Positions 1 to 64,000 of a DNA stretch of 64,000 nucleotides are shown here, piece after piece. The stretch covers positions 24,211 to 88,210 of the forward strand of contig CABUGH010000002.1 in assembly GCA_902491155.1 (NCBI GenBank), in the 5' to 3' direction. This stretch comes from an uncultured Clostridium sp. (GTDB taxonomy: Bacteria; Bacillota; Clostridia; TANB77; CAG-508). Both the position numbers and the translations under genes were made by a program. The notes under the pieces were generated by a model, which ran no database searches, was not told the DNA's origin, and was given only the letters and a program-made list of their open reading frames with translations. Numbering within the stretch: position 1 is the stretch's first letter; each line of letters begins with the position of its first letter.

Positions 1-489
1 AATTTTATTGCTTGAAGCTGTTGATAGTGGTTCATAATTAAATAACTCTGCTGGTGCTATTTTAGTTTCATCAATATCTCCTGAATATATACCTTTCACA
101 TTTTTTTCTGCTGTACCTACTGTTAATTTAATATCAACTGGAACTGCTAATTTTTCTTTAGCAAACACCATATTTGTTGGAAATTCAGAATCCTCTGCTG
201 TTACATCTGTTCTATTGTAATCTTTGTTTATTCTATTTGCTAATACTTGTGGTGTTATTGTGCTTGCATCTCCCAAATTGTCTGTTATAAGCCCATTTAT
301 GCTTAATTTTGTGATCTCTTCAACTGTTGATTGATTTGTTCCTTTCTTTGCTTCTGATGCCCTTTTTAAAATTCCGTTGTCTCCACTTAATGCATTAATT
401 GTTACTGCTGCTAATATTAGTAACACGATTATTGTTATTACTAATGCTATAAGCGTAATTCCTCCTTGTTTCTTTACTTTTTTTAACAT
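1..489 (-). CDS. Surface protein with pilin-like N-terminal leader, 5' part only (gene runs off the window start)
   Basis: Hand translation of reverse strand from ATG 487-489: MLKKVKKQGGITLIALVITIIVLLILAAVTINALSGDNGILKRASEAKK...; GGAGGA RBS at 497-502; open to position 1; N-terminus paralogous to 759-2675 and 35312-37006. Confidence 0.8.
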   Translation of the reverse strand, partial: MLKKVKKQGGITLIALVITIIVLLILAAVTINALSGDNGILKRASEAKKGTNQSTVEEITKLSINGLITDNLGDASTITPQVLANRINKDYNRTDVTAEDSEFPTNMVFAKEKLAVPVDIKLTVGTAEKNVKGIYSGDIDETKIAPAELFNYEPLSTASSNKI

Positions 490-554
490 TTGTTTTTCCT
501 CCTTTTTTTCTTTTTTTATTAATCTAAAGACTTAATAAAAATTGTATATTTAAA

Positions 555-583
555 TTTATAGCATATACCAACAAAAAATGCAA
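555..583 (-). promoter_or_regulatory. Sigma-A-type promoter with extended -10 for the 1-489 gene
   Basis: Reverse strand reads TTGCAT-N17 (ending TGc)-TATAAA; same layout and near-identical sequence upstream of the two paralogous genes. Confidence 0.55.
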
Positions 584-711
584 TACCACAATTCCAAATT
601 TTTTAAAATAATAATTCTAAAGATTTTCAAAACTGATTGAAATAAAATGGTTTGCTAGTAGTTAATTTTTTTATTAAGTTTTTAGATTAATTAAAATATA
701 ATAAGCTATAT

Positions 712-756
712 AAAAAACGGTAAAAGCTTTAAATATCAAGTCTTTACCGTTTTTTT
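712..756. terminator. Bidirectional rho-independent terminator after the LRR gene
   Basis: AAACGGTAAA..TTTACCGTTT stem flanked by an A-run and a T-run, 3 nt from the stop at 759. Confidence 0.6.
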
Positions 757-758
757 CT

Positions 759-2675
759 TTATTTTTTCCAATTAACAACTCTTAATCCTTTAGGTGCACC
801 CCATGGAGATCCTGTAATTGAATTTTGCTTTTTATCTATATTTATATTTGAAAGTTTATTACAACCAGAAAAAGCATTTTCACTTATTGTTTCTACGCTT
901 GAAGGTATATCAATTGATTCTATACCTATTCCTCGAATTCTGTCAATTTTTTTTAATGTATTTGGCAATTTAACTTTAGTTATACTATTAGACCATGACA
1001 AATTATAAATAGTCTCAACACCTTCAGGAATAACAATTTCAGATTTTGCATTAACATATGTTAATAAACTTTTTCCATCTTTAGTCAAAATACAATTATC
1101 AAGTACTTTATAAATTAAGTTACCTGAATCAATTTCAAAACTTAAACTATTAGGTATCTCTGCATAATCTTTAAAATTAGCATTTATATCTTTAACATTT
1201 GTTCCTATATATATTTTAGTTAAACCTTGTAAACCCTTTCCAAATTGTTCATCTATCTTTTCAACATTTCCACCAAATCTTATTTCCGATATTTTAAATC
1301 CTTGAATTGAAGCCAGACAAATTTCTTTTACAGTATTTGGTATGTTTAATGTACTCCTTCCTGACGTTGCATAATATAATTTTGTTCCATCTTTAGAAAG
1401 TAACATATTATCCTGAACAATAAAATTTTGATTACTACTAGAGATAGTGATTTTATTTATATACTCTCTTCCTTCAAACACATTACCTATAAAAGTTTTT
1501 AGTGAACTTGGCAAAATCACTTCTTGTAAATTAGAACAATTACTAAATAATTGTGTTCCACTCAAATCCTGAACAGTATCTTCAATTTTTAAACTAGTTA
1601 CATTCTTATTCAAAGCAGAAACAAATACAATTTTTGTTTTATTTATATCATATATAATACCATTAGAAACAGCATATGATTTATTATTCGAATCTATCTG
1701 TATATCTGTTAAACTAGCTGTTTGGCTAAAAGCTGAAGGTTCTATACTATTTACACTAGCTGGTAAATACAAACTTTTTAAAGATTCACAACCTCTAAAA
1801 GCCGAATAGCCTATACCTACTAAATTTTTAGGTAACTCTATTTTTTCCAAACCTGTACAATATTGAAATACTAAGTTCTCTATATTTTTTACGTTATCTG
1901 GTAACTTTATATATTTTAAACTACTACAAACTGAAAAAGATTCTTCACCAATATCATTAAGACTTTGTGGCATGTCAATCTTTTGTAAACTTGTACATTT
2001 TTTAAAAGCACTATATCCAATCTTAGTAACGCCTTCTTGCATTATAACATTTTCCAGTGTTGTATTATATGAAAACGCATTAGCAGCTATTTCTTTTACT
2101 GTACTTGGTATTACTATTGTTTTCAAACCTTCTACACCAGAAAAAGCACCTTCTCCTATTTTTGTTACAGTTTCTGGAACCGTTACTGTTCCATCATCTG
2201 ACATTAATGCTAAATTTTTTCCTGATGACATAAGCTCTCCATTTATTATTATATAAGGATTAAAATTAACTTTAGCTATTTTTGCTGCTTCCATTTCAGA
2301 TTCATCTGTTGTATTTAGTAACAATTCGCCTTTTATTATCTCCACTTTATCTAAATACTTATCTGGCAAGTCTGGTAATATCGTTTTTATATTCCCATCC
2401 AATTGTTTACCATTATATGATAATTTAGTTTTTCCTGCTACTACTGTATCATCTTGAAAATTCGTTTCTTTTAATTCTCTTGAAGCTTTCCATTGCTTTA
2501 ATTCTTCATTATATCCTGTTAGCTCTGTTGCCAATTTTGCTATTTCAGACCTTTTTAAAATTCCATTATTTCCTTTTATTCCTGTAACAGATACTCCCGC
2601 AAGTATTAAAAGTACTATTATCGTTATTGTTAATGCTACAAGTGTTATTCCTTTGTTTATTTTTAATCTTTCCAT
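759..2675 (-). CDS. BspA-type leucine-rich-repeat surface protein with pilin-like N-terminal leader
   Basis: Track ORF 759-2687. GGAGG RBS favours the internal ATG at 2673-2675 (MERLKINKGITLVALTITIIVLLILAGV...). Body is repeated ~23-aa units of the form I..IG..AF..C..L..I.IP.SV..I. Confidence 0.85.
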   Translation of the reverse strand: MERLKINKGITLVALTITIIVLLILAGVSVTGIKGNNGILKRSEIAKLATELTGYNEELKQWKASRELKETNFQDDTVVAGKTKLSYNGKQLDGNIKTILPDLPDKYLDKVEIIKGELLLNTTDESEMEAAKIAKVNFNPYIIINGELMSSGKNLALMSDDGTVTVPETVTKIGEGAFSGVEGLKTIVIPSTVKEIAANAFSYNTTLENVIMQEGVTKIGYSAFKKCTSLQKIDMPQSLNDIGEESFSVCSSLKYIKLPDNVKNIENLVFQYCTGLEKIELPKNLVGIGYSAFRGCESLKSLYLPASVNSIEPSAFSQTASLTDIQIDSNNKSYAVSNGIIYDINKTKIVFVSALNKNVTSLKIEDTVQDLSGTQLFSNCSNLQEVILPSSLKTFIGNVFEGREYINKITISSSNQNFIVQDNMLLSKDGTKLYYATSGRSTLNIPNTVKEICLASIQGFKISEIRFGGNVEKIDEQFGKGLQGLTKIYIGTNVKDINANFKDYAEIPNSLSFEIDSGNLIYKVLDNCILTKDGKSLLTYVNAKSEIVIPEGVETIYNLSWSNSITKVKLPNTLKKIDRIRGIGIESIDIPSSVETISENAFSGCNKLSNINIDKKQNSITGSPWGAPKGLRVVNWKK

Positions 2676-2727
2676 TTGTACCTCCACTTTTTATTAAACT
2701 TAAAACTTAATTAAAATGTACATAAAA

Positions 2728-2756
2728 CTTATATCACATACTAACAAAAAATTCAA
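2728..2756 (-). promoter_or_regulatory. Sigma-A-type promoter with extended -10 for the LRR gene
   Basis: Reverse strand TTGAAT-N17 (ending TGa)-TATAAG; paralogous to 555-583 and 37081-37109. Confidence 0.5.
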
Positions 2757-2850
2757 TATTTGAATTTAATTTTTTAAACTCTAACAATAAAATTTAAAAA
2801 ATTGGCAATACTATTTATAAATACATTTAGAAAGGAGCGAACACTAAAAA

Positions 2851-3606
2851 ATGAAAAACAAAAAGCAAAACTCTATATGGTATATAATTACAATAATTGC
2901 TCTATTAATAATATGCACTCTAGCATTTTATTTTTTCAGAAGCAAGATTAGTAAAAGTAACAAATCTGAGTATCAAACAGAGAAAATTTCAACTAATCAA
3001 CAATCTCAAACAATTAATCAATCCAACGAACAACAAAATTCATATACAAATAATTTAAGAACAGAAAAACAGGAAAATGCTGACCCAAACACAACTAATA
3101 CCCCTGAAAGCCAAAATAAAGAAAATCAACAACAAACAACTCAACCAAAAGAAACCCAAATTGCAACTTTTACCACAAAAATTTATACCAAAGAAAAAGC
3201 AAGGCAAAACAATATGCAAATAACAGCCTCACGACTAAATGGAAAAATCGTAAAAAACGGATCCACTTTTTCTTTTTGCAATACTTTAGGACCTTCATCT
3301 AGTAAAAACGGATACCAAGAAGCTGATATTTTTGACAATGATGGCAATAAAAAGAAAGGATTAGGTGGTGGAAATTGCCAAATTAGCAGTACATTATACA
3401 ATGCTGTTTTATCTACACCTGGTTTAAAAGTTGTTGAACGCCATGAACATAGCAACAAAGTGCCATATGTAAAAAAGGGCAAAGATGCTGCTGTTGCATA
3501 TGGAAGCTATGATTTTAAATTTTGCAACGAATCCGGTAACGATATAAAAATAACATTTAATGTCACATCAGATAATGTCACCACTACAATATACAAAATG
3601 GAATAA
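2851..3606 (+). CDS. VanW-domain protein with N-terminal TM segment and Q/N/T-rich linker
   Basis: AAAGGAG RBS. C-terminal half matches VanW hallmarks: GSTFSF..LGP....GY..A.......GGGNCQISSTLYNAVL..GLKVVERH.HS..V.Y...G.DAAV. Confidence 0.8.
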   Translation: MKNKKQNSIWYIITIIALLIICTLAFYFFRSKISKSNKSEYQTEKISTNQQSQTINQSNEQQNSYTNNLRTEKQENADPNTTNTPESQNKENQQQTTQPKETQIATFTTKIYTKEKARQNNMQITASRLNGKIVKNGSTFSFCNTLGPSSSKNGYQEADIFDNDGNKKKGLGGGNCQISSTLYNAVLSTPGLKVVERHEHSNKVPYVKKGKDAAVAYGSYDFKFCNESGNDIKITFNVTSDNVTTTIYKME

Positions 3607-3644
3607 AAAAAATATTACAATTCATATAATTTAATGGTGATATT

Positions 3645-5141
3645 TTGAGAAAAGCAAAAATTTTTATAATAAATGGAATAGTTTTAACATCTTCTTCCCT
3701 TCTAATACGTGGCGTAGGACTTGTATTCAGCATTTATGTTGCAAACAAAGTTGGTCAAGAGACAATAGGTATTTTTAGTCTTGTTATGTCTATATATAAC
3801 TTTGCCATCACATTTGCAACATCTGGTATAAGCCTTGCCTGTACATACATTGTCTCAGAAGAATTTGCTAAAAAAAATTTTGAAAAAGGATTTAAATCAG
3901 TAAAAAACTGTATAGCCTTTGCCACAACTTTAGGAATTACAGCCAGCATTTTATTAATTTTTTTAGCACCACTTATTTCAAGCACCTGGCTAAATAAAAA
4001 AATTTCTAATATTCCCATTTATTCTATTGCTATAGGGTTACCACTTATCAGTATTTCCTCTGTTATTAGTGGATATCTTACAAGTGTTGGAAAATCTTAT
4101 AAAAGTGCAATATCGCAATGTATTGAATTACTTGTAAAAATCTTAGCAACATACATTTTATTAAAAATATCTATTAATAAAGGTATTGACGCTATATGTA
4201 CCAGTTTAATTTTAGGAGATGTTATTTCAGAGTTATTCTCGTTTGGCTTGAACATAACTTTTTATTTTGTTGATAAAAAAAAGAGAAAACTATCAAGAAG
4301 TTATAACACAGAAATAAATAACAAAATTTTAAAAATCGCATTACCTGTTGCAATAACTTCATATATACGTTCCGGATTGTCATCATTAAAACAATTTCTA
4401 ATACCATTTAGACTTCAAGCCTCTGGTTTAAACTATTCTTTAGCTATTTCAAAATATGGATTAATAAATGGAATGGTCATACCTGTTTTATTATTTTGCA
4501 GTTTTTTTATAAACTCTTTTAGCGGTCTATTAGTCCCTGAATATTCACGCTTATTAGCAGGGAAAAATTTTAATAGAATGAAATCTGTTTGCTATAAAAT
4601 TTTTGCAATCACATTTTCCTTTTCATTTCTAATAGCCGGCGTCTTCTTATTCTTCTCAAATGAAGTTAGCCTACTAGTATACAAGAATTTAGAAATTGCA
4701 ATATATTTAAAAATCTTTTCTTTTCTTATAATCTTTATGTACATAGATAACATTATTGATGGAATTTTAAAAGGAATAAACAGTCAATTTGGAGTTATGA
4801 TTATTAATATTTGTGATTTATTAATTACTATTTGTATCATATATTTTATTGTACCAATTTATGGAATTAACGGTTATGTTTTTAGTATCTTTATTAGCGA
4901 GATTTTTAATTTTACAGCAAGTTTTATTTTATTAAAAAAGAAATTAATTATTAATTTTGACTTTCTAAATTTCTGCATAAAGCCTTTTATAATTTGCTTA
5001 TTCTCATATTTTATTACCATGTTTTTGCCAATCAATTTTCAAAATATCCAGGCAAACTACATTTTAAAAATTTCAACTTTTACTATTTTATACCTTTTAA
5101 TATTTGCAAAAATAAACTACAATTTTTTAAAATCACTTTAA
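3645..5141 (+). CDS. MOP-superfamily flippase (SpoVB/MurJ-like polysaccharide biosynthesis protein)
   Basis: 498 aa, about 14 hydrophobic segments, N-terminus typical of SpoVB-type proteins; TTG start. Confidence 0.7.
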   Translation: MRKAKIFIINGIVLTSSSLLIRGVGLVFSIYVANKVGQETIGIFSLVMSIYNFAITFATSGISLACTYIVSEEFAKKNFEKGFKSVKNCIAFATTLGITASILLIFLAPLISSTWLNKKISNIPIYSIAIGLPLISISSVISGYLTSVGKSYKSAISQCIELLVKILATYILLKISINKGIDAICTSLILGDVISELFSFGLNITFYFVDKKKRKLSRSYNTEINNKILKIALPVAITSYIRSGLSSLKQFLIPFRLQASGLNYSLAISKYGLINGMVIPVLLFCSFFINSFSGLLVPEYSRLLAGKNFNRMKSVCYKIFAITFSFSFLIAGVFLFFSNEVSLLVYKNLEIAIYLKIFSFLIIFMYIDNIIDGILKGINSQFGVMIINICDLLITICIIYFIVPIYGINGYVFSIFISEIFNFTASFILLKKKLIINFDFLNFCIKPFIICLFSYFITMFLPINFQNIQANYILKISTFTILYLLIFAKINYNFLKSL

Positions 5142-5171
5142 TTAAGGACTATTTTTACAAATAGCCCTTAA
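5142..5171. terminator. Hairpin between convergent genes
   Basis: TTAAGGACTATTT / AAATAGCCCTTAA inverted repeat (one mismatch) between stops at 5141 and 5181. Confidence 0.45.
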
Positions 5172-5180
5172 TATTATTTT

Positions 5181-5897
5181 TTAAGATATAAAATCCCATG
5201 AAATCTCACTATTTTTTATAAAATCTACACACTTTTTCAAATGTTCCTGCATCTCTTTTTCAGAAAAAATTATATAATCTGGACACTCTATTTCTAATTT
5301 TGTTTTTAAACTAGCCATATTTTCTAAATATTTTATTCCTTCTAATATGTCACACTTTTGCAAATCTAACCATTTCAATTCCTCTGCGTATTCTAACATT
5401 TTTTCATCATATGTAGGAATATCTGTACATTTATTTTCATATATACTTTTAGAAAATAATTTAAAATCATTAGTTTTTATTTTTCGTAACTCTGCTTTAG
5501 GTGCCATATAAATTTTTTCATTATACATTTTTAAACCTATAAGATTTTTATTCTTGTCAAAAACACCTAATCTACCATATGTAAGATCATTCCAATAAAA
5601 ATCTGTTAACAAATGTGTATAATATCCTAACATCATTGGATTTTCAAACTTTTCTTTATATTTTTCTAAAAAACCTTTTAAATCATACCTATATTCAATA
5701 TGATTTTCAATTTTTACTGGTATTTCCATATGAGCCTCTCTATGTGGTACTATATGTGAAATATTTTTTATTACATATCCATTTAAAATATCTGGTAATA
5801 TATTTCCTAACAAAAATATATTTTTATTCTGTTCATTTAATTTTATCTTTTTATTCAATTGTGTTGCAACTGCTAAATGTATTGCCCATGATGGCAT
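5181..5897 (-). CDS. Hypothetical metal-dependent hydrolase (possibly zinc phospholipase C-like fold)
   Basis: Track ORF 5181-5939. AGGAGGAG RBS precedes the internal ATG at 5895-5897 (MPSWAIHLAVA...). His-rich motifs only, so the product is tentative. Confidence 0.6.
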   Translation of the reverse strand: MPSWAIHLAVATQLNKKIKLNEQNKNIFLLGNILPDILNGYVIKNISHIVPHREAHMEIPVKIENHIEYRYDLKGFLEKYKEKFENPMMLGYYTHLLTDFYWNDLTYGRLGVFDKNKNLIGLKMYNEKIYMAPKAELRKIKTNDFKLFSKSIYENKCTDIPTYDEKMLEYAEELKWLDLQKCDILEGIKYLENMASLKTKLEIECPDYIIFSEKEMQEHLKKCVDFIKNSEISWDFIS

Positions 5898-6090
5898 ATC
5901 TATCTCCTCCTCATAAAAACACCAATCATATAAATTCAATGCAATTATACTATTTCATCACATTTTTGTAAAGTTTTTTTGGCATTTTATCACACTTTTG
6001 CAAGTAATGTTTTTTGCTCCGTCACTAAAACATCATGCATAAATTCAAAATTAACAAATAAACTTTAGTATATATAGGAGGTCGTATATT

Positions 6091-7341
6091 ATGCATTTTC
6101 TAAAATTGTTTATAAACTTTTTTATTATCATTTCTTTAATATCTTTCCCATTTTCACGTTGTTTTGCCATAGATGACAGCAGCTACATCTGGTCTTATTT
6201 CAATAGTGACTCTATACTAGTAAATTCAGAAAACAATTCAAAAAACGCAATTAATGAATCAGAAAACAATTCCCTTAATTTAGAATCCGAAAGTGCCATT
6301 TTAATAGAACAAAAAACTGGCCAAATCTTATACAGCCATAACATTCATGAGCAATTGCGTCCTGCTTCTGTTACAAAAGTAATGAGTATTCTATTAATTA
6401 TGGAAGCACTTTCAAATCAAAAAATCTCTCTAACAGACTCTGTTCCATGTTCTGAAAACGCTGCATCTATGGGAGGTTCTCAAATTTGGCTTGATCCAAG
6501 AGAAACATTATCTGTTGATGATATGCTTAAAGCTATATGTGTTAATTCTGCCAATGATTGCGTAGTAGCCATGGCCGAGTTTATTGCTGGCTCTGAAGAA
6601 GCTTTTGTTCAAATGATGAACGATAAAGCAAAAGAACTTGGTATGAATGATACATGTTTTAAAAATTGCCACGGCCTAGATGAAGATGGACACATTACAT
6701 CTAGTTATGATATTTCTGTTATGTCAAGAGAATTGTTAAATAAATATCCTGACATTACTAAATATACAACCATTTGGATGGACAGTTTACGTGACGGAAA
6801 ATCACAACTTTCAAACACCAACAAATTAATTAAAAACTACAAAGGTGCCACAGGCCTAAAAACAGGTTCTACTTCTTTAGCCTTATATAATTTATCCGCT
6901 AGTGCCACTCGTGATAATCTTTCTTTAATTGCTGTTATTATGAAAGCTCCAAGCACTAAAACAAGGTTTGCCGAAGCACAAAAATTATTAGATTATGGAT
7001 TCGGACATTTTTCCTTTAAAAGTTTTGGCAATAAAGGTGATTTAATAAAAACCATAAACGTTTCTAAAGGTGTTAAATCTCAAATAGATATTGTTTTAGA
7101 AAACAATAGTGGAGCATTAATAGAAAAAGGAAAAGATAGCCAAATTACTCAAACCATAACCCTACCTGATTCAGTTTCTGCACCAGTCCATTCTGGTCAA
7201 AAAATCGGTGAAGCAACCTTTACTCTTAATGGCAAAACACTTGCTACAACAAATTTAATTGCTAAAAATAATGTAGAAAAATTAAATCCTTTTACAATGA
7301 GTAAATCAATTATTTATAATTGGATTAATTTACTCAGATAA
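6091..7341 (+). CDS. D-alanyl-D-alanine carboxypeptidase (PBP5/DacB/DacF family)
   Basis: AGGAGG RBS, signal peptide, SVTK (SxxK), SAN (SxN) and KTGST (KTG) motifs in order. Confidence 0.9.
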   Translation: MHFLKLFINFFIIISLISFPFSRCFAIDDSSYIWSYFNSDSILVNSENNSKNAINESENNSLNLESESAILIEQKTGQILYSHNIHEQLRPASVTKVMSILLIMEALSNQKISLTDSVPCSENAASMGGSQIWLDPRETLSVDDMLKAICVNSANDCVVAMAEFIAGSEEAFVQMMNDKAKELGMNDTCFKNCHGLDEDGHITSSYDISVMSRELLNKYPDITKYTTIWMDSLRDGKSQLSNTNKLIKNYKGATGLKTGSTSLALYNLSASATRDNLSLIAVIMKAPSTKTRFAEAQKLLDYGFGHFSFKSFGNKGDLIKTINVSKGVKSQIDIVLENNSGALIEKGKDSQITQTITLPDSVSAPVHSGQKIGEATFTLNGKTLATTNLIAKNNVEKLNPFTMSKSIIYNWINLLR

Positions 7342-7380
7342 GAAGAACAAAACAAACATAAAACATTTATAACACACAAT

Positions 7381-7411
7381 AAAAATCCTCCGGTTAAGCC
7401 GGAAGATTTTT
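7381..7411. terminator. Bidirectional terminator between the dac gene and nrdG
   Basis: AAAAATCCTCCGG-TTAAG-CCGGAAGATTTTT. Confidence 0.6.
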
Positions 7412-7417
7412 ATATGC

Positions 7418-7906
7418 TTAAATTAATACAACCTTATTTTCTTTTAAACTTTCTTGCACATCAATAACTCTTTGATTAGATGAACCTTTCCATTTCAATT
7501 TAGGATTATGCAACTCATCCATATATTGACCATCAACCAAAACATCTAAATATTTTACAACTTCTTTATCTTTTAAATCTTTATCAAATTTAAAACCTGA
7601 CCAAGCCCATAAATTTTTATTAGGAAATTTTTGTTTAAAAGCCTTTGCAAGTCTAGTTGTTCCCTCAATATTTTTAGGATTCATTGGCTCACCACCTAAA
7701 ATAGAAAGCCCCTCTACATTCTCATTTTCACATAATTCTAATACTCTATCTATTGTGCCATCTGTAAATTCTTTACCACCATTAAAATCATGTGTTTCCG
7801 GATTAAAACAATTTTTACAATTAAATGTACAACCCTGCATAAATATAGACACTCTAACCCCTGGTCCATCTGATATATCCATTTTTCTAATTTTATTATA
7901 TCTCAT
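7418..7906 (-). CDS. nrdG: Anaerobic ribonucleoside-triphosphate reductase activating protein (radical SAM)
   Basis: CTFNCKNC cluster motif, directly downstream of nrdD; ATG at 7904-7906 preferred over the TTG at 7912. Confidence 0.9.
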   Translation of the reverse strand: MRYNKIRKMDISDGPGVRVSIFMQGCTFNCKNCFNPETHDFNGGKEFTDGTIDRVLELCENENVEGLSILGGEPMNPKNIEGTTRLAKAFKQKFPNKNLWAWSGFKFDKDLKDKEVVKYLDVLVDGQYMDELHNPKLKWKGSSNQRVIDVQESLKENKVVLI

Positions 7907-7943
7907 TTTCAATCTCTTCCTTCACTTTTTATATCTGTGGACA

Positions 7944-10103
7944 TTATTCATCATCTTTATTATCAATATGTAACACTCTCTCTTTAATCTCTTGTGTACG
8001 TCCCTTATTCCAGAAATTACTTCCAATATATCCACAAGTTCTTCTAGCCACATTCAAAGTATCATGATCTCTATTACCACAATTTGGACAATACCACTCA
8101 AGATTATCATCAATCAATATTTCCCCATCATATCCACATTTTTGGCAATAATCTGATTTTGTATTCAATTCTGCATACATAATATTATTATAAATAAATT
8201 TAATAATTTGTAAAACAACTTCCAAGTTATCTTGTAAATTAGGAGTTTCTACATAAGAAATTGCTCCACCTGGACTCAATTGTTGGAATTCACTTTCCAA
8301 TTTTAATTTAGAAAAAGCATCTATCTCTTCAAATACTGGCACATGATAAGAATTTGTAATATAATCTCTATCTGTAATTCCTTTAATTTTTCCAAATCTT
8401 TTTCTTAAACATTTTGCAAATTTATATGTTGTTGACTCAATTGGTGTTCCATAAACACTATAATCTATATCTTCTTGTTCTTTCCATTCTTTGCATTTAT
8501 CATTTAATTTTTGCATAACCTCTAGTGCAAATTCTTTTCCATCACCATTATCTGTATGGCTATGACCTGTCATATATTTAACACACTCATATAATCCAGC
8601 ATAACCTAAAGACAATGTAGAATATCCACCATGTAATAATGGATGTATGCTTTCACCTTTTTTCAATCTTGCTAATGCTCCATGTTGCCATAGTATTGGT
8701 GCTACATCACTTGTTGCCTTACTTAACCTCTCATGTCTTATTTTTAAAGCTTTATGGCATAATTCAAGTCTTTCATCAAAAATTTTCCAGAATTTTTTCA
8801 TGTCTTTTCCAGATGATAATGCTGCATCTACTAAATTTATTGTTACAACACCTTGATTAAATCTTCCATAATATTTAGGTTTATTAGTTTTTGGATCAAC
8901 ATAAGGAGTTAAGAATGATCTACATCCCATACATGGATAACAATGTCCTTCTCCATTTTTATCTATCTTTAGTTCTAACATTTTCTTTTCTGAAATATAA
9001 TCTGGCACCATTCTTTTTGCAGTACATTTTGCAGCCAATTCTGTTAAATACCAGTATTTACTGTCTTCATGTATATTATCCTCTTCCAATACATATAGCA
9101 ACTTTGGAAAGGCTGGTGTTATAAATACACCTTTTTCATTTTTCATTCCTAAAATTCTTTGTTTCAAAACCTCTTCTATAATCATTGCCAATTCTTCTTT
9201 ATACTCTTCTGTTTCACCTAAATATAAGCAAACACTTAAGAAAGGAGCTTGTCCATTTGTTGTTGTCATAGAATTAATTTGATATTGAAATGTTTGTACA
9301 CCATCTTTTACTTCTTTTTTCAAATCTTCTTTTGCATATTTTTCGCAATCTTCTTTTGAGAAATTTCTATCTTCATATTTCTTTAAAAATCTCTTATAGC
9401 TTTCTCTTACAAATGGTGCCAAATGTGTCATAGTAACAGTTACACCACCATATTGACTTGAATTTACTGCTGTTATAATTTGTGTTGCAATAGTCATTGC
9501 TGTTAAAAATCTATGTGGTTTTTCTATCATTACACCATTTATACTTGTACCATTTTGTAACATATCTTCCAAATTTACCAAATCGCAATTGTGTAATGCA
9601 TTTTGTGCAAAATAATCTGCATCATGAAAATGTATAATTCCTTCGTCATGTGCTTTTACTATATCTTCTGGTAGTAAAAATCTTCTTGTTATATCTGTAC
9701 TTGTAATTCCAGCCAAATAATCTCTTTGAGTTGTTACAACTTTTGCATTTTTATTTGAGTTTTCTGTATTCCAATATTCACTTTCTCCATCTATCAATTC
9801 TTTTATAGATTGATCTGTTGTATTAGCTTTTCTAACTAATGCTCTTGTATATCTATATGTAATATATTGTTTAGCTAACTGATATCTTCCTATTTCCATT
9901 AATTTTTTTTCTATTATATCTTGAATATCTTCAACTAATATTCTAGCTTTTTTTAAATCTTCAATATATGCAATAATATTATCTATATCCTCATCTGTTG
10001 CTCTTTCTTTTTTAGCTACCTCTTTATTAGCTTTTCCAATTGCCACTCTTATTTTTTCTGGATCATATTCAACTATTGTTCCATCCCTTTTAATAATCTT
10101 CAT
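7944..10103 (-). CDS. nrdD: Anaerobic ribonucleoside-triphosphate reductase
   Basis: N-terminal ATP-cone, C-terminal CxxC..CxxC zinc site and glycyl-radical motif RRTCGYIG; GGAG RBS before the ATG at 10101-10103. Confidence 0.95.
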   Translation of the reverse strand: MKIIKRDGTIVEYDPEKIRVAIGKANKEVAKKERATDEDIDNIIAYIEDLKKARILVEDIQDIIEKKLMEIGRYQLAKQYITYRYTRALVRKANTTDQSIKELIDGESEYWNTENSNKNAKVVTTQRDYLAGITSTDITRRFLLPEDIVKAHDEGIIHFHDADYFAQNALHNCDLVNLEDMLQNGTSINGVMIEKPHRFLTAMTIATQIITAVNSSQYGGVTVTMTHLAPFVRESYKRFLKKYEDRNFSKEDCEKYAKEDLKKEVKDGVQTFQYQINSMTTTNGQAPFLSVCLYLGETEEYKEELAMIIEEVLKQRILGMKNEKGVFITPAFPKLLYVLEEDNIHEDSKYWYLTELAAKCTAKRMVPDYISEKKMLELKIDKNGEGHCYPCMGCRSFLTPYVDPKTNKPKYYGRFNQGVVTINLVDAALSSGKDMKKFWKIFDERLELCHKALKIRHERLSKATSDVAPILWQHGALARLKKGESIHPLLHGGYSTLSLGYAGLYECVKYMTGHSHTDNGDGKEFALEVMQKLNDKCKEWKEQEDIDYSVYGTPIESTTYKFAKCLRKRFGKIKGITDRDYITNSYHVPVFEEIDAFSKLKLESEFQQLSPGGAISYVETPNLQDNLEVVLQIIKFIYNNIMYAELNTKSDYCQKCGYDGEILIDDNLEWYCPNCGNRDHDTLNVARRTCGYIGSNFWNKGRTQEIKERVLHIDNKDDE

Positions 10104-10182
10104 TTCGTGTAATCTCCTTTCCATTCACTATATATCAATTCAATTTATTTCTAAATTCGATATCTCTATTATACACGAAAAA

Positions 10183-10222
10183 GAGTCATAATCTGTTGCA
10201 AAAGCAACAGATTATGACTCTA
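10183..10222 (-). terminator. Terminator after feoB
   Basis: 18-bp perfect stem AGAGTCATAATCTGTTGC/GCAACAGATTATGACTCT with T-rich tails on both strands. Confidence 0.7.
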
Positions 10223-10293
10223 GCTTTTTTAAAATTTTACACTTTGCTTGTTTCTAAGATTTTGCCTGTTGTTACAAATTTGTTACAACTTAA

Positions 10294-12150
10294 TTACAAA
10301 CACATTACGTAAATACAATTTGTTACAAAACAAACCAAAATTCCGCAAATTGTCGGTATTAAAAACGCCAAACCAACCCATTTCCATTTACCTGTTTCTT
10401 TCTTTATTGTTAACAAAGTTGTTGTACATGGAAAGTGCAAAACAGTAAAAATCATAACATTTATAGCAGTTAATATATTCCATCCATTTTGTTTTAAAAT
10501 TTCACCTACAGCAAAAGTATCTTCCATATTAGTTAATGTTTTTGCTTTTAAGTAACACATTAAAATTATTGGCAATACTATTTCATTTGCAGGAATACCC
10601 AACACAAATCCTGTTAAAATATATCCATCTAAACCAATCAATCTTGCAAAAGGATCAAAGAAATTCGCAACTATTTGTAATATTGTATCTCCATTTATAT
10701 TAACATTTGCCATTAACCAAATTACAAGTCCTGCAGGTGCTGCCACTTTTATCGCTCTTTTTAATACATATAATGTTCTATCAAATAAAGATCTTATCAA
10801 AATTTTTCCTATTTGTGGTTTCCTATATGGTGGTAATTCCAAAACAAATGATGATGGCATTCCTTTTAAAATTGTTTTGGAAAGTATTTTGGATATTATT
10901 AATGTTAAAAATATTCCAAAAATTATAACACCTATTACACATAATGTAGCTAATATGCTAGAAAACTTTCCATAACTTCCAGCCACAAATATTGTAGCTA
11001 TTGATATTAAAAAAGGAAATCTTCCATTACAAGGAACTAAGTTATTAGTTAATATTGCTATTAACCTTTCTCTTGGTGAATCTATTATTCTACATCCTGT
11101 TACACCACAAGCATTACATCCAAACCCCATACACATAGTTATCATTTGCTTTCCAGTGCAACATGCCTTTTTAAAAAATTTATCCATATTAAAAGCTATT
11201 CTTGGCAAATATCCTAAATCTTCTAAAAATGTAAAAAGTGGAAAAAATATTGCCATAGGTGGTAACATTACAGATACTACCCATGTTAATGTTTGATAAA
11301 CACCTAATATTAACATATTCGAAAGCCATTCTGGCACATGTACTACAATAGCAAAATTTATTAGTTTTTCCTGTATCCATCCAAAAAATTTAAATAATAT
11401 TTTTGATGGATAATTTGCTCCTATAATAGTTATCCAAAATATTAATGCTAAAAATAACATCATTATCGGAATTCCAAATTTTTTAGAAGTAAGGATTTTA
11501 TCTACTTTTCTATCTCTATTACTATAATTTTTATCTTGAAACGTACACACTTCTTTGCATACCTGCTCAGCTCTATTTAAAACCTGTTCGACTTTGCCTT
11601 CTTCATTTATATTTTCAGTATATTCTATATTTTGGGGAGTACATTTTATTTTTCCTATAGACACATCATAAATCACATTTTTTAAATGCTCTAATGTTTT
11701 TTTCTTTTTTGCTGTTGTTCCAACAACAGGTATACCCAAAATTTCAGATAATTTTTTAAAATCAATTTTTATTTTTTTCTTTTTTGCTTCATCTAATAAA
11801 TTAACACACAAAATCACATTAGATGTCATTTCCATTATTTGAAAAGCCAAATTCAAATTTCTTTCTAAACACGTACTATCAACAACTACAACCGTAACGT
11901 CAGCTTTTCCTGAACATATGTAATCTCTTGCTATTTTCTCCTCTTCTGAACGTGACATTAAAGAATATGTACCTGGTATATCTACAAATAAAAATTCTCT
12001 TCCAAAAATTACTGCTTTTCCTGTTGCATTTTCTACTGTTTTACCTGGCCAATTTCCAGTATGTTGATGCATTCCTGTTAAATTGTTAAAAATTGTTGAT
12101 TTTCCGACATTTGGATTTCCTGCAAGTGCTACTGTATAATTTTCTTTCAT
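10294..12150 (-). CDS. feoB: Ferrous iron transporter B
   Basis: G-domain GNPNVGKST followed by a polytopic membrane domain; GGAGG RBS. Confidence 0.95.
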   Translation of the reverse strand: MKENYTVALAGNPNVGKSTIFNNLTGMHQHTGNWPGKTVENATGKAVIFGREFLFVDIPGTYSLMSRSEEEKIARDYICSGKADVTVVVVDSTCLERNLNLAFQIMEMTSNVILCVNLLDEAKKKKIKIDFKKLSEILGIPVVGTTAKKKKTLEHLKNVIYDVSIGKIKCTPQNIEYTENINEEGKVEQVLNRAEQVCKEVCTFQDKNYSNRDRKVDKILTSKKFGIPIMMLFLALIFWITIIGANYPSKILFKFFGWIQEKLINFAIVVHVPEWLSNMLILGVYQTLTWVVSVMLPPMAIFFPLFTFLEDLGYLPRIAFNMDKFFKKACCTGKQMITMCMGFGCNACGVTGCRIIDSPRERLIAILTNNLVPCNGRFPFLISIATIFVAGSYGKFSSILATLCVIGVIIFGIFLTLIISKILSKTILKGMPSSFVLELPPYRKPQIGKILIRSLFDRTLYVLKRAIKVAAPAGLVIWLMANVNINGDTILQIVANFFDPFARLIGLDGYILTGFVLGIPANEIVLPIILMCYLKAKTLTNMEDTFAVGEILKQNGWNILTAINVMIFTVLHFPCTTTLLTIKKETGKWKWVGLAFLIPTICGILVCFVTNCIYVMCL

Positions 12151-12262
12151 GAAAAACCTCCTTCATAAAAGTTTTATTATTATCATTTTATGAAAAAGGT
12201 TTTTTTTGGTTACAATTACTAACTTAACCAAAGCAAACATTAGCATTTATCATTACAATTTT

Positions 12263-12484
12263 TTATTCTAAAATATCAATTACTTTTGTATCTTCTTCTC
12301 TTATTGCTATTAATGTACCTCTAATATCAAATGCTTTTGGATCTCCTGATGGACTTATTAATACAGGTGTTATTTTTGTTCCTTTTATCATGCCTAAGTC
12401 TAATAACCTTCGTTTTATGTCCTTTTGGCAATTTATTTTTAATATTTTACCTGTTTTATTTATTTCTAACTCATTTAATTTCAT
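12263..12484 (-). CDS. feoA: FeoA-family iron transport protein
   Basis: 73-aa SH3-like FeoA sequence upstream of feoB. Confidence 0.85.
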   Translation of the reverse strand: MKLNELEINKTGKILKINCQKDIKRRLLDLGMIKGTKITPVLISPSGDPKAFDIRGTLIAIREEDTKVIDILE

Positions 12485-12551
12485 ATCAAATTTTATTCCT
12501 CCATATTATATTATATTTCGACTTTTTTATTTAGTAACACTTTTTATATAT

Positions 12552-12594
12552 AAAAAAAGAAGGTTTTCTAAAATAGAAAACTCCTTCTTTTTTA
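12552..12594 (-). terminator. Terminator after spoVS
   Basis: AGAAGGTTTTCTA-AAA-TAGAAAACTCCTTCT hairpin followed by a T-run on the - strand. Confidence 0.7.
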
Positions 12595-12597
12595 CAT

Positions 12598-12861
12598 CTA
12601 TGCTCTTGATTCAACAATCAATTTAATACCTGTTCTATCCTCTCCTTCTACTTCAACTTCGGCAAATGCTGGAATACAAACTAGGTCTACTCCTGATGGT
12701 GCTACAAAGCCTCTTGCTATAGCTACTGCTTTTACAGCTTGATTTAAAGCTCCTGCTCCTATTGCTTGCATTTCTGCTCTGTTTGATTCTTTTACTAATC
12801 CTGCAATTGCACCCGCAACTGAATTTGGATTTGATTTTGACGAAATTTTTAAAACTTCCAT
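12598..12861 (-). CDS. spoVS: Stage V sporulation protein S
   Basis: MEVLKISSKSNPNSVAGAIAG..., highly conserved 86-87 aa family; AGGAGG RBS. Confidence 0.95.
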   Translation of the reverse strand: MEVLKISSKSNPNSVAGAIAGLVKESNRAEMQAIGAGALNQAVKAVAIARGFVAPSGVDLVCIPAFAEVEVEGEDRTGIKLIVESRA

Positions 12862-13072
12862 TATTTTTCCTCCTACTAATAAAATATTTTTTGTTGCAAC
12901 TTTTATGAATTTATTTTACAGTATTTGGAAATTTTTGTAAATAGTTTTTTAATATTTTTTTAAGTTTTCATCGCAAAATTCAAGTGTTTTAAATTATTTT
13001 CGACATATTACGACAATAACATTTTTTAATCTTTATTAATCCTCTTTTTATAAATTAATTGATAAAATTCTT

Positions 13073-13852
13073 TTAATTTACATTTTTTGCTATACGCTCT
13101 ATTTTAATAACTTTATTTGTCTTGTCATCAATATCAAATATTACACCATTAAACATACATTCACCTTCGGCAATTTTATATCTTTCTGGTAATGTTGTTT
13201 CAAATCTTTTTATTGACGCATTAATATTCATTCCTATTACAGAATTTTTTGGACCTGTCATACCTATATCTGTAATATATCCAGTTCCATTTGGCAATAT
13301 TTTTTCATCTGCTGTTTGTACATGTGTATGTGTTCCAAAAAGTGCTGTTATTTTTCCATCCAAATAATATCCCATCGCTATTTTCTCTGCTGTTGCTTCT
13401 GCATGGAAATCAACTATAATTATATCAACTTTATCCGAAATTTGCCCTACAATTGATTTAGCTTTTAAAAATGGGTTTTCTGATAATACTGCTATATCAA
13501 CTCTACCTATTAAATTTATAACTGCTATTTTTTTGTTATCTTTTTGATAAATATTATATCCTTTCCCTACAACTCCTTCTGGATAATTTGCTGGTCTAAT
13601 TATTTTAGGGTCATCTATAAATTTAAAAATATCTTTTTTACCCCATGTATGATTTCCCATTGTTACTACATCAGCTCCAGCTTCTACTATATCTTTAAAA
13701 TTCTTTTCTGTTATTCCCATTCCTTCCGCTGAATTTTCTCCATTAACAATTATAAAATCTGGTTGCTTTTCCTGTTTTATTTTTTTTAATTCTTTTTGTA
13801 ATTCTTTTACACCCGCATTTCCTATAATATCTCCAACTGCTAAAATTCTCAT
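13073..13852 (-). CDS. ymdB: YmdB-family metallophosphoesterase (2',3'-cyclic-nucleotide phosphodiesterase)
   Basis: MRILAVGDIIG..GENSA..GNH motifs; RBS GAGAGGAA precedes the ATG at 13850-13852, so the track ORF N-terminal extension is rejected. Confidence 0.9.
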   Translation of the reverse strand: MRILAVGDIIGNAGVKELQKELKKIKQEKQPDFIIVNGENSAEGMGITEKNFKDIVEAGADVVTMGNHTWGKKDIFKFIDDPKIIRPANYPEGVVGKGYNIYQKDNKKIAVINLIGRVDIAVLSENPFLKAKSIVGQISDKVDIIIVDFHAEATAEKIAMGYYLDGKITALFGTHTHVQTADEKILPNGTGYITDIGMTGPKNSVIGMNINASIKRFETTLPERYKIAEGECMFNGVIFDIDDKTNKVIKIERIAKNVN

Positions 13853-13925
13853 ATGTTTTCCTCTCTTTCTTCTATAAAATAGTTTTAGGAGCCAATTCAA
13901 TTGCAAATTGGCTCCCCAGTATTAA

Positions 13926-14357
13926 TTACATGCACCTTCTCCAAATATTTTCATATGTCTGACTTCCACAACATATAAAATATGTAATTTTGTCCACTTC
14001 TGGCATAAATGCAAAATTGATTGCATTTATAATCTCCATATATGCAGCAGATTTTATTGTATAAATAGCAACCTCTTCTGCTCTACCAAGTTTTCTTTCA
14101 GGCTTTTTGTTTTGTTCTTGCTGTGATTCAAAAAATTGGTAAAGTTTGGATAAGTGCTGGATACTAAGTTCTCCATTCCCAAAAAGACTCATAGCTCTTT
14201 CGATATCTTTGTGTGTAATTGGCTCTTGCAGCAGTGAAATTGATTTTGCTCTATTCCGTGGCTCTGCAATTACTACTTTGTCTCCAGTCTTCAAATTGAT
14301 GAAGTAATCTTCATTTGCACTGTTTTTTTGATGTAACACTGTTCCATAGACTTTCAT
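13926..14357 (-). CDS. Hypothetical protein (143 aa), inserted between rny and ymdB
   Basis: AGGAGGA RBS, no recognisable motif, visibly higher GC than its neighbours. Confidence 0.6.
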   Translation of the reverse strand: MKVYGTVLHQKNSANEDYFINLKTGDKVVIAEPRNRAKSISLLQEPITHKDIERAMSLFGNGELSIQHLSKLYQFFESQQEQNKKPERKLGRAEEVAIYTIKSAAYMEIINAINFAFMPEVDKITYFICCGSQTYENIWRRCM

Positions 14358-14447
14358 TGTTTTGTCCTCCTGTATTAATACTGTTATACTTGTTACATTT
14401 TTTATTATACAACTATTTTACATAATTTTCAAGTAAATTATAAAATT

Positions 14448-14563
14448 ATTGGCACTTATTAGAACATTTTAAAACCCGCGTATCTATTCGTGCACGAAAT
14501 TTGCTTTGCAAATTTCTGTGCATTGTTATATTTTATATTATAAAAAAGTTCTTCGAACTTTCT
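14448..14563. repeat. ~116-bp intergenic repeat, copy A
   Basis: About 85% identical by hand alignment to 19718-19833; contains the hairpin TGCACGAAATTTGC-TTT-GCAAATTTCTGTGCA and a second AAGTTC-N3-GAACTT hairpin. Confidence 0.8.
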
Positions 14564-14630
14564 AAAAGGTAAAAAAACAGACCTAATTATTAAACTATTT
14601 CTAGTCTAAATAATTAGGTCAATTTGCTTT

Positions 14631-16172
14631 TTATTTAGCATAATCTACAACACGTGTTTCTCTTATAACATTTACTTTTATTTGTCCTGGATAATCCATT
14701 TCATTTTCAACACGTTTTGAAACATTTCTTGCTAATACTGTCATTTGATCATCAGAAATTTTATCTGGTTTAACAATAATTCGCACTTCACGACCTGCTT
14801 GAATTGCAAATGATTTTTCTACACCATCAAAAGAATCTGCTATTTCTTCTAAGTTTTGTAGTCTCTTGATATATGCTTCTAAAGTCTCTCTTCTTGCACC
14901 TGGTCTTGAAGCTGAAATTGCATCTGCTGCTTGAACCAAAACTGCTTCCAAAGTTTGTGGTTCAACATCTTCATGATGCGCTTCTACAGCATTTATTACC
15001 AATGGATTTTCTTTATATTTTTTCAATACTTCCACACCTATTTCTACATGTGTACCTTCCATATCATGATCCAAAGCTTTTCCAATATCATGTAATAATC
15101 CTGCTCTTCTAGCTAATTTGGCATCTAACCCCAATTCTTCCGCCATTATTCTTGCTAAATTTGAAACTTCAATAGAATGATTTAATACATTTTGTCCATA
15201 ACTTGTCCTATACTTTAATTTTCCAATTAATCTTACAAGATCTGGATGCAAACCAATAACACCTGTTTCTAATACCGCTCTTTCTCCTTCTGCTTTAATT
15301 GTTTCTGCTAATTCTTGCTTTGCCTTTTCTACTGTTTCTTCAATTTTAGCAGGATGTATTCTTCCATCATCAATTAATTTTTCCAATGTTATTTTAGCTA
15401 CTTCTCTACGTAATGGATCAAATCCTGATAATACTACAGCTTCTGGTGTATCGTCAATTATTAAGTCAACCCCTGTTAGTGTTTCTAACGCTTTAATATT
15501 TCTACCTTCTCTACCTATAATTCTACCTTTCATATCATCACTTGGTAATGCTACTATAGATACTGTTGTTTCTTGAGAATGGTCTGCTGCACATTTTTGT
15601 ATAGCATATGTTAGAACTTCTCTTGCATTTTTCATTGAGTCCTCTTTAGCTGTTCTTGCAGCTGTTCTGATAATTTCTGCCTTTTCTGCTGAAACCTCTT
15701 TGTCTACTTCTTGTAAAAGCTTTTCTTTTGCTTGTTCCTTTGTTAATGACGCTATTTCTTGTAATTTAACAATCTCGTCATCATACATCTTTTTGATTTC
15801 TTCTTTTTGATCTTCCAATTCTTTTATGTGTTTTTCTACTTCTTGCTCTTTTTTCTCGAAATTGTCTGAACGTCTGTCAAGATTCTCCTCTCTTTGTAAT
15901 AGTCTTGTTTCTTGTCTTTGTACCTCGCCTCTTCTTTCTTTAATCTCTTGATCTAATTCTTTTCTACTTGCCATAATTTCTTCTTTTGCTTTAATGATTT
16001 CTTCTTTTTTTAAGTTTTCTGCTTCTATCCTTGCCATATTAACAATTCTTTTAGCTTCTTCCTCAGCATTTCCTACTTTAGATTCTGCAATTTTTTTACG
16101 ATAAATAACCCCTATTATCGCTCCAATTGCTAGTGAGATTAAGACAGCGGCTACTATGACTCCAATGTTCAT
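14631..16172 (-). CDS. rny: Ribonuclease Y
   Basis: N-terminal TM helix, long coiled coil, KH domain (GREGRNI) and HD domain (LLHDIGK). Confidence 0.95.
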
Positions 16173-16360
16173 AAGTATACACCTCTTTCTTATTTAATTT
16201 TCAATGTACGAATAAAATATATATATGGTCTTTTTAGATATATTTTTTCTTACCACTATTATTTTACATTTAATCTTCTTCACTGTCAAGTGCTTTTTCG
16301 AAAAAAGCTTGCTACCCTTAGAGTTGTAGGCGTAAATTATTTTTTTCTGATTTGGGTACG

Positions 16361-16467
16361 GTGATTCGGGGACGGTGATTCGGGGACGGAGCAAAAATCA
16401 TTAATGATTTTTGCTCCGTCCCCGAATCATCTCCGCTCCGTCCCCGAATCATCTCCGTTCCCGAATC
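16361..16467. repeat. GC-rich REP-like nested palindrome built from GATTCGGGGACGG units
   Basis: Perfect 52-nt palindrome at 16377-16428, plus an outer GATTCGGGGAC / GTCCCCGAATC pair and a degenerate third right-hand unit; located just after the ileS stop. Confidence 0.85.
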
Positions 16468-16476
16468 TGCACTTTA

Positions 16477-19400
16477 TTAAAGCACCTCTACACAAATTTT
16501 CAAGTTTTCACCATTAATATTTGTATCAATATATTCTTTATTAGGTTCATCATATATAATATTATTTGCTAATGTATCATGTTTAATATTAGCTTCAAAT
16601 TTTTTGATTACTTCTTCTAGTTTTTTATTTTCTGCTACATATAAGTTAATTCTATCCAAAACTTCAAATCCGCTATCTTTTCTCATATTTTGTACTTTAG
16701 ATAATATCTCTCTTACATAACCTTCTTCTTTTAATTCTGGAGTTATATGTGTATCTAATACAACACCCATTTCTCCTTCTCCACTAAATGCAAATCCTTC
16801 TTTTCCATGCATTGTTATTAGTAAATTGTCTGAATCTAATCCAATTTCAGTTCCATCTATTTCTATATATTCAACTTTTCCTGCTTTTACTGTTGTTGCT
16901 AATTCCATTTGATTTTTCTTTGCTATTTCTTCTTTGATTCTTGGAATCAATTTTCCATATTCTTTTCCTAGAACTGGTAAGTTTGGCTTGATTTCAAAAT
17001 TTACATAGTCTGACATTTCTGCACCTAATTCTATTTTCTTTACATTTAATTCTTCTTTTACTATATGTGCATAATATTCTGGTAATGTATTTACTGATAT
17101 TAACATTTCTGATAGTGGTTGTCTGTTTTTGATGTTTGCTGCATTTCTTGCACTTCTTCCTAATTTTACTATTTTATATGCTAAATCCATTTCTTTTTCT
17201 AGTTTTTTGTCAATTGCTCTTTCTTCTACTTCTGGCCATAAACATAAATGTACACTTTCAGGCGAATTTTTATCTAATCCTGCTACTAAATTTTGATATA
17301 TTTCTTCTGCCATAAATGGTACAAATGGAGCTATTACTTTACTTAAACTTGTTAATACTTTATATAATGTTACATATGCTCCTATTTTTTCATCATTTAA
17401 TTCTTGTGCCCAGAATCTTTCTCTATTTCTACGTACATACCAGTTTGATAATGTATCAGTAAATTCTTCTATTTGTAGAGCTGCTGCTGTTATATTATAT
17501 TCGTTTAATTTGTCATCTACTTCTTTTATTAATGTATTTAATTTTGAAATTATCCATTTATCCATTATATTTGTTACTTTGTAATCTGCATAATCTAATG
17601 GATTAAATTTATCTATTTCTGCATATAACACATAGAATGAATATACATTCCATAATGTACTTAAAAATCCTCTTTGTGTTTCTTGTACATTTTTTATTCC
17701 TAGTCTTGTTGGTAGCCATGGTGCACTTACTGTGTAGAAATGCCATCTTGTAGCATCTGCTCCTACTGTATCTAATAACGTCATTGGGTCTACACCATTT
17801 CCTTTTGATTTTGACATTTTTTGTCCATGTTCATCTAACACATGTCCTAATACTATACAGTTTTCAAATGGTGTTCTTCCAAATAATGCTGTTCCTATTG
17901 CTGTTAATGTATAGAACCATCCTCTTGTTTGATCTACTGCTTCTGATATAAATCCTGCTGGGAAATTGTTGTCAAACATTTCTTTATTTTCAAATGGATA
18001 GTGCCATTGTGCAAAAGGCATTGAACCTGAATCAAACCAACAGTCTATTACTTCTTTTGCTCTTTTCATTTTCTTACCACATTTTGGACATTTTAAGTAT
18101 ACATTGTCTATATATGGTTTGTGTAATTCGATATCTTCTGGACATTCTATTGCTTTTTCTTTTAATTCTTCTATACTTCCTATACATTCTTGATGTCCAC
18201 ATTCTTCATCTTCACATGTCCATACTGGTAATGGTGTTCCCCAATATCTATCTCTTGAAATTCCCCAATCTATTACGTTTTCCAAGAATTTTCCAAATCT
18301 TCCTGTTCTTATTGTATCTGGATACCAGTTCACTTTGTTGTTATTTGCTACTAATTCGTCACGAAGTTTGCTCATTGCAACAAACCAACTTTCTTTTGGA
18401 TAATATAATAGTGGTGTGTCACATCTCCAACAATGCGGATATGAGTGCATGTGTTTTTCTTTGCTAAATAGTTTGTTTTCGTTTGCTAACCATTTGCATA
18501 TATCTTCATTACAGTCACGTACAAATTTTCCTGCCCATGGTTCTACCTCTGGTACAAATTTTCCTGATTTATCTACTAAGTTTACAAATGCTATTCCATT
18601 TTGTTTTGCAACTAAACTATCATCTTCTCCATATGCTGGTGCTATATGTACTATTCCTGTTCCATCTGTTAACGTTACATAATCTCCGTGAATTACTTCA
18701 AATGCTTTTCCTTCTACTTTGGCAAATGGCATTAATTGCTCATATTTTGTTCCTAGTAAATCTTCACCTTTAAATTCTTTTATTACTTCATATTTTTTAT
18801 CTTTTAATACTGTTGGTATTAAATCTTTTGCTAATATGTATGTTTCTGTTTTGCTTTCTTCTTCGTCTTTACTTACATCTACCTTTACTTCTGCATACAT
18901 GTATGATTTGTTTACACATAATGCTAAGTTTGATGGTAATGTCCATGGTGTTGTTGTCCATGCTAATATATATGTATTTTCTGGTATTTCTTCTCCAGCT
19001 ATTTTTTGTCCTTCTTTTACTTTGAATTTTGCTATACATGTTAAATCTTTTACGTCTTTGTATCCTTGTGCTACTTCGTGTGATGATAATGCTGTTCCAC
19101 ATCTTGGACAATATGGCATTACTTTATGACCTTCATATAGTAAACCTTTTTCCCACATTTGTTTTAATGCCCACCATACTGATTCTATATAATCATTATG
19201 ATATGTTACATATGGATTTTCCATATCTACCCAATATCCTACTTTGTTTGTCATTTCTTCCCACATATGCACATATGTAAACACACTTTCTTTACATTGT
19301 TTTACAAAGTTTTCTACACCATAATCTTCTATTTGTTCTTTTCCTGATATTCCTAGTTTTTTTTCTATTTCTAGCTCTACTGGTAATCCATGTGTGTCCC

Positions 19401-19653
19401 ATCCAGCTTTACGTATTACTTTATAGCCTTTCATTACTTTATATCTTGGAATTATGTCTTTCATTACTCTAGTTTCTATATGCCCTACATGTGGCTTACC
19501 ATTTGCTGTTGGTGGTCCATCATAAAATGTAAAATACCTTTTACCTTCATTCATTGCAAAATTTTTATGGATTATATCTTTTTCTTTCCAAAATTCTGCT
19601 ACATCCCTTTCCATTCCTACAAATCCATTTTTTAGTTCTACTTTTTTATACAT
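16477..19653 (-). CDS. ileS: Isoleucine--tRNA ligase, long (type 2-like) form
   Basis: 1058 aa, [16 protein letters not shown] (HIGH) and KMSKS motifs, preceded by a T-box leader. Confidence 0.95.
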
Positions 19654-19717
19654 AGAAATTCCCCCTTTTTCCTGTATTTAATTTGGTTACATAATAACAA
19701 AATCGGACATTAATAAC

Positions 19718-19833
19718 ATTGGTACTTATTAGAGCATTTTTAAGTCCGCGTATTTGTTCGCGCGCGAAATTTGCTTTGCAAATTTCTGTGCATTGTTATA
19801 TTTTGTATTCTAGAAAGTTCTAAGAACTTTCCA
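19718..19833. repeat. ~116-bp intergenic repeat, copy B
   Basis: Same orientation as copy A; lies between the T-box terminator and the ileS start codon. Confidence 0.8.
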
Positions 19834-19840
19834 AGAATAC

Positions 19841-20098
19841 AAAAAAGCTATTTACATCCTTTTAGGACGAAATAGCTTTACTTCCGCGGTACCACCTAAT
19901 TTAATAATCTATCTTTTTTGATTATTCACTCTATTTTCTTTAACGCAGATTTACGTCTTTACTTATTTTCTTTTAGATTTCAGTAAAGAAACATAAGGTG
20001 ATAACATATTATTTTTACTTACCAAATTTGCAGCTACCTTTGGCTCTCTTTAAGTTATTACACAATATGTGTTGTCCTTATTTTGTCTTTTTTATTTA
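19841..20098 (-). promoter_or_regulatory. T-box riboswitch leader (Ile) of ileS
   Basis: The reverse strand has four elements. AGAGAG..GGTAGCTG at the stem I base; a candidate specifier GAA-ATC (19976-19978); the T-box sequence ATTAGGTGGTACCGCGGAAG (19881-19900); and the terminator AAAGCTATTT..AAATAGCTTTTTT (19841-19879). Confidence 0.8.
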
Positions 20099-20105
20099 TG
20101 CCCAT

Positions 20106-20117
20106 ATTATAACACAC
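20106..20117 (-). promoter_or_regulatory. Extended -10 promoter element for the ileS leader
   Basis: Reverse strand TGTGT-TATAAT just after the clpC stop; no clear -35. Confidence 0.35.
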
Positions 20118-20122
20118 TTTTT

Positions 20123-21235
20123 CTAATTTTCAAGCATTTTTTCAATTTTTAATAAAATTTTCCCATCTTTTGCAAAAATTGTTCTACTCTCTCCCTTTAC
20201 TATTTTACCATATAAAATAAATTCTGATAATTTATCTTCAACTAATGTTTGAATTATTCTCCTTAATGGTCTTGCTCCAAAGTTTTTATCAATACTTTTT
20301 TTAGTAATCAATTTTTTAACAGAATCATCTATTTGTATATTATATCCTTCATTTTCTAATATCAATTCCACTTTTTTTAACATCAAATCTATTATTTTAT
20401 AAATATCTTCATCATTCAATTTGTGGAAAACTATAATCTCATCAATACGATTTATAAATTCTGGTCTTAATTCTTTTTTTACTATCTCCATAACTTCCTT
20501 TTTAGTCTCTTCATATTGACTTTCATTTTTTTCTGATTCATTTGTATATTTAGAAAATCCAAGCAATTTCTTGTCTGTAATAATTCTTGCACCCAAATTT
20601 GACGTCATTATTATTACAGTATTCTTAAAATCAACAAATTTTCCCTGACTATCTGTTAAATGACCATCTTCTAATATCTGTAGCAAAATATTCATCACAT
20701 CTGGATGAGCTTTTTCTATCTCATCAAAAAGTATTACTGAATACGGCCTTCTCCTAATTTTTTCAGTTAATTGCCCCCCATCATCAAATCCTATATAGCC
20801 AGGAGGTGATCCTATTAATTTTGACACTGAATGTTGCTCCATATACTCTGACATATCTATTCTTATCATATCATTTTCATTACCAAAAAGCACTTCTGCC
20901 AAAGCTTTTGCTAGTTCAGTTTTTCCAACACCTGTTGGTCCTAAAAATAAAAACGAACCTATTGGTCTTTTTGGATCTTTTAATCCAACTCTTCCTCTTC
21001 TTATTGCTTTACTAACCGCTTCTACAGCCTCATTTTGTCCTATTACTCTTTTATGCAACTCTACTTCTAAATTTTTCAATTTTTTATTTTCATCTTGTGT
21101 TATTTTCTTAACTGGCACACCAGTTGTAGATGCTATAATCTCTGCAATATTTTCTTCTGATATATTTATTACAGATTTACTATACTTATTTTTCCATTTA
21201 GTTTCTTCTTTTTCATACTTTTCACCTAACTCCAT
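20123..21235 (-). CDS. clpC: ClpC ATPase, C-terminal part (second AAA+ module), separated from the N-terminal part by a frameshift
   Basis: Walker A GPTGVGKT, sensor and ClpB_D2-small motifs; this reading frame stays open upstream to about 21340 and encodes the UVR-like linker [29 protein letters not shown]. Confidence 0.85.
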   Translation of the reverse strand: MELGEKYEKEETKWKNKYSKSVINISEENIAEIIASTTGVPVKKITQDENKKLKNLEVELHKRVIGQNEAVEAVSKAIRRGRVGLKDPKRPIGSFLFLGPTGVGKTELAKALAEVLFGNENDMIRIDMSEYMEQHSVSKLIGSPPGYIGFDDGGQLTEKIRRRPYSVILFDEIEKAHPDVMNILLQILEDGHLTDSQGKFVDFKNTVIIMTSNLGARIITDKKLLGFSKYTNESEKNESQYEETKKEVMEIVKKELRPEFINRIDEIIVFHKLNDEDIYKIIDLMLKKVELILENEGYNIQIDDSVKKLITKKSIDKNFGARPLRRIIQTLVEDKLSEFILYGKIVKGESRTIFAKDGKILLKIEKMLEN

Positions 21236-21320
21236 CTCTTTATCTCGTAATTTTGCAGCATTCTCAAATCTTTGATTTAATACTGCTTCTTCTTTTTCTC
21301 TTTTTACTTTTTCGAATTCT

Positions 21321-22625
21321 TCACCGTATCTTTTTTATTTTTTCTGGTTCAATATATGATTTTAGCCTAGCACGAGATGAAGCTTCATCTATTAAATCAA
21401 TTGCCTTATCAGGTAAAAATCTATCATTTATATATCTTACAGACAAATCAACTGCCGCTTCTATAGCTTGATCTGATATTTTAACATTATGATGTGCCTC
21501 ATATTTATCTCTAATACCTTTTAATATTTCAACTGTATCTTTCTTGCTTGGCTCTTCTATTTTTACCTTATTAAATCTCCTTTCTAAAGCTATATCTTTT
21601 TCTATATATTTTCTATACTCATTTATAGTTGTAGCACCTATTAATTGAATTTCTCCTCTAGCCAATAAAGGCTTTAAAATATTTGCAGCATCAATTGCAC
21701 CTTCTGCCGCACCTGCACCAACAATTGTATGAATCTCATCCACAAACAATATTATATCCCCAGCTTTTTTTACTTCATTTAAAGCCTTTTTTATTCTTTC
21801 TTCAAAATCACCTCTATATTTTGCACCAGCCACCATTCCAGAAATATCCATTGTTACAACTCTTTTATCTTTTAAATTTTCTGGCACAGCCTCATCAACT
21901 ATTTTTTGTGCTAATCCCTCTATTATCGCTGTTTTTCCTACCCCAGGTTCTCCAACCAAACATGGATTATTTTTTGTTCTTCTTGATAATATTTGAATTA
22001 CTTTTTCTACTTCCGCATTTCTTCCTATTATAGGATCAATTTTTCCATCTTCTGCTTTTATAGTTAAATCTTCACCAAACTGATTTAATGTAGGAGTTCT
22101 GCTATAACTTCCTCTCTTCTTATTTATTTTTAATTTAGTATCTACATAATTATCATTTGATTCTATGTTTTTTGTTTTTTCAGTTATCTTTTCTCCTTCT
22201 TCTATCACATTTATTATTTCATTATATATTTTGGCAGAATTAATATTTAATTCAAATAATATTCTCATTGCTATACAATCATTTTCTTTTAAAATTCCTA
22301 CTAAAAGATGTTCTGTACCTATAAAGCTATATCCTAATTTTCTTGCTTCTATAAAAGCATTTTCTAACACTTTTTTAGTTCTTGGTGTAAAATCTGTAAC
22401 ATTATCAATTGGCTGTTCATGTCCTATAAACTCATCTATCTTTTTAGCTACTGTTTCTCCTAAAACATCTTCACTATGCAACACCTTGCCTGCAACTCCG
22501 TTTTGCTCTTTTACCAAACCATATAGCAAATGCTCTGTTCCAACATAATTGTGTCCCAAATCTTTTGCAATATTATTTGCTAATTCTATTGCTTTACTAG
22601 AACTTTTAGTAAATTTATATGTCAT
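21321..22625 (-). CDS. clpC: ClpC ATPase, N-terminal part (Clp_N repeats and first AAA+ module), ends at a frameshift
   Basis: Clp N-domain repeats and Walker A GEPGVGKT; AGGAGG RBS favours the ATG at 22623-22625; the frame stops at 21321 inside a T6-A-T6 tract. Confidence 0.85.
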
Positions 22626-22640
22626 ACGCATCCTCCTTTT

Positions 22641-22811
22641 CTATTTGCTTTTACTAGACTTTTTAGTCTTTTTATCCAATTCTTTTGCCCTTTGCTTTTG
22701 CTTTTCTGGAGGAAGCCATGCAAAATAACTTGATACAAATTCACCATAAACAGTTACATCTTCTCCAGCCTCCATATCAAATTGTATATCTTTTTTTTCT
22801 TTGTTATTCAT
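22641..22811 (-). CDS. Small hypothetical protein (56 aa) upstream of clpC
   Basis: Hand-translated MNNKEKKDIQFDMEAGEDVTVYGEFVSSYFAWLPPEKQKQRAKELDKKTKKSSKSK; weak AAGGG RBS; below the track size cut-off. Confidence 0.35.
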   Translation of the reverse strand: MNNKEKKDIQFDMEAGEDVTVYGEFVSSYFAWLPPEKQKQRAKELDKKTKKSSKSK

Positions 22812-22908
22812 AATATCACAACCCTTTCCTTATTTTCTTTATTAACATTTTTATCAATTTCTATACATATTTTTTATAAAATTACGTATAAATTTAAAAG
22901 GTGATATT

Positions 22909-23961
22909 ATGCAAAAATCGCATTTTTTTGTTATTAAATTAAAAAGAAACTTTTTTGCAATTATTTTTATTTCTTTTGCTTTCAACCTTTTACTATTTTC
23001 AAATAATAATCTAGTTGCAGTTAAAAATGGCTTAACTCTATGGGCTACTTCTGTTGTTCCTTCTCTATTTCCATTTTTTGTTGCTACAGAATTACTACTA
23101 CACACTAATATAGTAAATTTTTTAGGAAGATTATTAAATTATTTTATGAGACCCGTTTTTAATGTTGATGGTAAAGGTTCTTTTTGCTTTATAATGGGAT
23201 TAATTAGTGGTTATCCAATAGGAGCTAAAATTGCTTGTGAATTTAGAAAACAAAATATATGCTCTAAAATAGAATGTGAAAGACTCTTAAGTTTTACAAA
23301 TAATTCTGGTCCATTATTTATAGTTGGTACTGTCGGAATTAGTATGTTTGGTAATACATCTATTGGATTGCTATTACTTATTACACATATTTTAGCCTGT
23401 ATTACTGTAGGAATCATATTTAGATTTTGGAAAAATAAATCACAACATAATAATCGATCATTTAATTACACCAACTCAGCTTCAAACAATACAGTAACAT
23501 TTTCTAATTTAGGAAATGTTTTAAGTGAAAGTATTAATAGTAGTATACAATCAATCCTACTTATTGGAGGTTTTGTGGTTATTTTTTCTAGCATCATATC
23601 TATATTAACAACTAGTGGTATATTACATAATTTATCAATTTTGCTATTGCCTTTTTTTAATTTTTTACATATTGATACTCAATTTATTACCCCTTTATTA
23701 ACAGGATTTTTAGAAATTACAAATGGTATAAAAAACATATCTATAATAAAAATTAAACATATTTCAGTTAATATTATTATTACCGCTTTTTTACTAGGAT
23801 TTGGTGGAATTTCTGTATTACTACAAGTTTGGAGTATAATATCGAAAAGTAATTTATCTATAAAACCTTATATACTCGGCAAATTATTACATGGTACAAT
23901 TGCTGCTTTATACACTTTTTTAGCTTTAAACTTTATCCCTTTTCTTAACTTAGATTTATAA
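22909..23961 (+). CDS. ylbJ: Sporulation integral membrane protein YlbJ
   Basis: GLTLWATSVVPSLFPFFV..., MRPVFNVDGKGSF...GLISGYPIGAK..., LLSFTNNSGPLF match YlbJ-family signatures. Confidence 0.85.
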   Translation: MQKSHFFVIKLKRNFFAIIFISFAFNLLLFSNNNLVAVKNGLTLWATSVVPSLFPFFVATELLLHTNIVNFLGRLLNYFMRPVFNVDGKGSFCFIMGLISGYPIGAKIACEFRKQNICSKIECERLLSFTNNSGPLFIVGTVGISMFGNTSIGLLLLITHILACITVGIIFRFWKNKSQHNNRSFNYTNSASNNTVTFSNLGNVLSESINSSIQSILLIGGFVVIFSSIISILTTSGILHNLSILLLPFFNFLHIDTQFITPLLTGFLEITNGIKNISIIKIKHISVNIIITAFLLGFGGISVLLQVWSIISKSNLSIKPYILGKLLHGTIAALYTFLALNFIPFLNLDL

Positions 23962-24075
23962 TTCTAAACCAATTTTTAATTTTTCTTAATGTTAAAATTC
24001 GTAATATTAATGTAAAAATTTTTTAGTTATAATTATTTAATTATTTCATATATTCTATTAAGGAGTTGATTTTTC

Positions 24076-24294
24076 ATGGAACGTGATTTTAATAATTTTC
24101 CACCATATATGGATTCAGATTTTACTGATTTGTATCGTGACCCAATGTTTAACCCAATGATGCAATATGAGCAAGCATATTCTTATTATCGCTGTTTGTG
24201 TATGCAAATGGACTATAAATTAAAGTGTAAAGAATATGAAAAAATGTGTGGTACTCAATCAACCACAGAAAAAAATAATACTGAAAGAAGATAA
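24076..24294 (+). CDS. Hypothetical small protein (72 aa, Tyr/Met/Cys-rich)
   Basis: AAGGAG RBS, clean ORF; no family recognised. Confidence 0.55.
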   Translation: MERDFNNFPPYMDSDFTDLYRDPMFNPMMQYEQAYSYYRCLCMQMDYKLKCKEYEKMCGTQSTTEKNNTERR

Positions 24295-24393
24295 TTATTC
24301 AAAAAAGCAATTTTTTGAATTGATATTTTAAATGTTATATGTTATATTATATATATAAATTATATTATATATGTATTGCAAGGAGGAATCAAA

Positions 24394-24627
24394 ATGGCAC
24401 GAAAAAAGAAATTAACTAAAGCAATACGGTTAGAATCAAATTGGGATACTTTCCAAATTGAACATCCAGAAGTAAAAGTAACAAAAGATTGTAAAGGAAA
24501 AATTTTATCTTTTTCTTTGCCTGAAAATTACTATTTAGTATATTTACTTTTTTCAGACGATAAAACTGAAGTTACTCTTTTACGTTATATCACTCCAGAA
24601 GACACCTATGTAAAATTCCCAAAATGA
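24394..24627 (+). CDS. Hypothetical small protein (77 aa)
   Basis: AAGGAGGA RBS 7 nt before the ATG at 24394 (MARKKKLTKA...); the TTG-extended track start is rejected. Confidence 0.55.
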   Translation: MARKKKLTKAIRLESNWDTFQIEHPEVKVTKDCKGKILSFSLPENYYLVYLLFSDDKTEVTLLRYITPEDTYVKFPK

Positions 24628-24648
24628 TAACTCAAGCGATAACTTGGG

Positions 24649-24716
24649 GCTGATTCGGGGACGGAGGAACTGCTGCTCCGTCCCCGAATCAGCAGTTCCT
24701 CCGTCCCCGAATCAGC
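24649..24716. repeat. REP-like GC-rich hairpin, second locus of the GATTCGGGGACGG family
   Basis: 27-bp perfect arms 24649-24675 / 24690-24716 around a 14-nt loop that itself holds another CCGTCCCCGAAT unit; sits between convergent stops at 24627 and 24722. Confidence 0.85.
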
Positions 24717-24721
24717 ATTCA

Positions 24722-27700
24722 TCAGCCAAATAAACTCATTTGATTACTTTGACTCATACCATCTAAGCATCCAAATTTTTTAAGTAAATCTGTTACAGAC
24801 ACACCAACTTTAGCCCTAATTTTCAAGTCATCTATAGACATAAACTTACCATCTTTTCTTGCTTTTTCAATTCCTTGTGCTGCCACTGTCCCTAAGCCTG
24901 GTATACTATTTAATGGTGGTCTTATTCCATCTTCTTCTACTATAAATTTTGTACTACTTGATTTATATAAATCTATTGGCAAGAATTCAAAGCCTCTTTC
25001 GTACATTTCTAAGACTAGTTCTAAGACTGGATACATAGTTTTATCTTTTTGAGTCGCATTATTTCCTAATAAATCTATTTCTTTCATTTTATTTTTTACT
25101 TTTTCTTTTCCAAAACACATTATTTCACTATCAAAATCATCAGCTGCTCTTATTGAAAAAAATGCTGCATAATATGCTTTTGGTTGATGTACCTTAAACC
25201 ATGCTATTCTAAATGCATTTGTTACATATGCTGCTGCATGGGCCTTTGGGAACATGTATTTTATTTTTTCACATGATTTTATATACCAATCTGGTACATT
25301 ATGTTCTTTCATTAAAGCTACATATTCTGCCCATTTTGCTGGATCCTTTAATGCCTTTCCCTTACGTACCGTTTCCATTATTTTAAATGATGGATTTGGT
25401 GGTATTCCTTGTTTTATTAAGTATATCATTATATCATCACGACAACATATTGCTTCTGTTAATGTTACTGTTCCTTGCTCTATTAAGCTTTGTGCGTTAC
25501 CTAACCACACATCAGTTCCATGTGATAATCCAGATATACGTATTAATTCATCAAATGTTGTTGGTTTTGTATCTACAAGCATTCCTCTTACAAATTTCGT
25601 TCCAAACTCTGGTATTCCGTAACTTCCTACTTCTGATTTTATTTGTTCTGGTGTTACTCCTAATGCTTTTGTTGAACTAAATATTGACATTGTTTCTTTA
25701 TCATCTAATGGTACTTTTGTTGGATCTATCCCTGTTATATCTTGTAACATACGTATTACTGTCGGATCATCATGGCCCAGAATATCTAGTTTTAACAGGT
25801 TTGCATCTATTGAATGATAATCAAAATGTGTTGTTATTATATCTGAATTTGGATCATCTGCTGGATGTTGTACTGGACAAAATTCATATATTTCTCTTCC
25901 CTTTGGGACAACAATTATTCCTCCTGGATGTTGACCTGTTGTTCTTTTTATTCCTGTACATCCTGATGATAATCTTTTAATTTCTGCATTATTTATTGGT
26001 ATATGCCTTTCCTCAAAATAGTTTTTTACATATCCAAATGCTGTTTTATCAGCCACTGTACCTATTGTTCCTGCCTTAAAAGTTGTACCTTTTCCAAATA
26101 TTACCTCTGTATATTTATGTGCTTTTGCTTGATATTCTCCAGAAAAGTTCAAATCTATATCTGGCTCTTTATCCCCATTAAATCCTAAGAATGTTTCAAA
26201 AGGTATATCCATTCCATCTTTTGCCAATTTATGTCCACATTTTGGACAATCTTTATCTGGCAAGTCAAATCCATTTTTTACACCATAATCTGCAAAATCT
26301 GAATATTTACAATTTGGACATCTATAATGTGCTGGCAAAGAATTTACCTCTGTAATACCTGTCATATTTGCAACAAACGATGACCCTACTGAACCTCTGG
26401 AACCTACTATATAGCCATCCTCATTCGATTTCCACACCAATTTTTGAGCTATAATATACATTACTGAAAATCCATTTCTTATAATTGAATCCAACTCTTT
26501 ATCTAATCTAGTTTGTACTATTTCTGGCAATGGATCTCCATATAATTCATGGGCTTTACTATATGCAATATTTTTTATAGTTTCTTCACAACCTGGTATA
26601 TGTGGCGGACATTTTTCTGGTGATATTGGGCTTATTTGCTCACACATATCTGATATTTTATTTGTATTTGTTACAACAACTTCATATGCTTTTTCTTCTC
26701 CTAAATAACTAAACTCTTTTAGCATTTCTTCTGTTGTTCTTAAATATAATGGTGCTTGCTGATCTGCATCATCATATTTTTGCCCAGCTTGCAATATACG
26801 CCTATATATTTCATCTTGTGGATCCATAAAATGTACATCACATGTTGCTACAACAAGTTTATTTAATTTTTCACCTAATGCTACAATTTTTCTATTTATA
26901 TCTCTTAGCTCTTCATCATCTCTCATTATTCCTTCTCTAACTAAGAATTCATTATTTCCTATTGGTTGTATTTCCAAATAATCATAATCTTGTGCTATCT
27001 CTTCTATTTCTTCATCTGTCTTTCCTTGTTCTATTGCTTGATATAATTCCCCTGCCTCACATGCACTTCCTAATATCAAACCTTCTGAATATTTTTTATA
27101 CAAGCTCTTTAGTATACGAGGTTTTCTATAAAAATAATCAACATGTGATAAAGAAACCAATCTATATAAATTACGTAATCCTACATAATTTGTAGCCAAA
27201 ATAATTGCATGATATGTTTTTAATTTTTTATACTCTTCTTTTTTAGCTTCTTTGTCAGCTGCAACTCTATCTATATCATCAATTGTTTTAGCTCCTCTTT
27301 CTTCTAGCATTTTAAGCATTACTTTAAAAACTTTTACAGTTGTATCAACATCATCTAAAGCTCTGTGTGCAACTTCTACTTTTATACCTAAATTCTCCGC
27401 AATTTTTCCTAATTTATATTTCTTATAATCTGGAAATAAATCTTTTGCTAAACTTAATGTATCTAAATATGTATAATCAAATTCATATCCTAACGCTTTT
27501 GCATTCTGTTTCAAAAATCCAACATCAAAATTAGCATTGTGTGCAACTATTACGCAATCCTTTCCCAAAAATTCTAATAGTCTTGGAAATACTTTTTCTA
27601 TTGTATCTGCATCTTTTACCATATCATCCGTAATATTCGTTACTTCAGTTACTCTTTCTGGTATATGTCTTTCTGGGTTTACAAACTCACTAAATTCACC

Positions 27701-29533
27701 TATTACCTCACCTGATTTATATTTCATAACACCAATTTCTGTAATTCTATCATTTGTAGCAGAAAATCCTGTTGTTTCCAAGTCAAGTACACAATATATT
27801 GTATCCAATGGCTGCCCTTTAGAATTATATATTGATTTAGTATTGTCTGGTGCCAAATATGCCTCTACACCATAAATAATCTTCATATCCGGATTATCTA
27901 CACCTAGTAACTTATGTGCCTCCGGAAAAGCTTGTACAACTCCATGGTCTGTTATTGCTATTGACTTCATTCCCCATTTCATAGCTCTTTTTATTAAATC
28001 TGTTGCAGAAGTCATAGCATCCATTTGACTCATTTTTGTATGCATATGCAATTCCACTCTTTTGACCTCACTATTATCTTGCCTTATTTCTTTTTTTATT
28101 CCTTCTGATTCTATAATAGTATTTGCCATTATAGTAAGCTCATTAGAAAAGCTATCCATTTGCGCATTTCCAGCCAAACGTACACCCTTAGCACTTGTTA
28201 ATCTTTTTACAACTTTTTTACATCGATCACTTTGAACAAAAGCTTTACAAGTCATTGTACTTGTACCATCATATATATCAATACTCAATATTACTTTTTG
28301 ATTTTTTATTGGTTTTTCTTCTACTCCTATAACTTCTCCATCGATACATACTCTTCCATCATCTACACCCAAATCTTCTATTTTAACTAATTTTTCTGTT
28401 ATATTCATATTATTTCCATAAATTAAAGGTGTATCTTCTGCTTCTGTTGGTAACTCAGGTACTTCTGAATCTGTTTCTATAATAGTATTTGCAATTACAG
28501 TTACATCACCTGCATATGTATCTAATCCTGCTTTTCCTGTCAACTTTATTGCTTTCGCATTTTTAATTTTTTCTACAATCTCATTTCCTTCTTTAATATC
28601 TCTTGCAAATGATTTACATGTAAGTGTACCTGTTCCATCATATAATTCTAATATTATCATACCTTTACCAGATCTTGTCTCTCTTGCTTGACTTGATATT
28701 ATTCTTCCTTCTAATGTCACTCTTCCCTCATTTGCATTTATATCTTTTATCTTTACTTTTTTCTCTTTTGCCCTTGATGGTTTACCCATAATGTATTGCT
28801 GTTCTCCTTCTATTTCTGCCACAACATCTTCTTCAACAATATTTTCTGGTGGAACATCTTCAGGTGAAATATATCCATCTATATCAGTTGGCATACGATA
28901 ATTTGGATCATTATATTCTTGATTTTTATTAGTACTTTCCTTTTGTTCATTTTCTTGATTAATAGCATTCATTTGTGCTTTTTCTATTTCTTGTTCTTCT
29001 TGCATTTTAATTTTTTCATGATATTTTTTAATCTCTTCCTGATCTATGTCTTCTTCTAATTCTATTTTATAATCTTTGCCTAAAATATTTTTAATCATTT
29101 TTTGTAAAATCAAGTCCGTTTTTTTAGCTTTTAAAAACTCTGCACCTCTAATATGCATTTTTACATTTATAGTTTTTCCAAAGACCTCAATTTTACTTTT
29201 TAATAAAAGCATAGGTTTAGCCAATGGATATTTATGCGTCATATAACATATTAAATTTGTCCATTCATCTTCTACACTTTTAACTCTTACATTATCTTTA
29301 TACTTTATTTCTAATTCTATATTTTCAAATAAAAATCTCTCTCTTAAATATTTTTCAAAATACCACAATTCTTTTATTTCTATATATTCATCAGATTCTA
29401 TAACCATTTCTAAAATTCTTTTTTTCTTAATTAAATTAAGTCCTAAAACCTTAGCTTCAATTATATTTGCTCTTGTTTTATAATCTCCAAATATTTCTTT
29501 TATCATTTTTAAATTTTGTTGTGGCTCTGGCAT
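24722..29533 (-). CDS. polC: DNA polymerase III PolC-type, unusually long (1603 aa) with duplicated OB domain
   Basis: PHP motif (VELHMHT), DEDDh exonuclease (LDLETTG, H..DA), polymerase core and C-terminal HhH; AAGGA RBS. Confidence 0.95.
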   Translation of the reverse strand: MPEPQQNLKMIKEIFGDYKTRANIIEAKVLGLNLIKKKRILEMVIESDEYIEIKELWYFEKYLRERFLFENIELEIKYKDNVRVKSVEDEWTNLICYMTHKYPLAKPMLLLKSKIEVFGKTINVKMHIRGAEFLKAKKTDLILQKMIKNILGKDYKIELEEDIDQEEIKKYHEKIKMQEEQEIEKAQMNAINQENEQKESTNKNQEYNDPNYRMPTDIDGYISPEDVPPENIVEEDVVAEIEGEQQYIMGKPSRAKEKKVKIKDINANEGRVTLEGRIISSQARETRSGKGMIILELYDGTGTLTCKSFARDIKEGNEIVEKIKNAKAIKLTGKAGLDTYAGDVTVIANTIIETDSEVPELPTEAEDTPLIYGNNMNITEKLVKIEDLGVDDGRVCIDGEVIGVEEKPIKNQKVILSIDIYDGTSTMTCKAFVQSDRCKKVVKRLTSAKGVRLAGNAQMDSFSNELTIMANTIIESEGIKKEIRQDNSEVKRVELHMHTKMSQMDAMTSATDLIKRAMKWGMKSIAITDHGVVQAFPEAHKLLGVDNPDMKIIYGVEAYLAPDNTKSIYNSKGQPLDTIYCVLDLETTGFSATNDRITEIGVMKYKSGEVIGEFSEFVNPERHIPERVTEVTNITDDMVKDADTIEKVFPRLLEFLGKDCVIVAHNANFDVGFLKQNAKALGYEFDYTYLDTLSLAKDLFPDYKKYKLGKIAENLGIKVEVAHRALDDVDTTVKVFKVMLKMLEERGAKTIDDIDRVAADKEAKKEEYKKLKTYHAIILATNYVGLRNLYRLVSLSHVDYFYRKPRILKSLYKKYSEGLILGSACEAGELYQAIEQGKTDEEIEEIAQDYDYLEIQPIGNNEFLVREGIMRDDEELRDINRKIVALGEKLNKLVVATCDVHFMDPQDEIYRRILQAGQKYDDADQQAPLYLRTTEEMLKEFSYLGEEKAYEVVVTNTNKISDMCEQISPISPEKCPPHIPGCEETIKNIAYSKAHELYGDPLPEIVQTRLDKELDSIIRNGFSVMYIIAQKLVWKSNEDGYIVGSRGSVGSSFVANMTGITEVNSLPAHYRCPNCKYSDFADYGVKNGFDLPDKDCPKCGHKLAKDGMDIPFETFLGFNGDKEPDIDLNFSGEYQAKAHKYTEVIFGKGTTFKAGTIGTVADKTAFGYVKNYFEERHIPINNAEIKRLSSGCTGIKRTTGQHPGGIIVVPKGREIYEFCPVQHPADDPNSDIITTHFDYHSIDANLLKLDILGHDDPTVIRMLQDITGIDPTKVPLDDKETMSIFSSTKALGVTPEQIKSEVGSYGIPEFGTKFVRGMLVDTKPTTFDELIRISGLSHGTDVWLGNAQSLIEQGTVTLTEAICCRDDIMIYLIKQGIPPNPSFKIMETVRKGKALKDPAKWAEYVALMKEHNVPDWYIKSCEKIKYMFPKAHAAAYVTNAFRIAWFKVHQPKAYYAAFFSIRAADDFDSEIMCFGKEKVKNKMKEIDLLGNNATQKDKTMYPVLELVLEMYERGFEFLPIDLYKSSSTKFIVEEDGIRPPLNSIPGLGTVAAQGIEKARKDGKFMSIDDLKIRAKVGVSVTDLLKKFGCLDGMSQSNQMSLFG

Positions 29534-29551
29534 TTTATCACATCCTTTTTT

Positions 29552-30802
29552 CTATAATATACGCATAACATCGTGATAAGTTATATAAATTGACAATGCA
29601 ATTAATATAGAAAAACCTAATAATTGTATATTTATTTCTACTTCTTGCTTTAATGGTTTTCTACGAATCGCTTCTATAATTAATATTAATATTTTTCCTC
29701 CATCTAGCGCTGGTATTGGCAGCAAATTCGTCACTCCTAATGACAATGATATAAGAGCTAGCAAATACACAAATTCTTGTATTCCATTTGTTTTTGCCAC
29801 GACCTCTGATATTCCAACAGGTCCCATCATTTGATCTACACTAACCCTGCCAAAAAACAAACTTTTTATATTATCTAAAATTGACACAGCAAAATCTTTA
29901 GTTTCAATTTTTGCATATATTAAATGATTTTTAACTGTATTTTCTGCTGGTCTTAATGACACTCCTAAATAATATGTTGACACATAATCTGGTGTTAGTT
30001 CTATATTTTTATTTTCTTTTCCTCTTTGAATAGTCAATATTATTGTTCTTTGATCTTTTTCCTGTATTATATTTACAGCTTTTTTTACATTCCCATTTAT
30101 TTCTTCATTATTGATTTTTATAATTTTATCATTTGCTTGAATTCCCTGTTTTTCAGCAGGACTATTTTTATCTATTGTTACAACTTTACATTTTTCATCT
30201 AAATACATTCCAGTGTATTTATTTTTTATTTCTGTTGGTTTTACTGTATATTCCTTTTGTTCTCCATCTCTTTCAATCAAAATAGCAATCTCTTGGCCAT
30301 TATTGTTATCTAAAGCCTTATTTAAATCATATTTATTACTTATTTTTTTATTATCAATTTTTAATATTTTATCATCTTTTTGTAAACCTATTTGTTCAGC
30401 AGAATATCCTTCTATTGTTGAATCAACAATATTTGTTACATAATTTCCAGTACATGACATAAGAATAAAATATACTATTAATCCAAATAGTATATTTACT
30501 GTAGCTCCGGCTGCAACTATTGCTATTTTTCTAGGTATACTGGCTTTAGAAAAAGACCCTTTTTCTTCAGATCTTTCTTCTTCACCTTCCATATTACAAT
30601 AACCACCAAGTGGTATTGCTCTTAGTGCATATTTAGTTTCTTTGCCTTGATGTTGCCAAATTGCTGGTCCAAATCCTATGGCAAACTCGTTTACTTTTAC
30701 TTTACACAATTTAGCAACCAACATGTGACCAGCCTCATGTATAAGTATAAGAAAGCCTAATAAAAACACAATTTTAAGTGCTGACAATATTATTGTAAAC
30801 AT
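29552..30802 (-). CDS. rseP: RIP metalloprotease RseP/RasP (site-2 protease)
   Basis: HEAGHML zinc motif, PDZ region, C-terminal LLPIPALDGG motif. Confidence 0.9.
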   Translation of the reverse strand: MFTIILSALKIVFLLGFLILIHEAGHMLVAKLCKVKVNEFAIGFGPAIWQHQGKETKYALRAIPLGGYCNMEGEEERSEEKGSFSKASIPRKIAIVAAGATVNILFGLIVYFILMSCTGNYVTNIVDSTIEGYSAEQIGLQKDDKILKIDNKKISNKYDLNKALDNNNGQEIAILIERDGEQKEYTVKPTEIKNKYTGMYLDEKCKVVTIDKNSPAEKQGIQANDKIIKINNEEINGNVKKAVNIIQEKDQRTIILTIQRGKENKNIELTPDYVSTYYLGVSLRPAENTVKNHLIYAKIETKDFAVSILDNIKSLFFGRVSVDQMMGPVGISEVVAKTNGIQEFVYLLALISLSLGVTNLLPIPALDGGKILILIIEAIRRKPLKQEVEINIQLLGFSILIALSIYITYHDVMRIL

Positions 30803-30813
30803 TCAATAACCTC

Positions 30814-31617
30814 CTATAATAAGGTAAAAAGTAGGTATGCAAAAGGTGCTAAAAATAACAAACTATCAATTCTATCTAACATTCCACCATGTCCTGGTAT
30901 TAAATTACTAAAATCCTTTATATCTACATATCTTTTTATACTTGATGCAGAAAAATCTCCTATTTGACCTATTAAACTTAATATAATTCCTATTAATGCT
31001 ATATAGCCATAACTATAACTTACACCCCAATATGTGTTTGCAAAATATGTATAAATAAGCATTATTACAACTGCCCCTATCGTTCCTGCTATACATCCCT
31101 CTATTGATTTTTTAGGACTAACTTTACTGAATTTGTGTTTTCCAAAATGTTTTCCTATAAAATACGCAAATATATCTGTTCCCCATGCAGCAGAAATAGC
31201 ATACCACACATTAATATTTCCATTTGGCATTCCATTTATAAAAGCTATAAACATCATAAAAAACACCACATAAAATATTCCTATAAAAGTATAAGCAATA
31301 TCCTTAAAATTTATTCTCATATCTGTTACAATTACATTTAAAAATAAAATCAATAAAATTGTTGGAACAGATAATGTTACCACTATATTTAATTTAGATT
31401 GTGGTATTAAATGTATAAGTGCAATACTTAAACAACTCAAATACCCAACCCATCTTACAGGTTTGCATACTTTTGAAATAGCCTTAAAATACTCATATAT
31501 TCCAAGTCCAGCTACGATAGCTAATAAAACATCTACTATATATTTATTTCCTATTAAAAAAATTATTACGACTAATGGAAATCCCAATAATCCTGATGTG
31601 ATTCTCTTTACATCCAT
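30814..31617 (-). CDS. cdsA: Phosphatidate cytidylyltransferase
   Basis: Polytopic; C-terminal signature SSIKRYVDIKDFSNLIPGHGGMLDRIDS. Confidence 0.9.
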   Translation of the reverse strand: MDVKRITSGLLGFPLVVIIFLIGNKYIVDVLLAIVAGLGIYEYFKAISKVCKPVRWVGYLSCLSIALIHLIPQSKLNIVVTLSVPTILLILFLNVIVTDMRINFKDIAYTFIGIFYVVFFMMFIAFINGMPNGNINVWYAISAAWGTDIFAYFIGKHFGKHKFSKVSPKKSIEGCIAGTIGAVVIMLIYTYFANTYWGVSYSYGYIALIGIILSLIGQIGDFSASSIKRYVDIKDFSNLIPGHGGMLDRIDSLLFLAPFAYLLFTLL

Positions 31618-31657
31618 ATTTTAGTTCTCCTTTTATTTATTTTCTATATTTATGCTA

Positions 31658-32371
31658 CTAATTAGCTCCAAATTTTCTAGTTCTTTTTTGATATTCTTCA
31701 ATTGCCTGATTTAAGTCTTCCTCTGTAAAATCTGGCCAATTTTTGTTTATAAATAAAAATTCTGAATATGATAATTGCCAAGGTAAAAAATTACTTAAAC
31801 GCATTTCACCGCTAGTTCTAATTAATAAATCTGGATCTGGTTGACCATATGTATACAAAAATCTTTCTATATCTTCTTCTTTTATATCTTCAGGGTTCAA
31901 CCCATTGTCTTTTACTTGTTCAGCAATCTTTCGTGTTGCATGCAATATTTCTTCTCTTCCACCATAATTTAATGCAATATTAAATATAATTCCAGTATTG
32001 TTTTTAGTTCTTTCCATACATTTTTCAATACTAGAAATCATTTTTTCTGAAAGCCCCTTTCTGCTTCCTATAATTTTTACTTTTATATTTTCTGAATCTG
32101 CTCTTTTGCTATAATCATCTAAATAGCTTTGAAAAAGTGCCATTAATGTGGATACCTCATCTTTTGCTCTTTTCCAATTTTCTGTAGAAAATGCATATAC
32201 CGTAATATTTTCTATTCCAATTTTATTTGCATATCTAACAATTCTCTCTAAAACTTTTGCTCCTTCTTTATGCCCAAAACCTGCTGGCTTTCCTTTTGCT
32301 TTTGCCCATCTTCTATTTCCATCCATTATTATAGCAATATGTTTGGGTAAATTTTCTTTTTCTAAATTCAT
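31658..32371 (-). CDS. uppS: Undecaprenyl diphosphate synthase
   Basis: HIAIIMDGNRRWA and IRTSGEMRLSNFLPWQ motifs. Confidence 0.95.
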   Translation of the reverse strand: MNLEKENLPKHIAIIMDGNRRWAKAKGKPAGFGHKEGAKVLERIVRYANKIGIENITVYAFSTENWKRAKDEVSTLMALFQSYLDDYSKRADSENIKVKIIGSRKGLSEKMISSIEKCMERTKNNTGIIFNIALNYGGREEILHATRKIAEQVKDNGLNPEDIKEEDIERFLYTYGQPDPDLLIRTSGEMRLSNFLPWQLSYSEFLFINKNWPDFTEEDLNQAIEEYQKRTRKFGAN

Positions 32372-32447
32372 ATTTAATTCCTTGTATATTTTATTTAGGT
32401 TAAAAAGGTCCTATTCCTTTTTTATATTTAAAAGAATTATTGTAGCC

Positions 32448-33344
32448 TTATTTATTTCTATTACCTACGTATTTTGCCAAATCTTTTAAAAACTTAGCTT
32501 TTTCACCATATTCTTCTAAACATTTTATCGCTTCTTGTATTAAGTCATTTAAAATATCTTTTGCTCCACCTAATCCATATTTAGATACATAAGTACATTT
32601 TCCTCTTTCTTTATCATTTCCAACAGGTTTACCTAAATCTTTTTCGTTTCCCTCTTCTGATAAAATATCATCTTTTACTTGAAATGCTAAACCTATTTTT
32701 TTGGAATATTTTGTTAAATTTTCCAAATCTTCTGCCGTTGCACCTGCTAATATAGCACCCATTCTAACACTTAATGTTAATAAAGCACCTGTTTTATTTT
32801 CATGTATATATTCTAAATCTTCTATTGATATTTTTTTACCTTCAAACTCTGTGTCAACATATTCTCCTGCTATCATTTTGTCAATAGCTAGAGAAAATTC
32901 ATTAAATATTTGTAATTTTGCTTGCAATTCTTCCAGGTTTTCTATTTCTTTTTTTATATCTTCACTAATAACAATATATGCATTATTTAATAATGCATCA
33001 CCTGCCAATATTGCTGTTGCCTCATTAAATTTTTTATGATTAGTTAATTTGCCATGTCTAAAATCATCATTATCTATACCTGGCAAATCATCATGTATAA
33101 GTGAAAAATTATGTACCATTTCTATTGCAACAGCATATGGAAAACATTTTTCATATGCTGTACTATTTAATAATGAATATGTAGCCAATACTAATATTGG
33201 CCTTAACCTTTTTCCACCTGCCATCAAACTATATTCCATTGATTTATGCAAAATTTCTTCTAGACCATTGTCTTTTTTTAAATATTTTTTTAGTTCATTA
33301 TTTACTATTTTTTGATATGATTGCAATTCTTCTTTAAAATCCAT
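32448..33344 (-). CDS. Polyprenyl (farnesyl/geranylgeranyl) diphosphate synthase
   Basis: LIHDDLPGIDNDDFRHGK (first DDxxD region) and FQVKDDIL (second); the ATG at 33342-33344 fits the AAGGGA RBS better than the track start. Confidence 0.85.
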   Translation of the reverse strand: MDFKEELQSYQKIVNNELKKYLKKDNGLEEILHKSMEYSLMAGGKRLRPILVLATYSLLNSTAYEKCFPYAVAIEMVHNFSLIHDDLPGIDNDDFRHGKLTNHKKFNEATAILAGDALLNNAYIVISEDIKKEIENLEELQAKLQIFNEFSLAIDKMIAGEYVDTEFEGKKISIEDLEYIHENKTGALLTLSVRMGAILAGATAEDLENLTKYSKKIGLAFQVKDDILSEEGNEKDLGKPVGNDKERGKCTYVSKYGLGGAKDILNDLIQEAIKCLEEYGEKAKFLKDLAKYVGNRNK

Positions 33345-33439
33345 TGATTTCATTCCCTTATTTTCTAGCCTTATATATTTTATTATATTTATAACAATTT
33401 AATATTATTTAACATATTTTTTATATCTTAACATATTTC

Positions 33440-33988
33440 TTATATTGTCATGATTTCTTTTTCTTTATCAGCTAAAATTTTATCTATTTCCTCAACTTTA
33501 GCATCTGTTATCTTCTGGATTTCAACTTCTGCCTGTTTTAGTTCATCTTCTGTAATATTTCCCTCTTTTTGTTCAGTCTTTGCATTTTCTATACCATCAC
33601 GTCTGCTAGCGCGAACTGCCACTTTTGCCTCTTCAGCCATTTTTTTAATTTCTTTTACTAACTCTTTTCTTCTCTCTTCATTTAACTCTGGAAAAGCCAA
33701 ACGAATTACTTTTCCATCATTATTAGGGTTAATGCCTATATCTGATGTCAAAATTGCTTTTTCAATTTCTTTTAACACACTAATATCCCATGGTTGGATA
33801 ACAATCAATCTAGCTTCAGGCACAGAAACCCCTGCCACTTGATTAATAGGTGTTGGTGTACCATAATAATCAATTTTTACTTTATTTAATATTGCAGGAT
33901 TTGCTCTACCTGCTCTAACCTCTGATAATTTTTCTGAAAAAACACTTATTGTTTTTTCCATTTTTTCTTTCATATTTGAATAATCCAT
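33440..33988 (-). CDS. frr: Ribosome recycling factor
   Basis: 182 aa; typical RRF sequence (RAGRANPAIL, EERRKELVK). Confidence 0.95.
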   Translation of the reverse strand: MDYSNMKEKMEKTISVFSEKLSEVRAGRANPAILNKVKIDYYGTPTPINQVAGVSVPEARLIVIQPWDISVLKEIEKAILTSDIGINPNNDGKVIRLAFPELNEERRKELVKEIKKMAEEAKVAVRASRRDGIENAKTEQKEGNITEDELKQAEVEIQKITDAKVEEIDKILADKEKEIMTI

Positions 33989-34026
33989 TTTTATTCACAT
34001 TCCTTTCCTAAATTTAAAATATTTTT

Positions 34027-34746
34027 CTAATTAGCAACTATAGTTCCTATTTTATCTCCCATAACTGCTCTTACTATATTTTCTGGGTCTGATATTCCAA
34101 ATACCAATAATGGCATATTGTTATCTCTACACATAGCAGTAGCTGTTGAGTCCATTACTTTTAAGTCTTTTTCCAAAACTTCCATATAAGATATTTTTTC
34201 ATATCTTTTAGCATCTGGTACTATTTTTGGATCTGCAGAATACACAGCATCTATATTTTTTCCAAGTAATATTATATCTGCTTTTATTTCTGTTGCTCTT
34301 AAAACTGCTGCTGTATCTGTTGTAAAATAAGGATGACCTGTTCCACAAGCAAATATAACTACTCTTCCTCTATTTAAGTGTTTCTCTGCTTTTCTTTGTA
34401 TAAATGGTTCTGCAATTTCTCTCATTTCTATTGCTGTTTGTACTCTAGAATACACTCCTCTGGCCTCAAGAGCATCTTGTAAAGCCAAGCCATTCATAGC
34501 TGTTGCCAACATCCCCATATAATCAGCAGTTGTTCTTTCCATTTGGTGACCATTTCTACCTCTCCAGAAATTTCCGCCACCAACTACTATAGCAACTTGT
34601 ACTCCCATTTCTACTACTTCTTTTATTTTATCACATATTTTTCCTACTATTTCTGCATTAACACCTGTCTTTTGTTCTCCTGCTAATACTTCTCCACTCA
34701 ATTTTAGTAATACCCTTTTGTATTTTGGTTCTGACAATTTTTCCAC
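34027..34746 (-). CDS. pyrH: UMP kinase
   Basis: [12 protein letters not shown]...GGGNFWRG motifs; start is either the GTG at 34746 or the TTG at 34737. Confidence 0.95.
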
Positions 34747-35088
34747 TCTCCTTAAAATATTTACAAATTATGTACAAAACAAATTCTATTTTGTACATCT
34801 TTTTTCTCACACCCATTTTATCATAAATTTGAAAAAAGTACAGTATTTTTTAAGATTTTTTTACTTTTTAAAAAGCAAAGTTACACTTCAAGCAGTTCAC
34901 ACGTCAAATAGGAGATAAGTTTTAAATCTTATCTCCTTAATATCATTTAAATAAGTATATTTAATTTTTTTAAATTATTCATTTTAATAAGTTAATTTGC
35001 TTAATATCATATAAATACTTTTTAGTTTAAAATTTTCTTTTTACATTTCTGTATCTAACATATCTTCCTTTTATAAGCGATTAATTAA

Positions 35089-35265
35089 ATATTCGAGTAT
35101 CCTAATGCAATAAGAAAAGCCATTTACACTACAAATGCAATAGAAAGCTTATATTCTGCTTTGCGTAAGGTTACTAAAGGAAAAGGTTATTTTATCAATA
35201 AAGAGGCTTTGCTTAATGTCCTATTTTTAAGAGTAAAAGATCTTCAGGGCAAGTGGGCTAATTAA
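35089..35265 (+). pseudogene. IS256-family transposase, C-terminal remnant
   Basis: Hand translation IFEYPNAIRKAIYTTNAIESLYSALRKVTKGKGYFINKEALLNVLFLRVKDLQGKWAN-stop matches the conserved IS256 C-terminus (IYTTNAIES); only about 58 codons, no start. Confidence 0.75.
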
Positions 35266-35311
35266 ACTTTAGAATTTACACACTTAAGTTTTAAGTCACG
35301 ATTTCAAAGTG

Positions 35312-37006
35312 CTACACGACCAAAGCCGCACGGAACCCGTCGTTGTAGTGAAGGTAGCCGCTAGCGACGCCAGAATACAACACACCAGCACCACCGCCGT
35401 TGTCGCAACCGCCCCCACGTACGACGAAAGGACAAGCCAGATGGCCTATAAGAGTTAGGTCTCCATCCCACGTGTACCCGTATCCAGCACTACCTGATAC
35501 TGCATTCGCTGCTGATGTAAACCAGTTCCAACTTCCATTTGTTCCTGATGGAGCATAAAATGCAAATGTTGATGATACTTCATTTACTCCTATTCCTTTA
35601 TGATTCGCCATGTGGTCATAATTATATTTTGTTAATTTATAACGTGCTTCTTGATATTTTAATGCCGTTTTTGATCCATCCCATAATCCTGTTTCTACTG
35701 TTCCATCACTTAATGTTATTTTATTATTTTTTTCTTCTTCACTTACTTCATATGAATCCCATAAACTTGCATATCTTGAATTCAATTTTCCATTTTGAAA
35801 ATATTTTATAGTTCCATCTTCACTTACTCCATAAGCATCTAAATAACTATTAGAATTATCTAAATATCCTGCTACTCTTTCCCAAGCTCCTCCTGCCATA
35901 TCATATACACCTGTTACATTTCTTGTTGTACTTGAAAGTACTCCATTTGATGTACTGTAATTATGTGATGCATCATAACTGTAATTTCCTTCATCACCTG
36001 ATGATTTAGGTCCTTGGCCTGTATATAAATCATAGTAATGGTCACTTAACCAAGTTCCTGCCCCATTTGTCATTGGAGCACTTCCACATTCACTATAACA
36101 CAAATATGCTACTGCTCCCCATTCACTATTTTTTATTAAATGAGTATTTGCCCCACTTGTTAATCCAAAACTTGATTTTGAAGTTGTTGCTATATCCATA
36201 CTACGTTTTTCACTTTCACCTATAGATATATGTCTCCAACTTATTTTATTTGGTAAACTTTTGGCTATTGTTGTACTATCTGGTGCATATTGTTGTTCTG
36301 ATGATGAACTACTTGCATTTCCTACTGCATTTCCATCTTTATTTGTTCCACTTGCTTCAAATTTTGCTACCCAGAATCCATTTAATTCTGTTCCTCCTAA
36401 ATTAAATGCTGGATGTACTATTGCTGTTTTACTTGTATCTGTTGATTCATCTGTTGTATATATTACTCCATCTGAACCTTCATTTGTGTTACCTTTTAAG
36501 AATGTTACTTCTATATTTTTTTCTCCTGCTATTTTATAGGCATATCTTGGTATCCACACATACATACTTCCTAAATCTCTTTCTGCCACTGTTTGTCCTA
36601 CTGCAACTGTATCAGCTTTGTATGTACCATCACTTAGCATTACATTTGCCCATTCTTTTTTATCATTATAGTTGTACCATTCTGCATCATCTTGGCTACA
36701 TACTACCCAAGTATTGTTTTTCCATTTTATTGGTATCATTCCTGTTGTTACTTTTGGACTATTTGCTTTTTTATCTCTATTATATCCTTCTACTCCATTC
36801 ATTGTATCTGTAATTTCTTGTAAATTTCTTTCTTCATCTTTTTGTGCTTGTTCTGTTTTTTCTTTGGCTTCTTTAGCTTTTGTTAGTATTCCGTTATCTC
36901 CACTTAGTGCTGCTATTGTCACTCCTGCCAATATTAATAACACTATAATTGTTATTACTAATGCTATTAGCGTAATTCCTCTTGCGTTTCCAATTCTTTT
37001 TTGCAT
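35312..37006 (-). CDS. Surface protein: pilin-like N-terminal leader plus FGE-sulfatase/C-type-lectin-fold C-terminal domain with DGR-VR-like end
   Basis: GGAGGA RBS; MQKRIGNARGITLIALVITIIVLLILAGV...; ordered FGE/CLec motifs FWVAKFEAS, NSEWGAVAY, GGAWERVAG, VVRGGG, GFRAALVV-stop; GC-rich 3' end. Confidence 0.85.
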   Translation of the reverse strand: MQKRIGNARGITLIALVITIIVLLILAGVTIAALSGDNGILTKAKEAKEKTEQAQKDEERNLQEITDTMNGVEGYNRDKKANSPKVTTGMIPIKWKNNTWVVCSQDDAEWYNYNDKKEWANVMLSDGTYKADTVAVGQTVAERDLGSMYVWIPRYAYKIAGEKNIEVTFLKGNTNEGSDGVIYTTDESTDTSKTAIVHPAFNLGGTELNGFWVAKFEASGTNKDGNAVGNASSSSSEQQYAPDSTTIAKSLPNKISWRHISIGESEKRSMDIATTSKSSFGLTSGANTHLIKNSEWGAVAYLCYSECGSAPMTNGAGTWLSDHYYDLYTGQGPKSSGDEGNYSYDASHNYSTSNGVLSSTTRNVTGVYDMAGGAWERVAGYLDNSNSYLDAYGVSEDGTIKYFQNGKLNSRYASLWDSYEVSEEEKNNKITLSDGTVETGLWDGSKTALKYQEARYKLTKYNYDHMANHKGIGVNEVSSTFAFYAPSGTNGSWNWFTSAANAVSGSAGYGYTWDGDLTLIGHLACPFVVRGGGCDNGGGAGVLYSGVASGYLHYNDGFRAALVV

Positions 37007-37080
37007 TTGTTTTTCCTCCTCTTATCTTTATATTATGTTTTTTATTTAAGCACAAACTTAATTAAAACTGTATACTTATT

Positions 37081-37109
37081 TTTATATCATATGCTAACCA
37101 AAAATACAA
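37081..37109 (-). promoter_or_regulatory. Sigma-A-type promoter with extended -10 for 35312-37006
   Basis: Reverse strand TTGTAT-N17 (ending TGa)-TATAAA; paralogous to 555-583 and 2728-2756. Confidence 0.5.
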
Positions 37110-37195
37110 TATATAAATTTGATTTTTATAATTTATGATATGATCACCCTATAAAATTAATTTATGAAAAGTTCACCCTACGATATAATGGAGGT

Positions 37196-37510
37196 ATGAG
37201 AACTGTTATGAAAGATAAAGAAGAATTAAAAAAAGCAGTAATAGAAAGTTGTATTAATGGAACTATGACAATTAAAGTCGCAGCAGATAGGTTAAATTTT
37301 TCAGAGCGCTATGTAAAAAAATTGAAAGCGAGGTATAAAAAATATGGTGCTTCATCCATGACGCAAAGACCTTCAGCAGGTGAATTACTGCAAGTTGATG
37401 GCACACCTCATCAGTTTTTCTATGGTGATTCTAAAGAATATTGTTTGCATGGTTTTATTGATGATGCTACTCATCAAGTAACCGGCTTGTATATGTGTGA
37501 TCAAGTGTAG
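37196..37510 (+). pseudogene. ISNCY/IS481-like transposase, N-terminal remnant with internal deletion
   Basis: An HTH part (TIKVAADRLNFSERYVKKLKARYKKYG) is joined directly to the start of the DDE core (GELLQVDGTPHQFF....HGFIDDATH), then a stop. Confidence 0.6.
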
Positions 37511-37512
37511 AT

Positions 37513-37824
37513 TTACCAATAGAAGAATTAGCAAAAATAATAAGGAAACACTGGCAAATAGAGAATAACTTGCATTGGGTACTAGATATGTATTTTTATG
37601 AAGATTTAAGTAGAAATAGAAAAGATAATAGCATGGAGAATTTATCTATTTTGAAAAAACTATGTTATAACATAATAAAAATAGATAAAAGATATGATAG
37701 AGTTAATAAAAATGGAAATCTAGTAAAATTGAGTAGCAAAAGAAAAATGAATAGATATATAGATTATCCAGAAGATTTTGAAGAATTACTTACAACAGTA
37801 ATTCCTCAAATATATAAAATGTGA
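37513..37824 (+). pseudogene. ISAs1-family transposase, C-terminal remnant
   Basis: LPIEELAKIIRKHWQIENNLHWVLDMYFYEDLSRNRKDNSMENLSILKK matches the ISAs1 C-terminal signature (HW.IEN.LHWVLD..F.ED.SR). Confidence 0.7.
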
Positions 37825-38017
37825 TTGGTAAAATATGTCAGGGAATTATTTTACCCTATAAAAAAAGTTTTTTGTTCTTTGTCAAAAAAAATATATAATC
37901 CTTGAAATATCAATAGTTATAGACTTTAATGGTTATTGTTAAGTTTAAAGCTTAACAATAAAATTTACTATTAATAATACATGGTCTTTGCCCCTATCAT
38001 TAATTTGTAATTGCCTA

Positions 38018-38054
38018 CAAAAAAAACGCTTTAGATTTTATTTTCTAAAACGTT
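38018..38054 (-). terminator. Terminator after tsf
   Basis: Reverse strand AACGTTTTAGA-loop-TCTAAAGCGTT followed by TTTTTTTT. Confidence 0.65.
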
Positions 38055-38089
38055 CTTTTTATTATATATCTAGTTTTTCTTACAACATT

Positions 38090-38968
38090 TTATTTTATTT
38101 GTTTCATTACTTCTTCAGCAAAGTTTTCTTCTTTTTTCTCGATTCCTTCACCTTTTTCAAATCTTGCAAATTCTACAACTTCTGCATCTTTTTGTTTTAA
38201 TAATTCAGAAACTTTAATACTTGGATCTTTTACAAATGCTTGATCTACTAAGCAAATTTCTTCATAGAATTTTCCAATTCTTCCTTGTACTATTTTTTCT
38301 GCTATTGCTTCTGGTTTTCCCTCGTTCATTGTTTGAACTTTTAGAATTTCCATTTCTTTAGCTACTCTAGCTTCTGGTACTTCTTCTCTTTTTACAAATT
38401 CTGGTCTAGCTGCTGCTATTTGCATACAAATATCTTTAGATATTTCTTTATTTCCTTTTTTCATGTTTACTAAAACTGCTATTTTTCCATCACCATGGAT
38501 ATATTTTTCAACTAATCCTTCTGATTCAAATCTTGCAAATCTTCTTATACTTAAATTTTCACCTATTGTTGCAATTTTTCCAACTAATGCTTCTTGTACT
38601 GTTTTACCTTCTTCGAACATAGCAGGTTGAGCTAATAACTCTTCAACATCCTTTGGATTTGTTTTTAATACTTGATTTGCTACATTTTCAACAAATGTTT
38701 TAAATTCTTCATTTTTAGCAACAAAATCTGTTTCTGAGTTTACTTCTATTATTGCTCCTGATTTTCCATCTTCTGAAATAACTGCTTCTACTAAACCTTC
38801 TGCTGCAACTCTTCCTGATTTTTTAGCAGCTTTTGCAATTCCTCTTTCTCTTAATAATTCAATTGCTTTTTCCATATCTCCATCTGTTTCTGTTAAAACC
38901 TTTTTGCAGTCCATCATTCCTGCACCTGTTTTTTCTCTTAATTCTTTTACTAAGCTTGCTGTAATCAT
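38090..38968 (-). CDS. tsf: Elongation factor Ts
   Basis: MITASLVKELREKTGAGMMDCKK...; GGAGGA RBS before the ATG at 38966-38968, so the track N-terminal extension is rejected. Confidence 0.95.
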   Translation of the reverse strand: MITASLVKELREKTGAGMMDCKKVLTETDGDMEKAIELLRERGIAKAAKKSGRVAAEGLVEAVISEDGKSGAIIEVNSETDFVAKNEEFKTFVENVANQVLKTNPKDVEELLAQPAMFEEGKTVQEALVGKIATIGENLSIRRFARFESEGLVEKYIHGDGKIAVLVNMKKGNKEISKDICMQIAAARPEFVKREEVPEARVAKEMEILKVQTMNEGKPEAIAEKIVQGRIGKFYEEICLVDQAFVKDPSIKVSELLKQKDAEVVEFARFEKGEGIEKKEENFAEEVMKQIK

Positions 38969-39063
38969 CTTTAAATTCCTCCTTCTATTTTTAAAGCGAG
39001 CCAACGCTACGTCCGAATCACTTTTCGCACGAGCGAAGCTCGCCCTTATAAACTTTTTATAAA

Positions 39064-39837
39064 TTATTCAGCTGTTTCTTCAGTTTTTTCTACAACTTGT
39101 TCCATATCTGTTGCTTCTTCTGATACATCTTGTTCTTCAACTGTTTCGAAACTTTCACCTTGTCTACCTTCTATAACTGCATTTGCCATTACATCTGCAA
39201 TTAGTTTTACAGCTCTTATAGCATCATCATTTCCAGGAATAGCATAATCTACTTCTTCTGGATTGCAGTTTGTATCTACTAAACCTATAATTGGTATATT
39301 TAATTTTTTAGCTTCTAATACTGCTATTCTTTCTTTTTTAGGATCTACTAAAAATATAACTCCTGGTAATTCTTCCATGTCTTTTATTCCACCTAAGTTT
39401 CTTTCTAGTTTTTCCATTTCTTTCTTTAATAAAATAACTTCTTTTTTAGGTAATACATCAAATGTTCCGTCTTCTTGCATAGCTTCTAAATCTTTTAATC
39501 TTTGTACTCTTGCTCTAATTGTTTCAAAGTTTGTTAGCATTCCTCCTAACCATCTTTGATCTACATAGTACATTCCACATTTGATTGCTGCTTCTTTCAT
39601 GCACTCTTGTGCTTGTTTTTTTGTTCCTACAAATAGAACTGTTTTTCCTTCTTCAGCTTGTTCTTTTAAGAACGCATATGCCTCGTCTAATTTTTTTGAT
39701 GTCTTTTGTAAATCGATAATATGAATTCCATTTCTGGCTTGGAATATATATTCTGCCATTTTTGGATCCCATCTTCTAGTTTGATGTCCAAAGTGAACAC
39801 CTGCTTCTAGTAATTGTTTCATTGCAACTACTGCCAT
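39064..39837 (-). CDS. rpsB: 30S ribosomal protein S2
   Basis: [27 protein letters not shown]...; GGGAGGA RBS before the ATG at 39835-39837. Confidence 0.95.
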
Positions 39838-40008
39838 TTTTAATTCCTCCCTTTTTGTTTTTACTTCCATAAAGTTTACACTTGAACCGGACCAACTTTG
39901 TTGGCACACCCTTTCAAATTAGCTCTATGTGTTTTTTACATTCCATATTGTACCAAATTTTTTAAGAAAATGCAAGTGTTTTTTTGCTTTTTTATGCATA
40001 TACTCCAA

Positions 40009-40509
40009 TTATTTTTGTTCTGTGCACAATAACATCTTCAAAATCTCTTCAGAAATGCAATTTAGCACCTCTTTTTTTTGCTCTTTTCTTTCACTATCAG
40101 AAACACGAATCTTTCTGACTATTACATCATTATTTTCATTAACAATTGCAAACCATACACAATTTAATTTATCAACAGGATTACTTGGATCTATTCTACC
40201 CAATTGTCCAGTAACTCCAATTCCAATATCAGATTTTGTTTCTTTTTTTACTGCTTTTGCCATTTCTATTGCTGTTTCTTGACTATACACTGTATATTTA
40301 TCAATTATTTCCTTTGGCACACCATGTTTAATTTTTGCCTCATTACAATACGTTACATAACTTTCCATTATTACAGATGAAGCGCCAGAAATATTTGTTA
40401 TTTCATTTGCTATTCCTCCACCTGTACAGCTTTCCATTGTTGAAATTGTCAAATTTTCTTCAATAAGCTTGTCCACTATTTTTTTCCAATTATCCTTTTC
40501 GTTTTCCAT
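40009..40509 (-). CDS. CinA-family C-terminal domain protein (nicotinamide-nucleotide amidohydrolase PncC-like)
   Basis: ESCTGGGIANEITNISGASSV...YCNEAK motif block; AGGGAG RBS before the ATG at 40507-40509. Confidence 0.8.
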   Translation of the reverse strand: MENEKDNWKKIVDKLIEENLTISTMESCTGGGIANEITNISGASSVIMESYVTYCNEAKIKHGVPKEIIDKYTVYSQETAIEMAKAVKKETKSDIGIGVTGQLGRIDPSNPVDKLNCVWFAIVNENNDVIVRKIRVSDSERKEQKKEVLNCISEEILKMLLCTEQK

Positions 40510-40582
40510 ATTTTTATACTCCCTTTCAAATAACATTAAAGCCAGAATTTCTAATGCTTTTTACATAGAAATTCTGAGCTAT

Positions 40583-40930
40583 CTAATTAAGACCTTGATA
40601 TAAATTATACACATTCTTATATCCCAGTTTTTTTAATTTTCTTTTAGCTGTTCGACTTCTGCCACCACTGTCACAATAAAGTACAATTGTTTTTTCTATA
40701 TCTGGCCCTTTCAACTTTATTTCTTTTTGAATGTTATATTCTGGTATGCATATTGCTCCATCTAAATGTCCTTCTGCAAATTCTTGTGGGCTTCTAACAT
40801 CTATTAAAACTGCACCTTGCCTTTGTAACTGTTTTAACTGCTGGTAATCTATATCGTCTGGCTCTAATTCTCTCTTAAATTTACTTTTCAATTTACTTAT
40901 AAAATTTTTCTTCAATCTTTTCACTTCCAA
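40583..40930 (-). CDS. Rhodanese-like domain protein
   Basis: LIDVRSPQEFAEGHLDGA and active-site loop YCDSGGRS; start codon uncertain (TTG/GTG candidates). Confidence 0.8.
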   Translation of the reverse strand: MEVKRLKKNFISKLKSKFKRELEPDDIDYQQLKQLQRQGAVLIDVRSPQEFAEGHLDGAICIPEYNIQKEIKLKGPDIEKTIVLYCDSGGRSRTAKRKLKKLGYKNVYNLYQGLN

Positions 40931-40989
40931 TAATATTACTTCTGTATATTATATTCAATATTTAATATAAAGTGAATCAAGTAAACACA

Positions 40990-41289
40990 CTATTTTATAA
41001 GCAAATATATACCTAATACAATTTCTAAAATTGTAATTGTTGGTAATCCTATAGTAAACTGCAATTTTTTTGTTTTATGATGGAACACATACATTCCAGT
41101 AATTGTTCCTATCCCTCCACCTAAAGCAGTTATAATAAATATTGTTTTTTCCTGTATTCTCCATTTACCCTTTTCCGCTTTCTTTTTATCTATTAACATT
41201 ACCAAAAAACCTATAATATTTATTAATATAAAATAAATCAATATTATTGTAGATTTTTTTATTCCGCCAAATAATTCTGTTTCAAACAT
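40990..41289 (-). CDS. DUF1294 membrane protein
   Basis: DKKKAEKGKWRI.E..........GG.GT..GM..F.HKT.K signature. Confidence 0.75.
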   Translation of the reverse strand: MFETELFGGIKKSTIILIYFILINIIGFLVMLIDKKKAEKGKWRIQEKTIFIITALGGGIGTITGMYVFHHKTKKLQFTIGLPTITILEIVLGIYLLIK

Positions 41290-41417
41290 CTACACACTTC
41301 CCTTCACTCATAACTTTTTTTATTTTATCAAATACAGTAGATAAAATCAAGTTAGGTCATGCACTTTTATTTTTATGCAACATATATTTAAATTATAAGA
41401 AATTTGGGGGTGCATTT

Positions 41418-42116
41418 ATGTTTGCTCTATTATCAACTGTTGGCTTTTTAAATTTTTTAAAGTCTGCCGTTTTTGTTGTTGGTTATATACAAGGTAGTAA
41501 TTTGTTTCCGGAGCCACTTTCACAAGAAGAAGAATATAATTGCTTAGTTCAAATGGCTAATGGTGACGAAGATGCTAGAAATATATTAATTGAAAGAAAC
41601 CTACGATTAGTTGCACATATCACAAAAAAATATGCCACTACTAATGTTGATCAAGATGATTTAATTTCTATTGGTACAATTGGTTTAATAAAAGGTATAA
41701 ATAGTTTTAAAATAGAAAAAGGAAGCAAACTTAGTACATATGTTTCCAGATGTATTGATAATGAAATTTTAATGCATTTAAGGTCAACCAAAAAATTGAA
41801 TTCTGAAGTATATTTAAACGAACCTATTGGAAAAGATAAAGATGATAATGTTGTTACATTACAAGAAGTTTTGGAAAATGATGAAAAAAACATTGAAGAT
41901 GAAGTAGATTTGAAATTCAAAATTAAACTCCTGTATGAAAAATTAAAGTCTGTACTAAAAGATAGAGAACGTACAATTATTAAACTTCGCTTTGGACTTG
42001 ATGGAAATAAACCTAAAACACAACATGAAATTGCTGAAATGATGGGAATTTCTCGTTCTTATGTTTCAAGAATTGAATCAAAGGCTATTAATAAATTAAG
42101 TAAAGAATTTAAATAA
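41418..42116 (+). CDS. sigK: Sporulation sigma factor SigK (pro-sigma-K), uninterrupted
   Basis: Hydrophobic pro-sequence then FVVGYIQGSNLFPEPLS; ERNLRLVAHITKKY, DLISIGTIGLIKGINSF and ILMHLRSTKK resemble B. subtilis SigK more than SigE. Confidence 0.85.
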   Translation: MFALLSTVGFLNFLKSAVFVVGYIQGSNLFPEPLSQEEEYNCLVQMANGDEDARNILIERNLRLVAHITKKYATTNVDQDDLISIGTIGLIKGINSFKIEKGSKLSTYVSRCIDNEILMHLRSTKKLNSEVYLNEPIGKDKDDNVVTLQEVLENDEKNIEDEVDLKFKIKLLYEKLKSVLKDRERTIIKLRFGLDGNKPKTQHEIAEMMGISRSYVSRIESKAINKLSKEFK

Positions 42117-42182
42117 AACAAAAGCAGACATTTCTATATAATTATTGCATTACAAAACCTCTTTTTATTTCATCTTATCTTA

Positions 42183-42385
42183 TATGCCCATTTCCACATA
42201 TCTCTGATGGTACTAGAGTTCTTTCATCTGTTAAGATTTTGCCTATTTCTGTTGGTGTTTTTCCGTTTCGTGCTAACATGAATATTCTTCTTACAATTGG
42301 TGCTATATCTTGGTCAATTATATAATGGTTATTGTCTAATTCTTCATTGCTTACTATTATTTCGCCATTACCAACTTCTAGTTTA
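42183..42385 (-). pseudogene. Large serine recombinase, internal fragment
   Basis: Hand translation THKLEVGNGEIIVSNEELDNNHYIIDQDIAPIVRRIFMLARNGKTPTEIGKILTDERTLVPSEICGNGHIR-stop resembles the recombinase-domain segment (..vvde.eA.iVr.IF.l...G.s...Ia..Ln.egi.tP); no catalytic N-terminus. Confidence 0.6.
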
Positions 42386-42416
42386 TGAGTAAATTATAAA
42401 CTAGAAGTAAAATGCT

Positions 42417-42452
42417 TTAATGCCATATAATTTTATAGTTATATGGCATTAA
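42417..42452 (-). terminator. Hairpin directly after the last gene of the 5-ORF operon
   Basis: 14-bp stem TTAATGCCATATAA / TTATATGGCATTAA with an 8-nt loop; weak U-tail. Confidence 0.55.
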
Positions 42453-42453
42453 T

Positions 42454-42888
42454 TTATATAAAAAGACTTTTAATTTTATTAATTAATCTCTTAAATATGG
42501 ATTCTTTATATTCTACTAAAGCAACCTCGTTTTTAATAATTTTTTCTTGAACATGCTTTTTAAAGATATTATCTGGATTATATTTTTTTCTAAGTTCATT
42601 TTCATACATATCTTCATTATTTTTAAATATTTGTTTTAATTCAAATTTCTCATTTTCATTTTCACACCAATAGTTCAAATGTAATAAAGCTATTATTGAT
42701 ATTGTTTCCTTTTTAATATTTTGTTTATTTAATGGTATATCCTCTGTATATTTAGGCTCATAATTAATATCCCTTTTTTTTTCTAACATATTGACTAAAC
42801 TTTTTGGTAATTTATCAATATATTCATTTCCTAAGAAATTCAACACTTGATATACTTCTGAATAAATTTCTTTAGTTTTTCTATTCAT
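42454..42888 (-). CDS. Hypothetical protein (144 aa)
   Basis: GAAGGAAAAG RBS; start overlaps the upstream stop (ATGA), suggesting translational coupling; no family recognised. Confidence 0.7.
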   Translation of the reverse strand: MNRKTKEIYSEVYQVLNFLGNEYIDKLPKSLVNMLEKKRDINYEPKYTEDIPLNKQNIKKETISIIALLHLNYWCENENEKFELKQIFKNNEDMYENELRKKYNPDNIFKKHVQEKIIKNEVALVEYKESIFKRLINKIKSLFI

Positions 42889-43856
42889 ATTTCTTTTCCT
42901 TCATAATTTTTTTCTGGTTGTTCAATTCCTTCTCTTAATGTCTCTTTAGCATGACTTAAATCTGATAATTTTACATCTTGATATGCATCCAATAAAATTC
43001 TACGTTTAGATTTTCTTGTATCGCTTTTTATGTTATCGCTGCTCTGTTCGGTTTGTCCTATATCTCTACTTAAATAAAACATAGCATTTTGAATTACAGT
43101 ATTTTCTCCTAAAACTCCATCTCTATTGCCATACATTTCGACAGATAATTGTTCTAATTTTTGCATATCATTAGAAATAACTGCTTCGCTTATTTGCCTT
43201 TGTTGTTCTGTTAACCTATCTGAAAGGCTTTTTATAAAAGTTCCTTTTTCTTCATCCGTCATTTCAAGAAAATGGCTTATATTTTTTTGAAATATTCTCT
43301 CTCCATTTTCTTCTTTAAAATATCCTAAAATAAATTCTTTTGGAAATTCCCCATAATCATTATCTCCACAACATAATCGGTCTAAAATACAAGTTATTTT
43401 GTGATTATTTCCAACAGCACTTGTATCCATTCCTGGGAATCCAACATATAATTTTTCTCCATTTCCTTCCAATATTGTAGGAACTAAAACAACAACTCCG
43501 TTTTCTGCCATTTCACTGCCTAATCTATAATTTTTTATTGCTTCTCTTTGATGTTTTTTTAATTCAGAACTTACTCCTAAAGAACTTACAGTTGCTAACA
43601 CAGAACTACCTTTCTTTATATCTAGTCCACCATCACATATTCCTTTTAAAACTTCATCTACAGATTTACCTTTAATTTTTTCTTTTCGTACCGCATGAAT
43701 ACCTAAACCCATTTTCCCTTTTTGACTTTTCATAACTTCATCAATATATTCATACATTCCTTCAGTATTTGATTTCACTCTTTTACTAGTATTTTGACTT
43801 TGACTAATCAATTCCGATCTATCTATATCGTTAAAATCAAAAACAATTTTTCTCAT
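42885..43856 (-). CDS. Hypothetical protein (323 aa)
   Basis: GGAGAA RBS; soluble, no motif recognised by eye. Confidence 0.7.
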   Translation of the reverse strand: MRKIVFDFNDIDRSELISQSQNTSKRVKSNTEGMYEYIDEVMKSQKGKMGLGIHAVRKEKIKGKSVDEVLKGICDGGLDIKKGSSVLATVSSLGVSSELKKHQREAIKNYRLGSEMAENGVVVLVPTILEGNGEKLYVGFPGMDTSAVGNNHKITCILDRLCCGDNDYGEFPKEFILGYFKEENGERIFQKNISHFLEMTDEEKGTFIKSLSDRLTEQQRQISEAVISNDMQKLEQLSVEMYGNRDGVLGENTVIQNAMFYLSRDIGQTEQSSDNIKSDTRKSKRRILLDAYQDVKLSDLSHAKETLREGIEQPEKNYEGKEI

Positions 43857-43883
43857 TTTTTCTCCATTCTATATGAAAATTAT

Positions 43884-44660
43884 TTAACTATATATCATTT
43901 GTTTATACTTTATTGATATTTGTTCTTTTACTTCTTCCATCTGTTTCATAATTCCTTTTAAAGTAGAAATTACGTCTAAAACTTTTGAACTATTTTTAGA
44001 TTTAATATCTTTTATATATTCATTTTCATAATTTTCTAAAAATCTTTTAAATTTACTTTTTCCTGATATTTTATTAAAAATTATTCTCTTTATCTTGGTA
44101 AATATGTTATCTTCATATATTTGCAACTGATATATGTTATTGACAAATACTTCATTTATATCTGCTTGTGCATTTTCTATACACCATTTAATTCTTGCCT
44201 TACACTCATCAATAATAACTGCATAATTTAATTTCTTTTGTGCACAAGCTAGTATAGTATTTTGCATTTTTTGTATTTCTTCATCTGCATTTTTTTCCTT
44301 TTGTAATCTTTTTGTTAATGTTACTATATTAGCTATTGCAATTTTTTGATTATTCATAGCATTCTGCATTATCTTAAATATATTTACATATAAATTATCA
44401 TATACATTAATTAACTTTTCTAATTGTTCTTTATACTTATATATATTCTTTTCTATCTCATACTCATATTTTTCGCTCTTTTGATTGTAAAATCTTGATT
44501 GTTGTTCAAAAACTTCTCTTATTTCATTCATTTTACGTTCTTTTAATTTTTCTATGTTTTTTTGATATATTGCTAATTGTAACATAGAAATTTCATTTTC
44601 TACATTTTCTAAATTCTGCATATTTTCATTTAATTTTTCAAATATTTCAATTTCATCCAT
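43884..44660 (-). CDS. Hypothetical coiled-coil protein (258 aa)
   Basis: GGGAGAG RBS; heptad-rich, K/E/N/Q-rich sequence throughout. Confidence 0.7.
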   Translation of the reverse strand: MDEIEIFEKLNENMQNLENVENEISMLQLAIYQKNIEKLKERKMNEIREVFEQQSRFYNQKSEKYEYEIEKNIYKYKEQLEKLINVYDNLYVNIFKIMQNAMNNQKIAIANIVTLTKRLQKEKNADEEIQKMQNTILACAQKKLNYAVIIDECKARIKWCIENAQADINEVFVNNIYQLQIYEDNIFTKIKRIIFNKISGKSKFKRFLENYENEYIKDIKSKNSSKVLDVISTLKGIMKQMEEVKEQISIKYKQMIYS

Positions 44661-44677
44661 AGTATCTCTCCCATAAA

Positions 44678-45100
44678 CTATCTAAAAATATCATCTATTT
44701 TATCTTGATAATTCTTTCCTAACTTATTCATTCCTCTGTCCATTTTATTTAGTGTCGGACTTAATATTTTGTTGCTCACATTTCTTGTTACCACATTTCC
44801 CATTCTTAATATATCATTAATCTCATCTAACATCCCTTTGTCTTTTCCTAGTAATGATTTGTCAATCATATATTTTAATCCTAATGCACTTATTAATTCC
44901 ACCCCAACAGTAGGTATCATTACACTTGCAGCTAATAGTCCTGCACCTGTAGCAATTTTTTGCATTTGTGGATTTTTTACTAATGCATTCACAGTTTTTA
45001 TTGCTCCTCGACCAGTTAATTCTATTCCTTTTCCTAATCCTTTTAAGGTATATTTACCTGTAGTTTTAGCAATTCCTTTTATTACTTTTTTTGCATTCAT
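44678..45100 (-). CDS. Hypothetical small membrane protein (140 aa)
   Basis: AGGAG RBS; Lys/Gly-rich N-terminus, then the hydrophobic segment IATGAGLLAASVMIPTVGVELISALGL. Confidence 0.65.
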   Translation of the reverse strand: MNAKKVIKGIAKTTGKYTLKGLGKGIELTGRGAIKTVNALVKNPQMQKIATGAGLLAASVMIPTVGVELISALGLKYMIDKSLLGKDKGMLDEINDILRMGNVVTRNVSNKILSPTLNKMDRGMNKLGKNYQDKIDDIFR

Positions 45101-45120
45101 CTTTTGACTCCTTTTATTAT

Positions 45121-45288
45121 TTACTTTATTATTTGTGATAAATAATCATTCTGTTGTTCAATAATTTGTACTCGCTTTCTTTCTATTTTTTCTAAATACT
45201 TGCCCAATTCGGTTATATTAATTTTATCAATATCTATACTTGTACCATCAATGTGTATATTTCCATATTTTCCATCAAATTTAAACAT
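45121..45288 (-). CDS. Small hypothetical protein (55 aa), first gene of the operon
   Basis: Hand-translated MFKFDGKYGNIHIDGTSIDIDKINITELGKYLEKIERKRVQIIEQQNDYLSQIIK; GGAGAA RBS 6 nt upstream; below the track cut-off. Confidence 0.5.
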   Translation of the reverse strand: MFKFDGKYGNIHIDGTSIDIDKINITELGKYLEKIERKRVQIIEQQNDYLSQIIK

Positions 45289-45327
45289 TTGAATTTCTCC
45301 TCTTAATTTTTTTATTTATCTAAAAAC

Positions 45328-45357
45328 ATTATACCATAACAAAATTAATTTTGTTAT
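45328..45357 (-). promoter_or_regulatory. Extended -10 promoter overlapped by a perfect 22-bp palindrome (putative operator)
   Basis: Reverse strand ATAACAAAATTAATTTTGTTAT-GG-TATAAT; the palindrome 45336-45357 covers the -35 and spacer; about 40 nt upstream of the 55-aa ORF. Confidence 0.5.
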
Positions 45358-45390
45358 AAATTTTAAAATTTTTTTATTTTTTTTATCTCT

Positions 45391-45637
45391 CTAAATCTCA
45401 TTCCATTTCTCTTTCTTCTTTTTTTTATGAAAGTCATTTTGTAATTTTCTATAACTATCTCTACCCCCTCCAAAAATCTCTGGCACATATTTTATCTATT
45501 GCATTACCTTGTTCATCTTTTGTATGAATTACTGGTATAAACGTCAAGTGCATATGTGGTGTTGTTTCATTTTCCTTAAAATAGAAATTCAAATGTGTCA
45601 TTGTTGGATCAATATCCTTAAAAGTTCTCCAAACTTC
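45391..45637 (-). pseudogene. MobV-family (Pre/Mob) relaxase, frameshifted N-terminal fragment
   Basis: EVWRTFKDIDPTMTHLNFYFKENETTPHMHLTFIPVIHTKDEQGNAIDKICARDFWRG-stop, continuing in another frame as GRDSYRKLQNDFHKKK; the motif stPHMHl.f.P plus l..LQd.F is typical of MobV relaxases. Confidence 0.6.
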
Positions 45638-45657
45638 CTAGAATATAAAAATTATTC

Positions 45658-47535
45658 TTAACCTCTCAGCATTCTTAAAGAATTTAAAATTGCAAGTATA
45701 GACACTCCAACATCTGCAAAAACAGCTTCCCACATCGTAGCAACACCACAAGCACCTAAAACTAAAACAATAACTTTTACAGCTATAGCAAATATTATAT
45801 TCTCCTTTACAATTTTCATAGTCTTTTTAGAAATTTCTATTGCCTTACCAACTTTAGAAGGTTCATCTGTCATAATAACAACATCTGCAGCTTCTATTGC
45901 AGCATCAGAACCCAACGCTCCCATAGCAATACCAATATCACTCAAAGCAAGAACAGGAGCATCATTTATCCCATCACCAACAAAAACCAATTTTCCTTTT
46001 AAAGATTTTGACTTTAACAACTGTTCAACTTTCTCCACTTTTCCATCAGGAAGCAACTCAGCATAAACTTCATCAATTTGCAATTCTTTTGCAACACTAT
46101 TTGCAACTGCCTTTTTATCCCCAGTCAGCATAACTGTTTTATTAACTTCATTCTTTTTAAGCTCGATAATTGCATCTTTAGAATCTGATTTTATTTTATC
46201 TGAAATTACAATATATCCTACAAATTCGCCATCAACCGCAACATACAATACCGTACCTATATCTGTACTCTGAACATACTGTATTTTTCGTTCTTCCATC
46301 AATTTTTGATTTCCAACTAACACATTTTTTGAATCTACAACAGCACTCATACCTCTTCCTGATAATTCTTGCACATCAGAAATTTTCGTTCCGTCAATTT
46401 TTTCTTTATATCTTTTATTATACTCATTTTTTATAGATATTGCTATTGGATGATTTGAATCATTTTCACAACTTGCCACAAGTTTTAACAACTCATCTTT
46501 TCCAACTTCAAAATTAGAATTTGCAAAACCCAATTCTTTTGATGTAACTATTTTTTGAACCTCAAAAACACCTTCTGTTAAAGTACCTGTTTTATCAAAA
46601 ACTGCTATTTCTGTATTAGCCAAACCTTCCAAATAGTTACTACCCTTTATTAAAACACCTTTTTTAGAAGCTCCACCTATTCCACCAAAAAATCCTAAAG
46701 GAATAGATATAACTAATGCACATGGACATGATACAACCAAAAATGTAAGTGCTCTTGATAGCCAATTTACAAAACTACCATCTCGTAATACAATAGGCGG
46801 AATTATTGCAAGCATTACTGCTAATATTACAACTATTGGAGTATAATATTTTGCAAACTTAGTTATAAAATTTTCTGATTTTGATTTTTTATTACTTGCA
46901 TTTTCCACTAAATCCAAAATCTTATGTACTGTTGATTCTCCAAATTCTTTCTCAACTTTTATTTTCAAAGTTCCATTTTGATTTATAGAACCACTTAATA
47001 TTCTATCATTTTTCTTAACACTTTGTGGCACAGATTCACCAGTCAAGCTTGATGTATCTATCATGGAATTACCATCAATTACCGTTCCATCCAATGGCAC
47101 TTTTTCTCCAGGTTTAACTACTATTATTTCATTTATTTTTACTTCTTCTGGTTTTACTTTTATAACATTACCATTTCTTTCCACATTTGCATAATCAGGT
47201 CTAATATCCATTAACTCACTAATTGATCTCTTTGACTTATCAACAGCATAATCCTGAAATAACTCACCAACTTGATAAAATAGCATTACAGCAACAGCTT
47301 CCGGATATTCTCCTATAGCAATAGCCCCAATAGTTGCAACAGCCATTAAAAAATGCTCATCAAACAATTTTCCTTTAAATATATTTTTTATTGCCCTTAT
47401 TATAATTTCTCCACCAACAATTAAATAACTTATAATATATATAATTCTACTAATCCATATGTTCTCAAATTTTGCACACAATGCTATTATAAATAACACA
47501 CATGCTGTTATTATCTGAATAATTTGTTTTTTCAT
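45658..47535 (-). CDS. cadA: Heavy-metal (Cd/Zn/Co-type) translocating P1B-type ATPase without N-terminal metal-binding domain
   Basis: CPC in SCPCALVISIP, DKTGTLT, GDGINDAP; starts directly with TM helices; ATG at 47533-47535 preferred over the GTG at 47562. Confidence 0.9.
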   Translation of the reverse strand: MKKQIIQIITACVLFIIALCAKFENIWISRIIYIISYLIVGGEIIIRAIKNIFKGKLFDEHFLMAVATIGAIAIGEYPEAVAVMLFYQVGELFQDYAVDKSKRSISELMDIRPDYANVERNGNVIKVKPEEVKINEIIVVKPGEKVPLDGTVIDGNSMIDTSSLTGESVPQSVKKNDRILSGSINQNGTLKIKVEKEFGESTVHKILDLVENASNKKSKSENFITKFAKYYTPIVVILAVMLAIIPPIVLRDGSFVNWLSRALTFLVVSCPCALVISIPLGFFGGIGGASKKGVLIKGSNYLEGLANTEIAVFDKTGTLTEGVFEVQKIVTSKELGFANSNFEVGKDELLKLVASCENDSNHPIAISIKNEYNKRYKEKIDGTKISDVQELSGRGMSAVVDSKNVLVGNQKLMEERKIQYVQSTDIGTVLYVAVDGEFVGYIVISDKIKSDSKDAIIELKKNEVNKTVMLTGDKKAVANSVAKELQIDEVYAELLPDGKVEKVEQLLKSKSLKGKLVFVGDGINDAPVLALSDIGIAMGALGSDAAIEAADVVIMTDEPSKVGKAIEISKKTMKIVKENIIFAIAVKVIVLVLGACGVATMWEAVFADVGVSILAILNSLRMLRG

Positions 47536-47613
47536 ATTTTCCACATTCCTTTCTAAAAACACATATTAAAATACAATTAATACCAAACACAAAAAAATTC
47601 GCAATAATTACAA

Positions 47614-47976
47614 TTAATTTTTATGTTCAATATGTTCTATACCTAACTCAAATAATCCCTTAACATGATCATCATCCAATGTATAGTAAACTTCTTTTCC
47701 TTGTTTTCTACATTTTACTATTGACATCCTTCTTAATGTTCCCAACTGATGTGATATTGATGACTTACTCATTCCAAGCACATTTGCTATATCACACACA
47801 CACATTTCATTTTGATCCAAAGCAAATAATATTTTTGCTCTTGTTGTATCACCCAATATTTTAAAAAATTCAGCCAATTTATTAAATGTATCATCATCTG
47901 GCATTTTTTTTAATGTGGTCTCAACCGCTTCTTTATGTATAATGTTACAATCACATATAAACTCATTTTTTGACAT
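47614..47976 (-). CDS. ArsR/SmtB-family metalloregulator (CadC-like)
   Basis: ELCVCDIANVLGMSKSSISHQLGTLR HTH with metal-site cysteines; upstream of the ATPase; GGGGGA RBS. Confidence 0.9.
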   Translation of the reverse strand: MSKNEFICDCNIIHKEAVETTLKKMPDDDTFNKLAEFFKILGDTTRAKILFALDQNEMCVCDIANVLGMSKSSISHQLGTLRRMSIVKCRKQGKEVYYTLDDDHVKGLFELGIEHIEHKN

Positions 47977-48127
47977 TTACTTTTCCCCCTTTATCTAATA
48001 ATTGAATATCTACTCAACCATATTATAGTTGAATATTCGTTCAATTGTCAATATGTTTTTCAGATTTTTAAAAAAATAATCTACTCATATTATCTTCAAA
48101 AATTCATATATTATTATAGGTGATCAT

Positions 48128-48937
48128 ATGAATTTTTTAATTGATTGTTTTAAAGGAATTCTAATTGGTGGAGGCGCTATTCTACCAGGAATAAGTAGTG
48201 GAGTTATATGCGTAATTTTTGATTTATATGAAAAAATTTTAGATAGTATTTTACATTTTTTTAATGACATAAAAAAGAATTTTAAATTCTTATTTCCATT
48301 AATTTTAGGTGGATTTATTGGTATTTATCTGTTTGGTAATTTACTAAACTTTATATTTGAAAAATATCCAATCCAAACAAACTCTCTATTTATGGGATTT
48401 ATTTTAGGATGTATTCCTGCATTAGTAAAAAAAATACATAAAGACAATAATTTTTCTTGGAGATATATTCCTTTTCTTCTTTTAGCATTATCTATTGGTG
48501 TAATAAGTGTTTTCCTCGAAAAAAAAGCATTTAATCCATTTGATATTTCTTTTGGATTAAATACTTCCTCATATTTATATTTATGTATTTGTGGTTTTTG
48601 CATGTCTGCTGGAATTATTATTCCAGGTGTTAGCAGTACCGTTATTTTAATACTTTTAGGTGTATATCAAATATATCTTTCTGCAATATCAACACTTTCT
48701 TTTTCTATTTTAATTCCAATTGGTATTGGAGTTTTATTTGGGTGCTTAATATTTATGATTATTACTAAATTCTTATTATCAAATTTTTATATACCTACAT
48801 TTTACACTATTATAGGATTTACTGTTGGTTCTACTTTTGTACTATTTCCAACATTAAATTCAATTTTTGATATTATTCTATTTTTATGTTGCATAATTTT
48901 AGGATTTCTAATTAGTTCAAATATAGAAAAAACATAA
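48128..48937 (+). CDS. DUF368 family membrane protein (undecaprenyl-phosphate translocase-type)
   Basis: Two internal repeats with the G..LPG(I/V)SS motif (ILPGISSGVI and IIPGVSSTVI). Confidence 0.75.
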   Translation: MNFLIDCFKGILIGGGAILPGISSGVICVIFDLYEKILDSILHFFNDIKKNFKFLFPLILGGFIGIYLFGNLLNFIFEKYPIQTNSLFMGFILGCIPALVKKIHKDNNFSWRYIPFLLLALSIGVISVFLEKKAFNPFDISFGLNTSSYLYLCICGFCMSAGIIIPGVSSTVILILLGVYQIYLSAISTLSFSILIPIGIGVLFGCLIFMIITKFLLSNFYIPTFYTIIGFTVGSTFVLFPTLNSIFDIILFLCCIILGFLISSNIEKT

Positions 48938-48946
48938 GTACATACC

Positions 48947-50188
48947 TTATTTTGTATGTCTTAAAATCCAGTCTTTCTCACATTTTACAGGAATATGTAA
49001 TAAAATTTGTTGTCCCTTAACACCTGGGCTAACATGGTCAACCTCTTCACCTGTTTCTGCATCCCACAATTTTTCTATTTTAAATTTAACTGGCTCAAAC
49101 TCGTTTGGTATTAATAATTCCAATTCATCCCCAACTTGCAAACGGTTTCTAATTTCTACAACTGTTTTTTCAACATCATATTTTACAACTTTACCACCAA
49201 ACTCATATTTTTCATTATATTGCCTACCAGCATATTCTTGAATATCTTTATTATTTCTATCATTAAAATAAAATGTAGTTAAACTTCTTGTTTTTATCTT
49301 TTCTAATTCTTTTAAATATTTAGCTCCATCATAATGTTGTGGATCTTTAATATAATCATCAATAGCAGCTCTATAAACAGATACAACACTAGCAATATAA
49401 TATTCAGTTTTTAACCTTCCTTCTATCTTTAAGCTATCAATTCCCATATCAACAATTTCTGGTATTTCATTTATTAAACACAAATCTTTTGATGAAAATA
49501 TACTTGTACCATATTCATTTGTTTCTATAGGCATATATTCACCAGGTGTATTTTTTTCTTCTGCATACAAATTATATGACCATCTACAACTTTGACTACA
49601 TGAACCCAAATTTGCACTTCTTCCTGACAAAAAATCACTTAAAAAACATCTACCAGAATATGCAAAACAAATTGCTCCATGAATAAATATCTCTACTTCC
49701 ATATCTTCTGGCTTATTTTCCATTATATATCTTATTTGTTCTTTATTTAATTCTCTTGCAAGAATCATTCTCTTTCCACCATTTTTATACCAGAAATTTG
49801 CAGCATGTAAACTTACAATATTTGCTTGTGTACTAACATGTATATCAATATTTGGCGCATATTGCTTTATTACCTCCATTACTCCTCCATCTGCTACTAT
49901 TACAGCATCTGGCTTTATTTCATTTAAAATTTTAGCCATTTCTACTATCTCGTCATATTTATCATCCCATGCAAATATATTTATTGTTACATATACTCTT
50001 CTTCCTATACTATGTGCATAATTTATGGTTTTTATTAAATCCTCATTTTCCATGTCTGCTCTTGTTCTTAATGATAATGATGAAGTTCCACAATATACTG
50101 CATCTGCTCCATATAAAAATGCTATTTTTGCTTTTTCAAATGACCCTGCTGGGGCTAACAATTCTGGTTTTTTCATTTTACTATTCAT
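48947..50188 (-). CDS. Peptidase U32 family protein (TrhP/YrrO-like)
   Basis: KPELLAPAGSFEKAKIAFLYGADAVY...E.F.HGA.C...SGRC motifs; start at 50188 or 50176. Confidence 0.85.
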   Translation of the reverse strand: MNSKMKKPELLAPAGSFEKAKIAFLYGADAVYCGTSSLSLRTRADMENEDLIKTINYAHSIGRRVYVTINIFAWDDKYDEIVEMAKILNEIKPDAVIVADGGVMEVIKQYAPNIDIHVSTQANIVSLHAANFWYKNGGKRMILARELNKEQIRYIMENKPEDMEVEIFIHGAICFAYSGRCFLSDFLSGRSANLGSCSQSCRWSYNLYAEEKNTPGEYMPIETNEYGTSIFSSKDLCLINEIPEIVDMGIDSLKIEGRLKTEYYIASVVSVYRAAIDDYIKDPQHYDGAKYLKELEKIKTRSLTTFYFNDRNNKDIQEYAGRQYNEKYEFGGKVVKYDVEKTVVEIRNRLQVGDELELLIPNEFEPVKFKIEKLWDAETGEEVDHVSPGVKGQQILLHIPVKCEKDWILRHTK

Positions 50189-50254
50189 TCCTTCCCTATC
50201 TCCGCTAAAATACTTTTTTAGTATATCATAAAATGTTAAAAAATACAACGAAAC

Positions 50255-50283
50255 TTGCCCTTTTTTACAATTTATGGTATACT
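50255..50283 (+). promoter_or_regulatory. Sigma-A promoter with extended -10 for the RSH-like gene pair
   Basis: TTGCCC-N17 (ending TGg)-TATACT, about 20 nt before the RBS of 50305. Confidence 0.5.
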
Positions 50284-50304
50284 TTTTCTATGGGAGTGAT
50301 ATGT

Positions 50305-51525
50305 ATGTCTAATAAATATGATTTATTTAGAGCTTCTTTGTCTGTACCAATGTTTGAAAATTTAAATCAATCTTTATTCAATTTATTAAAAACTCCAGAA
50401 TATCAAAATTATACTGATATTGTGTTTTCAACACTAGGAAAAGAATTTGAAAAATATTTTGGAAAAGATATGATTTTTAAATATAGATATAAATCTCAAA
50501 ATAGTTTTACTAGGAATATTTTAAAAGATTCTTCTATAAAAAATGATAAAACGACAAAATATGTTTCTAACTTTAATCCATATATCCATTATGATATAAT
50601 TGGAATGAAAATAGTTATTAAACATATTCCAGAAGATTTTAAAATTTCCCCTAGCTTTATTAAAACATGTGAAGAAAAAGAAAAAAGATACCAAAAAAAA
50701 TTATTTGATTTACAAAAACAATGCTATTCTAAAAATCACGACTTAGAAAATGACCAAGAAAAAAACAGTATCGCGCACAAAAAAATATTACATTTAGAAC
50801 GCTATTTGCTATACTTAAATGATTGCTGCAATTTTAACCAAATATTAGAAAGACGAAACACACTAGCGAATAATTATTGTATTTTACAAAAAACCATAAA
50901 TAATCATTCACAAAATAATAATTTTGATTTAAACGAATTAAAGTTAGAGTTTGAAACAACTGAATTTGCATTAAAAAATCTAAATAGTTTATTAAATACT
51001 ATAGCTGGTGAATATGCTATCGAAGAAATTTTTGAAAAATCAGAAAATCTAAAAAAACTTGGTGTGCACTTAAACCCAAATCGTCAAAAGTTTTTTTCCG
51101 AAGAAAAAGGATATACATCAATGCATTTTTCAATTGAAAGTTCTAAACTTAACCATTGGATAAGTGAATTACAAGACCTTTCTTCTTCTATTGATTACTT
51201 ATCAGTTAAAAGTCATGATGCATTACCTGGCAAAAAAAGGCATCTTATGAATTTACCTAAAAATATTAATAAACAACTTTCAAAAAAATATATCAAATCC
51301 TTTAAAAATATATCCCCAAGCTATACTATTTACAAATTTAATGGATATATAGAAAGGTACAATATGAGAAAAAATTTGCATCATTATTATAACACACTAT
51401 TAAAAAACAACCCAGAGTACACAAAAAAATTACACTCTATAATTGACAACAAAGAAAACGAACCATTTTTACCTGTATTACAACCACAACTTAAAAAAAT
51501 TTTAGAAAATGATATTAGTCGATAA
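50305..51525 (+). CDS. Divergent RelA/SpoT-like nucleotidyltransferase-fold protein with a large insertion (406 aa)
   Basis: GGGAG RBS before the ATG at 50305. Ordered motifs YRYKSQNSFTRNILK, YDIIGMKIVIK, KGYTSMHF, SELQDL resemble SAS motifs RvK..S...K, D..G.RI, GYrS.H, E.Q.RT. Confidence 0.6.
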   Translation: MSNKYDLFRASLSVPMFENLNQSLFNLLKTPEYQNYTDIVFSTLGKEFEKYFGKDMIFKYRYKSQNSFTRNILKDSSIKNDKTTKYVSNFNPYIHYDIIGMKIVIKHIPEDFKISPSFIKTCEEKEKRYQKKLFDLQKQCYSKNHDLENDQEKNSIAHKKILHLERYLLYLNDCCNFNQILERRNTLANNYCILQKTINNHSQNNNFDLNELKLEFETTEFALKNLNSLLNTIAGEYAIEEIFEKSENLKKLGVHLNPNRQKFFSEEKGYTSMHFSIESSKLNHWISELQDLSSSIDYLSVKSHDALPGKKRHLMNLPKNINKQLSKKYIKSFKNISPSYTIYKFNGYIERYNMRKNLHHYYNTLLKNNPEYTKKLHSIIDNKENEPFLPVLQPQLKKILENDISR

Positions 51526-51544
51526 TAATAAAAGGAGATAATGT

Positions 51545-53254
51545 ATGAAAAAAGAAATAAATAGTTTTTTAGAATCATTAAAAATATCAGACGAGAAGAA
51601 TTTAGACAGAACCGAATTGCAAAACCAACAAGAATTTTTGCACAAAGCAGTTTCTTCTTATTTAGATACTTATCAAGACAAAAATTCTGTTGAAGCCAAA
51701 GAATATATGTGTTATCTTGCTGCTGCAATTTATTTATCATATAAAAAATTGTACCCAAATTTAGTAGTGCGCATACCTTTCCGTACAAAAAGTGACATCA
51801 GTTATATAAAAAACATACAAAAAGAATTCGAAAAAAGTCTTGCAAACGTCTCTAAGAATATTAATTCAGATGAACCTATAACTTTAGAAACATTACAAAA
51901 ATATTTTTCAACAGATCCAACAACTAAAGATATTCAAGCAGCAACAATAGTTTTAGATCATTTTAAGGAGCCTGTATTACTTACTTATGAACCTGGCAAA
52001 TATGATGATCCAAACAATGCTAATTTACCTAATAAAAATGATCCTGACTTTTGTGAATCAATTGACTCCCTAGTTGAAAAAGATAAAAAATACACTGAAT
52101 TTATAACAGTTTCAAAGCCAAAAATAAATGAATTCATTTCGGAAAAAACATTTCTTAACTTTAAAAAACAAATTTTACAAGGAATAATTGATTTAAATTA
52201 CCATGGAATTGATGAAGAACGCCATCCCTCTTATGAACAAGAACTAAAATTAGTTGAAGAACGCATAACTGCTGGAATGCTTCAAAACAACTTTGCATCT
52301 TCAATAACAGAATTGCAAAGATATGAACTAAAAACTCTATTATCAAATATGCAACATCTTCTTGAAGATAAACTGCAATTCAATATTTTAAATAATACAA
52401 TACAAAATGTGCTAAACCAAAATTTAATAAAAAATACATTAGATGTTTCTTATGATTATTCTAAAACATCTAAAAAGTCAAATGGATTTGCTGCCATTTA
52501 TTATACTCTACACACACCATATGGTGAAATTGAACTATTTTTGCAATCAAATGAAAGATTTTATCAAGCAAAAAAAGGATCAGCATATCACAGTGGAATG
52601 TCTGGTAAATCTTTAGATATAAAATCATTTTTTGAATACATCAATCCTGAAAACGAAACCGAAGAATTATCCGATTTTTTAGACTCTGTTGATGTACCTG
52701 TTTCTATTTTGGAAGATGACACAAATCCAAAACAATTAAAAGAAATTAGTGATAAATTATCAAGAATTAAAATAAAAGACAATATAGATGTTGATATGAC
52801 AGTACCTACTAGTGTTATGCTTGATAATAGTACAACAAAAATAGATGATGAAAGTCTTAGAAAAAAATCAATAGCAGAGAAAAAAATTAATAATACTCCA
52901 AAAGTCACAATGGATACAGATGATTATTTATATTCTCTTGCAATATCTCGTTCTGCCTGCCTAAACACATGCAGCTCTGGTCATGGTTTTTCTCCAAACG
53001 CAGCTATTCATCATCAAGATATTGATGATGAATTTGCAGAAGTTTTAAGACGTAGAGATTCCTTAACTTGCCTTGGAAACATGCTATTAAAAAGACTTCG
53101 TACTGTTTTAAAAACATCTAAATTAGGCGACCATGCAAATATTAACAAAAATCTTTCTCTTTCACGTTTACCTAAGCAAATAACCATAGAAGAAATTTTA
53201 GAATATGGAGAACAATTAAATAATTCACAATCTACTGATGAAATAGAATTATAA
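51545..53254 (+). CDS. Second, apparently catalytically degenerate RelA/SpoT-like paralogue with C-terminal extension (569 aa)
   Basis: AAGGAGA RBS. Motifs FRTKSDISYIKNIQK, KDIQAATIVLD, NGFAAIYYTL, GEIELFLQS occur in the same order and spacing as in the upstream gene, but with substitutions at conserved positions. Confidence 0.55.
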   Translation: MKKEINSFLESLKISDEKNLDRTELQNQQEFLHKAVSSYLDTYQDKNSVEAKEYMCYLAAAIYLSYKKLYPNLVVRIPFRTKSDISYIKNIQKEFEKSLANVSKNINSDEPITLETLQKYFSTDPTTKDIQAATIVLDHFKEPVLLTYEPGKYDDPNNANLPNKNDPDFCESIDSLVEKDKKYTEFITVSKPKINEFISEKTFLNFKKQILQGIIDLNYHGIDEERHPSYEQELKLVEERITAGMLQNNFASSITELQRYELKTLLSNMQHLLEDKLQFNILNNTIQNVLNQNLIKNTLDVSYDYSKTSKKSNGFAAIYYTLHTPYGEIELFLQSNERFYQAKKGSAYHSGMSGKSLDIKSFFEYINPENETEELSDFLDSVDVPVSILEDDTNPKQLKEISDKLSRIKIKDNIDVDMTVPTSVMLDNSTTKIDDESLRKKSIAEKKINNTPKVTMDTDDYLYSLAISRSACLNTCSSGHGFSPNAAIHHQDIDDEFAEVLRRRDSLTCLGNMLLKRLRTVLKTSKLGDHANINKNLSLSRLPKQITIEEILEYGEQLNNSQSTDEIEL

Positions 53255-53275
53255 TACTTTAAAAGACATGACTAA

Positions 53276-53881
53276 TTATATATTAGCCATGTCTTTATTA
53301 TATCTACTAATTGCTAATCCATCCCCAACTTCTAAAATTTCTGTTTTTAGTTCCGGATTTTCCATTACTTCTTTTATATATTCTCTTAAATTTCTAACAG
53401 CTGTACGCTGTTTATGCTTATTATAATCACTCATAACATATCCTTTATATAAAATATTATCTGCAAATATTATTCCATTTTTATTTAACATACGCAAAGC
53501 CTGGTTTAAAAAGAAAGGATATTTTCCCTTTGCTGCATCAATAAACACCATGTCATATTTTTCTGTTAAAGTTGGTAATATCTCTACTGCATCACCTTCA
53601 TATAAAGTTATAATGTCTTGAACTCCTACTTTTTTAAAATTTTCCTTAGCTTCTGCTATTCGTTCTTCTTCTCTTTCTATTGTATCAATACTTCCACCAT
53701 CTGATAAAAACTCTGAAAAACACATTGCAGAATATCCAACAGCCGCTCCAATTTCCAAGATTTTTTTTGGTGCATTCTCTTTTAAATATTTTTCTATAAC
53801 TTCTAAAGTATCATCCATTATTATTGGTATATGTTCTTGTAATGCCTTTTGTTTTATTTTTTCTAATTCTTCTTTGTTCAT
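53276..53881 (-). CDS. Class I SAM-dependent O-methyltransferase (family 3, TrmR/YrrM-like)
   Basis: ILEIGAAVGYSA SAM-binding motif and DMVFIDAAK; about 200 aa, as for YrrM. Confidence 0.8.
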   Translation of the reverse strand: MNKEELEKIKQKALQEHIPIIMDDTLEVIEKYLKENAPKKILEIGAAVGYSAMCFSEFLSDGGSIDTIEREEERIAEAKENFKKVGVQDIITLYEGDAVEILPTLTEKYDMVFIDAAKGKYPFFLNQALRMLNKNGIIFADNILYKGYVMSDYNKHKQRTAVRNLREYIKEVMENPELKTEILEVGDGLAISRYNKDMANI

Positions 53882-53961
53882 AATTTATATCATCCCTTAA
53901 CTTTTAAATAAATTTTGGCGATGTCAAAATGACGCCGCCAAAATTGTAATTATTTTTCAAT

Positions 53962-55776
53962 CTATTTATTTCTGTTAGCCCTTTCTCTCTCTTTAGTATC
54001 CAAGATTTTCTTTCTCAAACGAATAGATTTAGGAGTAACCTCAACCAATTCATCATCTTGAATAAACTCAATAGCCTTTTCCAATGACATTTGAATAGGT
54101 GGAACTAAACGTAAAGCATCATCTGAACCAGAAGCTCTAGTATTAGTTAAATGTTTTTCTTTACAAACATTAATAGCCAAATCTTCACCTCTTGAATTCA
54201 AACCAACAATCATACCTTCATACACATCCACACCAGGTCCGATAAATAAATCTCCTTTGTCTTGTGCATTATATAATCCATAAGTTACAGATTTACCAGG
54301 CTCAAAAGCAACTATTGTTCCTCTAACACGAGCTTGGATATCTCCTTTATATGGTTCATATGAATCAAATATATGGTTCATTGTACCTTCACCTTTTGTA
54401 TCTGTTAAAAATTCTGTTCTATACCCAATTATTCCTCTTGCTGGTATTCTAAATTCAATTTTTGTATGGCCTGCCTCTGCTGGTTCCATATTTACCATTT
54501 CTGCTTTTCTTCTACCTAATTTTTCTATAACATTTCCAACACAATCATCAGGAACATTTACAACTAACAATTCTATTGGTTCACATTTAACACCATCAAT
54601 TTCCTTAAAAATAACTTTTGGTCTTGATACTAATAATTCAAAACCTTCTCTTCTCATTGTTTCAATTAATACTGATAAATGTAATTCTCCTCTACCTGAT
54701 ACTTCAAAAGAATCTGGTGTTGCCCCATCTTTTACTCTTAAAGAAACATTTCTTTCTAGTTCTTTATACAATCTATCACGAATATGTCTTGAAGTTATAA
54801 ATTGTCCTTCTTTTCCTGCAAAAGGTCCATTATTTACACTAAAAGTCATTGTTACTGTTGGTTCATCAATATCAACAAAAGGTATTTTTTCTGGATGTTC
54901 AAAATCACAAACTGTATCACCAATATTGATATCAGGTAATCCAGCAAACTCAATTATATCACCTGCTCCAACTTCTTCTACTTCTACCTTTTTTAGTCCA
55001 ACATGTGTATATAATTTTGCAATTCTACCTTGTGTAATTTTATCTTCTTTACCACATATACTAACTGGCATTCCAACTTTCATTGTACCTCTTTCTAGTC
55101 TTCCTATACCAATTCTTCCAACATAATCATCATAATCAATGTTTGAAACTAGCATTTGTGCTGGTCCTTCTAAATCACACTTTGGTGGTTCTATAGTATT
55201 TATTATTGTTTCAAATAAACATGATAAATCTGTAGATTCATCTGCTAAATCCATTTTTGCTATTCCATTTTTTGCTGATGCATATACTACTGGGAAATCT
55301 AATTGCTCATCTGTTGCATCTAATTCTATAAATAACTCTATTACTTGGTCAACTACTTTTTCTGGTTGTGCACCTGGTCTATCTATTTTATTTATTACTA
55401 CTATTGGTTTTAACCCCAATGCCAATGATTTTTTTAGAACTTCTCTTGTTTGTGGCATTGCTCCTTCAAATGCATCTACTAATAATAATACTCCATCAAC
55501 TGTTTTTAAAACTCTTTCTACTTCTCCACCAAAATCAGCATGTCCAGGTGTATCTACTATATTTATTTTTATATCTCCATGCATAACTGATGTATTTTTT
55601 GAAAGTATTGTTATTCCTCTTTCTTTTTCTTGGTCATTTGAATCCATAACTCTTTCTTGTACTTGTTCATTTTCTCTAAAAACATGGCTTTGCTTTAACA
55701 TAGCATCTACCAATGTTGTTTTTCCATGATCAACGTGTGCTATTATTGCTATATTTCTAATATTTTTATTATTCAT
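53962..55776 (-). CDS. typA: Translational GTPase TypA/BipA
   Basis: IRNIAIIAHVDHGKTTLVD, DTPGHADF, NKID; 604 aa. Confidence 0.95.
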   Translation of the reverse strand: MNNKNIRNIAIIAHVDHGKTTLVDAMLKQSHVFRENEQVQERVMDSNDQEKERGITILSKNTSVMHGDIKINIVDTPGHADFGGEVERVLKTVDGVLLLVDAFEGAMPQTREVLKKSLALGLKPIVVINKIDRPGAQPEKVVDQVIELFIELDATDEQLDFPVVYASAKNGIAKMDLADESTDLSCLFETIINTIEPPKCDLEGPAQMLVSNIDYDDYVGRIGIGRLERGTMKVGMPVSICGKEDKITQGRIAKLYTHVGLKKVEVEEVGAGDIIEFAGLPDINIGDTVCDFEHPEKIPFVDIDEPTVTMTFSVNNGPFAGKEGQFITSRHIRDRLYKELERNVSLRVKDGATPDSFEVSGRGELHLSVLIETMRREGFELLVSRPKVIFKEIDGVKCEPIELLVVNVPDDCVGNVIEKLGRRKAEMVNMEPAEAGHTKIEFRIPARGIIGYRTEFLTDTKGEGTMNHIFDSYEPYKGDIQARVRGTIVAFEPGKSVTYGLYNAQDKGDLFIGPGVDVYEGMIVGLNSRGEDLAINVCKEKHLTNTRASGSDDALRLVPPIQMSLEKAIEFIQDDELVEVTPKSIRLRKKILDTKERERANRNK

Positions 55777-55829
55777 TTTTCCTTTCCTTCCCTTTTTTTA
55801 TTTACTTTTATTATTTAATAACGTCCTTA

Positions 55830-55858
55830 ATTATACTACTATAGAGCACATTTGTCAA
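55830..55858 (-). promoter_or_regulatory. Consensus sigma-A promoter of typA
   Basis: Reverse strand TTGACA-N17-TATAAT, perfect hexamers. Confidence 0.7.
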
Positions 55859-55905
55859 CATAAATTCAATGGTGTTTTTTGAGTCCAAAAACACCACCCA
55901 AAAAA

Positions 55906-57258
55906 TTACAAATTTGCTAATTTTATAATTGTGTCCATCATTTCTTTTGTTACTTTATCAAGATTTTCTTTTTCTGGTGTCTTTGATTTATATTGGCTAT
56001 AATCTAAAGGCTTTCCATATCTTACTATTATTTTTGAAAATGGCCCTTTAGTAACTTCTACACCAACTGGTAATATAGGTTTTCCTGTTCTTATTGCCAT
56101 AAATGCTGCACCATTTTTTACCTTTACACCTTTTTCTAATCCTTTTGTTGTTCCTTCTGGAAATATTCCTAATACTTCTTTATTATTTAATACCTTTAAT
56201 GATTTTTTCATTGCATCTACATCTTGTTTTCCTCTTTTTACTGGTATTACATCAAATAGTTTTCCTAATCTTGCTAAAAATGGATTATTAAAAAGTTCTA
56301 TTTTTCCCATAAAATTAACTTTTCTAGGGCAATATACAACAACCACTGGAACTTTCATAAAATCAATATGATTACCACATAATATAAAAGCTCCATCTTT
56401 TGGTACATTTTCTGCTCCTTCTATTTTTACACGATAAAAAATTTTATAATAACTACGTAAAAATCCCCATACTATTCTTCTTTGCAATTTTGTCCATATT
56501 GTATCTTCTTTTTTATCAAATTTACTAGAACTTTTTTCTTCCTTCTTTATCTTTCTTAATTGTTTTTTTGTTAGTTTATTTTTGCTTTTCCATTTTTCTG
56601 AACTTTCTATTATTTCACAAATTTTTTCTACTACCTCTGATATTTGCAATTCTGTTGTATCTAAATAAATTGCATCATCCGCCTGTTTTAAAGGTGCCAC
56701 TTTACTTGTTTTATCATTATTATCTCTAAATTTTATATTTTTTAATACCTCTTCATATGTTGATTCTATTCCTTTTTCTTTATTTTGCCTTATTCTTCTA
56801 TTAGCTCTTTCCTCTGGAGTTGCATCTAAATATATTTTTATTTCAGCATTTGGAAATACATTTGTTCCAATATCTCTGCCTTCCATTATTACATTCTTTC
56901 CTTCTGCAACTTTTCTTGATAAATTAGTAATATTTTCTCTAACTTCTACTAAATGTGATACTTGTGAAACTAATTCATTTACCGCATTTTCTCTTATTTG
57001 TTTTGATACATCATCATCATTTAAATAAACTTTATCTTCATTATTTTCTTTTTTGAATTCTATTTTTATATTTTTTAATAATTCATTAATTTTTTCTGTG
57101 TCAGTAATTTTAATACTATTTTTTATCATATATAAAGTTACACATCTATACATTGCTCCAGTATCAATATATATTAATCCTTCTTTTTCTCCTACTAACT
57201 TTGTAACTGTTCCTTTACCGCTTCCAGCTGGTCCATCTATTGCTACTACAAATGACAT
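55906..57258 (-). CDS. cmk: Fusion protein: cytidylate kinase plus lysophospholipid (PlsC-type) acyltransferase
   Basis: N-terminal VAIDGPAGSGKGT CMP-kinase module (about 220 aa), K-rich linker, then an acyltransferase module (CGNH.D...., FPEGT); ATG at 57256-57258 preferred. Confidence 0.85.
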   Translation of the reverse strand: MSFVVAIDGPAGSGKGTVTKLVGEKEGLIYIDTGAMYRCVTLYMIKNSIKITDTEKINELLKNIKIEFKKENNEDKVYLNDDDVSKQIRENAVNELVSQVSHLVEVRENITNLSRKVAEGKNVIMEGRDIGTNVFPNAEIKIYLDATPEERANRRIRQNKEKGIESTYEEVLKNIKFRDNNDKTSKVAPLKQADDAIYLDTTELQISEVVEKICEIIESSEKWKSKNKLTKKQLRKIKKEEKSSSKFDKKEDTIWTKLQRRIVWGFLRSYYKIFYRVKIEGAENVPKDGAFILCGNHIDFMKVPVVVVYCPRKVNFMGKIELFNNPFLARLGKLFDVIPVKRGKQDVDAMKKSLKVLNNKEVLGIFPEGTTKGLEKGVKVKNGAAFMAIRTGKPILPVGVEVTKGPFSKIIVRYGKPLDYSQYKSKTPEKENLDKVTKEMMDTIIKLANL

Positions 57259-57279
57259 TACATTCACTTTCCTTTCATA

Positions 57280-58143
57280 CTATTTATTTTCATTTTCAGG
57301 TACATAAATATTTTTAACCACTACTTCCATGTCAACAATATTCATTGATGTTAAGTTTTCAATCTCTTTTTTTGATTTTTCCTTAAACTCGTTTATTTCT
57401 TTAATAACATTTACTCCATACAAAACAGTAACTTCCATGTATAAACTTGCACCATCACCATAATTTGAAACCCTAACTTTTTGAATTTTATAAATACCTT
57501 TTGTTTTACTAGCTAAATACTCTAATATTTGTCTAAATACTGTATCAGATATTGTAAAATTTCCCATATAACTAAATGTAGGCCTAATTATTGATTTTTC
57601 TGAAATATATGGTTTTTCTCCTTTTCCTTTACTTTTAAATATTTGTAATGGATCCAACAAATAGCCAGAAAAATCTTTTTTGATTTCAAATGTTGGAACA
57701 GGTATTACATGTTTTCCTTCTGTTACACGTATTCTTCTTGCAGTCTCCATTTCTTGTTTAGTTGCAACATCTTGTATATATACAGTTTCCTTTATTGGTG
57801 GCAAACCTAAATTTGCAGCTATTTTTTGTACCATACCATCAGATGTTCCTAATATTAAAATTTTATCTGGTTTATATTTTCTAAATGCCTTTTCTATTTC
57901 TTGTTTTTCTTCGTCTGTATAAAACAAAGCATGTTTTACTGTTTCTATTTTAGTTGGCGCCTTTTTAGCTGATGTTCCTGCTATAACCTCATTTCCTTTT
58001 ATTAACAAACCATCATCTATTATATAATCAATACCTTTTTCACCAGCCACCATTTGTGCTCTATAACTTTTTCCAGTTCCAGATGGTCCAACAAATGCAT
58101 ATACTTCTATTTTATTTCCAAATATTTCTTTTAATAGTGCCAT
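57280..58143 (-). CDS. P-loop NTPase fused to an Asp23/Gls24-family domain
   Basis: GPSGTGKS Walker A in the N-terminal half; the C-terminal ~110 aa resemble Asp23 (alkaline shock) proteins; AGGGGGA RBS before the ATG at 58141-58143. Confidence 0.7.
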   Translation of the reverse strand: MALLKEIFGNKIEVYAFVGPSGTGKSYRAQMVAGEKGIDYIIDDGLLIKGNEVIAGTSAKKAPTKIETVKHALFYTDEEKQEIEKAFRKYKPDKILILGTSDGMVQKIAANLGLPPIKETVYIQDVATKQEMETARRIRVTEGKHVIPVPTFEIKKDFSGYLLDPLQIFKSKGKGEKPYISEKSIIRPTFSYMGNFTISDTVFRQILEYLASKTKGIYKIQKVRVSNYGDGASLYMEVTVLYGVNVIKEINEFKEKSKKEIENLTSMNIVDMEVVVKNIYVPENENK

Positions 58144-58160
58144 TTTTATCCCCCTATACA

Positions 58161-59306
58161 TTATCTATAATCTGTTACACTTAATGCAGGATATTGATAT
58201 GTTTCTCCTCCATCTGTAAATTGCCCATTTGATATATGATCTCTATTAATATATGAACTCCCCCTTAAAAAATATTTATATTTTGTTTCATTTCCAACTT
58301 TACCATTTCCTATAATTACAGGATCATCCCATGTACAATCAACAGCATACCAATTTTGATTTATTTGTACATAATTCCACGCATGATTTTCTGTTGTTCC
58401 ATTTGAATTTGTAGCTTTTCCTATTACCATAACACATGGAATATTCATATTATCTAACAAATATTTAAATGCTTTTGCATAACCCTCACAAACACATTTA
58501 TTTTTTACTAAAGCTCCATAAATATCATATATATTATTTTGTGATACTGCTGTATCATAATCAACATTATTTATCAAATAATCATGAGCCAATTTTATAT
58601 CACTATACACATTATTTGTTTTTTGTGTAACAATCTGATTTTTTGTTTGTTCTACCATCTTAATAGCCTCTTCTACTTCACTTTGTGAATTAAAATCATC
58701 TGTAAAATAATTTGGTTTGTCTCCATTATTTATAAAAACATTATATGTTTTTTTCTTTCTTTTTGTAATTGTTTCTATATTCAAATACAATTTATTTGCA
58801 GAAATATAAAAAACATCTGGATTGTCATATAAATATGTTTCTACTGCCGACTGATAATATTGTCCCAATAGATTTTCTCCATTTTCTTTTTCCAAAATAC
58901 TTGTAAATGATGTCCCTAAATCAATCCTAGCCGTTCCAGTTTTTAAATTCTCTTTATTAGATTCAAGAGCTTTATATATTGTTTTTGAATAATCATTTAA
59001 TTGATTATAAAAATATTTATTTATCTGAACATTACTATAATTTGTATCTTCTTTTGTTCCTGACGATGAATTTATTATTTGATTTATTTTATCTTTTACG
59101 ACTTGTGGTGTTGTTATCTTTTTTGAGTCTTGTACAGAGTTGTCTGTTGCTGGATTATATGTAGATACAAAATTTTCTACTATTTGACTTGAATCCTCAC
59201 CCATTATGTCTTGATATATTAATACTCCAAATAATCCTAGAACAACAATAATTAAAATCATCACAATTGTCATGATAAAACTTGCAAAACCATTTTTCAT
59301 ATTCAT
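58161..59306 (-). CDS. Membrane-anchored transglutaminase-like cysteine protease domain protein
   Basis: N-terminal TM; core C..GYAKAF....., HAWN and D (CVCEGYA...HAWNYV...AVDCTWDD). Confidence 0.8.
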   Translation of the reverse strand: MNMKNGFASFIMTIVMILIIVVLGLFGVLIYQDIMGEDSSQIVENFVSTYNPATDNSVQDSKKITTPQVVKDKINQIINSSSGTKEDTNYSNVQINKYFYNQLNDYSKTIYKALESNKENLKTGTARIDLGTSFTSILEKENGENLLGQYYQSAVETYLYDNPDVFYISANKLYLNIETITKRKKKTYNVFINNGDKPNYFTDDFNSQSEVEEAIKMVEQTKNQIVTQKTNNVYSDIKLAHDYLINNVDYDTAVSQNNIYDIYGALVKNKCVCEGYAKAFKYLLDNMNIPCVMVIGKATNSNGTTENHAWNYVQINQNWYAVDCTWDDPVIIGNGKVGNETKYKYFLRGSSYINRDHISNGQFTDGGETYQYPALSVTDYR

Positions 59307-59375
59307 CTTCCTTTTCTACTTTTCTTCACTCTTTATATTTTAACATAAACAATAAAAAAATGATAGACTTTTTTT

Positions 59376-59404
59376 GTATAGTTTTTAAAAAAATACAAAT
59401 ACTA
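59376..59404 (+). promoter_or_regulatory. Candidate forespore (sigma-G/F-type) promoter of the ger operon
   Basis: GTATA-N17-AATACTA versus the sigma-G consensus GHATR-N17/18-CATXHTA; 48 nt upstream of the ATG. Confidence 0.35.
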
Positions 59405-59452
59405 TTTTTAAATAATGTAAATTTTACAAATAAATAGAAAGGTAGTTTTTAT

Positions 59453-61177
59453 ATGAATTTCAAAAATATGTTATCATCACTTTTTACTTATACGCCAAAA
59501 GAAAAATATAATTTTGTTCTTTTAGAAAATAACAATGAAGATAATAAAAATAACCAAACAAATAAAAAAACTGAATCATCACTTAAAACTAAAGAAATTT
59601 TTCCTGCTCTTTCTGTAAATTTAGAATATGTAAAAACCAAATATAATTCTATAATTAATAGTGATATCATAATTAGAGAATTTATATTAAATGCACGTGG
59701 CAAACAATATTCCGCTTTTCTACTTTATATTGATGGTATGATTGATACAGAAATTATGAATAAATTTATTTTAGAGCCACTAATGCTCAGAAATAAAAGC
59801 AATACTTTTGAAGGTGACCAAAATAGAATTATTTCAGAAGCTGTTACAAATAATATAACTGTTAGAAAGGTAAAAAAATTCGATTTAACAGAATATATTT
59901 TAAGTTGCCTAATGCCCCAAAACTCTGTGGAACAATATTCCGATTTTGAAAAAGTTTTTGAAGATGTAAATTCTGGTAATTGCGCTTTATTTATAGATAC
60001 TTTAAATATTGCATTTGACATTGATGTTAAAGGATTTAAACAACGTAATGTAGAAAAACCTCAAAACGAAATTGTTATAAAAGGCGCTCATGAAGCTTTT
60101 GTAGAAAATATCCGTACAAATACATCTTTAATTCGCCGTAATGTTCATAACGAAAATCTTGTAATAGAAAATATATCTGTTGGAAAAATAACAAAAACCA
60201 ATTGTGCTCTTTGTTATATTCAAGATATTGCAAATTCCGACTTAGTTGCTGAAGCACGCTATAGATTAAGCAATTTAAATGTTGATTCATTACTTTCTTC
60301 TGGACAACTAGAACAATTAATTATAGATTCCAATATTATAAATGTACCACAAATTCTATCCACTGAAAGGCCTGATAAAGCAAGTAGTTATTTATTAGAT
60401 GGTAGAATAGTATTTTTAGTAAATGGCACTCCATATGCATTAATTGCACCTGCAATTTTTACTGATTTTTTAGGTTCTCCTGATGATAAAAATATGAAAT
60501 CCACATTTTCAAATTTTGTTAAAGGTATTCGTATTTTAGCTGCTTTTTTCACTTTATTGTTACCTGGAATTTATGTTGCAGTTAACAGCTTCCATTCAGA
60601 AGTTTTGCCTACAGATTTGCTTTTTTCCATATTAGCATCAAGAGAAAATGTACCATTTCCTGTAATTTTTGAAATCTTAATTTTGGAAATATCATTTGAA
60701 CTAATAAGAGAAGCTGGTTTAAGAGTTCCCGCACCTATTGGAACTACTATTAGTATTGTTGGTGCACTAGTTTTAGGACAAGCCGCAGTTTCTGCTGGTA
60801 TTGTTAGTCCTATTTTAGTAATTGTTGTTGCCATGACTGGTATTTCATCTTTTGCCATTCCTGACTTTTCATTTAGCTTTCACCTACGCCTATATCGTTT
60901 TATATTTATGTTTTTAGGTTATTGCTGTGGATTTTTAGGAATCGGACTTGGTGTTTTTGCATATATTTGCGTTTTGTGTGATATAAAATCTTTTGGTGTT
61001 CCTTATACAGCTGGTATATCACCATGGAATAAAACAAAAGGACATTCATATTTTTTACCACCAATATGGAAACGCGATTATCGTGCTAATTATTTAGATA
61101 CAAAAAGATCTGCAAAACAAGAAAAAATTGCTATGAAATGGAAATTTCCATTTTTAAAGGAGGAAGATATTAAATGA
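59453..61177 (+). CDS. Spore germination receptor, GerA (A-subunit) family
   Basis: Typical GerA-family C-terminal membrane block (PFPVIFEILILEISFELIREAGLRVP..IG...SIVGALVLGQAAV). Confidence 0.9.
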   Translation: MNFKNMLSSLFTYTPKEKYNFVLLENNNEDNKNNQTNKKTESSLKTKEIFPALSVNLEYVKTKYNSIINSDIIIREFILNARGKQYSAFLLYIDGMIDTEIMNKFILEPLMLRNKSNTFEGDQNRIISEAVTNNITVRKVKKFDLTEYILSCLMPQNSVEQYSDFEKVFEDVNSGNCALFIDTLNIAFDIDVKGFKQRNVEKPQNEIVIKGAHEAFVENIRTNTSLIRRNVHNENLVIENISVGKITKTNCALCYIQDIANSDLVAEARYRLSNLNVDSLLSSGQLEQLIIDSNIINVPQILSTERPDKASSYLLDGRIVFLVNGTPYALIAPAIFTDFLGSPDDKNMKSTFSNFVKGIRILAAFFTLLLPGIYVAVNSFHSEVLPTDLLFSILASRENVPFPVIFEILILEISFELIREAGLRVPAPIGTTISIVGALVLGQAAVSAGIVSPILVIVVAMTGISSFAIPDFSFSFHLRLYRFIFMFLGYCCGFLGIGLGVFAYICVLCDIKSFGVPYTAGISPWNKTKGHSYFLPPIWKRDYRANYLDTKRSAKQEKIAMKWKFPFLKEEDIK

Positions 61178-62292
61178 CAGATTCAAAAATAACATCAACA
61201 GAAGCCATTTTTTTAGTAGTCACAATATTTGTTGCACATACATTATCATCACTTCCTCAAAATTTAATTAATAATACAAAATCCAGCACTATTATTAATT
61301 TAATTTATATTGGTATTATTGTTACATTAATTAGCTACCTTATATATAGATTACTTAAAAATTTTGGTTCACAAGATATTATTGATATTTCAGAATATCT
61401 TGGTGGTAAAATCTTTAAAAACATAATAGGATGTATTTTTATTATATATCTTGTTATTAGTAGTTCTAGCCTTTTAAAAGATTTTTGCGAAGGTTTGCAT
61501 ATTGCCTTTTTCCCAATGACAAATGTTTCGTACATTATTATATCTTTTGTAATTGTTTTATTTATTACAAATTCACTTTCATTTGGAAGCAATATTAAAG
61601 CTATTTCCATTGTGTTTCCAATTGTTTTAGCAAGTATTGTATTTTTATTTATAGGAAATATTAGTCATTTTTCTTACGAAAATTTTTTTCCTATATTAGG
61701 CAAAGGATTTGTTAACACTTTTATAACAGGTATTGGAAATATCGGAGCTCTTGGTGGCATTTTTCTTTTGTATTTTTTACCACCATATTTAAAAAAGCCC
61801 GAAAAAATGAAAAAAATTTGTATATTATCAGTAATTATAGGATCTATATATTTAATTTTATGCTTAGCAACAATAGTCCTTATGTTTTCACTTTTTGTTG
61901 GAACTGGTAAAGTTCTTCCACTTTACTCTGCTGCTAGATATATTGAATTTGGTACATTTTTCCAAAGACTAGAATCACTATTTATGGTTATTTGGATATT
62001 AGAAATATGCTGTTACCTTGTTATTATAAATCGTTTTTCAATTAGTATAATACAAAAATTAACTAATATTGAGGATCAAAAGTCTTTAGCATTTATATAT
62101 CCCCTATTAATATTAGGAGTTTCTTTATTATCTAAAAATTATGCTACAATCAGGTATTTTGAATCAAAAATATATTTTTATTTAGTCTATTTTATAGTAT
62201 TAGGACTTGGCATCGGCATTTTAATTTTAGCAAACCTAAAAAAAAGAAAAATTAAAAATATTGAAAGAAAGGATAGTGAAACATTAGAATGA
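61174..62292 (+). CDS. Spore germination receptor B-subunit (APC-type permease)
   Basis: 10-TM protein, ATGA overlap with the A-subunit gene, GGAGGA RBS. Confidence 0.85.
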   Translation: MTDSKITSTEAIFLVVTIFVAHTLSSLPQNLINNTKSSTIINLIYIGIIVTLISYLIYRLLKNFGSQDIIDISEYLGGKIFKNIIGCIFIIYLVISSSSLLKDFCEGLHIAFFPMTNVSYIIISFVIVLFITNSLSFGSNIKAISIVFPIVLASIVFLFIGNISHFSYENFFPILGKGFVNTFITGIGNIGALGGIFLLYFLPPYLKKPEKMKKICILSVIIGSIYLILCLATIVLMFSLFVGTGKVLPLYSAARYIEFGTFFQRLESLFMVIWILEICCYLVIINRFSISIIQKLTNIEDQKSLAFIYPLLILGVSLLSKNYATIRYFESKIYFYLVYFIVLGLGIGILILANLKKRKIKNIERKDSETLE

Positions 62293-63530
62293 AAAAAACT
62301 ATCAAAGTATTATGTATTATTATTATATTTGTATTGTTAACACTATTTTTTTCAGCATCTTATTCTAAATTCATAATAGATAATATTGCAGTCGTTGTAG
62401 CCATGGGAATTGATGTTGATTCAGATTCAAGCTCAAAAAACAATTTAAAAGTCTCTTTTCAATTTATTGATGCTTCTTCCGTATCAGAATCCGGTAGTTC
62501 TGAGACAGCACCAGCAGTCCTAAAAACAGTATCTGCATCTTCTATAAGTTCAGCCATAAATTTAATAGATAGCTATGTTAATAATGAAATAACATTATCA
62601 CATTGTAAATTAATTGTTTTTTCAGAAGAGATTGCAAAAAAAGGAATAACTGATGACATTTATACTTTAATAAATAACATCCAAGTTCGTCCAACTGCAA
62701 ATATAGTAATTAGTAAATGCACAGCCGAAAGTTATTTAGAAAATTCAAAACCACTATTTGAGCCATTAATTTCAAAATATTACGAACAATTTGTAAATTC
62801 AAGTCTTTACACAGGATATACAACAAATGCTACTCTTGGAGATTTTTTTGATAGAATGGTCTGTTATGCATGTGAACCTTCTGCAATTTTAGGTGGCATC
62901 AATTTAAATCTACAAGATTCAGATAACAAAAATACAGCAACTGTTAACAAAGAAGCTTTAGATAAATCCAATTTTTCTAGTTTAAAAGGAAGCACAAGCT
63001 CTGAAAATATTGGTATTGCAGTTTTTAAAGATGGTACTCTTGTAGGTGAATTAAATGCAATAGAATCTTTAGCATATATGTGTATTAGTAACAATTTAAA
63101 AGGTTTCCAAATTTCAGTTCCTAATCCAAATGTAGAAAATGCATATATTGATGTATATTTAACCCCTTCTAAACCATCAAAAACTAAAGTTTCACTAGTT
63201 AATGGCTCTCCATATATTAATGTTAATTGCCAATTTTCTGGTCAAATATTATCTATGGAAAAAAATGCAAATTACTTAGAAGCATCTTCACTTTCAAAAA
63301 TTTCTGACTCGTGTAACAGATATTTAGAATATGTTTTTAGTCAATATTTATACAAAACATCTAAAGAATTTAAAAGTGACATTAATGGATTTGGAAAAAA
63401 TGCTAAAAAATTATTTGCCACTTCAGAAAAATTTGAAAATTATAATTGGAGAGATACTTATTCAGATAGCTTTTTCAATGTACATGTTAAAGTCAATGTA
63501 AAATCTGCCTCATTAATTAGTAATTCTTAA
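62289..63530 (+). CDS. Spore germination receptor C-subunit, Ger(x)C family
   Basis: Position and size typical; overlaps the B-subunit stop; the N-terminal hydrophobic segment lacks an obvious lipobox cysteine at the usual place. Confidence 0.8.
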   Translation: MKKTIKVLCIIIIFVLLTLFFSASYSKFIIDNIAVVVAMGIDVDSDSSSKNNLKVSFQFIDASSVSESGSSETAPAVLKTVSASSISSAINLIDSYVNNEITLSHCKLIVFSEEIAKKGITDDIYTLINNIQVRPTANIVISKCTAESYLENSKPLFEPLISKYYEQFVNSSLYTGYTTNATLGDFFDRMVCYACEPSAILGGINLNLQDSDNKNTATVNKEALDKSNFSSLKGSTSSENIGIAVFKDGTLVGELNAIESLAYMCISNNLKGFQISVPNPNVENAYIDVYLTPSKPSKTKVSLVNGSPYINVNCQFSGQILSMEKNANYLEASSLSKISDSCNRYLEYVFSQYLYKTSKEFKSDINGFGKNAKKLFATSEKFENYNWRDTYSDSFFNVHVKVNVKSASLISNS

Positions 63531-63551
63531 TTACACAAGAAAGGAGCCACA

Positions 63552-63731
63552 ATGCAACTATTTTTTAACGTTTTTACCTTAATTTTTTCAATTGGTCTTG
63601 GAATTCATTCAATTGCCTATGGTTTATATGAAATTAGGCAAAATAAAAATAAGGCAGGTGGAATAGTTTTTATACTATTCAGCCTAGCCATATTAATTTT
63701 TGCCAATATTGTACTAATATTTAAATCTTAA
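63552..63731 (+). CDS. Small two-TM protein (59 aa) ending the ger operon
   Basis: Hand-translated MQLFFNVFTLIFSIGLGIHSIAYGLYEIRQNKNKAGGIVFILFSLAILIFANIVLIFKS; AAGGAG RBS 7 nt upstream; below the track cut-off. Confidence 0.55.
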   Translation: MQLFFNVFTLIFSIGLGIHSIAYGLYEIRQNKNKAGGIVFILFSLAILIFANIVLIFKS

Positions 63732-64000
63732 ACTATTTCAAAATCTATTTGCCTTAACATTTTACTTGCTGATTTTACTTTTATTTTTACTTTATCTCCT
63801 ATTTGATAGGTTGTATTGGTCTTTTCTCCAATCAGCCTTTTTCTATTCTCATCATAAATAAAATACTCATTTCCTAAATCTTCAAATCTAATTAAGCCTT
63901 CTACAGTATTTGGTAATTCTACAAACATACCAAACTGAGTAACTGATGATACAATTCCTTCATATTCTTCTCCAATTTTATTCTCCATGTATTCAGCCTT
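63728..64000 (-). CDS. rnr: Ribonuclease R, C-terminal S1 domain (3' part only; gene continues beyond window end)
   Basis: IGEEYEGIVSSVTQFGMFVELPNTVEGLIRFEDL...IDFEIV-stop is the typical RNase R terminal S1 domain; the frame is open to position 64000. Confidence 0.7.
   Translation of the reverse strand, partial: KAEYMENKIGEEYEGIVSSVTQFGMFVELPNTVEGLIRFEDLGNEYFIYDENRKRLIGEKTNTTYQIGDKVKIKVKSASKMLRQIDFEIV

What the first reader, a model, noticed from the sequence alone, without database searches (positions are those of the whole stretch)
35312..35446. A-depleted, GC-rich NNC/NNT-codon tail in an FGE/C-type-lectin domain: looks like a DGR variable region without a local retroelement
Seen: the last ~135 nt of the 564-aa gene are compositionally alien. 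By hand count the final 108 nt (35312-35419) are about 62% G+C with only 13 A on the coding strand, in a window that is otherwise AT-rich with A-rich coding strands. The codons read TGC GAC AAC GGC GGT GGT GCT GGT GTG TTG TAT TCT GGC GTC GCT AGC GGC TAC CTT CAC TAC AAC GAC. Almost all are NNC/NNT, which is the footprint expected when AAC/AAT template codons undergo adenine-specific mutagenesis. The protein carries FGE-sulfatase/CLec-fold hallmarks in order: FWVAKFEAS, NSEWGAVAY, GGAWERVAG, VVRGGG, GFRAALVV-stop. The scrambled stretch lies exactly between RGG and GFR. Established: that is where variable regions sit in CLec-fold DGR targets such as Bordetella Mtd and Treponema TvpA. Not seen: I found no reverse transcriptase, avd or template repeat in these 64 kb, and the immediate downstream DNA is an IS256 remnant. 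Inference: either a remote DGR target served in trans, or an orphan VR left after IS-mediated loss of the cassette. The pilin-like leader would place the variable lectin domain on the cell surface.
Basis: partly seen in the sequence, partly recalled or inferred. Interest (0 to 1): 0.8.

Follow-up and report, generated by a model that had tools for sequence, protein, structure and literature searches.

The report
Orphan-looking DGR variable region in pilin-like lectin
The odd GC-rich tail is a real variable region written by a diversity-generating retroelement (DGR) at the end of a pilin-like surface lectin gene of an uncultured gut bacterium, but the retroelement was found only in a sister lineage, and here the tail behaves as a fixed allele, so it is a known kind of system.

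Summary
Window 35304-35440 (minus strand) is the most GC-rich stretch of the 64 kb (62% against 28%).

It is a DGR variable region. A 137-nt template repeat in related contigs, 133 nt downstream of an MSL-Avd-RT gene set, matches it with 22 mismatches, 19 at template adenines (Fisher p = 2e-11). The modelled protein (pLDDT 87.6) matches a solved DGR variable protein, Thermus aquaticus TaqVP (Foldseek E = 1.5e-9).

No RT, Avd, MSL or template repeat lies in the window. Every displayed place from about 75 RT-bearing contigs read belongs to a sister lineage. There the module sits between a target gene and 77aa-Gate-clpC. The window has both boundaries, separated by pyrH...polC, with an IS256 remnant next to the target.

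- Module-adjacent variable regions differ in every contig (14 of 14).
- The window's locus carries five alleles in 21 instances.
- The window's allele is identical in at least 24 contigs and carries one non-adenine change.

I lean towards an orphan, no-longer-serviced variable region (about 0.6). A remote target still served in trans is the main rival (about 0.3). This is a new member of a known kind, of modest interest.

The parts
35312..37006 (-). Target gene ('T'), 564 aa: pilin-like N-terminus, long ectodomain and a C-terminal C-type-lectin-fold domain that ends in the variable region.
   Evidence: ORF. There are 7876 homologues at E <= 0.001. The AlphaFold2 model has pLDDT 87.6 and pTM 0.85.
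36902..37006 (-). N-terminal pilin-like segment (residues 1-35: MQKRIGNARG|ITLIALVITIIVLLILAGVTIAAL): a short basic leader followed by a hydrophobic helix.
   Evidence: Pfam N_methyl gives only E = 0.43 for this protein; 3 of 27 homologues hit at E < 0.01. A profile search finds weak PDB hits to the N-termini of geopilin, PilE1 and MshA, E = 0.03-0.9. The model has a helix at residues 12-35. The same leader occurs on other ORFs in the window.
35312..36439 (-). C-type-lectin / FGE-like fold region (about residues 190-564; approximate boundary).
   Evidence: The best Foldseek PDB hit is 5vf4, Thermus aquaticus DGR variable protein TaqVP: E = 1.5e-9, probability 1.00, TM-score 0.47 normalised to the target. 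TvpA (2y3c) ranks 14. phmmer finds three collinear motif matches to 5vf4. Pfam FGE-sulfatase hits 8 of 27 homologues, best E = 1.5e-4.
35304..35440 (-). Variable region: the 137 nt homologous to the template repeat found in relatives. It covers the last 43 codons, including the stop, plus 8 nt beyond the stop.
   Evidence: Ungapped alignment to the template repeat of L001 (16414-16550, minus strand): 22 mismatches, 19 at template adenines (15 A>G, 3 A>T, 1 A>C). Fisher p = 2.2e-11.
35339..35440 (-). Mutagenised tract (102 nt). Adenine-site differences run from 35433 to 35341. Template codons AAY x12, AAA, TAT, AGT, TTA, ATC and ACT are rewritten to G, D, S, Y, H, V, A, C and so on.
   Evidence: Codon table. 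The same codon positions vary among homologues that are 92-97% identical and among 30 or more variable-region instances.
35352..35352 (-). The only non-adenine change inside the tract: template CCT (Pro) is CTT (Leu) here. It occurs only in this allele.
   Evidence: Every other variable region and every template repeat keeps CCT at this codon. I read this as a point mutation that arose after the last retrohoming event (inference).
35304..35338 (-). Invariant GC-rich 3' segment (GGGTTCCGTGCGGCTTTGGTCGTGTAGCACTTTGA), a candidate for the initiation-of-mutagenic-homing (IMH) site. Every variable region reads CACTTTGA where the template repeat reads CACTTCGA.
   Evidence: No function was tested. 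No significant hairpin follows it (z = 0.25).
35101..35265 (+). IS256-family transposase C-terminal remnant, lying between the target gene's 3' flank and pyrH.
   Evidence: Pfam PF00872 at profile positions 325-377 of 379, E = 1.9e-7. Homology to relatives' target loci ends at about 35257. A 104-nt deletion variant of this junction exists in other strains.
37196..37824 (+). Two short IS-remnant-like ORFs between tsf and the target gene (37196-37510, a transposase-type HTH; 37570-37824, with no significant Pfam hit).
   Evidence: HTH_28 E = 6.7e-6 and HTH_Tnp_1 E = 0.066 for the first ORF only. Other strains carry Big_2 and PDDEXK_2 genes plus IS256 fragments at this position.
20123..24297 (.). 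clpC (split into two ORFs), a 56-aa gene, a Gate-domain gene and a 77-aa gene. In the sister lineage this block is the far boundary of the DGR module. Here it is followed by a GC-rich repeat and polC, with no module.
   Evidence: blastn gives 76% identity to L091/L092/L123/L126; tblastn. All 10 displayed contexts of the window's Gate protein lack a module.

Best explanation
The tail is a genuine DGR variable region. Its sequence was produced by mutagenic retrohoming. In that process a 137-nt template repeat is transcribed, then reverse-transcribed by an error-prone DGR reverse transcriptase (RT) that misincorporates opposite template adenines, and the cDNA replaces the 3' end of the target gene upstream of a GC-rich invariant segment. 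This diversifies the ligand-binding face of a C-terminal C-type-lectin-fold domain on a pilin-like surface protein.

Shown here:
- the match between the template repeat and the variable region;
- the adenine-specific mismatches;
- the fold;
- the hypervariability among homologues;
- the module MSL-Avd-RT-template repeat (followed by an AAA_14 gene and a target) in related contigs.

Inferred: in the window's own lineage the variable region is no longer being rewritten. No module was seen in that lineage. The module was either lost, with the IS256 remnant at the target's 3' flank as a candidate scar, or never present, with target genes or variable-region alleles arriving by recombination from the DGR-bearing sister lineage. 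The window's sequence is therefore a fixed, slowly drifting allele of a lectin adhesin and not an actively diversifying site.
For: DGR origin:
- Template repeat against the window's variable region: 137 nt, 22 mismatches, 19 at template adenines, Fisher p = 2.2e-11.
- The template repeat is 137/137 identical in 12 loci. It lies 133 nt 3' of an RT (RVT_1, E = 3.7e-13) that is preceded by bAvd (E = 1.5e-18) and a MutS_I protein (E = 2.9e-10).
- Homologues differ at the same codons.
- The fold matches TaqVP, E = 1.5e-9.

No module here:
- blastn and tblastn find none in the window.
- Every displayed place for four RT variants (P0121, P0123, P0392 and P0407; about 75 contigs read, 23 places shown) is the same sister-lineage locus, recG...clpC-Gate-77aa-MSL-Avd-RT. 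Its clpC-Gate block, checked by blastn in six of these loci, is only 76% identical to the window's.
- In that lineage the module lies between a target gene and 77aa-Gate-clpC (L001 and L022). The window has both boundaries 11 kb apart, and the space between is filled by pyrH...polC.
- All 10 displayed contexts of the window's own Gate protein lack a module.

Quiescence:
- Module-adjacent variable regions are 14 of 14 distinct. L093 and L094 have 0 mismatches in 7087 nt of flank but 18 of 137 in the variable region.
- The window's locus shows 5 alleles in 21 instances.
- The window's exact protein is indexed in 57 blocks, and at least 24 contigs carry it. It persists across flanks with up to 52 mismatches in 21.7 kb, and on a gene body that differs at 20 sites.
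- At this locus a different allele always comes with 9 or more gene-body mismatches, as expected for import by recombination and not for in-place homing.
- The tract carries one non-adenine change, at 35352. The L121 allele carries more.
Against: - Only 64 kb of the genome is visible, so a module elsewhere cannot be excluded.
- Five alleles at one locus, in strains whose flanks are about 99% or more identical in all but the most diverged contigs (L090, L122), differ almost only at template-adenine positions. For example, the window and L086 differ at 17 variable-region sites, 16 of them adenine sites, against 0.33% background divergence. In-place homing by a trans-acting DGR would explain this simply.
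- The candidate IMH segment is intact, and the tract has not decayed: 15 adenines are unmutated and it is 99% identical to the template repeat at non-adenine sites.
- Even in the DGR-bearing lineage, a second target 5 kb from the template repeat shares alleles between samples (L001 = L105, nearly = L101). Slow turnover is therefore not proof of orphan status.
- The RT look-ups covered only RT variants at least 92% identical to the reference RT (members of its two closest 90% clusters plus P0123).
- The absence of any shared sample between RT-bearing contigs and window-type contigs is statistically underpowered.
- The relationship of the two lineages is uneven: 91% identity at rpsB-tsf-Big_2 but 76% at clpC-Gate. 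'Sister lineage' is therefore itself an inference.
Confidence: 0.6

Rival explanations
1. This is a remote (non-adjacent) DGR target that is still served in trans. The same genome carries an MSL-Avd-RT-template repeat module outside the 64-kb window. That module occasionally rewrites this variable region, at a much lower rate than its adjacent target.
For: - Five adenine-site-only alleles sit on near-identical backgrounds at this locus.
- The candidate IMH segment and 20 nt of downstream flank are identical to those of module-adjacent targets.
- The variable region is 99% identical to the template repeat at non-adenine positions.
- Remote targets are documented: 45 of 372 DGRs have non-adjacent targets, and 10 have targets more than 100 kb away, mostly in non-phage DGRs. 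MSL-type DGRs include the Legionella element (PMC5758913).
- A second target in the DGR-bearing lineage also turns over slowly.
Against: - No RT context attributable to the window's lineage appeared among the displayed places of about 75 RT-bearing contigs read, although the lineage is common (its PyrH protein is indexed in 277 blocks).
- Both positions that hold the module in the sister lineage are empty here.
- At this locus there is no case of an identical gene body carrying a different variable region.
- The window's allele carries a non-adenine substitution that another round of homing would have erased.
Confidence: 0.32
2. This is not a DGR product. The GC-rich tail is a recombined or horizontally acquired 3' end, and its resemblance to a variable region is coincidental.
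For: A homologue (L125, protein P0028) has a gene body 96% identical up to window 35493, followed by a completely different AT-rich tail (34% G+C, 49% identity to the template repeat). The 3' end is therefore an exchangeable cassette.
Against: - 19 of 22 differences from a real template repeat fall on adenines (p = 2e-11).
- That template repeat lies 133 nt downstream of an RT that is preceded by Avd.
- More than 30 independent variable-region instances vary only at those adenines.
Confidence: 0.02
3. This is an assembly artefact. A variable region from a co-resident DGR-bearing relative was joined by mistake onto this lineage's gene, through sequence the two share.
For: Chimeric contigs of this kind do exist in the data. 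L108 and L112 join a variable-region tract to the template repeat's downstream flank. Many contigs also break inside target genes.
Against: The identical gene, variable region and IS256-remnant junction recur in at least 24 contigs from independent samples, studies and assemblers, some 99.98-100% identical to the window over 21 kb.
Confidence: 0.02

Closest known systems
Bordetella phage BPP-1 DGR (Mtd target; avd-TR-brt)
   Same: Adenine-specific differences between template repeat and variable region. The variable region sits at the C-terminal end of a C-type-lectin-fold receptor-binding protein. An Avd accessory protein and a DGR-type RT are present. A GC-rich invariant segment lies at the variable region's 3' end and differs slightly from its counterpart in the template repeat.
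   Different: This element is cellular, not phage-borne (no hit in viral contigs). In relatives the template repeat lies 3' of the RT (avd-RT-TR order). An extra MutS_I (MSL) gene is present. No significant hairpin follows the variable region. In the window itself there is no cassette at all.
Thermus aquaticus DGR variable protein TaqVP (PDB 5vf4)
   Same: It is the best structural match to the modelled protein (Foldseek E = 1.5e-9). Collinear motifs are shared (HPAF..W..F, HL..N.EW.AVA.L, G..D..G..WE.VA, RGG...G..AG).
   Different: Only 15-17% identity. The window protein is longer (564 aa against about 385). It has a pilin-like N-terminal helix, a coiled region, and extra insertions between the fold elements.
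Treponema denticola TvpA DGR, and DGRs with remote targets (Wu et al. 2018, PMC5758913)
   Same: Several paralogous C-type-lectin-fold targets share one template repeat, and some are not adjacent to the RT. TvpA (2y3c) appears among the weaker Foldseek hits (rank 14).
   Different: The Treponema DGR uses an HRDC accessory gene, not MSL. In Treponema the remote targets and the RT are in one genome. Here the RT was seen only in a different lineage from the window's.
MSL-containing DGRs (architecture D of Wu et al. 2018; includes the Legionella pneumophila DGR)
   Same: The relatives' module has a small MutS_I-domain protein (145 aa) directly upstream of avd, as described for MSL proteins (112-283 aa, always together with avd).
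   Different: The target is a pilin-like protein and not a lipoprotein-type surface protein (the Legionella target type is from my own knowledge, not tested here). An AAA_14/DUF4143 ATPase gene always lies between the template repeat and the adjacent target.
Bacteroides DGRs that diversify Type V pilus adhesins (bioRxiv 10.1101/2024.11.15.621889)
   Same: A gut commensal DGR aimed at a pilus-associated adhesive protein.
   Different: Different phylum and a different pilus system. Here the leader is type-IV-pilin-like and the host is an uncultured low-GC Clostridia lineage. Only the abstract of that preprint was used.

Membership tests
DGR variable region / target gene | A template repeat of about 100-150 nt whose differences from the variable region fall almost only at template adenines. 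| tested here: met
   137 nt, 22 mismatches, 19 at adenines, Fisher p = 2.2e-11. However, the template repeat comes from related contigs (L001, L022, L091-L100) and not from the window.
DGR variable region / target gene | A DGR-type reverse transcriptase next to the template repeat in the same genome. | tested here: not met
   None in the 64-kb window (tblastn). It is present 133 nt from the template repeat in relatives (RVT_1, E = 3.7e-13). The rest of this genome could not be searched.
DGR variable region / target gene | An accessory gene (avd, HRDC, MSL or CH1) in the cassette. | tested here: not met
   Absent from the window. In relatives, bAvd (E = 1.5e-18) and MutS_I/MSL (E = 2.9e-10) lie directly upstream of the RT.
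DGR variable region / target gene | The variable region is at the C-terminus of a C-type-lectin (or Ig) fold domain. | tested here: met
   Model pLDDT 87.6. Foldseek matches TaqVP (5vf4) at E = 1.5e-9, probability 1.00. The variable region is the last 42 codons.
DGR variable region / target gene | Hypervariability in populations confined to template-adenine positions. | tested here: met
   Across paralogues and orthologues, about 30 distinct tracts vary almost only at adenine sites. At the window's own locus there are only 5 alleles in 21 instances, and the window's allele is invariant in at least 24 contigs.
DGR variable region / target gene | An IMH element at the variable region's 3' end that differs from IMH* in the template repeat, plus a downstream hairpin or cruciform (Bordetella paradigm). 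| tested here: inconclusive
   A 35-nt GC-rich invariant segment is present. It has one consistent difference between variable regions and template repeats (CACTTTGA against CACTTCGA). No significant hairpin follows it (z = 0.25). Function is not testable here.
Pfam FGE-sulfatase (PF03781) | A match to the family profile above the gathering score. | tested here: not met
   No hit for the window protein even at E <= 1. 8 of 27 diverse homologues hit weakly, best E = 1.5e-4. The relationship is at the level of fold only.
Type IV pilin-like (class III signal peptide) proteins | An N-terminal basic leader, a G|(F/I)TL(I/L)E cleavage/methylation motif and a hydrophobic alpha-1 helix. | tested here: inconclusive
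   The sequence is ...NARG|ITLIALVITIIVLL..., with Ala instead of the usual Glu at +5. Pfam N_methyl gives E = 0.43. 3 of 27 homologues hit at E < 0.01. There are weak profile hits to pilin N-termini in the PDB. A prepilin peptidase and assembly genes were not examined.
IS256 family transposase (remnant) | A match to Transposase_mut (PF00872). | tested here: met
   Window 35101-35265 (+) matches profile positions 325-377 of 379, E = 1.9e-7, 30.8 bits against a cut-off of 21. Only the C-terminal 54 codons remain.

The most novel reading that the evidence does not exclude
The window's lineage has no DGR of its own. Its small set of variable-region alleles (five seen) would then be 'second-hand' diversity: adhesin tips written by the sister lineage's DGR, imported by recombination into an IS-ridden island between tsf and pyrH, and kept as discrete long-lived alleles. 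If so, DGR output would be shared horizontally with relatives that lack a DGR.
Probability: 0.25. Interest if true: 0.55.

Novelty: new member of a known kind. Interest (0 to 1): 0.35.

Why it matters
The result gives a clean answer to a common annotation problem: a DGR-type variable region with no retroelement nearby. It also shows how to settle such a case with population data. The template repeat can be found in relatives, and allele turnover can be compared between the module-adjacent copy (a new variable region in every sample, with identical flanks) and the distant copy (a handful of fixed alleles).

The target is a pilin-like lectin in an uncultured low-GC gut Clostridia lineage. Pilin-like proteins of such uncultured clades (TANB77) have been linked to host immune effects (PMC11680825). 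Whether this organism belongs to TANB77 was not tested.

None of this changes what is known about how DGRs work.

Tried and rejected
- **Template repeat in the window.** blastn with word size 7 on both strands found nothing better than chance.
- **RT, Avd and MSL in the window.** tblastn found nothing. A 381-aa ORF at 58161-59306 has the same length as the RT but is unrelated.
- **First structure model.** An alignment of close homologues (A1) gave pLDDT 42 and was unusable. Profiles from A1 and A2 searched against PDB sequences gave only E = 0.01-0.14 for 5vf4. The fold was settled only with the diverse alignment A2 plus Foldseek.
- **Recalled identity of 5vf4.** I first recalled it as the archaeal AvpA. 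The library names it Thermus aquaticus TaqVP, so I corrected this.
- **Metagenome pattern scan.** The scan for the candidate IMH segment gave only 12 loci. It did not include JGI sample 3300029587, which carries a window-type contig, so it could not test co-occurrence. Two of the hits (L108 and L112) are assembly chimeras.
- **Viral contigs.** No hits, so there is no evidence for a phage-borne cassette.
- **GGTC/GGTT as a locus marker.** I considered the synonymous GGTC/GGTT site in the IMH-like segment as a marker of locus identity. I rejected it because both states occur with several flank types.
- **Bordetella-like hairpin after the variable region.** None was found (z = 0.25), and the small AT-rich stem is not conserved in module-adjacent targets.
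- **Sample co-occurrence.** About 17 window-lineage samples and about 28 RT samples share no sample. Only about 1.6 overlaps would be expected even if every window-lineage genome had the RT, so the test is uninformative.
- **GTDB representative genomes.** The best hit (L006, a 1560-nt contig) matches the sister lineage's upstream flank and not the window's, so it did not identify the window's species.
Full report
**The observation**

The minus-strand ORF 35312-37006 encodes 564 aa. Its last 108 nt are 62% G+C and 11% A. The whole gene is 35% G+C and 41% A, and the window mean is 28.4% G+C (sd 5.6%). This is the most GC-rich 108-nt or 135-nt stretch in the whole window. The other GC-rich spots are short palindromic repeats unrelated to this feature.

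**Is it a DGR variable region?**

The window contains no second copy of the tail (blastn with word size 7).

A protein search found 7876 homologues. Those that are 92-97% identical differ from the window protein almost only at fixed positions in the last 45 or so residues: HLA[x]PFV[x]RGG[x]C[xx]G[S/G][x]AGVL[x]S[x][I/V/F][T/A][x]G[x]P[xxxx]GFRAALVV.

One such homologue (P0015) lies on a 1.0-Mb contig (L001). That contig carries two target paralogues, an AAA_14 gene and, on the opposite strand, genes for a MutS_I protein, Avd and an RT. A 137-nt sequence lies 133 nt downstream of the RT stop codon (L001 16414-16550). This is the template repeat.
- Against L001's two variable regions it shows 18 and 11 mismatches, of which 17 and 10 are at adenines.
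- Against the window (35304-35440) it shows 22 mismatches, 19 at adenines: 15 A>G, 3 A>T and 1 A>C. Fisher p = 2.2e-11.

In frame, the template repeat encodes LAYPFVKRGGNCNNGSNAGVLYSNITNGNPNNNNGFRAALVV. Pfam confirms RVT_1, bAvd and MutS_I for the module proteins. A small MutS-like (MSL) accessory gene next to avd, and the avd-RT-TR gene order, are both described DGR architectures (PMC5758913).

**The protein**

Sequence searches are weak. There is no Pfam hit to FGE-sulfatase, and phmmer against the PDB gives E = 0.0096 to 5vf4, in three collinear motif blocks.

A model built from close homologues failed (pLDDT 42). A model built from an alignment of diverse representatives reached pLDDT 87.6 and pTM 0.85. 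Its best PDB match is the Thermus aquaticus DGR variable protein TaqVP (5vf4): E = 1.5e-9, probability 1.00. Treponema TvpA appears among the weaker hits. Eight of 27 diverse homologues hit Pfam FGE-sulfatase weakly.

The N-terminus (…NARG|ITLIALVITIIVLL…) is pilin-like, but profile support is weak.

**Where is the retroelement?**

The window holds no RT, Avd or MSL.

I looked up four RT variants (P0121, P0123, P0392 and P0407) and about 75 contigs were read. Every place displayed (23 in all) is the same chromosomal locus: recG…aspS-clpC-56aa-Gate-77aa-(±GT2-YfhO)-MSL-Avd-RT-template repeat-AAA_14-target. In the six of these loci that I compared with the window by blastn, the clpC-Gate block is only 76% identical in DNA to the window's own clpC-Gate-77aa block at 20.1-24.3 kb (about 80% at the protein level for ClpC). 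The rpsB-tsf-Big_2 region of L001 is 91% identical to the window lineage.

I therefore treat the RT-bearing contigs as a sister lineage. The uneven identity (91% against 76%) leaves the exact relationship open.

In L001 and L022 the module lies between a target gene and 77aa-Gate-clpC. The window has both boundaries 11 kb apart:
- The interval is filled by the conserved pyrH-frr-…-polC block.
- An IS256 remnant sits at the target's 3' flank.
- A GC-rich repeat sits next to the 77-aa gene.

The 10 displayed contexts of the window's own Gate protein never show a module. One of them, L137, is 100% identical to the window over 21 kb.

**Is this variable region being rewritten?**

I grouped every variable-region instance in the fetched loci by its 3' flank.

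| Variable-region location | Instances | Distinct tracts |
|---|---|---|
| Adjacent to the module | 14 | 14 |
| The window's locus (tsf…pyrH, both junction variants) | 21 | 5 |
| Second target in the sister lineage | 6 | 5 |

- **Module-adjacent copies.** Contigs with 0-1 mismatch in 7087 nt of flank differ at 18-21 of 137 variable-region positions.
- **The window's locus.** An unbiased look-up through the neighbouring PyrH protein gave four alleles in nine places. The window's exact protein is indexed in 57 blocks, and at least 24 contigs carry it. Their flanks differ from the window by 4 to 52 mismatches per 21.7 kb. The same tract also sits on a gene body with 20 differences and a different downstream junction (L120).
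- **Second target in the sister lineage.** One allele is shared by three samples. Secondary targets therefore turn over more slowly even where the DGR is present.

At the window's locus a different allele always comes with 9 or more gene-body mismatches. I found no case of an identical body carrying a different variable region. The window's tract has one non-adenine change (CCT>CTT at 35352) that is absent from all other variable regions and template repeats.

Some evidence points the other way. The window and L086 share the same IS-flanked architecture and differ by 0.33% in their flanks, yet they differ at 17 variable-region positions, 16 of them adenine sites. The alleles were therefore made by a DGR, either in place or elsewhere and then moved in by recombination.

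**Interpretation**

DGR origin is essentially certain. I favour the orphan or quiescent reading at about 0.6, for four reasons:
- no module at either syntenic position;
- no RT context from this lineage among the displayed places of about 75 RT-bearing contigs read;
- fixed alleles that are linked to gene-body mosaicism;
- a non-adenine substitution inside the tract.

Trans service from a module outside the window remains plausible (about 0.3). The candidate IMH segment is intact, the tract has not decayed, and remote targets are well documented. Non-DGR and assembly-artefact explanations are effectively excluded.

A homologue with a 96% identical gene body but an AT-rich, non-variable tail (L125) shows that the roughly 190-nt 3' end behaves as an exchangeable cassette.

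**Comparison with known systems and novelty**

This is a C-type-lectin-fold DGR target of the TaqVP/TvpA/Mtd kind. The cognate module in relatives has an MSL-avd-RT-TR architecture. It is cellular and not phage-borne: the viral-contig scan found no hits.

Remote targets are known in DGR surveys, although metagenome surveys miss them by design. The pilin-like leader on the target, and the contrast in turnover between adjacent and distant copies, are useful details but not new principles. I rate this a new member of a known kind, interest 0.35.

The most novel reading still open is that a lineage without a DGR holds variable-region alleles made by its sister lineage's DGR (probability about 0.25).

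Noticed in passing
window 16363-16467 and 24652-24713: The GC-rich 13-mer CCGTCCCCGAATC occurs 8 times (0.01 expected by chance). The copies form two inverted arrays at gene ends, one after RNase Y/ileS and one between the 77-aa gene and polC. Many independent assemblies of this lineage break at the second array, which suggests a dispersed REP-like palindromic element.
   Followed up: partly
window 20123-22631 (-), junction near 21335-21341: clpC is split into two ORFs (436/434 aa and 370 aa) by a +1 frameshift in an A-run. The split appears in all 9 of the 10 displayed contigs of this lineage that include both halves (L137-L144, plus L145 partially), so it is not an assembly error. The sister lineage has an intact 841-aa ClpC.
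   Followed up: partly
window 1-489 (-) and 759-2687 (-): Two more genes begin with nearly the same pilin-like leader (…GGITLIALVITIIVLLILAAV…) as the DGR target. One runs off the window's start. They lack the C-terminal lectin/variable-region part.
   Followed up: no
L125 10001-11707 (ENA ERZ28614647 scaffold_1948); homology break at window ~35493: A homologue (P0028) is 96% identical to the window gene up to window 35493. It then has a completely different, AT-rich (34% G+C) tail that is invariant across the many clusters listed and keeps the motif skeleton (GHLA..F..R.G.C..G..AG.LYS..T.G.....GFR). It sits in a cluster of pilin-like genes with no DGR within 10 kb.
   Followed up: partly
window 34750-38090 (between pyrH and tsf): The target gene and its IS remnants are inserted inside the normally contiguous rpsB-tsf-pyrH-frr block. 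Other strains carry, at the same place, a Big_2 pilin-like gene, a PDDEXK_2 gene, IS256 fragments, one or two tandem target genes, or an IS21 element directly upstream of pyrH where the contig ends (L090, L115, L117, L122). The site is a rearrangement hot spot.
   Followed up: partly
window 35203-35305 versus L115, L117, L119 and L120: A 104-nt deletion polymorphism just after the stop codon removes the last 5 nt of the IMH-like segment and part of the IS256 remnant. It occurs with three different variable-region alleles, which implies recombination among strains.
   Followed up: partly
L001 14797-16050; L091-L100, L123, L126-L131: An AAA_14/DUF4143 ATPase gene lies between the template repeat and the module-adjacent target in all but two of the sister-lineage loci that extend beyond the template repeat (L100 and L132 lack it). 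A 2.8-kb YfhO + glycosyltransferase insertion is polymorphic between MSL and the 77-aa gene. Whether the ATPase is part of the DGR is unknown.
   Followed up: no
window 24076-24297 (+): The 77-aa gene next to Gate is inverted relative to its orientation in the sister lineage, where it directly precedes the DGR module.
   Followed up: no
L108 (OHMS01008158.1) and L112 (OLPQ01002822.1): These short-read contigs join a mutated variable-region tract to the template repeat's downstream flank. They are most likely chimeras formed through the shared 35-nt segment. This is a caution for automated DGR calling in this family.
   Followed up: partly

Follow-up and report, generated by a model that had tools for sequence, protein, structure and literature searches.

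The locus examined here raises the question of why five intact genes of no recognisable family stand together in the debris of a mobile element beside sigK, and what such genes might do. It lies within a stretch of 64,000 nucleotides from an uncultured Clostridium sp. of the gut (GCA_902491155.1, CABUGH010000002.1:24211-88210), referred to below as the window, and its features are collected in Table 1. A preliminary description of this DNA had listed five co-directional ORFs of 55, 140, 258, 323 and 144 aa, each with its own GGAG-type ribosome binding site (RBS), separated by gaps of 20, 17 and 27 nt and then by a 4-nt ATGA overlap. Five intact ORFs of the same sizes (g1 to g5) were re-derived on the minus strand between 42454 and 45288, and the gaps from g1 to g4 and the g4/g5 overlap had the same values when measured again. 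One GGAG-type RBS is visible 5' of every start codon, reading AGAGGAG, AAAGGAG, GGGAGAG, AATGGAG and GAAGGAA from g1 to g5; that of g5 is embedded, with the ATGA overlap, in the last codons of the g4 tail. The first product is tiny and soluble, as had been described.

Table 1. Features of the cassette and of the element remnants around it (window coordinates)
Feature	Position	Strand	Description
g1	45121..45288	-	55 aa; opens module A; soluble, net charge 0
g2	44678..45100	-	140 aa; predicted membrane protein of module A; net charge +13
g3	43884..44660	-	258 aa; module A
g4	42885..43856	-	323 aa; 'head' protein of module B
g4 C-terminal tail	42888..43007	-	residues 284-323, KRRILLDAYQDVKLSDLSHAKETLREGIEQPEKNYEGKEI; putative docking handle for g5
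g5	42454..42888	-	144 aa; small helical partner in module B
Promoter	45328..45357	-	-35 ATAACA, 18-nt spacer, TG-extended -10 TATAAT; 10/12 matches
Palindrome (possible operator)	45336..45357		ATAACAAAATTAATTTTGTTAT; 22-nt, perfect, overlaps promoter
Hairpin terminator	42417..42452	-	16-bp stem, directly after g5 stop
DUF6076 remnant	42380..42410	+	about 31 nt of the gene's 3' end; convergent with cassette
Large serine recombinase fragment (TnpX/TndX type)	42156..42340	-	95% nt identity to L001
MobV (Mob_Pre) relaxase remnants	45427..45619	-	approximately aa 33-52, 127-162 and 159-174 of 415; different frames

A promoter scan of the region gave its best minus-strand match at the position where a promoter/operator had been proposed, with the palindrome overlapping it. 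Promoter-like sites are not in excess in this region (20 found against 26 expected from shuffling), and the promoter is given weight because it is conserved in other loci. Promoter and palindrome are kept upstream of g1 in loci L001, L009, L010 and L014, and directly upstream of g4 in L012, L016 and L017, where g1-g3 are deleted, while loci of the 450-aa class and those holding only g1-g3 have them in diverged form. The terminator hairpin is the sole terminator-like site in the region (0.6 expected), and a hairpin stands at the equivalent place in L001, L007, L009, L010, L012, L016 and L018 with stems that differ yet are self-complementary. The hairpin had been noted earlier at the correct place, but with a stem of 14 bp instead of 16.

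Comparison with related loci showed that the 3.5 kb between sigK and a P-type ATPase gene are a deletion-riddled Tn4451-like integrative mobilisable element (IME) with its cargo slot intact. Elements L001-L003 and L009, which are intact, have the same five genes immediately behind a complete Mob_Pre relaxase gene (415 aa) and ahead of DUF6076, a 165-aa gene and a recombinase with Resolvase, Recombinase and DUF4368 domains, with TnpV upstream; the earlier suggestion that the five genes are cargo of a former integrative mobilisable element is borne out. By blastn the window aligns to L001 as four collinear pieces with deletions between them, pairing 45424-45570 of the window with 7746-7601 of L001, 43832-45425 with 10025-8427, 42380-43007 with 11543-10916, and 42156-42340 with 14395-14579, and the surviving fragments are 91-96% identical. 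The DUF6076 gene of L001 (11513-12607) is on the strand opposite to the cassette. The last piece is the bracketing serine-recombinase fragment of the preliminary description, which tblastn also aligns, at 90% identity, with residues 1-42 of the ORF that has the Recombinase domain; the full recombinase domain set (Resolvase, Recombinase, Zn ribbon, DUF4368) is present in L001, L052 and L055. At the other end, the MobV fragments align with parts of the complete PF01076 protein of L001 (415 aa) at 81-97% amino acid identity, a MobV fragment by itself matches PF01076 weakly (Pfam, E=0.031), and the final 14 codons of mob survive just upstream of the promoter. What had been called a frameshifted MobV fragment is indeed a relaxase remnant with a change of frame, but it has internal deletions as well.

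The gene sigK (41418-42116, 232 aa) is an intact ORF convergent with the remnant, which follows its stop codon. A skin-like sigK-intervening element was rejected, as sigK is uninterrupted and the remnant lies downstream of its stop. Because sigK is intact and related cassettes occur at many other chromosomal sites, the adjacency seems incidental.

Tn4451 and Tn4453 comprise the MobV relaxase TnpZ, the large serine recombinase TnpX/TndX and TnpV. In the same manner L001, L009 and L052 encode TnpV, a Mob_Pre/MobV relaxase and a Resolvase, Recombinase, Zn-ribbon and DUF4368 recombinase, are without a type IV secretion system, and are located at varied chromosomal sites. They differ in that the cargo consists of orphan proteins and not of an antibiotic-resistance gene (catP or catD), and in that the backbone adds DUF6076, the 165-aa gene and an HTH_36 protein, which to our knowledge have not been described for Tn4451. 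The window element differs further in being dead, TnpV being gone and the MobV relaxase and large serine recombinase present only as fragments; because these two are lost, this copy cannot be active. Tn4451 is a MobV IME to which the serine integrase gives low site specificity (PMC5704250).

The position between mob and the DUF6076/recombinase backbone is a hypervariable cargo slot. Among 80 sibling IMEs with a relaxase 53-95% identical, Mob is common, as are DUF6076, the 165-aa hypothetical protein and the recombinase where the flank is long enough, and g1-g4 are absent from all 80. The slot in 26 of these elements holds 94 proteins in 61 clusters, among them a viperin-like radical-SAM protein (PADLOC pVip, E=9e-17), a KAP NTPase (PDC-S20, E=2e-50; PifA/QatA-like) and a HEPN_Swt1 protein. 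This setting gives the cassette a likeness to a defence island, from which it differs in that its own five proteins match none of 5027 PADLOC models and in that the slot also contains non-defence cargo (MFS, BlaR1, a sigma factor and an LRR surface protein).

The cassette had been described as a single five-gene operon. A promoter and a terminator are indeed shared; the cargo, however, was shown to consist of two adjacent and separable modules, module A (g1-g3, with the promoter) and module B (g4-g5, with the terminator). Module B is found alone in L007, L012, L013, L015-L017, L019, L020, L023 and L024, and module A alone in L040-L046. A precise deletion of g1-g3 in L012, L016 and L017 fuses the promoter to g4, which would preserve expression of g4-g5. 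The whole cassette and both modules thus recur in other genomes, and the contrast drawn earlier between intact ORFs and a decayed backbone is found repeatedly, at least 8 independent loci holding the cassette without the backbone. The chromosomal sites of the modules vary among species, with mobile-element scars nearby. Decaying copies also exist, namely L011 (g1 truncated, g3 frameshifted), L014 (g4 frameshifted, g5 intact) and L024 (both genes truncated).

The five genes are under purifying selection, mostly among elements rather than since the decay of this one. In most comparisons dN/dS was 0.13-0.27 for g1 and 0.04-0.10 for g2 (0.24 in the decaying L011), and values were 0.18-0.33 for g3 and 0.16-0.30 for g5 (0.46 only for the very distant L028 pair); within an allele class the range was 0.04-0.36, and these values mostly reflect evolution among elements, not after decay. 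The earlier claim of retention under selection agrees with this, dN/dS being well below 1 for all five, with that same restriction. Of 6 independent metagenome contigs, at least 5 have exactly this locus and the sixth departs from it by one mismatch; the collection indexes g5 in 135 blocks. Samples of this species show almost no polymorphism from which selection within it could be gauged. We consider it very unlikely that the ORFs are a neutral remnant, intact merely because decay is recent and without current function in the host. The flanks were lost to a few large deletions and not to many point mutations, the identity of the remnants to L001 means that decay could be recent, and cassette genes do decay in L011, L014 and L024. 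However, what the deletions left untouched is exactly the promoter-to-terminator stretch, precise internal deletions in independent lineages left the promoter still with g4-g5 or with g1-g3, the backbone-free loci have kept the cassette, and dN/dS is far below 1.

The statement that no family is recognisable held against Pfam, NCBIfam, PHROGs, PADLOC and PDB sequences for all five proteins. PDB sequence searches with g2 and with a g3 profile gave no match, profile searches with g4 against PDB sequences and Pfam found nothing, g5 had no Pfam, PHROG or PDB match, and 14 diverse g5-like proteins had none in Pfam. The PADLOC and Foldseek comparisons proposed in the preliminary description were carried out: none of the five proteins matched PADLOC-DB v2, and in Foldseek the AF2 models of g4 (PDB and BFVD; best E 0.26-0.4) and g5 were unmatched. 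The matches of g3 are all sub-threshold (DUF484, E=0.021; ZorA coiled-coil tail, E=0.025). None of the searches linked the proteins to a housekeeping or sporulation complex. Membership in a known anti-phage defence system of PADLOC-DB v2 was rejected, the ZorA match of g3 being the sole one and below significance. A type II toxin-antitoxin system defined by homology or by a DNA-binding antitoxin domain was likewise rejected from Pfam, NCBIfam, PADLOC, PHROGs, PDB and Foldseek; these family searches detected no HTH, RHH or AbrB domain, and none of the proteins resembled a known toxin, antitoxin, immunity or defence family in sequence or in structure.

Within module A, g1 is invariably ahead of g2-g3, the stand-alone loci L040-L046 included. 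The product of g2 fits the Lys/Gly-rich protein with a strongly hydrophobic segment noted earlier: its N-terminus is basic and rich in Lys and Gly, and a hydrophobic stretch at about residues 50-78 contains an invariant Pro63 plus Gly residues (maximum 19-residue hydropathy 1.9, in the window from residue 55). It is the most constrained of the five, with an amino acid identity of 87-97% even in comparisons where that of g4 falls to about 31%, and its 141 homologue clusters are all 104-164 aa long and none is named. By composition g3 reads as a coiled-coil, helical protein, with invariant cysteines C139, C153 and C160. With a coiled-coil protein of about 250 aa encoded after a small membrane protein, g2 and g3 have a superficial likeness to LiaI-LiaH or PspA-type pairs. 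Module A differs from these in that g3 has no PspA_IM30 or other Pfam match and has three invariant cysteines, and in its extra 55-aa gene and mobile-element context. Membership in PspA/IM30-LiaIH was rejected, as g3 has no PF04012 match at E<=1.

Such pairs bear on a further reading, in which the genes have been domesticated and serve the cell (envelope stress, sporulation or SOS-linked physiology), being no longer selfish. The locus is fixed, identical or near-identical in many metagenome samples of the species, and adjoins sigK in a spore former; in other species stand-alone g1-g3 trios occupy stable chromosomal contexts, and solo g4-domain proteins (L027, L029, L030) keep a syntenic place between obg and lexA across several Clostridia. 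Against this, neither PspA/IM30 nor sporulation-family homology was found, the module sites differ by species and have mobile-element scars close by, the distribution is patchy and allele-swapped as is typical of accessory genes, and sigK is intact, convergent and outside the unit. Domestication has, in our estimate, a very low probability.

Read from the N-terminus, the protein g4 comprises a disordered segment (1-29), an alpha/beta core (about 45-195; window 43272-43724), a helical part (200-270), a disordered linker (266-291) and, at the C-terminus, a conserved tail. Its AF2 model has a pLDDT of 72 overall and 80-95 in the core, which is beta-alpha-beta rich, and places the disordered linker ahead of a tail helix. 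No Pfam domain is found in 290 representative g4 homologues. Across 118 distant homologues H54, T89, Y110, D159, E174 and N192 are the only strongly conserved polar residues, with H54 kept in 111, Y110 in 100 and E174 in 94. These residues could belong to a new NAD-utilising, ADP-ribosyltransferase (ART)-like enzyme of the H-Y-E type, or to another hydrolytic enzyme, that would modify a host or invader target with g5 as its regulator or inhibitor and module A as unrelated cargo. Two motifs, 'hGhH[GAS]h ... I..xGL' and 'P.EFI.GY', together with a spacing of 120 residues from H to E, recall PARP and diphtheria-toxin-type ARTs and are taken as a lead only; one homologue has LHGTKPT, and the order of secondary structure in the core is compatible. 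However, Foldseek gave no ART or other match and the PDB-sequence and Pfam profile searches were empty, E174 is not invariant, with Q in its place in many 450-aa-class members, and Y110 follows a helix and is not on the expected strand. An enzyme of this kind appears improbable.

The body of g4 (43008-43831) has no nucleotide homology to L001, which has a different allele there, and homology resumes exactly at 43007, the start of the tail. The tail motif is present in 18 of 20 homologues with g5 downstream and in 0 of 9 solo g4-domain proteins. Tail identity correlates with g5 identity at r=0.80, against r=0.54 for g4-core identity, and a tail-like motif occurs in the unrelated 347-aa partner of the g5-like gene in L122 (E=8e-4). 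The protein g5 was shown to belong to a large family of small helical proteins with an interchangeable larger upstream partner. There are 928 homologue clusters, and 34 of 35 distinct g5-like genes in the fetched loci directly follow or overlap a larger same-strand ORF, the exception being L014 with its frameshifted g4. These partners are unrelated proteins of 108-726 aa, one with a transglutaminase-like protease domain, and fall into at least 10 families among the 35 distinct pairs. Conserved in g5 are KIP (P28), Y43 and the KYNPDNIFK motif (103-111); its AF2 model has a pLDDT of 71. A basic amphipathic helix at its C-terminus (EYKESIFKRLINKIKSLF, window 42460-42534), kept in the family over 26-65% identity, looks like a membrane-targeting sequence. 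From these sequence patterns we infer that g5 binds the tail of its upstream partner. Adjacency in the DNA, through shared recombination blocks, could also cause co-variation of tail and g5, as opposed to protein contact.

A contact of this kind would also suit a model, to us rather unlikely, in which the g5 family are membrane-tethering adaptors or chaperones and not toxins or antitoxins. The helical N-domain would grip the tail of an enzyme and the amphipathic C-terminal helix would take it to the membrane, where it would act on the envelope or enter the recipient with the IME DNA via a helper type IV secretion system; if delivered, the enzyme would be an establishment or anti-defence effector. 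The conserved helix fits this model, as do the diverse, enzyme-like partners (one transglutaminase-like), the neighbouring membrane protein of module A, and the occurrence of the g4 core inside very large multidomain proteins: P0371 (1132 aa, C-terminal), P0326 (2044 aa) and P0362 (two copies). These are reminiscent of the polyvalent proteins of conjugative elements, and the g4 tail follows a principle like that of the C-terminal secretion signals on type IV secretion substrates. However, modules and promoter are kept in transfer-dead elements (that in the window, L012, L016, L017, L007), which is unexpected for a function in transfer only, the cassette is downstream of mob and not obviously in a leading region, no homology to type IV secretion, coupling or chaperone proteins was found, and the membrane-targeting role of the helix is read from sequence only.

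The preliminary description had proposed a defence, exclusion or toxin-immunity type of system as a candidate; a toxin-antitoxin or defence-like role is the one to which the position of the cassette and its architecture point. Our preferred but tentative reading, at a probability of roughly 40%, is that the cassette may consist of 'selfish' toxin-antitoxin-like addiction or defence modules. Module B would be a toxin-antitoxin pair (addiction or abortive defence) with a swappable 'head', in which g5 would bind the C-terminal tail of its partner and the tail, via the disordered linker, would keep g5 neutralised, or the reverse. Should the element disappear, proteolysis set in or the variable head sense an invader, the balance could be upset and the free partner would act, most likely at the membrane via the amphipathic helix of g5. 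Module A would belong to the same selfish or conflict type, as a second small module that is independent of module B and acts at the membrane.

Type II toxin-antitoxin systems include sgiAT of SGI1, and some of their antitoxins have a disordered C-terminal neutralising tail. The g4-g5 pair is similar in being adjacent and translationally coupled (the 4-nt overlap; 34 of 35 g5-like genes abut a partner), in that upstream g4 ends in a disordered linker and a short conserved helix, in that the small downstream g5 is more conserved than g4, and in that the pair outlasts decay of its carrier and a palindrome overlaps the promoter. It differs in having neither toxin or antitoxin homology nor a detected HTH, RHH or AbrB domain, in its large upstream partners, and in a promoter three genes upstream of g4 that belongs equally to module A. 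Panacea (DUF4065) is the hyper-promiscuous antitoxin domain of PanAT systems. The g5-like family resembles it as a single conserved small partner with many unrelated neighbours; it differs in being always downstream and in having no relationship to DUF4065. Membership in Panacea was rejected, since g5 and the 14 g5-like proteins have no Pfam match.

Several observations speak against a toxin-antitoxin role. At 323 aa g4, and other partners at up to 726 aa, are large for antitoxins; no match to known toxin, antitoxin, immunity or defence families was found, and the slot is shared with non-defence cargo. Solo g4-domain proteins hold conserved chromosomal positions, and as they stand alone between obg and lexA the head is not inherently a toxin needing g5. 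L014, with its frameshifted g4 beside an intact g5, fits poorly with g5 as a toxin restrained by g4, unless the frameshift is an assembly artefact or the tail ORF continues to be produced.

Toxin-antitoxin addiction modules are known on IMEs and ICEs (PMC5704250). An addictive or protective property of the cassette, if true, would explain why both modules have outlived the element that carried them.

Comparison with intact relatives bears out the preliminary description of the five genes as cargo of a decayed mobilisable element. Among the contigs found by searching with g4, four loci (L001-L003 and L009) carry the whole five-gene cassette directly 3' of an intact gene for a 415-aa Mob_Pre (MobV) relaxase, mob. 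Beyond the cassette these elements have a convergent DUF6076 gene, a gene for a 165-aa protein and a serine recombinase gene (Resolvase, Recombinase and DUF4368 domains), and on the upstream side TnpV and an HTH_36 protein; type IV secretion genes are absent from all four. MobV, a serine recombinase and TnpV, without type IV secretion genes, make up the gene set of a Tn4451-like integrative mobilisable element (IME; features summarised in PMC5704250), and the vehicle is thus a MobV/serine-recombinase IME of this already known kind. Nothing on DUF6076 came up in a literature search. The element spans ~12 kb in L001. The window aligns with L001 in four collinear blocks (see the table), and the remainder has been deleted; the IME is dead.

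Coordinates of the cassette genes, signals, element remnants and neighbouring features in the window (dN/dS values are pairwise, from at least 10 loci)
Feature	Position	Strand	Size	Particulars
g1	45288-45121	-	55 aa	dN/dS 0.13-0.27; one low-divergence pair noisy
g2	45100-44678	-	140 aa	dN/dS 0.04-0.10; 0.24 against the decaying L011
g3	44660-43884	-	258 aa	dN/dS 0.18-0.33
g4	43856-42885	-	323 aa	dN/dS within allele class 0.23-0.47, mostly 0.27-0.36
g5	42888-42454	-	144 aa	dN/dS 0.16-0.30; 0.46 against the very distant L028
Promoter-like site	45357-45328	-		ATAACA, 18 nt, TG-extended TATAAT; best scoring on strand
Terminator-like hairpin	42417-42452		16 pairs (stem)
Recombinase fragment	42156-42340			L001 14395-14579, 95% nt identity
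DUF6076 last 31 nt, terminator, g5, g4 3' tail	42380-43007			L001 11543-10916, 91.6% nt identity
g4 start, g3, g2, g1, promoter, mob last codons	43832-45425			L001 10025-8427, 96% nt identity
Internal mob piece	45424-45570			L001 7746-7601, 94.6% nt identity
sigK	41418-42116			intact
Metal-resistance pair	45658-47976			ArsR-family regulator and P-type ATPase
CadA-like ATPase	45658-47562
T-box leader RF00230	19860-20087	-		94.4 bits

The adjacent sigK gene is intact and convergent with the remnant, which excludes a skin-type insertion. The GC content of the window is ~28%, of Clostridia type, and the cassette has the same composition as its surroundings. Five independent metagenome contigs match the locus at 100% identity and a sixth differs by one mismatch; the g5 protein occurs in 135 indexed blocks of the metagenome collection, and the remnant therefore seems to be fixed in a gut species that is common. 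Every relative comes from a metagenome-assembled genome (MAG) of an uncultured gut member of the Clostridia or Bacilli, and part of the frameshifts may therefore stem from assembly. Megablast with the locus found no match among plasmids and phages, and tblastn with g4, g5 or a divergent g5-like protein found none in these collections either. A phage origin was rejected, because scanning IMG/VR with the g4 profile brought up no relatives.

The remnant abuts a metal-resistance pair, composed of a 120-aa ArsR-family (HTH_5) regulator and a 634-aa heavy-metal-type P-type ATPase. As in the window, the cassettes of the 450-aa g4 class in L004-L006 have a P-type ATPase gene shortly upstream, which in these three loci is a 923-aa Ca-type. 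A Cation_ATPase_C fragment of 269 aa (7461-8270) stands separately beyond the remnant in L005, and the element may therefore have inserted into an ATPase gene and replaced its 3' end. Elsewhere in the window the sole Rfam family is a T-box leader, just over its gathering score of 93, and ARAGORN detected no tRNA genes.

The layout of the 2.8 kb cassette is as first described: five co-directional minus-strand ORFs of the lengths claimed, each with a GGAG-like ribosome binding site ahead of its start, separated by 20, 17 and 27 nt and then by a 4-nt ATGA overlap. There is one promoter-like site, overlapping a perfect 22-nt palindrome, and one terminator-like site, the only one of the region, directly past the g5 stop. 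This hairpin had been given a 14-bp stem; it is present, with 16 pairs. Across the five genes dN/dS ranges from 0.04 to 0.47, in keeping with the proposal that the ORFs are retained under selection, and g1-g5 are real, constrained genes. They evolve under purifying selection, and the cassette has persisted past the loss of the element backbone, with its promoter preserved. Decaying cassettes also exist (L011, L014 and L024). Set beside these ratios, the alternative that the locus is a neutral remnant of recent date is very improbable.

The five genes do occur together in other genomes, namely in L001-L003 and L009, but they do not hold as the one system that had been envisaged, because two modules occur separately. 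Module B (g4-g5, with the terminator) is found without g1-g3 at at least 10 loci (L007, L012, L013, L015-17, L019, L020, L023 and L024), and module A (g1-g3, with the promoter) without g4-g5 at L040-L046, with 48-69% identity and at stable chromosomal positions in other species. In L012, L016 and L017, g1-g3 are cleanly excised and the conserved promoter and palindrome lie directly ahead of g4. Of the loci with module A only, L044 keeps a diverged form of the same promoter region, and in L040 only a -10-like TGATATAAT element remains of it. The terminator hairpin accompanies g5, its stems differing between loci yet staying self-complementary.

The swappable part of the cassette is g4, which comes in three size classes (323, 345 and ~450 aa). 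Where its body is only 30-38% identical, g2 is 87-97% and g5 57-87% identical, and nucleotide homology to L001 is lost precisely where g4 begins, in its first codons, to return at codon 284. The small partner is universal. Its homologues fall into no fewer than 928 clusters when grouped at 90% identity, and across all loci retrieved 34 of 35 distinct g5-like genes directly follow or overlap a larger same-strand ORF, the lone exception being a locus with a frameshifted g4. Some of these partners are of the g4 family and the others, 108-726 aa long, are unrelated; Pfam domains are nearly always lacking, and one partner has a transglutaminase-like protease domain. Over 26-65% identity the g5 family keeps a KIP motif (P28), Y43, KYNPDNIFK and a C-terminal basic amphipathic helix, EYKESIFKRLINKIKSLF, which in our view is akin to the helices that target MinD and FtsA to membranes. 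On the reading that g5 is a membrane or type IV secretion adaptor delivering interchangeable enzymes, which we consider improbable, such a helix and such varied partners would belong together.

The last 40 residues of g4 (KRRILLDAYQDVKLSDLSHAKETLREG...), its tail, are conserved in all three g4 classes. The tail motif is present in 18 of 20 g4 homologues with g5 next to them, against 0 of 9 solo g4-domain proteins. Tail identity follows that of g5 (r=0.80) more closely than that of the g4 core (r=0.54), and among divergent-core pairs the values are r=0.82 and r=0.31, respectively. A similar tail is detectable in the unrelated 347-aa partner encoded in L122, a locus whose g5 is 57% identical to that of the window. 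The idea of a tail motif common to all g5 partners holds in part: the motif is clear for g4-family partners and for L122, and not significant for the other partners. In the AF2 model the tail helix (residues 297-308) is placed after a disordered linker (266-291). We infer that the tail is a g5-binding handle; the two are adjacent on the DNA, and a shared recombination history could yield the same statistics. In L025 a 357-aa g4-family protein ending in a tail-like RRIILENMLDDLESLKD (1745-2818) is followed by a 367-aa ORF (2823-3926) whose N-terminus is loosely like the g5 start; this ORF may be a relative of g5, fused or expanded, that escaped the profile search.

A metagenome scan with the L001 relaxase gave 80 related IMEs of 53-95% identity, sharing, where flanks were sufficient, a frame of Mob followed at a distance by DUF6076, the 165-aa gene and the recombinase. 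In none of the 80 do g1-g4 follow mob, and the cassette was therefore rejected as conserved backbone or transfer machinery. The mob-DUF6076 interval of 26 elements holds 94 proteins in 61 clusters and is thus a variable cargo slot. Sampled occupants include a viperin-like radical-SAM protein (PADLOC pVip, E=9e-17), a KAP-family NTPase (PDC-S20, E=2e-50, with weaker PifA and QatA matches) and an HEPN_Swt1 protein, besides an MFS transporter, a BlaR1-type sensor, a sigma factor and a BspA-LRR protein, so that conflict genes and other accessory genes are mixed in the slot. With its pVip, KAP and HEPN genes the IME family seems to serve gut Clostridia as a carrier of defence genes. Defence-type genes are located in L064 (11261-12256), L074 (7935-9293) and L095 (10815-12032), with siblings in L090, L099 and L076. 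Genes resembling g5 are found in 19 of the 80 IMEs, at 28-57% identity and on either strand. Next to g5-like genes the slots also contain two recurrent orphan families, one of ~185-211 aa starting MEKKYVRVMDGLKSNAGGFEYK (L122 14491-15048, L089 15046-15597, L092 1419-2054) and one of ~236-283 aa with ...WSEGNKYLYELL..C.....ASCGGH... (L122 11270-12121, L089 11306-12106, L083 11379-12089).

The products had been described as belonging to no recognisable family, and this stands. None of g1-g5 matched Pfam, NCBIfam, PHROGs or PADLOC significantly, PDB-sequence profile searches with g4 (A1, A2), g3 (A4), g2 (A5) and g5 (A6) gave nothing meaningful, and nothing recurred when a varied set of 47 g4-domain and 14 g5-like proteins was scanned against the family libraries. 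Foldseek searches with AF2 models of g4 (PDB and BFVD) and g5 (PDB), one of the checks proposed earlier, returned no match at E<0.2; pLDDT was 72 for g4 (80-95 in the core) and 71 for g5, where residues 1-105 are confident and helical. In module A, g2 is basic with a single strongly hydrophobic Gly/Pro-containing segment, and g3 reads by eye as helical/coiled-coil. Three g3 cysteines (C139, C153 and C160) are invariant down to 46% identity, in ACAxKKLNYAVIxxECxxRxKWC, and may form a metal or redox site.

An exhaustive profile search with the g4 core domain (~residues 45-195) yielded 290 representative proteins. The core is found alone, duplicated (P0362), at the C-terminus of the 1132-aa P0371 and at the N-terminus of the 2044-aa repeat protein P0326; no Pfam co-domains were detected in the long multidomain homologues, these three included. 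Its conserved polar residues are H54, T89, Y110, D159, E174 and N192, a pattern and spacing that, judged from sequence, presumably recall the H-Y-E ADP-ribosyltransferases. This is a lead only, as structural searches are unsupportive and E174 is often Q. That g4 is an enzyme effector regulated by g5 is quite unlikely in our estimate. In several Clostridia the gene order trpS - obg - [g4-like] - lexA - mutS2 contains g4-like singletons of 273-288 aa without tail or g5 (L027 9953-10789, L029 10004-10825, L030 8709-9575), each with its own promoter-like sequence past the obg terminator. The conserved obg-lexA position suggests a conserved host role for the g4 core domain. A domesticated host function would suit a remnant that appears fixed; as the explanation of this cassette we hold it to be most unlikely.

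The reading we prefer, with a probability of roughly 0.4, is that module B is a toxin-antitoxin-like addiction or abortive-defence pair. The neutralising interaction would be the contact between tail and g5, the amphipathic helix would direct the free partner to the membrane, and module A would be a second, small selfish module acting at the membrane. Cassette architecture and context fit type II toxin-antitoxin and defence systems, yet all homology-based tests of membership failed; the likeness to Panacea-type hyper-promiscuous antitoxins, one partner with many heads, is in logic only.

A bolder proposal, tentative at this stage, is a new modular conflict system in which a sensor/effector head is joined to a universal membrane adaptor or neutraliser, the g5 proteins, as a very large family not recognised before, serving as universal partners in gut Firmicute mobile elements and the g4 head being a new H/Y/E-type enzyme fold. 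The g5 helical domain would then clamp the short C-terminal tail of interchangeable head enzymes, a membrane-targeting amphipathic helix would set the complex's site of action, and the g4 fold would also recur in giant multidomain proteins and in a chromosomal gene conserved between obg and lexA. No counterpart of such a system was detected in PADLOC v2 or the family libraries searched.

Mobilisable elements rank with the most frequent mobile DNA of gut Firmicutes, and their cargo is mostly uncharacterised. This locus is a compact example, a conserved cargo under purifying selection that outlives its vehicle, and it opens onto three protein families, all uncharacterised, each of which numbers from hundreds to about a thousand members. 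If g5 is indeed a promiscuous neutraliser or adaptor, this would be a new modular principle for toxin-antitoxin and defence biology, and the gene directly upstream of any g5-like gene would be a candidate effector, a simple genomic marker. Should ordinary addiction prove to be the case instead, widespread 'hypothetical proteins' of the gut microbiome would still gain annotation.

What the first reader, a model, noticed from the sequence alone, without database searches (positions are those of the whole stretch)
50233..53254. Two tandem, highly divergent RelA/SpoT-like genes inserted antisense between the trmR-like methyltransferase and its U32 peptidase partner
Seen: ORFs 50305-51525 (406 aa) and 51545-53254 (569 aa) are 19 nt apart. 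Each has a GGAG-type RBS. They follow a TTGCCC-N17-TGgTATACT promoter and lie on the + strand between two - strand genes. By eye, both carry the motifs of the RelA/SpoT synthetase domain in canonical order (B. subtilis SAS1: GRVKPVASILEKARRK / DIAGLRI / GYRSYHL / EIQIRT / H..YK). Protein 1 has YRYKSQNSFTRNILK / YDIIGMKIVIK / KGYTSMHF / SELQDL / KSHDALPGKK. Protein 2 has FRTKSDISYIKNIQK / KDIQAATIVLD / NGFAAIYYTL / GEIELFLQS / AYHSGMSGK. Protein 2 is substituted at most catalytic positions (G to A, R to T, Y to F, H to Y, Q to E, R to F) and adds about 200 C-terminal residues. Protein 1 keeps more of them. In both, roughly 170-190 residues of coiled-coil-like sequence separate motifs 2 and 3, where small alarmone synthetases have about 40. 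Established: toxic SAS enzymes (FaRel, PhRel, CapRel types) act as toxin-antitoxin or anti-phage modules. YrrM/TrmR and the U32 peptidases YrrN/YrrO are adjacent genes of one tRNA-modification pathway in B. subtilis. Inference: a 3-kb accessory cassette encoding an enzyme plus pseudo-enzyme pair, possibly nucleotide signalling, toxin/antitoxin or defence. I do not recognise this architecture from any described RSH subfamily.
Basis: partly seen in the sequence, partly recalled or inferred. Interest (0 to 1): 0.8.

Follow-up and report, generated by a model that had tools for sequence, protein, structure and literature searches.

The report
Split RelA/SpoT-like gene pair, swappable slot
Two adjacent unannotated genes in an uncultured gut Clostridia genome encode very divergent relatives of the enzymes that make the bacterial alarm signal (p)ppGpp, each with its catalytic domain split by a large helical insert, and they sit in a chromosomal slot whose contents differ between relatives and, in one related species, between strains.

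Summary
ORFs 50305-51525 (P1, 406 aa) and 51545-53254 (P2, 569 aa), the RBSs and every quoted motif are present.

The RelA/SpoT (RSH) reading is supported, but only by family-level evidence:
- Full-length P1 and P2 hit nothing in Pfam, NCBIfam, PADLOC or PDB sequences.
- After removing the 140-185-residue helical insertion, 20 of 29 family members hit PF04607.
- The P2 profile reaches 153 unnamed protein clusters. Two of them (P0190, P0220) pass Pfam's own PF04607 threshold, with the model split around the insertion.
- Across 81 very diverse members, only RxKxxxS, D, G, ExQ and H are conserved.
- P1 joins this superfamily at 99.2% probability.

"Accessory cassette" is only partly right. There is no phage, plasmid, defence-library or GC signal, and the slot between the U32 peptidase and the methyltransferase is always the same. 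Its contents vary: P2 alone, P1+P2, P1 plus a canonical 308-aa synthetase (P3), or P3 alone. In one related species P2 and P3 are alternative cassettes between flanks 98.6-99.4% identical. Intact P1 is always followed by P2 or P3. P2 copies beside P1 have lost the motif-2 arginine.

Biochemical function is inferred, not shown. I rate it a new variant of a known kind.

The parts
50255..50283 (+). Promoter-like element TTGCCC-N17-TATACT with TG before the -10 hexamer, in the 116-nt divergent intergenic region shared with the U32 gene
   Evidence: It is the only such site in the intergenic region, but promoter-like sites are at chance frequency in this AT-rich DNA, so this is a plausible rather than a demonstrated promoter.
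50305..51525 (+). P1, 406 aa: insertion-bearing RSH-fold protein. It keeps all eight superfamily-conserved residues (R61, K63, S67, D97, G269, E288, Q290, H304).
   Evidence: hhalign of A1 against the broad superfamily A5: 99.2%, E 1.8e-19, 292 columns. Insertion-deleted homologues hit PF04607 at E 1.5e-4 to 0.018. AlphaFold model pTM 0.79.
50482..50622 (+). P1 core, N-terminal half: motif 1 YRYKSQNSFTRNILK (residues 60-74) and motif 2 YDIIGMKIVIK (residues 96-106). The window has Lys where the family has Arg.
50635..51054 (+). P1 helical insertion (residues ~111-250, four long helices) splitting the synthetase domain. It is the most variable part of the protein.
   Evidence: Model secondary structure. 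Mean pairwise identity 0.48 against 0.67-0.69 for the core. It aligns with the insertion of the wider superfamily.
51106..51237 (+). P1 core, C-terminal half: G-loop KGYTSMHF, catalytic SELQDLSS and KSHDALPGKK. The Leu in SELQDLSS is codon CTT, where the family has Arg.
51526..51544 (+). 19-nt spacer with an AAGGAGA RBS, following P1's stop codon TAA at 51523-51525. The first six bases of the spacer are two further in-frame TAA codons (TAA TAA TAA in all). This implies co-transcription of P1 and P2.
   Evidence: In relatives the two genes are 50-70 nt apart, or overlap by 11 nt.
51545..53254 (+). P2, 569 aa: insertion-bearing RSH-fold protein with an extra C-terminal region. It is the usual occupant of this slot across the clade.
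   Evidence: Exhaustive profile search found 153 clusters. There is a transitive link to the PF04607-positive proteins P0190 and P0220. AlphaFold model pLDDT 86, pTM 0.84.
51779..51958 (+). P2 core, N-terminal half: motif 1 FRTKSDISYIKNIQK and motif 2 KDIQAATIVLD. The Asp is kept; the Gly and Arg are lost.
51971..52444 (+). P2 helical insertion (residues ~143-300)
   Evidence: Mean pairwise identity 0.40, the lowest of the large regions.
52472..52609 (+). P2 core, C-terminal half: G-loop KKSNGFAAIYY (compare KPNGYQS in RelA), GEIELFLQS (Glu kept, Gln replaced by Phe) and GSAYHSGMSGK
52631..53251 (+). P2 C-terminal region (residues 363-569). It contains the most conserved block of the family, residues 461-518 (YL.S.A.S.S....C.SGH....A.IHH...I.EF.EVLRK.D..TCL). 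No known domain matches it.
   Evidence: Short hits matching only this region are gene fragments.
48947..50188 (-). Flank: U32 peptidase (TrhP/YrrN-like). It forms the left border of the slot.
   Evidence: Pfam PF01136 E 2e-87. The ATG at 50188 is the likely start.
53276..53881 (-). Flank: Methyltransf_3 O-methyltransferase (TrmR/YrrM-like), convergent with P2. Its 3' end is the right recombination border in the related species.
   Evidence: Pfam PF01596 E 3e-28. Breakpoint mapping in L062 and L063.

Best explanation
What it is. P1 and P2 are co-transcribed tandem paralogues from an unnamed branch of the RelA/SpoT-homologue (RSH) synthetase-fold family. This branch is invisible to Pfam at full length. 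Its hallmark is a 166-424-residue helical module inserted between the motif-2 strand (D..G.R) and the G-loop (NGY/F).

Where it sits (shown). The genes occupy one fixed chromosomal slot, antisense between the U32 peptidase and TrmR-like methyltransferase genes, in a clade of uncultured gut Clostridia. The slot itself is inherited vertically. Its contents are exchanged by homologous recombination through the conserved flanks. The contents seen are P2 alone, P1+P2, P1 plus a canonical 308-aa small alarmone synthetase (P3), or P3 alone. P2 and P3 segregate as alternative cassettes within one related species.

How it most likely works (inferred, not shown). The reaction would be Mg2+-dependent transfer of the beta,gamma-pyrophosphate of ATP to the 3'-OH of a purine nucleotide, giving an alarmone-type product, or to an RNA 3' end. 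P1 keeps the full conserved residue set and is probably the catalytic partner. P2 copies that sit beside a P1 have lost the motif-2 arginine, and in this window also the Gln of ExQ. P2 here is therefore probably a weakened or regulatory partner, possibly in a hetero-oligomer. The variable helical insertion and P2's conserved C-terminal block would gate activity.
For: Homology to RSH:
- Insertion-deleted cores of 20 of 29 members hit PF04607 over model positions 2-105 of 113 (best E 2e-5). No other family is hit by more than 2 members.
- The A2 profile hits P0190 (E 5e-13) and P0220 (E 4e-8) in 1.84 billion proteins. Both pass Pfam's gathering score. P0190 scores 27.6 bits, with residues 76-133 matching model positions 1-55. 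P0220 scores 36.2 bits, with residues 373-427 matching model positions 60-111. The domain is therefore split around the insertion.
- 8 of 81 full-length relatives hit PF04607.
- In 81 members at 11% mean identity, only K, D and E are invariant and only R, S, G, Q and H nearly so.
- P1 against the superfamily: 99.2%, E 2e-19. P1 against P2: 95.7%.
- RelSeq and SpoT chains are 8 of the top 50 Foldseek hits, though not significant.
- The order of secondary-structure elements in both models is consistent with the fold.

Locus:
- Same slot in 27 GTDB loci and 18 metagenome loci.
- P3 occupies the same slot.
- L062 (P2) and L063 (P3) are 98-100% identical up to the last ~30 codons of P1 and again from the methyltransferase stop, and unalignable in between.
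- Each allele is on 36 or 55 contigs, up to 1.3-1.6 Mb long.
- Between-allele flank identity is 99.35% and 98.61%, no lower than within-allele identity.

Pair logic:
- Intact P1 is always followed by P2 or P3.
- 8 of 8 P2 copies beside a P1 have Thr at the motif-2 Arg position, against 5 of 18 solitary P2 copies.
- Both genes are under purifying selection with raised dN.
Against: - The window's own P1 and P2 give no PF04607 hit, even with the insertion removed. The assignment rests on family-level and transitive evidence.
- Foldseek found nothing significant for either model.
- hhalign against the canonical P3 family is weak: E 5e-4 and 0.02 for the trimmed cores, and 70.6% for A3 against A5.
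- I chose the trimming boundaries from the model. The untrimmed relatives mitigate this.
- No biochemical or expression data exist. Substrate, product, oligomeric state and the roles assigned to P1 and P2 are inference.
- The link between P1 presence and P2 motif state follows phylogeny, so the copies are not independent observations.
- The window's P1 itself carries two unusual substitutions, Arg to Lys in motif 2 and Arg to Leu in ELQD(R)SS, so calling it the active partner is not secure.
- The within-species swap was seen in a relative whose BipA is 92% identical to the window's, not in the window's own species.
- dS is near saturation.
Confidence: 0.6

Rival explanations
1. Ordinary housekeeping small alarmone synthetase. 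P2, like P3, is simply this clade's RelQ/RelP-type (p)ppGpp synthetase for stress signalling. P1 is a redundant duplicate, and the divergence reflects relaxed constraint in small-genome gut Clostridia.
For: - Fixed chromosomal position with host-like G+C.
- A canonical PF04607 synthetase (P3) occupies the same slot.
- Solitary genes among housekeeping genes, with no partner gene, in most lineages and in distant relatives.
- Purifying selection.
- Conserved ATP- and Mg-binding residues and a canonical KPNG(Y/F)Q(S/A) G-loop.
Against: - A housekeeping enzyme would not be expected to segregate as two unalignable alleles (549 aa against 308 aa) within one species.
- It would not be expected to evolve at 3-5 times the dN of its neighbours.
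- It would not be expected to gain and lose a tandem paralogue repeatedly.
- Size and architecture are far from RelQ and RelP.
Confidence: 0.25
2. Conflict or defence module of the toxic-SAS kind. P2 would be a fused effector-sensor like CapRel: the RSH domain is held inactive by the insertion or C-terminal block until a phage or stress trigger binds, and it then pyrophosphorylates tRNA or depletes ATP. Alternative cassettes would be kept by balancing selection.
For: - Within-species cassette dimorphism and high dN.
- A variable insertion beside a conserved catalytic core.
- Variable N- and C-terminal extensions across the superfamily.
- Lineage-specific ORFs accumulate around the slot.
- CapRel is a precedent for a fused RSH held inactive by its own C-terminal domain (PMC9712102).
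Against: - No PADLOC hit for P1, P2 or 81 relatives.
- No relatives in phage or plasmid records or IMG/VR.
- Not in a defence island, and no mobile-element genes at the slot.
- The alternative allele P3 is a plain 308-aa synthetase with no sensor domain and no antitoxin.
- P2's C-terminal block is the most conserved part of the protein, whereas CapRel's sensor domain is the least conserved.
Confidence: 0.25
3. Two-gene toxin-antitoxin pair. P1 would be a toxic synthetase neutralised by the downstream RSH paralogue (P2 or P3).
For: - Intact P1 never occurs without P2 or P3 immediately downstream, at a gap of about 20-150 nt or an 11-nt overlap.
- The only P1 without a partner (L005) is frameshifted.
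- Some toxSAS subfamilies are encoded in conserved two-gene (sometimes three-gene) operons (PMC7229694).
Against: - Antitoxins described for toxSAS are small binding proteins or SAH hydrolases, not 300-570-aa synthetase paralogues (PMC7229694; PMC9712102).
- P2 and P3 are each conserved on their own in most lineages, so they have a function independent of P1.
- A 308-aa canonical synthetase and a 549-aa divergent one would both have to neutralise the same P1, which is 94% identical between L062 and L063.
- The L005 assembly may simply be error-prone.
Confidence: 0.1
4. Recently acquired mobile accessory cassette: a 3-kb element inserted into the trmR-U32 operon of this genome.
For:
- The contents of the slot are variable.
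Against: - The same slot is occupied in every relative fetched, across hosts (human, rabbit, chicken) and down to about 84% BipA identity (lowest value, L025).
- G+C is 24-28% against 23-32% in the flanks.
- No repeats, integrase or transposase at the borders.
- No phage, plasmid or viral relatives.
- Exchange appears to occur by homologous recombination in the conserved flanks.
Confidence: 0.05
5. Not RSH at all: the motif resemblance is chance in low-complexity, AT-rich coding sequence.
For: - No full-length Pfam, NCBIfam or PDB-sequence hit.
- Foldseek not significant.
Against: - Convergent, independent lines of evidence.
- The only residues conserved across 81 members at 11% identity are the RSH catalytic set, in canonical order.
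Confidence: 0.03

Closest known systems
Small alarmone synthetases RelQ (YjbM) and RelP (YwaC) of Firmicutes; Pfam PF04607 RelA_SpoT
   Same: - Same five motifs in the same order: RxKxxxS, D..G.R, (K.N)G(Y/F).S.H, E.Q.R(T/S), H...K.
- Same conserved Asp and Glu.
- Stand-alone synthetase proteins without a hydrolase domain.
- The positional alternative P3 matches RelQ, RelP and Rel chains in the PDB directly.
   Different: - 406 and 569 aa instead of about 210-230.
- The domain is split by a 140-185-residue helical insertion.
- P2 adds about 200 C-terminal residues.
- The superfamily has E.Q.Q(S/T) and H...GK instead of E.Q.RT and H..YK.
- Full-length sequences are invisible to PF04607.
CapRel(SJ46), a fused toxSAS anti-phage protein (PMC9712102)
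   Same: - One polypeptide with an RSH synthetase domain plus extra C-terminal structure.
- The paper names two adenine-coordinating arginines, R79 and R116, and the G-loop tyrosine Y155. That they correspond to the motif-1 Arg, the motif-2 Arg and the G-loop aromatic residue here is my inference.
- Rapidly evolving non-catalytic parts.
   Different: - No sequence or structure match to CapRel or its pseudo-ZFD.
- The C-terminal block here is the most conserved region, not the most variable.
- The extra module is inserted inside the catalytic domain.
- Fixed housekeeping locus rather than a prophage or defence island.
Bicistronic toxSAS toxin-antitoxin modules: FaRel, FaRel2, PhRel, PhRel2 (PMC7229694)
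   Same: - A tightly linked two-gene operon containing an RSH synthetase.
- Lineage-variable presence of one partner.
   Different: - Both genes are RSH paralogues.
- No small antitoxin or SAH hydrolase gene.
- P2 is usually solitary.
- No mobile or phage association was found.
cloRel and divRel groups in the RSH classification of Atkinson et al. 2011 (PMC3153485)
   Same: - cloRel is listed as a Firmicutes-restricted SAS group, and divRel as unplaced divergent synthetases.
- P3, or the Pfam-visible fringe of this superfamily (P0190, P0220), could fall in such groups.
   Different: - The paper gives no description of an insertion-bearing architecture.
- Their HMM-based surveys would probably miss P1 and P2.
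- Membership could not be tested because their HMMs are not available here.

Membership tests
RSH superfamily, synthetase (SYNTH) domain, Pfam PF04607 | Significant match of the protein itself to the PF04607 profile | tested here: not met
   The window's P1 and P2 give no hit at E<=1 at full length, and none at E<=10 after removing the insertion.
RSH superfamily, synthetase (SYNTH) domain, Pfam PF04607 | Homology to PF04607 members shown at family level (profile or transitive) | tested here: met
   20 of 29 insertion-deleted members hit PF04607, best E 2e-5, covering model positions 2-105 of 113. The A2 profile hits P0190 (E 5e-13) and P0220 (E 4e-8), which score 27.6 and 36.2 bits against a gathering score of 27. 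A1 against superfamily A5 gives 99.2%.
RSH superfamily, synthetase (SYNTH) domain, Pfam PF04607 | Catalytic signature in canonical order: RxKxxxS, metal-binding Asp (D..G.R), G-loop aromatic residue, catalytic Glu (E.Q), His motif | tested here: met
   These are the only invariant or near-invariant columns in 81 members and in the combined P1+P2 alignment. The window's P1 has all eight. The window's P2 has seven of eight (Gln replaced by Phe) and lacks the motif-2 Gly and Arg.
RSH superfamily, synthetase (SYNTH) domain, Pfam PF04607 | Three-dimensional fold superimposable on RelQ, RelP or RelSeq synthetase domains | tested here: inconclusive
   The order of secondary-structure elements fits. 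RelSeq and SpoT chains make up 8 of the top 50 Foldseek hits for P2, but at E about 1. P1 hits only coiled-coil and BAR-like structures. The excised core could not be searched.
RSH superfamily, synthetase (SYNTH) domain, Pfam PF04607 | ATP-dependent 3'-pyrophosphotransferase activity | not testable with these tools
   Needs biochemistry.
Small alarmone synthetase (RelQ/RelP type) | Compact single SYNTH domain of about 200-250 aa with no other modules | tested here: not met
   406 and 569 aa, with a 140-185-residue insertion inside the domain and a 200-residue C-terminal region in P2.
Small alarmone synthetase (RelQ/RelP type) | GYxSxH and ExQxRT motifs intact | tested here: inconclusive
   The P1 family has GYTSMH and ELQDRS, but the window's P1 has ELQDLS. 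The P2 family has GF.A.Y and ELQAQS.
toxSAS toxin-antitoxin module | Conserved operon with a cognate small antitoxin or SAH hydrolase | tested here: not met
   No such gene occurs in any locus. P2 and P3 are usually solitary, and P1's partner is another RSH paralogue.
toxSAS toxin-antitoxin module | Toxicity neutralised by the partner | not testable with these tools
   Needs expression assays.
CapRel-type fused toxSAS / known defence systems | Match to CapRel or any curated defence-system model, or a pseudo-ZFD C-terminal domain | tested here: not met
   PADLOC gives nothing for P1 or P2 and nothing consistent for 81 relatives. There is no PDB sequence or Foldseek match to CapRel chains. The C-terminal region has no Pfam match.
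Mobile accessory cassette (phage, plasmid or island-borne) | Relatives on phages, plasmids or viral contigs; atypical composition; mobility genes at the borders | tested here: not met
   plus the gene tables.
cloRel SAS subgroup (Atkinson 2011) | Placement by the authors' subgroup HMMs or phylogeny | not testable with these tools
   The paper gives only the name and its distribution in Firmicutes.

The most novel reading that the evidence does not exclude
The insertion-bearing RSH branch is a new functional class. Its members would be chromosomal, fixed-slot pyrophosphokinases whose product or target is not classical (p)ppGpp, for example (p)ppApp, tRNA or another RNA 3' end, or a new nucleotide. 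The internal helical module would act as a sensor. The within-species dimorphism between P2 and a canonical synthetase would be maintained by balancing selection, for example from phage or competitors. The P1-P2 pair would then be an enzyme plus pseudo-enzyme hetero-oligomer without precedent among RSH proteins.
Probability: 0.2. Interest if true: 0.8.

Novelty: new variant of a known kind. Interest (0 to 1): 0.6.

Why it matters
RSH enzymes control the stringent response, persistence and, as toxic SAS proteins, anti-phage immunity. Surveys of the family rely on HMMs of the contiguous synthetase domain. This work shows three things.

- **A hidden branch.** At least 153 clusters (at 50% identity) of gut-Firmicute proteins have a split synthetase domain and escape Pfam, NCBIfam and NCBI naming. 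All are labelled 'hypothetical protein'. RSH diversity in the gut microbiome is therefore under-counted.
- **A natural enzyme/degenerate-paralogue pair.** Residue losses in the two proteins are complementary, which gives a tractable system for asking how RSH activity is regulated by a partner.
- **A within-species swap.** A canonical alarmone synthetase and a 549-aa divergent one replace each other between identical flanks. This is unusual for a signalling enzyme, and it directly raises the question of whether alarmone-type chemistry is under balancing selection in gut commensals.

All three points are testable with standard biochemistry and existing metagenomes.

Tried and rejected
Searches that found nothing useful:
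- Full-length scans of P1 and P2 against Pfam, NCBIfam and PADLOC.
- phmmer and profile searches against PDB sequences. They returned only coiled-coil noise.
- Foldseek of the whole models against PDB and BFVD. Nothing was significant; the helical insertion dominates the P1 search.
- tblastn against phage and plasmid records.
- IMG/VR scans.
- PHROGs. The only result was a weak, probably spurious baseplate hit for P1.
- Pfam on P2's C-terminal region.

Weak or inconclusive comparisons:
- BLASTP of P1 against P2 is not significant. Their homology needed profiles.
- hhalign against the single P3 sequence or the narrow P3 family gave colinear but weak alignments.

Ideas rejected:
- A stand-alone form of the C-terminal domain. 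The short hits are gene fragments or chimeras.
- L050 as evidence of a swap in the window's own species. Its left half is 99.9% identical to the window and its right half 99.9% identical to the L013 lineage. It is a 2.5-kb contig at 2x coverage, so an assembly chimera cannot be excluded.
- The promoter and terminator scan as evidence. Site counts are at chance level.

Errors and limits:
- In some searches my P3 query was overwritten with garbage, so P3 was not detected there. This was corrected. The state labels on the tree should read P1+P3 for L001 and L002, and P3 for L039-L042.
- I suspected the clade is GTDB order TANB77, but this comes from memory only and could not be verified.

Full report
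**1. The observation**

ORFs 50305-51525 (P1, 406 aa) and 51545-53254 (P2, 569 aa) lie on the + strand. They sit between a U32 peptidase (PF01136, E 2e-87) and a Methyltransf_3 gene (PF01596, E 3e-28), both on the - strand, with BipA further on. Homologue N-termini support the 50305 start. P1 ends TAA TAA TAA, followed by AAGGAGA and 6 nt before the P2 ATG. P1 has GGGAG 8 nt upstream, and a TTGCCC-N17-TGgTATACT element lies at 50255-50283. Promoter-like sites are at chance frequency in this DNA (24 found against 22.4 expected), and no intrinsic terminator was found. All quoted motif strings are present.

**2. Are they RelA/SpoT-like?**

Direct tests fail:
- Pfam gives nothing at E<=1, and NCBIfam and PADLOC give nothing.
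- PDB sequence searches give nothing meaningful.
- P1 against P2 by BLASTP is not significant.

AlphaFold models are good: P1 has pTM 0.79 and P2 has pLDDT 86 and pTM 0.84. Both show the same order of elements: a helix, a strand carrying R.K, a helix, a strand carrying the Asp, then four to six long helices, then strands carrying G(Y/F) and E.Q, then a helix. Foldseek is not significant. P1 hits only BAR and coiled-coil proteins. P2 has RelSeq and SpoT chains at 8 of the top 50 ranks, but at E about 1.

The block is the insertion, which splits the domain. I removed it using the helical boundaries of the models, keeping P1 residues 25-112 plus 246-320 and P2 residues 40-145 plus 295-365. Four results followed.
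- P1 and P2 align at 95.7% probability, E 1e-8, through all five motifs.
- 20 of 29 trimmed family members hit PF04607 over model positions 2-105 of 113. The best E is 2e-5, and no other Pfam family is hit by more than two members.
- Both families contribute. P1 members score E 1.5e-4 to 0.018 and P2 members 2e-5 to 0.01. The window's own two copies do not hit.
- The columns invariant across both families are R, K, S, N and K of motif 1, the motif-2 Asp, a Lys before the G-loop, the motif-4 Glu, and H...K.

Evidence that does not depend on trimming is stronger.
- An exhaustive profile search with the P2 family against 1.84 billion representatives found 153 proteins at E<=1e-3 and 114 at E<=1e-10.
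- Across 81 of them, at 11% mean column identity, the invariant columns are K, D and E and the near-invariant ones R, S, G, Q and H.
- Every member has RxKxxxS, D..(G/A).(K/T/R), an insertion of 166-424 residues, NG(Y/F), E.Q.Q(S/T) and H...GK.
- Eight of these full-length proteins hit PF04607 directly.
- P0220 scores 36.2 bits, with residues 373-427 matching model positions 60-111. P0190 scores 27.6 bits, with residues 76-133 matching model positions 1-55. Both reach the gathering score of 27, with the Pfam model split on either side of the insertion. They match the P2 profile at E 4e-8 and 5e-13.
- P1 with its insertion intact matches the broad alignment at 99.2%, E 1.8e-19, over 292 columns including the insertion.

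I conclude that both proteins belong to an unnamed, insertion-bearing branch of the RSH synthetase-fold family. None of the clusters checked carries a name other than 'hypothetical protein'. NCBIfam and PADLOC do not recognise the branch.

**3. Is P2 a pseudo-enzyme?**

Only partly. P2 keeps R80, K82, S86, D129, G314, E330 and H349, and it has a KKSNGF G-loop close to the KPNGYQS of RelA. It lacks the motif-2 Gly and Arg (KDIQAATIV), and in this subclade the Gln of E.Q (IELFLQS).

The motif-2 arginine probably corresponds to one of the two adenine-coordinating arginines described for CapRel, R79 and R116 (PMC9712102). That mapping is my inference.

Across loci, 8 of 8 distinct P2 copies that sit next to a P1 have Thr at this position. 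Among solitary P2 copies, 13 of 18 keep DISG.R or DISG.K. The pattern follows phylogeny, so it is suggestive only.

P1 keeps all eight conserved residues and the more canonical GYTSMH. The window's copy, however, has Lys for Arg in motif 2 and Leu (CTT) for the family's Arg (CGT) in ELQD(R)SS.

Both genes are under purifying selection (dN/dS 0.06-0.27). Their dN is 3-5 times that of U32 and the methyltransferase and 10-25 times that of BipA. dS is near saturation.

Within P2, the catalytic core (0.54-0.59 mean pairwise identity) and a C-terminal block at residues 456-520 (0.64) are the most conserved parts. The insertion (0.40) and the tails are the most variable. The C-terminal region matches no Pfam family and was not found as a stand-alone protein.

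**4. The locus**

A scan of GTDB species representatives with the P2 family found 27 loci. All are uncultured gut Clostridia MAGs from human, rabbit and chicken. In every one the gene lies in the same gap between U32 and the methyltransferase. This survey was seeded with P2, so it cannot reveal empty sites.

| Contents of the slot | Loci |
|---|---|
| P2 alone | most loci |
| P1+P2 | window, L012-14, L019, L021, L031, L034, L051-59, L062 |
| P1 + P3 (canonical 308-aa PF04607 synthetase, E 7e-17) | L001-4, L060, L061, L063 |
| P3 alone | L039-42 |
| Frameshifted P1 with no partner | L005 |
| Extra P2-like copy | L029 |

Intact P1 is always immediately followed by P2 or P3.

G+C is 24-28% against 23-32% in the flanks. 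No relatives occur in phage or plasmid records, IMG/VR or PHROGs.

Distant superfamily members are solitary genes among housekeeping genes such as Pth, AspRS, RF-1 and Rho.

**5. Cassette swap within a species**

L062 (P1+P2) and L063 (P1+P3) are 98-100% identical at the DNA level up to the last ~30 codons of P1. They are again 95-100% identical from the methyltransferase stop onward. The 1.1-1.7 kb in between is unalignable, at about 40% identity.

Both alleles are real. The exact P2 sequence is on 36 contigs and the exact P3 sequence on 55, including contigs of 1.35 and 1.64 Mb. Each sits in the same 12-kb neighbourhood in five independent samples.

Flank identity between the allele groups is 99.35% on the left and 98.61% on the right. 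Within the groups it is 99.2-99.4% on the left and 98.0-99.1% on the right. P2 and P3 therefore segregate in one recombining population.

The nearest sampled P2 to L062's is only 61-64% identical, so the alleles are old or come from an unsampled donor. This species is a relative of the window's, with BipA 92% identical.

A similar-looking hybrid that involves the window's own sequence, L050, may be an assembly chimera and is not counted.

**6. Interpretation**

Shown:
- Membership of the RSH fold family at family level.
- Paralogy of P1 and P2.
- A fixed slot with variable contents.
- P1's dependence on a downstream P2 or P3.
- Purifying selection with fast evolution.

Inferred:
- Pyrophosphotransfer from ATP.
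- P1 as the catalytic partner and P2 as the weakened or regulatory partner in this window.
- Gating by the insertion and the C-terminal block.

The physiological role is unresolved. It could be strain-variable alarmone signalling or a conflict or defence function. The cassette dimorphism and high dN argue against a plain housekeeping enzyme. The absence of any mobile or defence signature, together with the plain synthetase P3 as the alternative allele, argues against a typical defence system.

**7. Comparison with what is known**

The chemistry is most like RelQ and RelP. The domain logic is most like CapRel. The gene arrangement superficially resembles toxSAS toxin-antitoxin pairs (PMC7229694, PMC9712102). 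It fails the defining features of each (see the membership table). 'cloRel' (PMC3153485) is a bare name and could not be tested.

**Verdict.** This is a new variant of a known kind, of moderate to high interest.

Noticed in passing
L062:5100-6830 versus L063:5100-6290 (also L068-L072 versus L073-L077): Within one species, a 549-aa divergent RSH (P2) and a canonical 308-aa PF04607 synthetase (P3) are alternative cassettes between flanks that are 98.6-99.4% identical. The breakpoints lie in the last ~30 codons of P1 and at the methyltransferase stop codon.
   Followed up: yes
L050:1-2534 (window 49573-52094): Hybrid contig. Its left 1.1 kb is 99.9% identical to the window and its right 1.4 kb is 99.9% identical to the L013 lineage, with the junction inside P1 near window position 50700. 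It is either a real inter-species recombinant or an assembly chimera (2x coverage).
   Followed up: partly
L005:7519-8855: P1 homologue broken into at least three reading frames, with no P2 or P3 downstream. This is the only P1 found without a partner. It comes from a highly fragmented assembly (GCA_037193195.1), so sequencing error is possible.
   Followed up: partly
L029:1232-2188: A second, very divergent P2-like ORF (27% identity) lies upstream of the regular P2. This would be an independent tandem duplication in the same slot.
   Followed up: no
P0113, P0122, P0125, P0132, P0134, P0136, P0141, P0142 and similar: Superfamily members of 640-785 aa carry N-terminal extensions of 195-330 residues with no Pfam match. 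Their contexts are unknown because the contigs are short.
   Followed up: partly
L015:5655-6242 (-), L034:3968-4555 (-), L009:2578-4593 (-), L015:6979-8901 (-), L039:6872-8455 (-): Other lineage-specific ORFs accumulate around the slot: two unrelated 195-aa proteins next to P2 or P1, and large helical or TPR-like proteins of 527-671 aa between the methyltransferase and BipA. The whole U32-MT-BipA neighbourhood is locally variable.
   Followed up: no
window 53262-53296: Inverted repeat AAAGACATG ... CATGTCTTT with a 17-nt loop, spanning the 21-nt gap between the convergent P2 and methyltransferase stop codons and running into the methyltransferase 3' end. It may be a weak bidirectional terminator. 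The terminator scan did not call it.
   Followed up: no
window 19860-20087 (-): T-box leader (Rfam RF00230, 94.4 bits). It is the only Rfam family above threshold in the window.
   Followed up: no
L074:4707-5897: One P1 homologue (396 aa) carries a precomputed 'faint' PF04607 hit in the public collection. This gives independent weak support for the RSH assignment of the P1 family.
   Followed up: no
L068-L072:4821-6011 and 6001-7650: In strains with the P2 allele, the P1 stop overlaps the P2 start by 11 nt, suggesting translational coupling. In strains with the P3 allele the two genes are about 100 nt apart.
   Followed up: no
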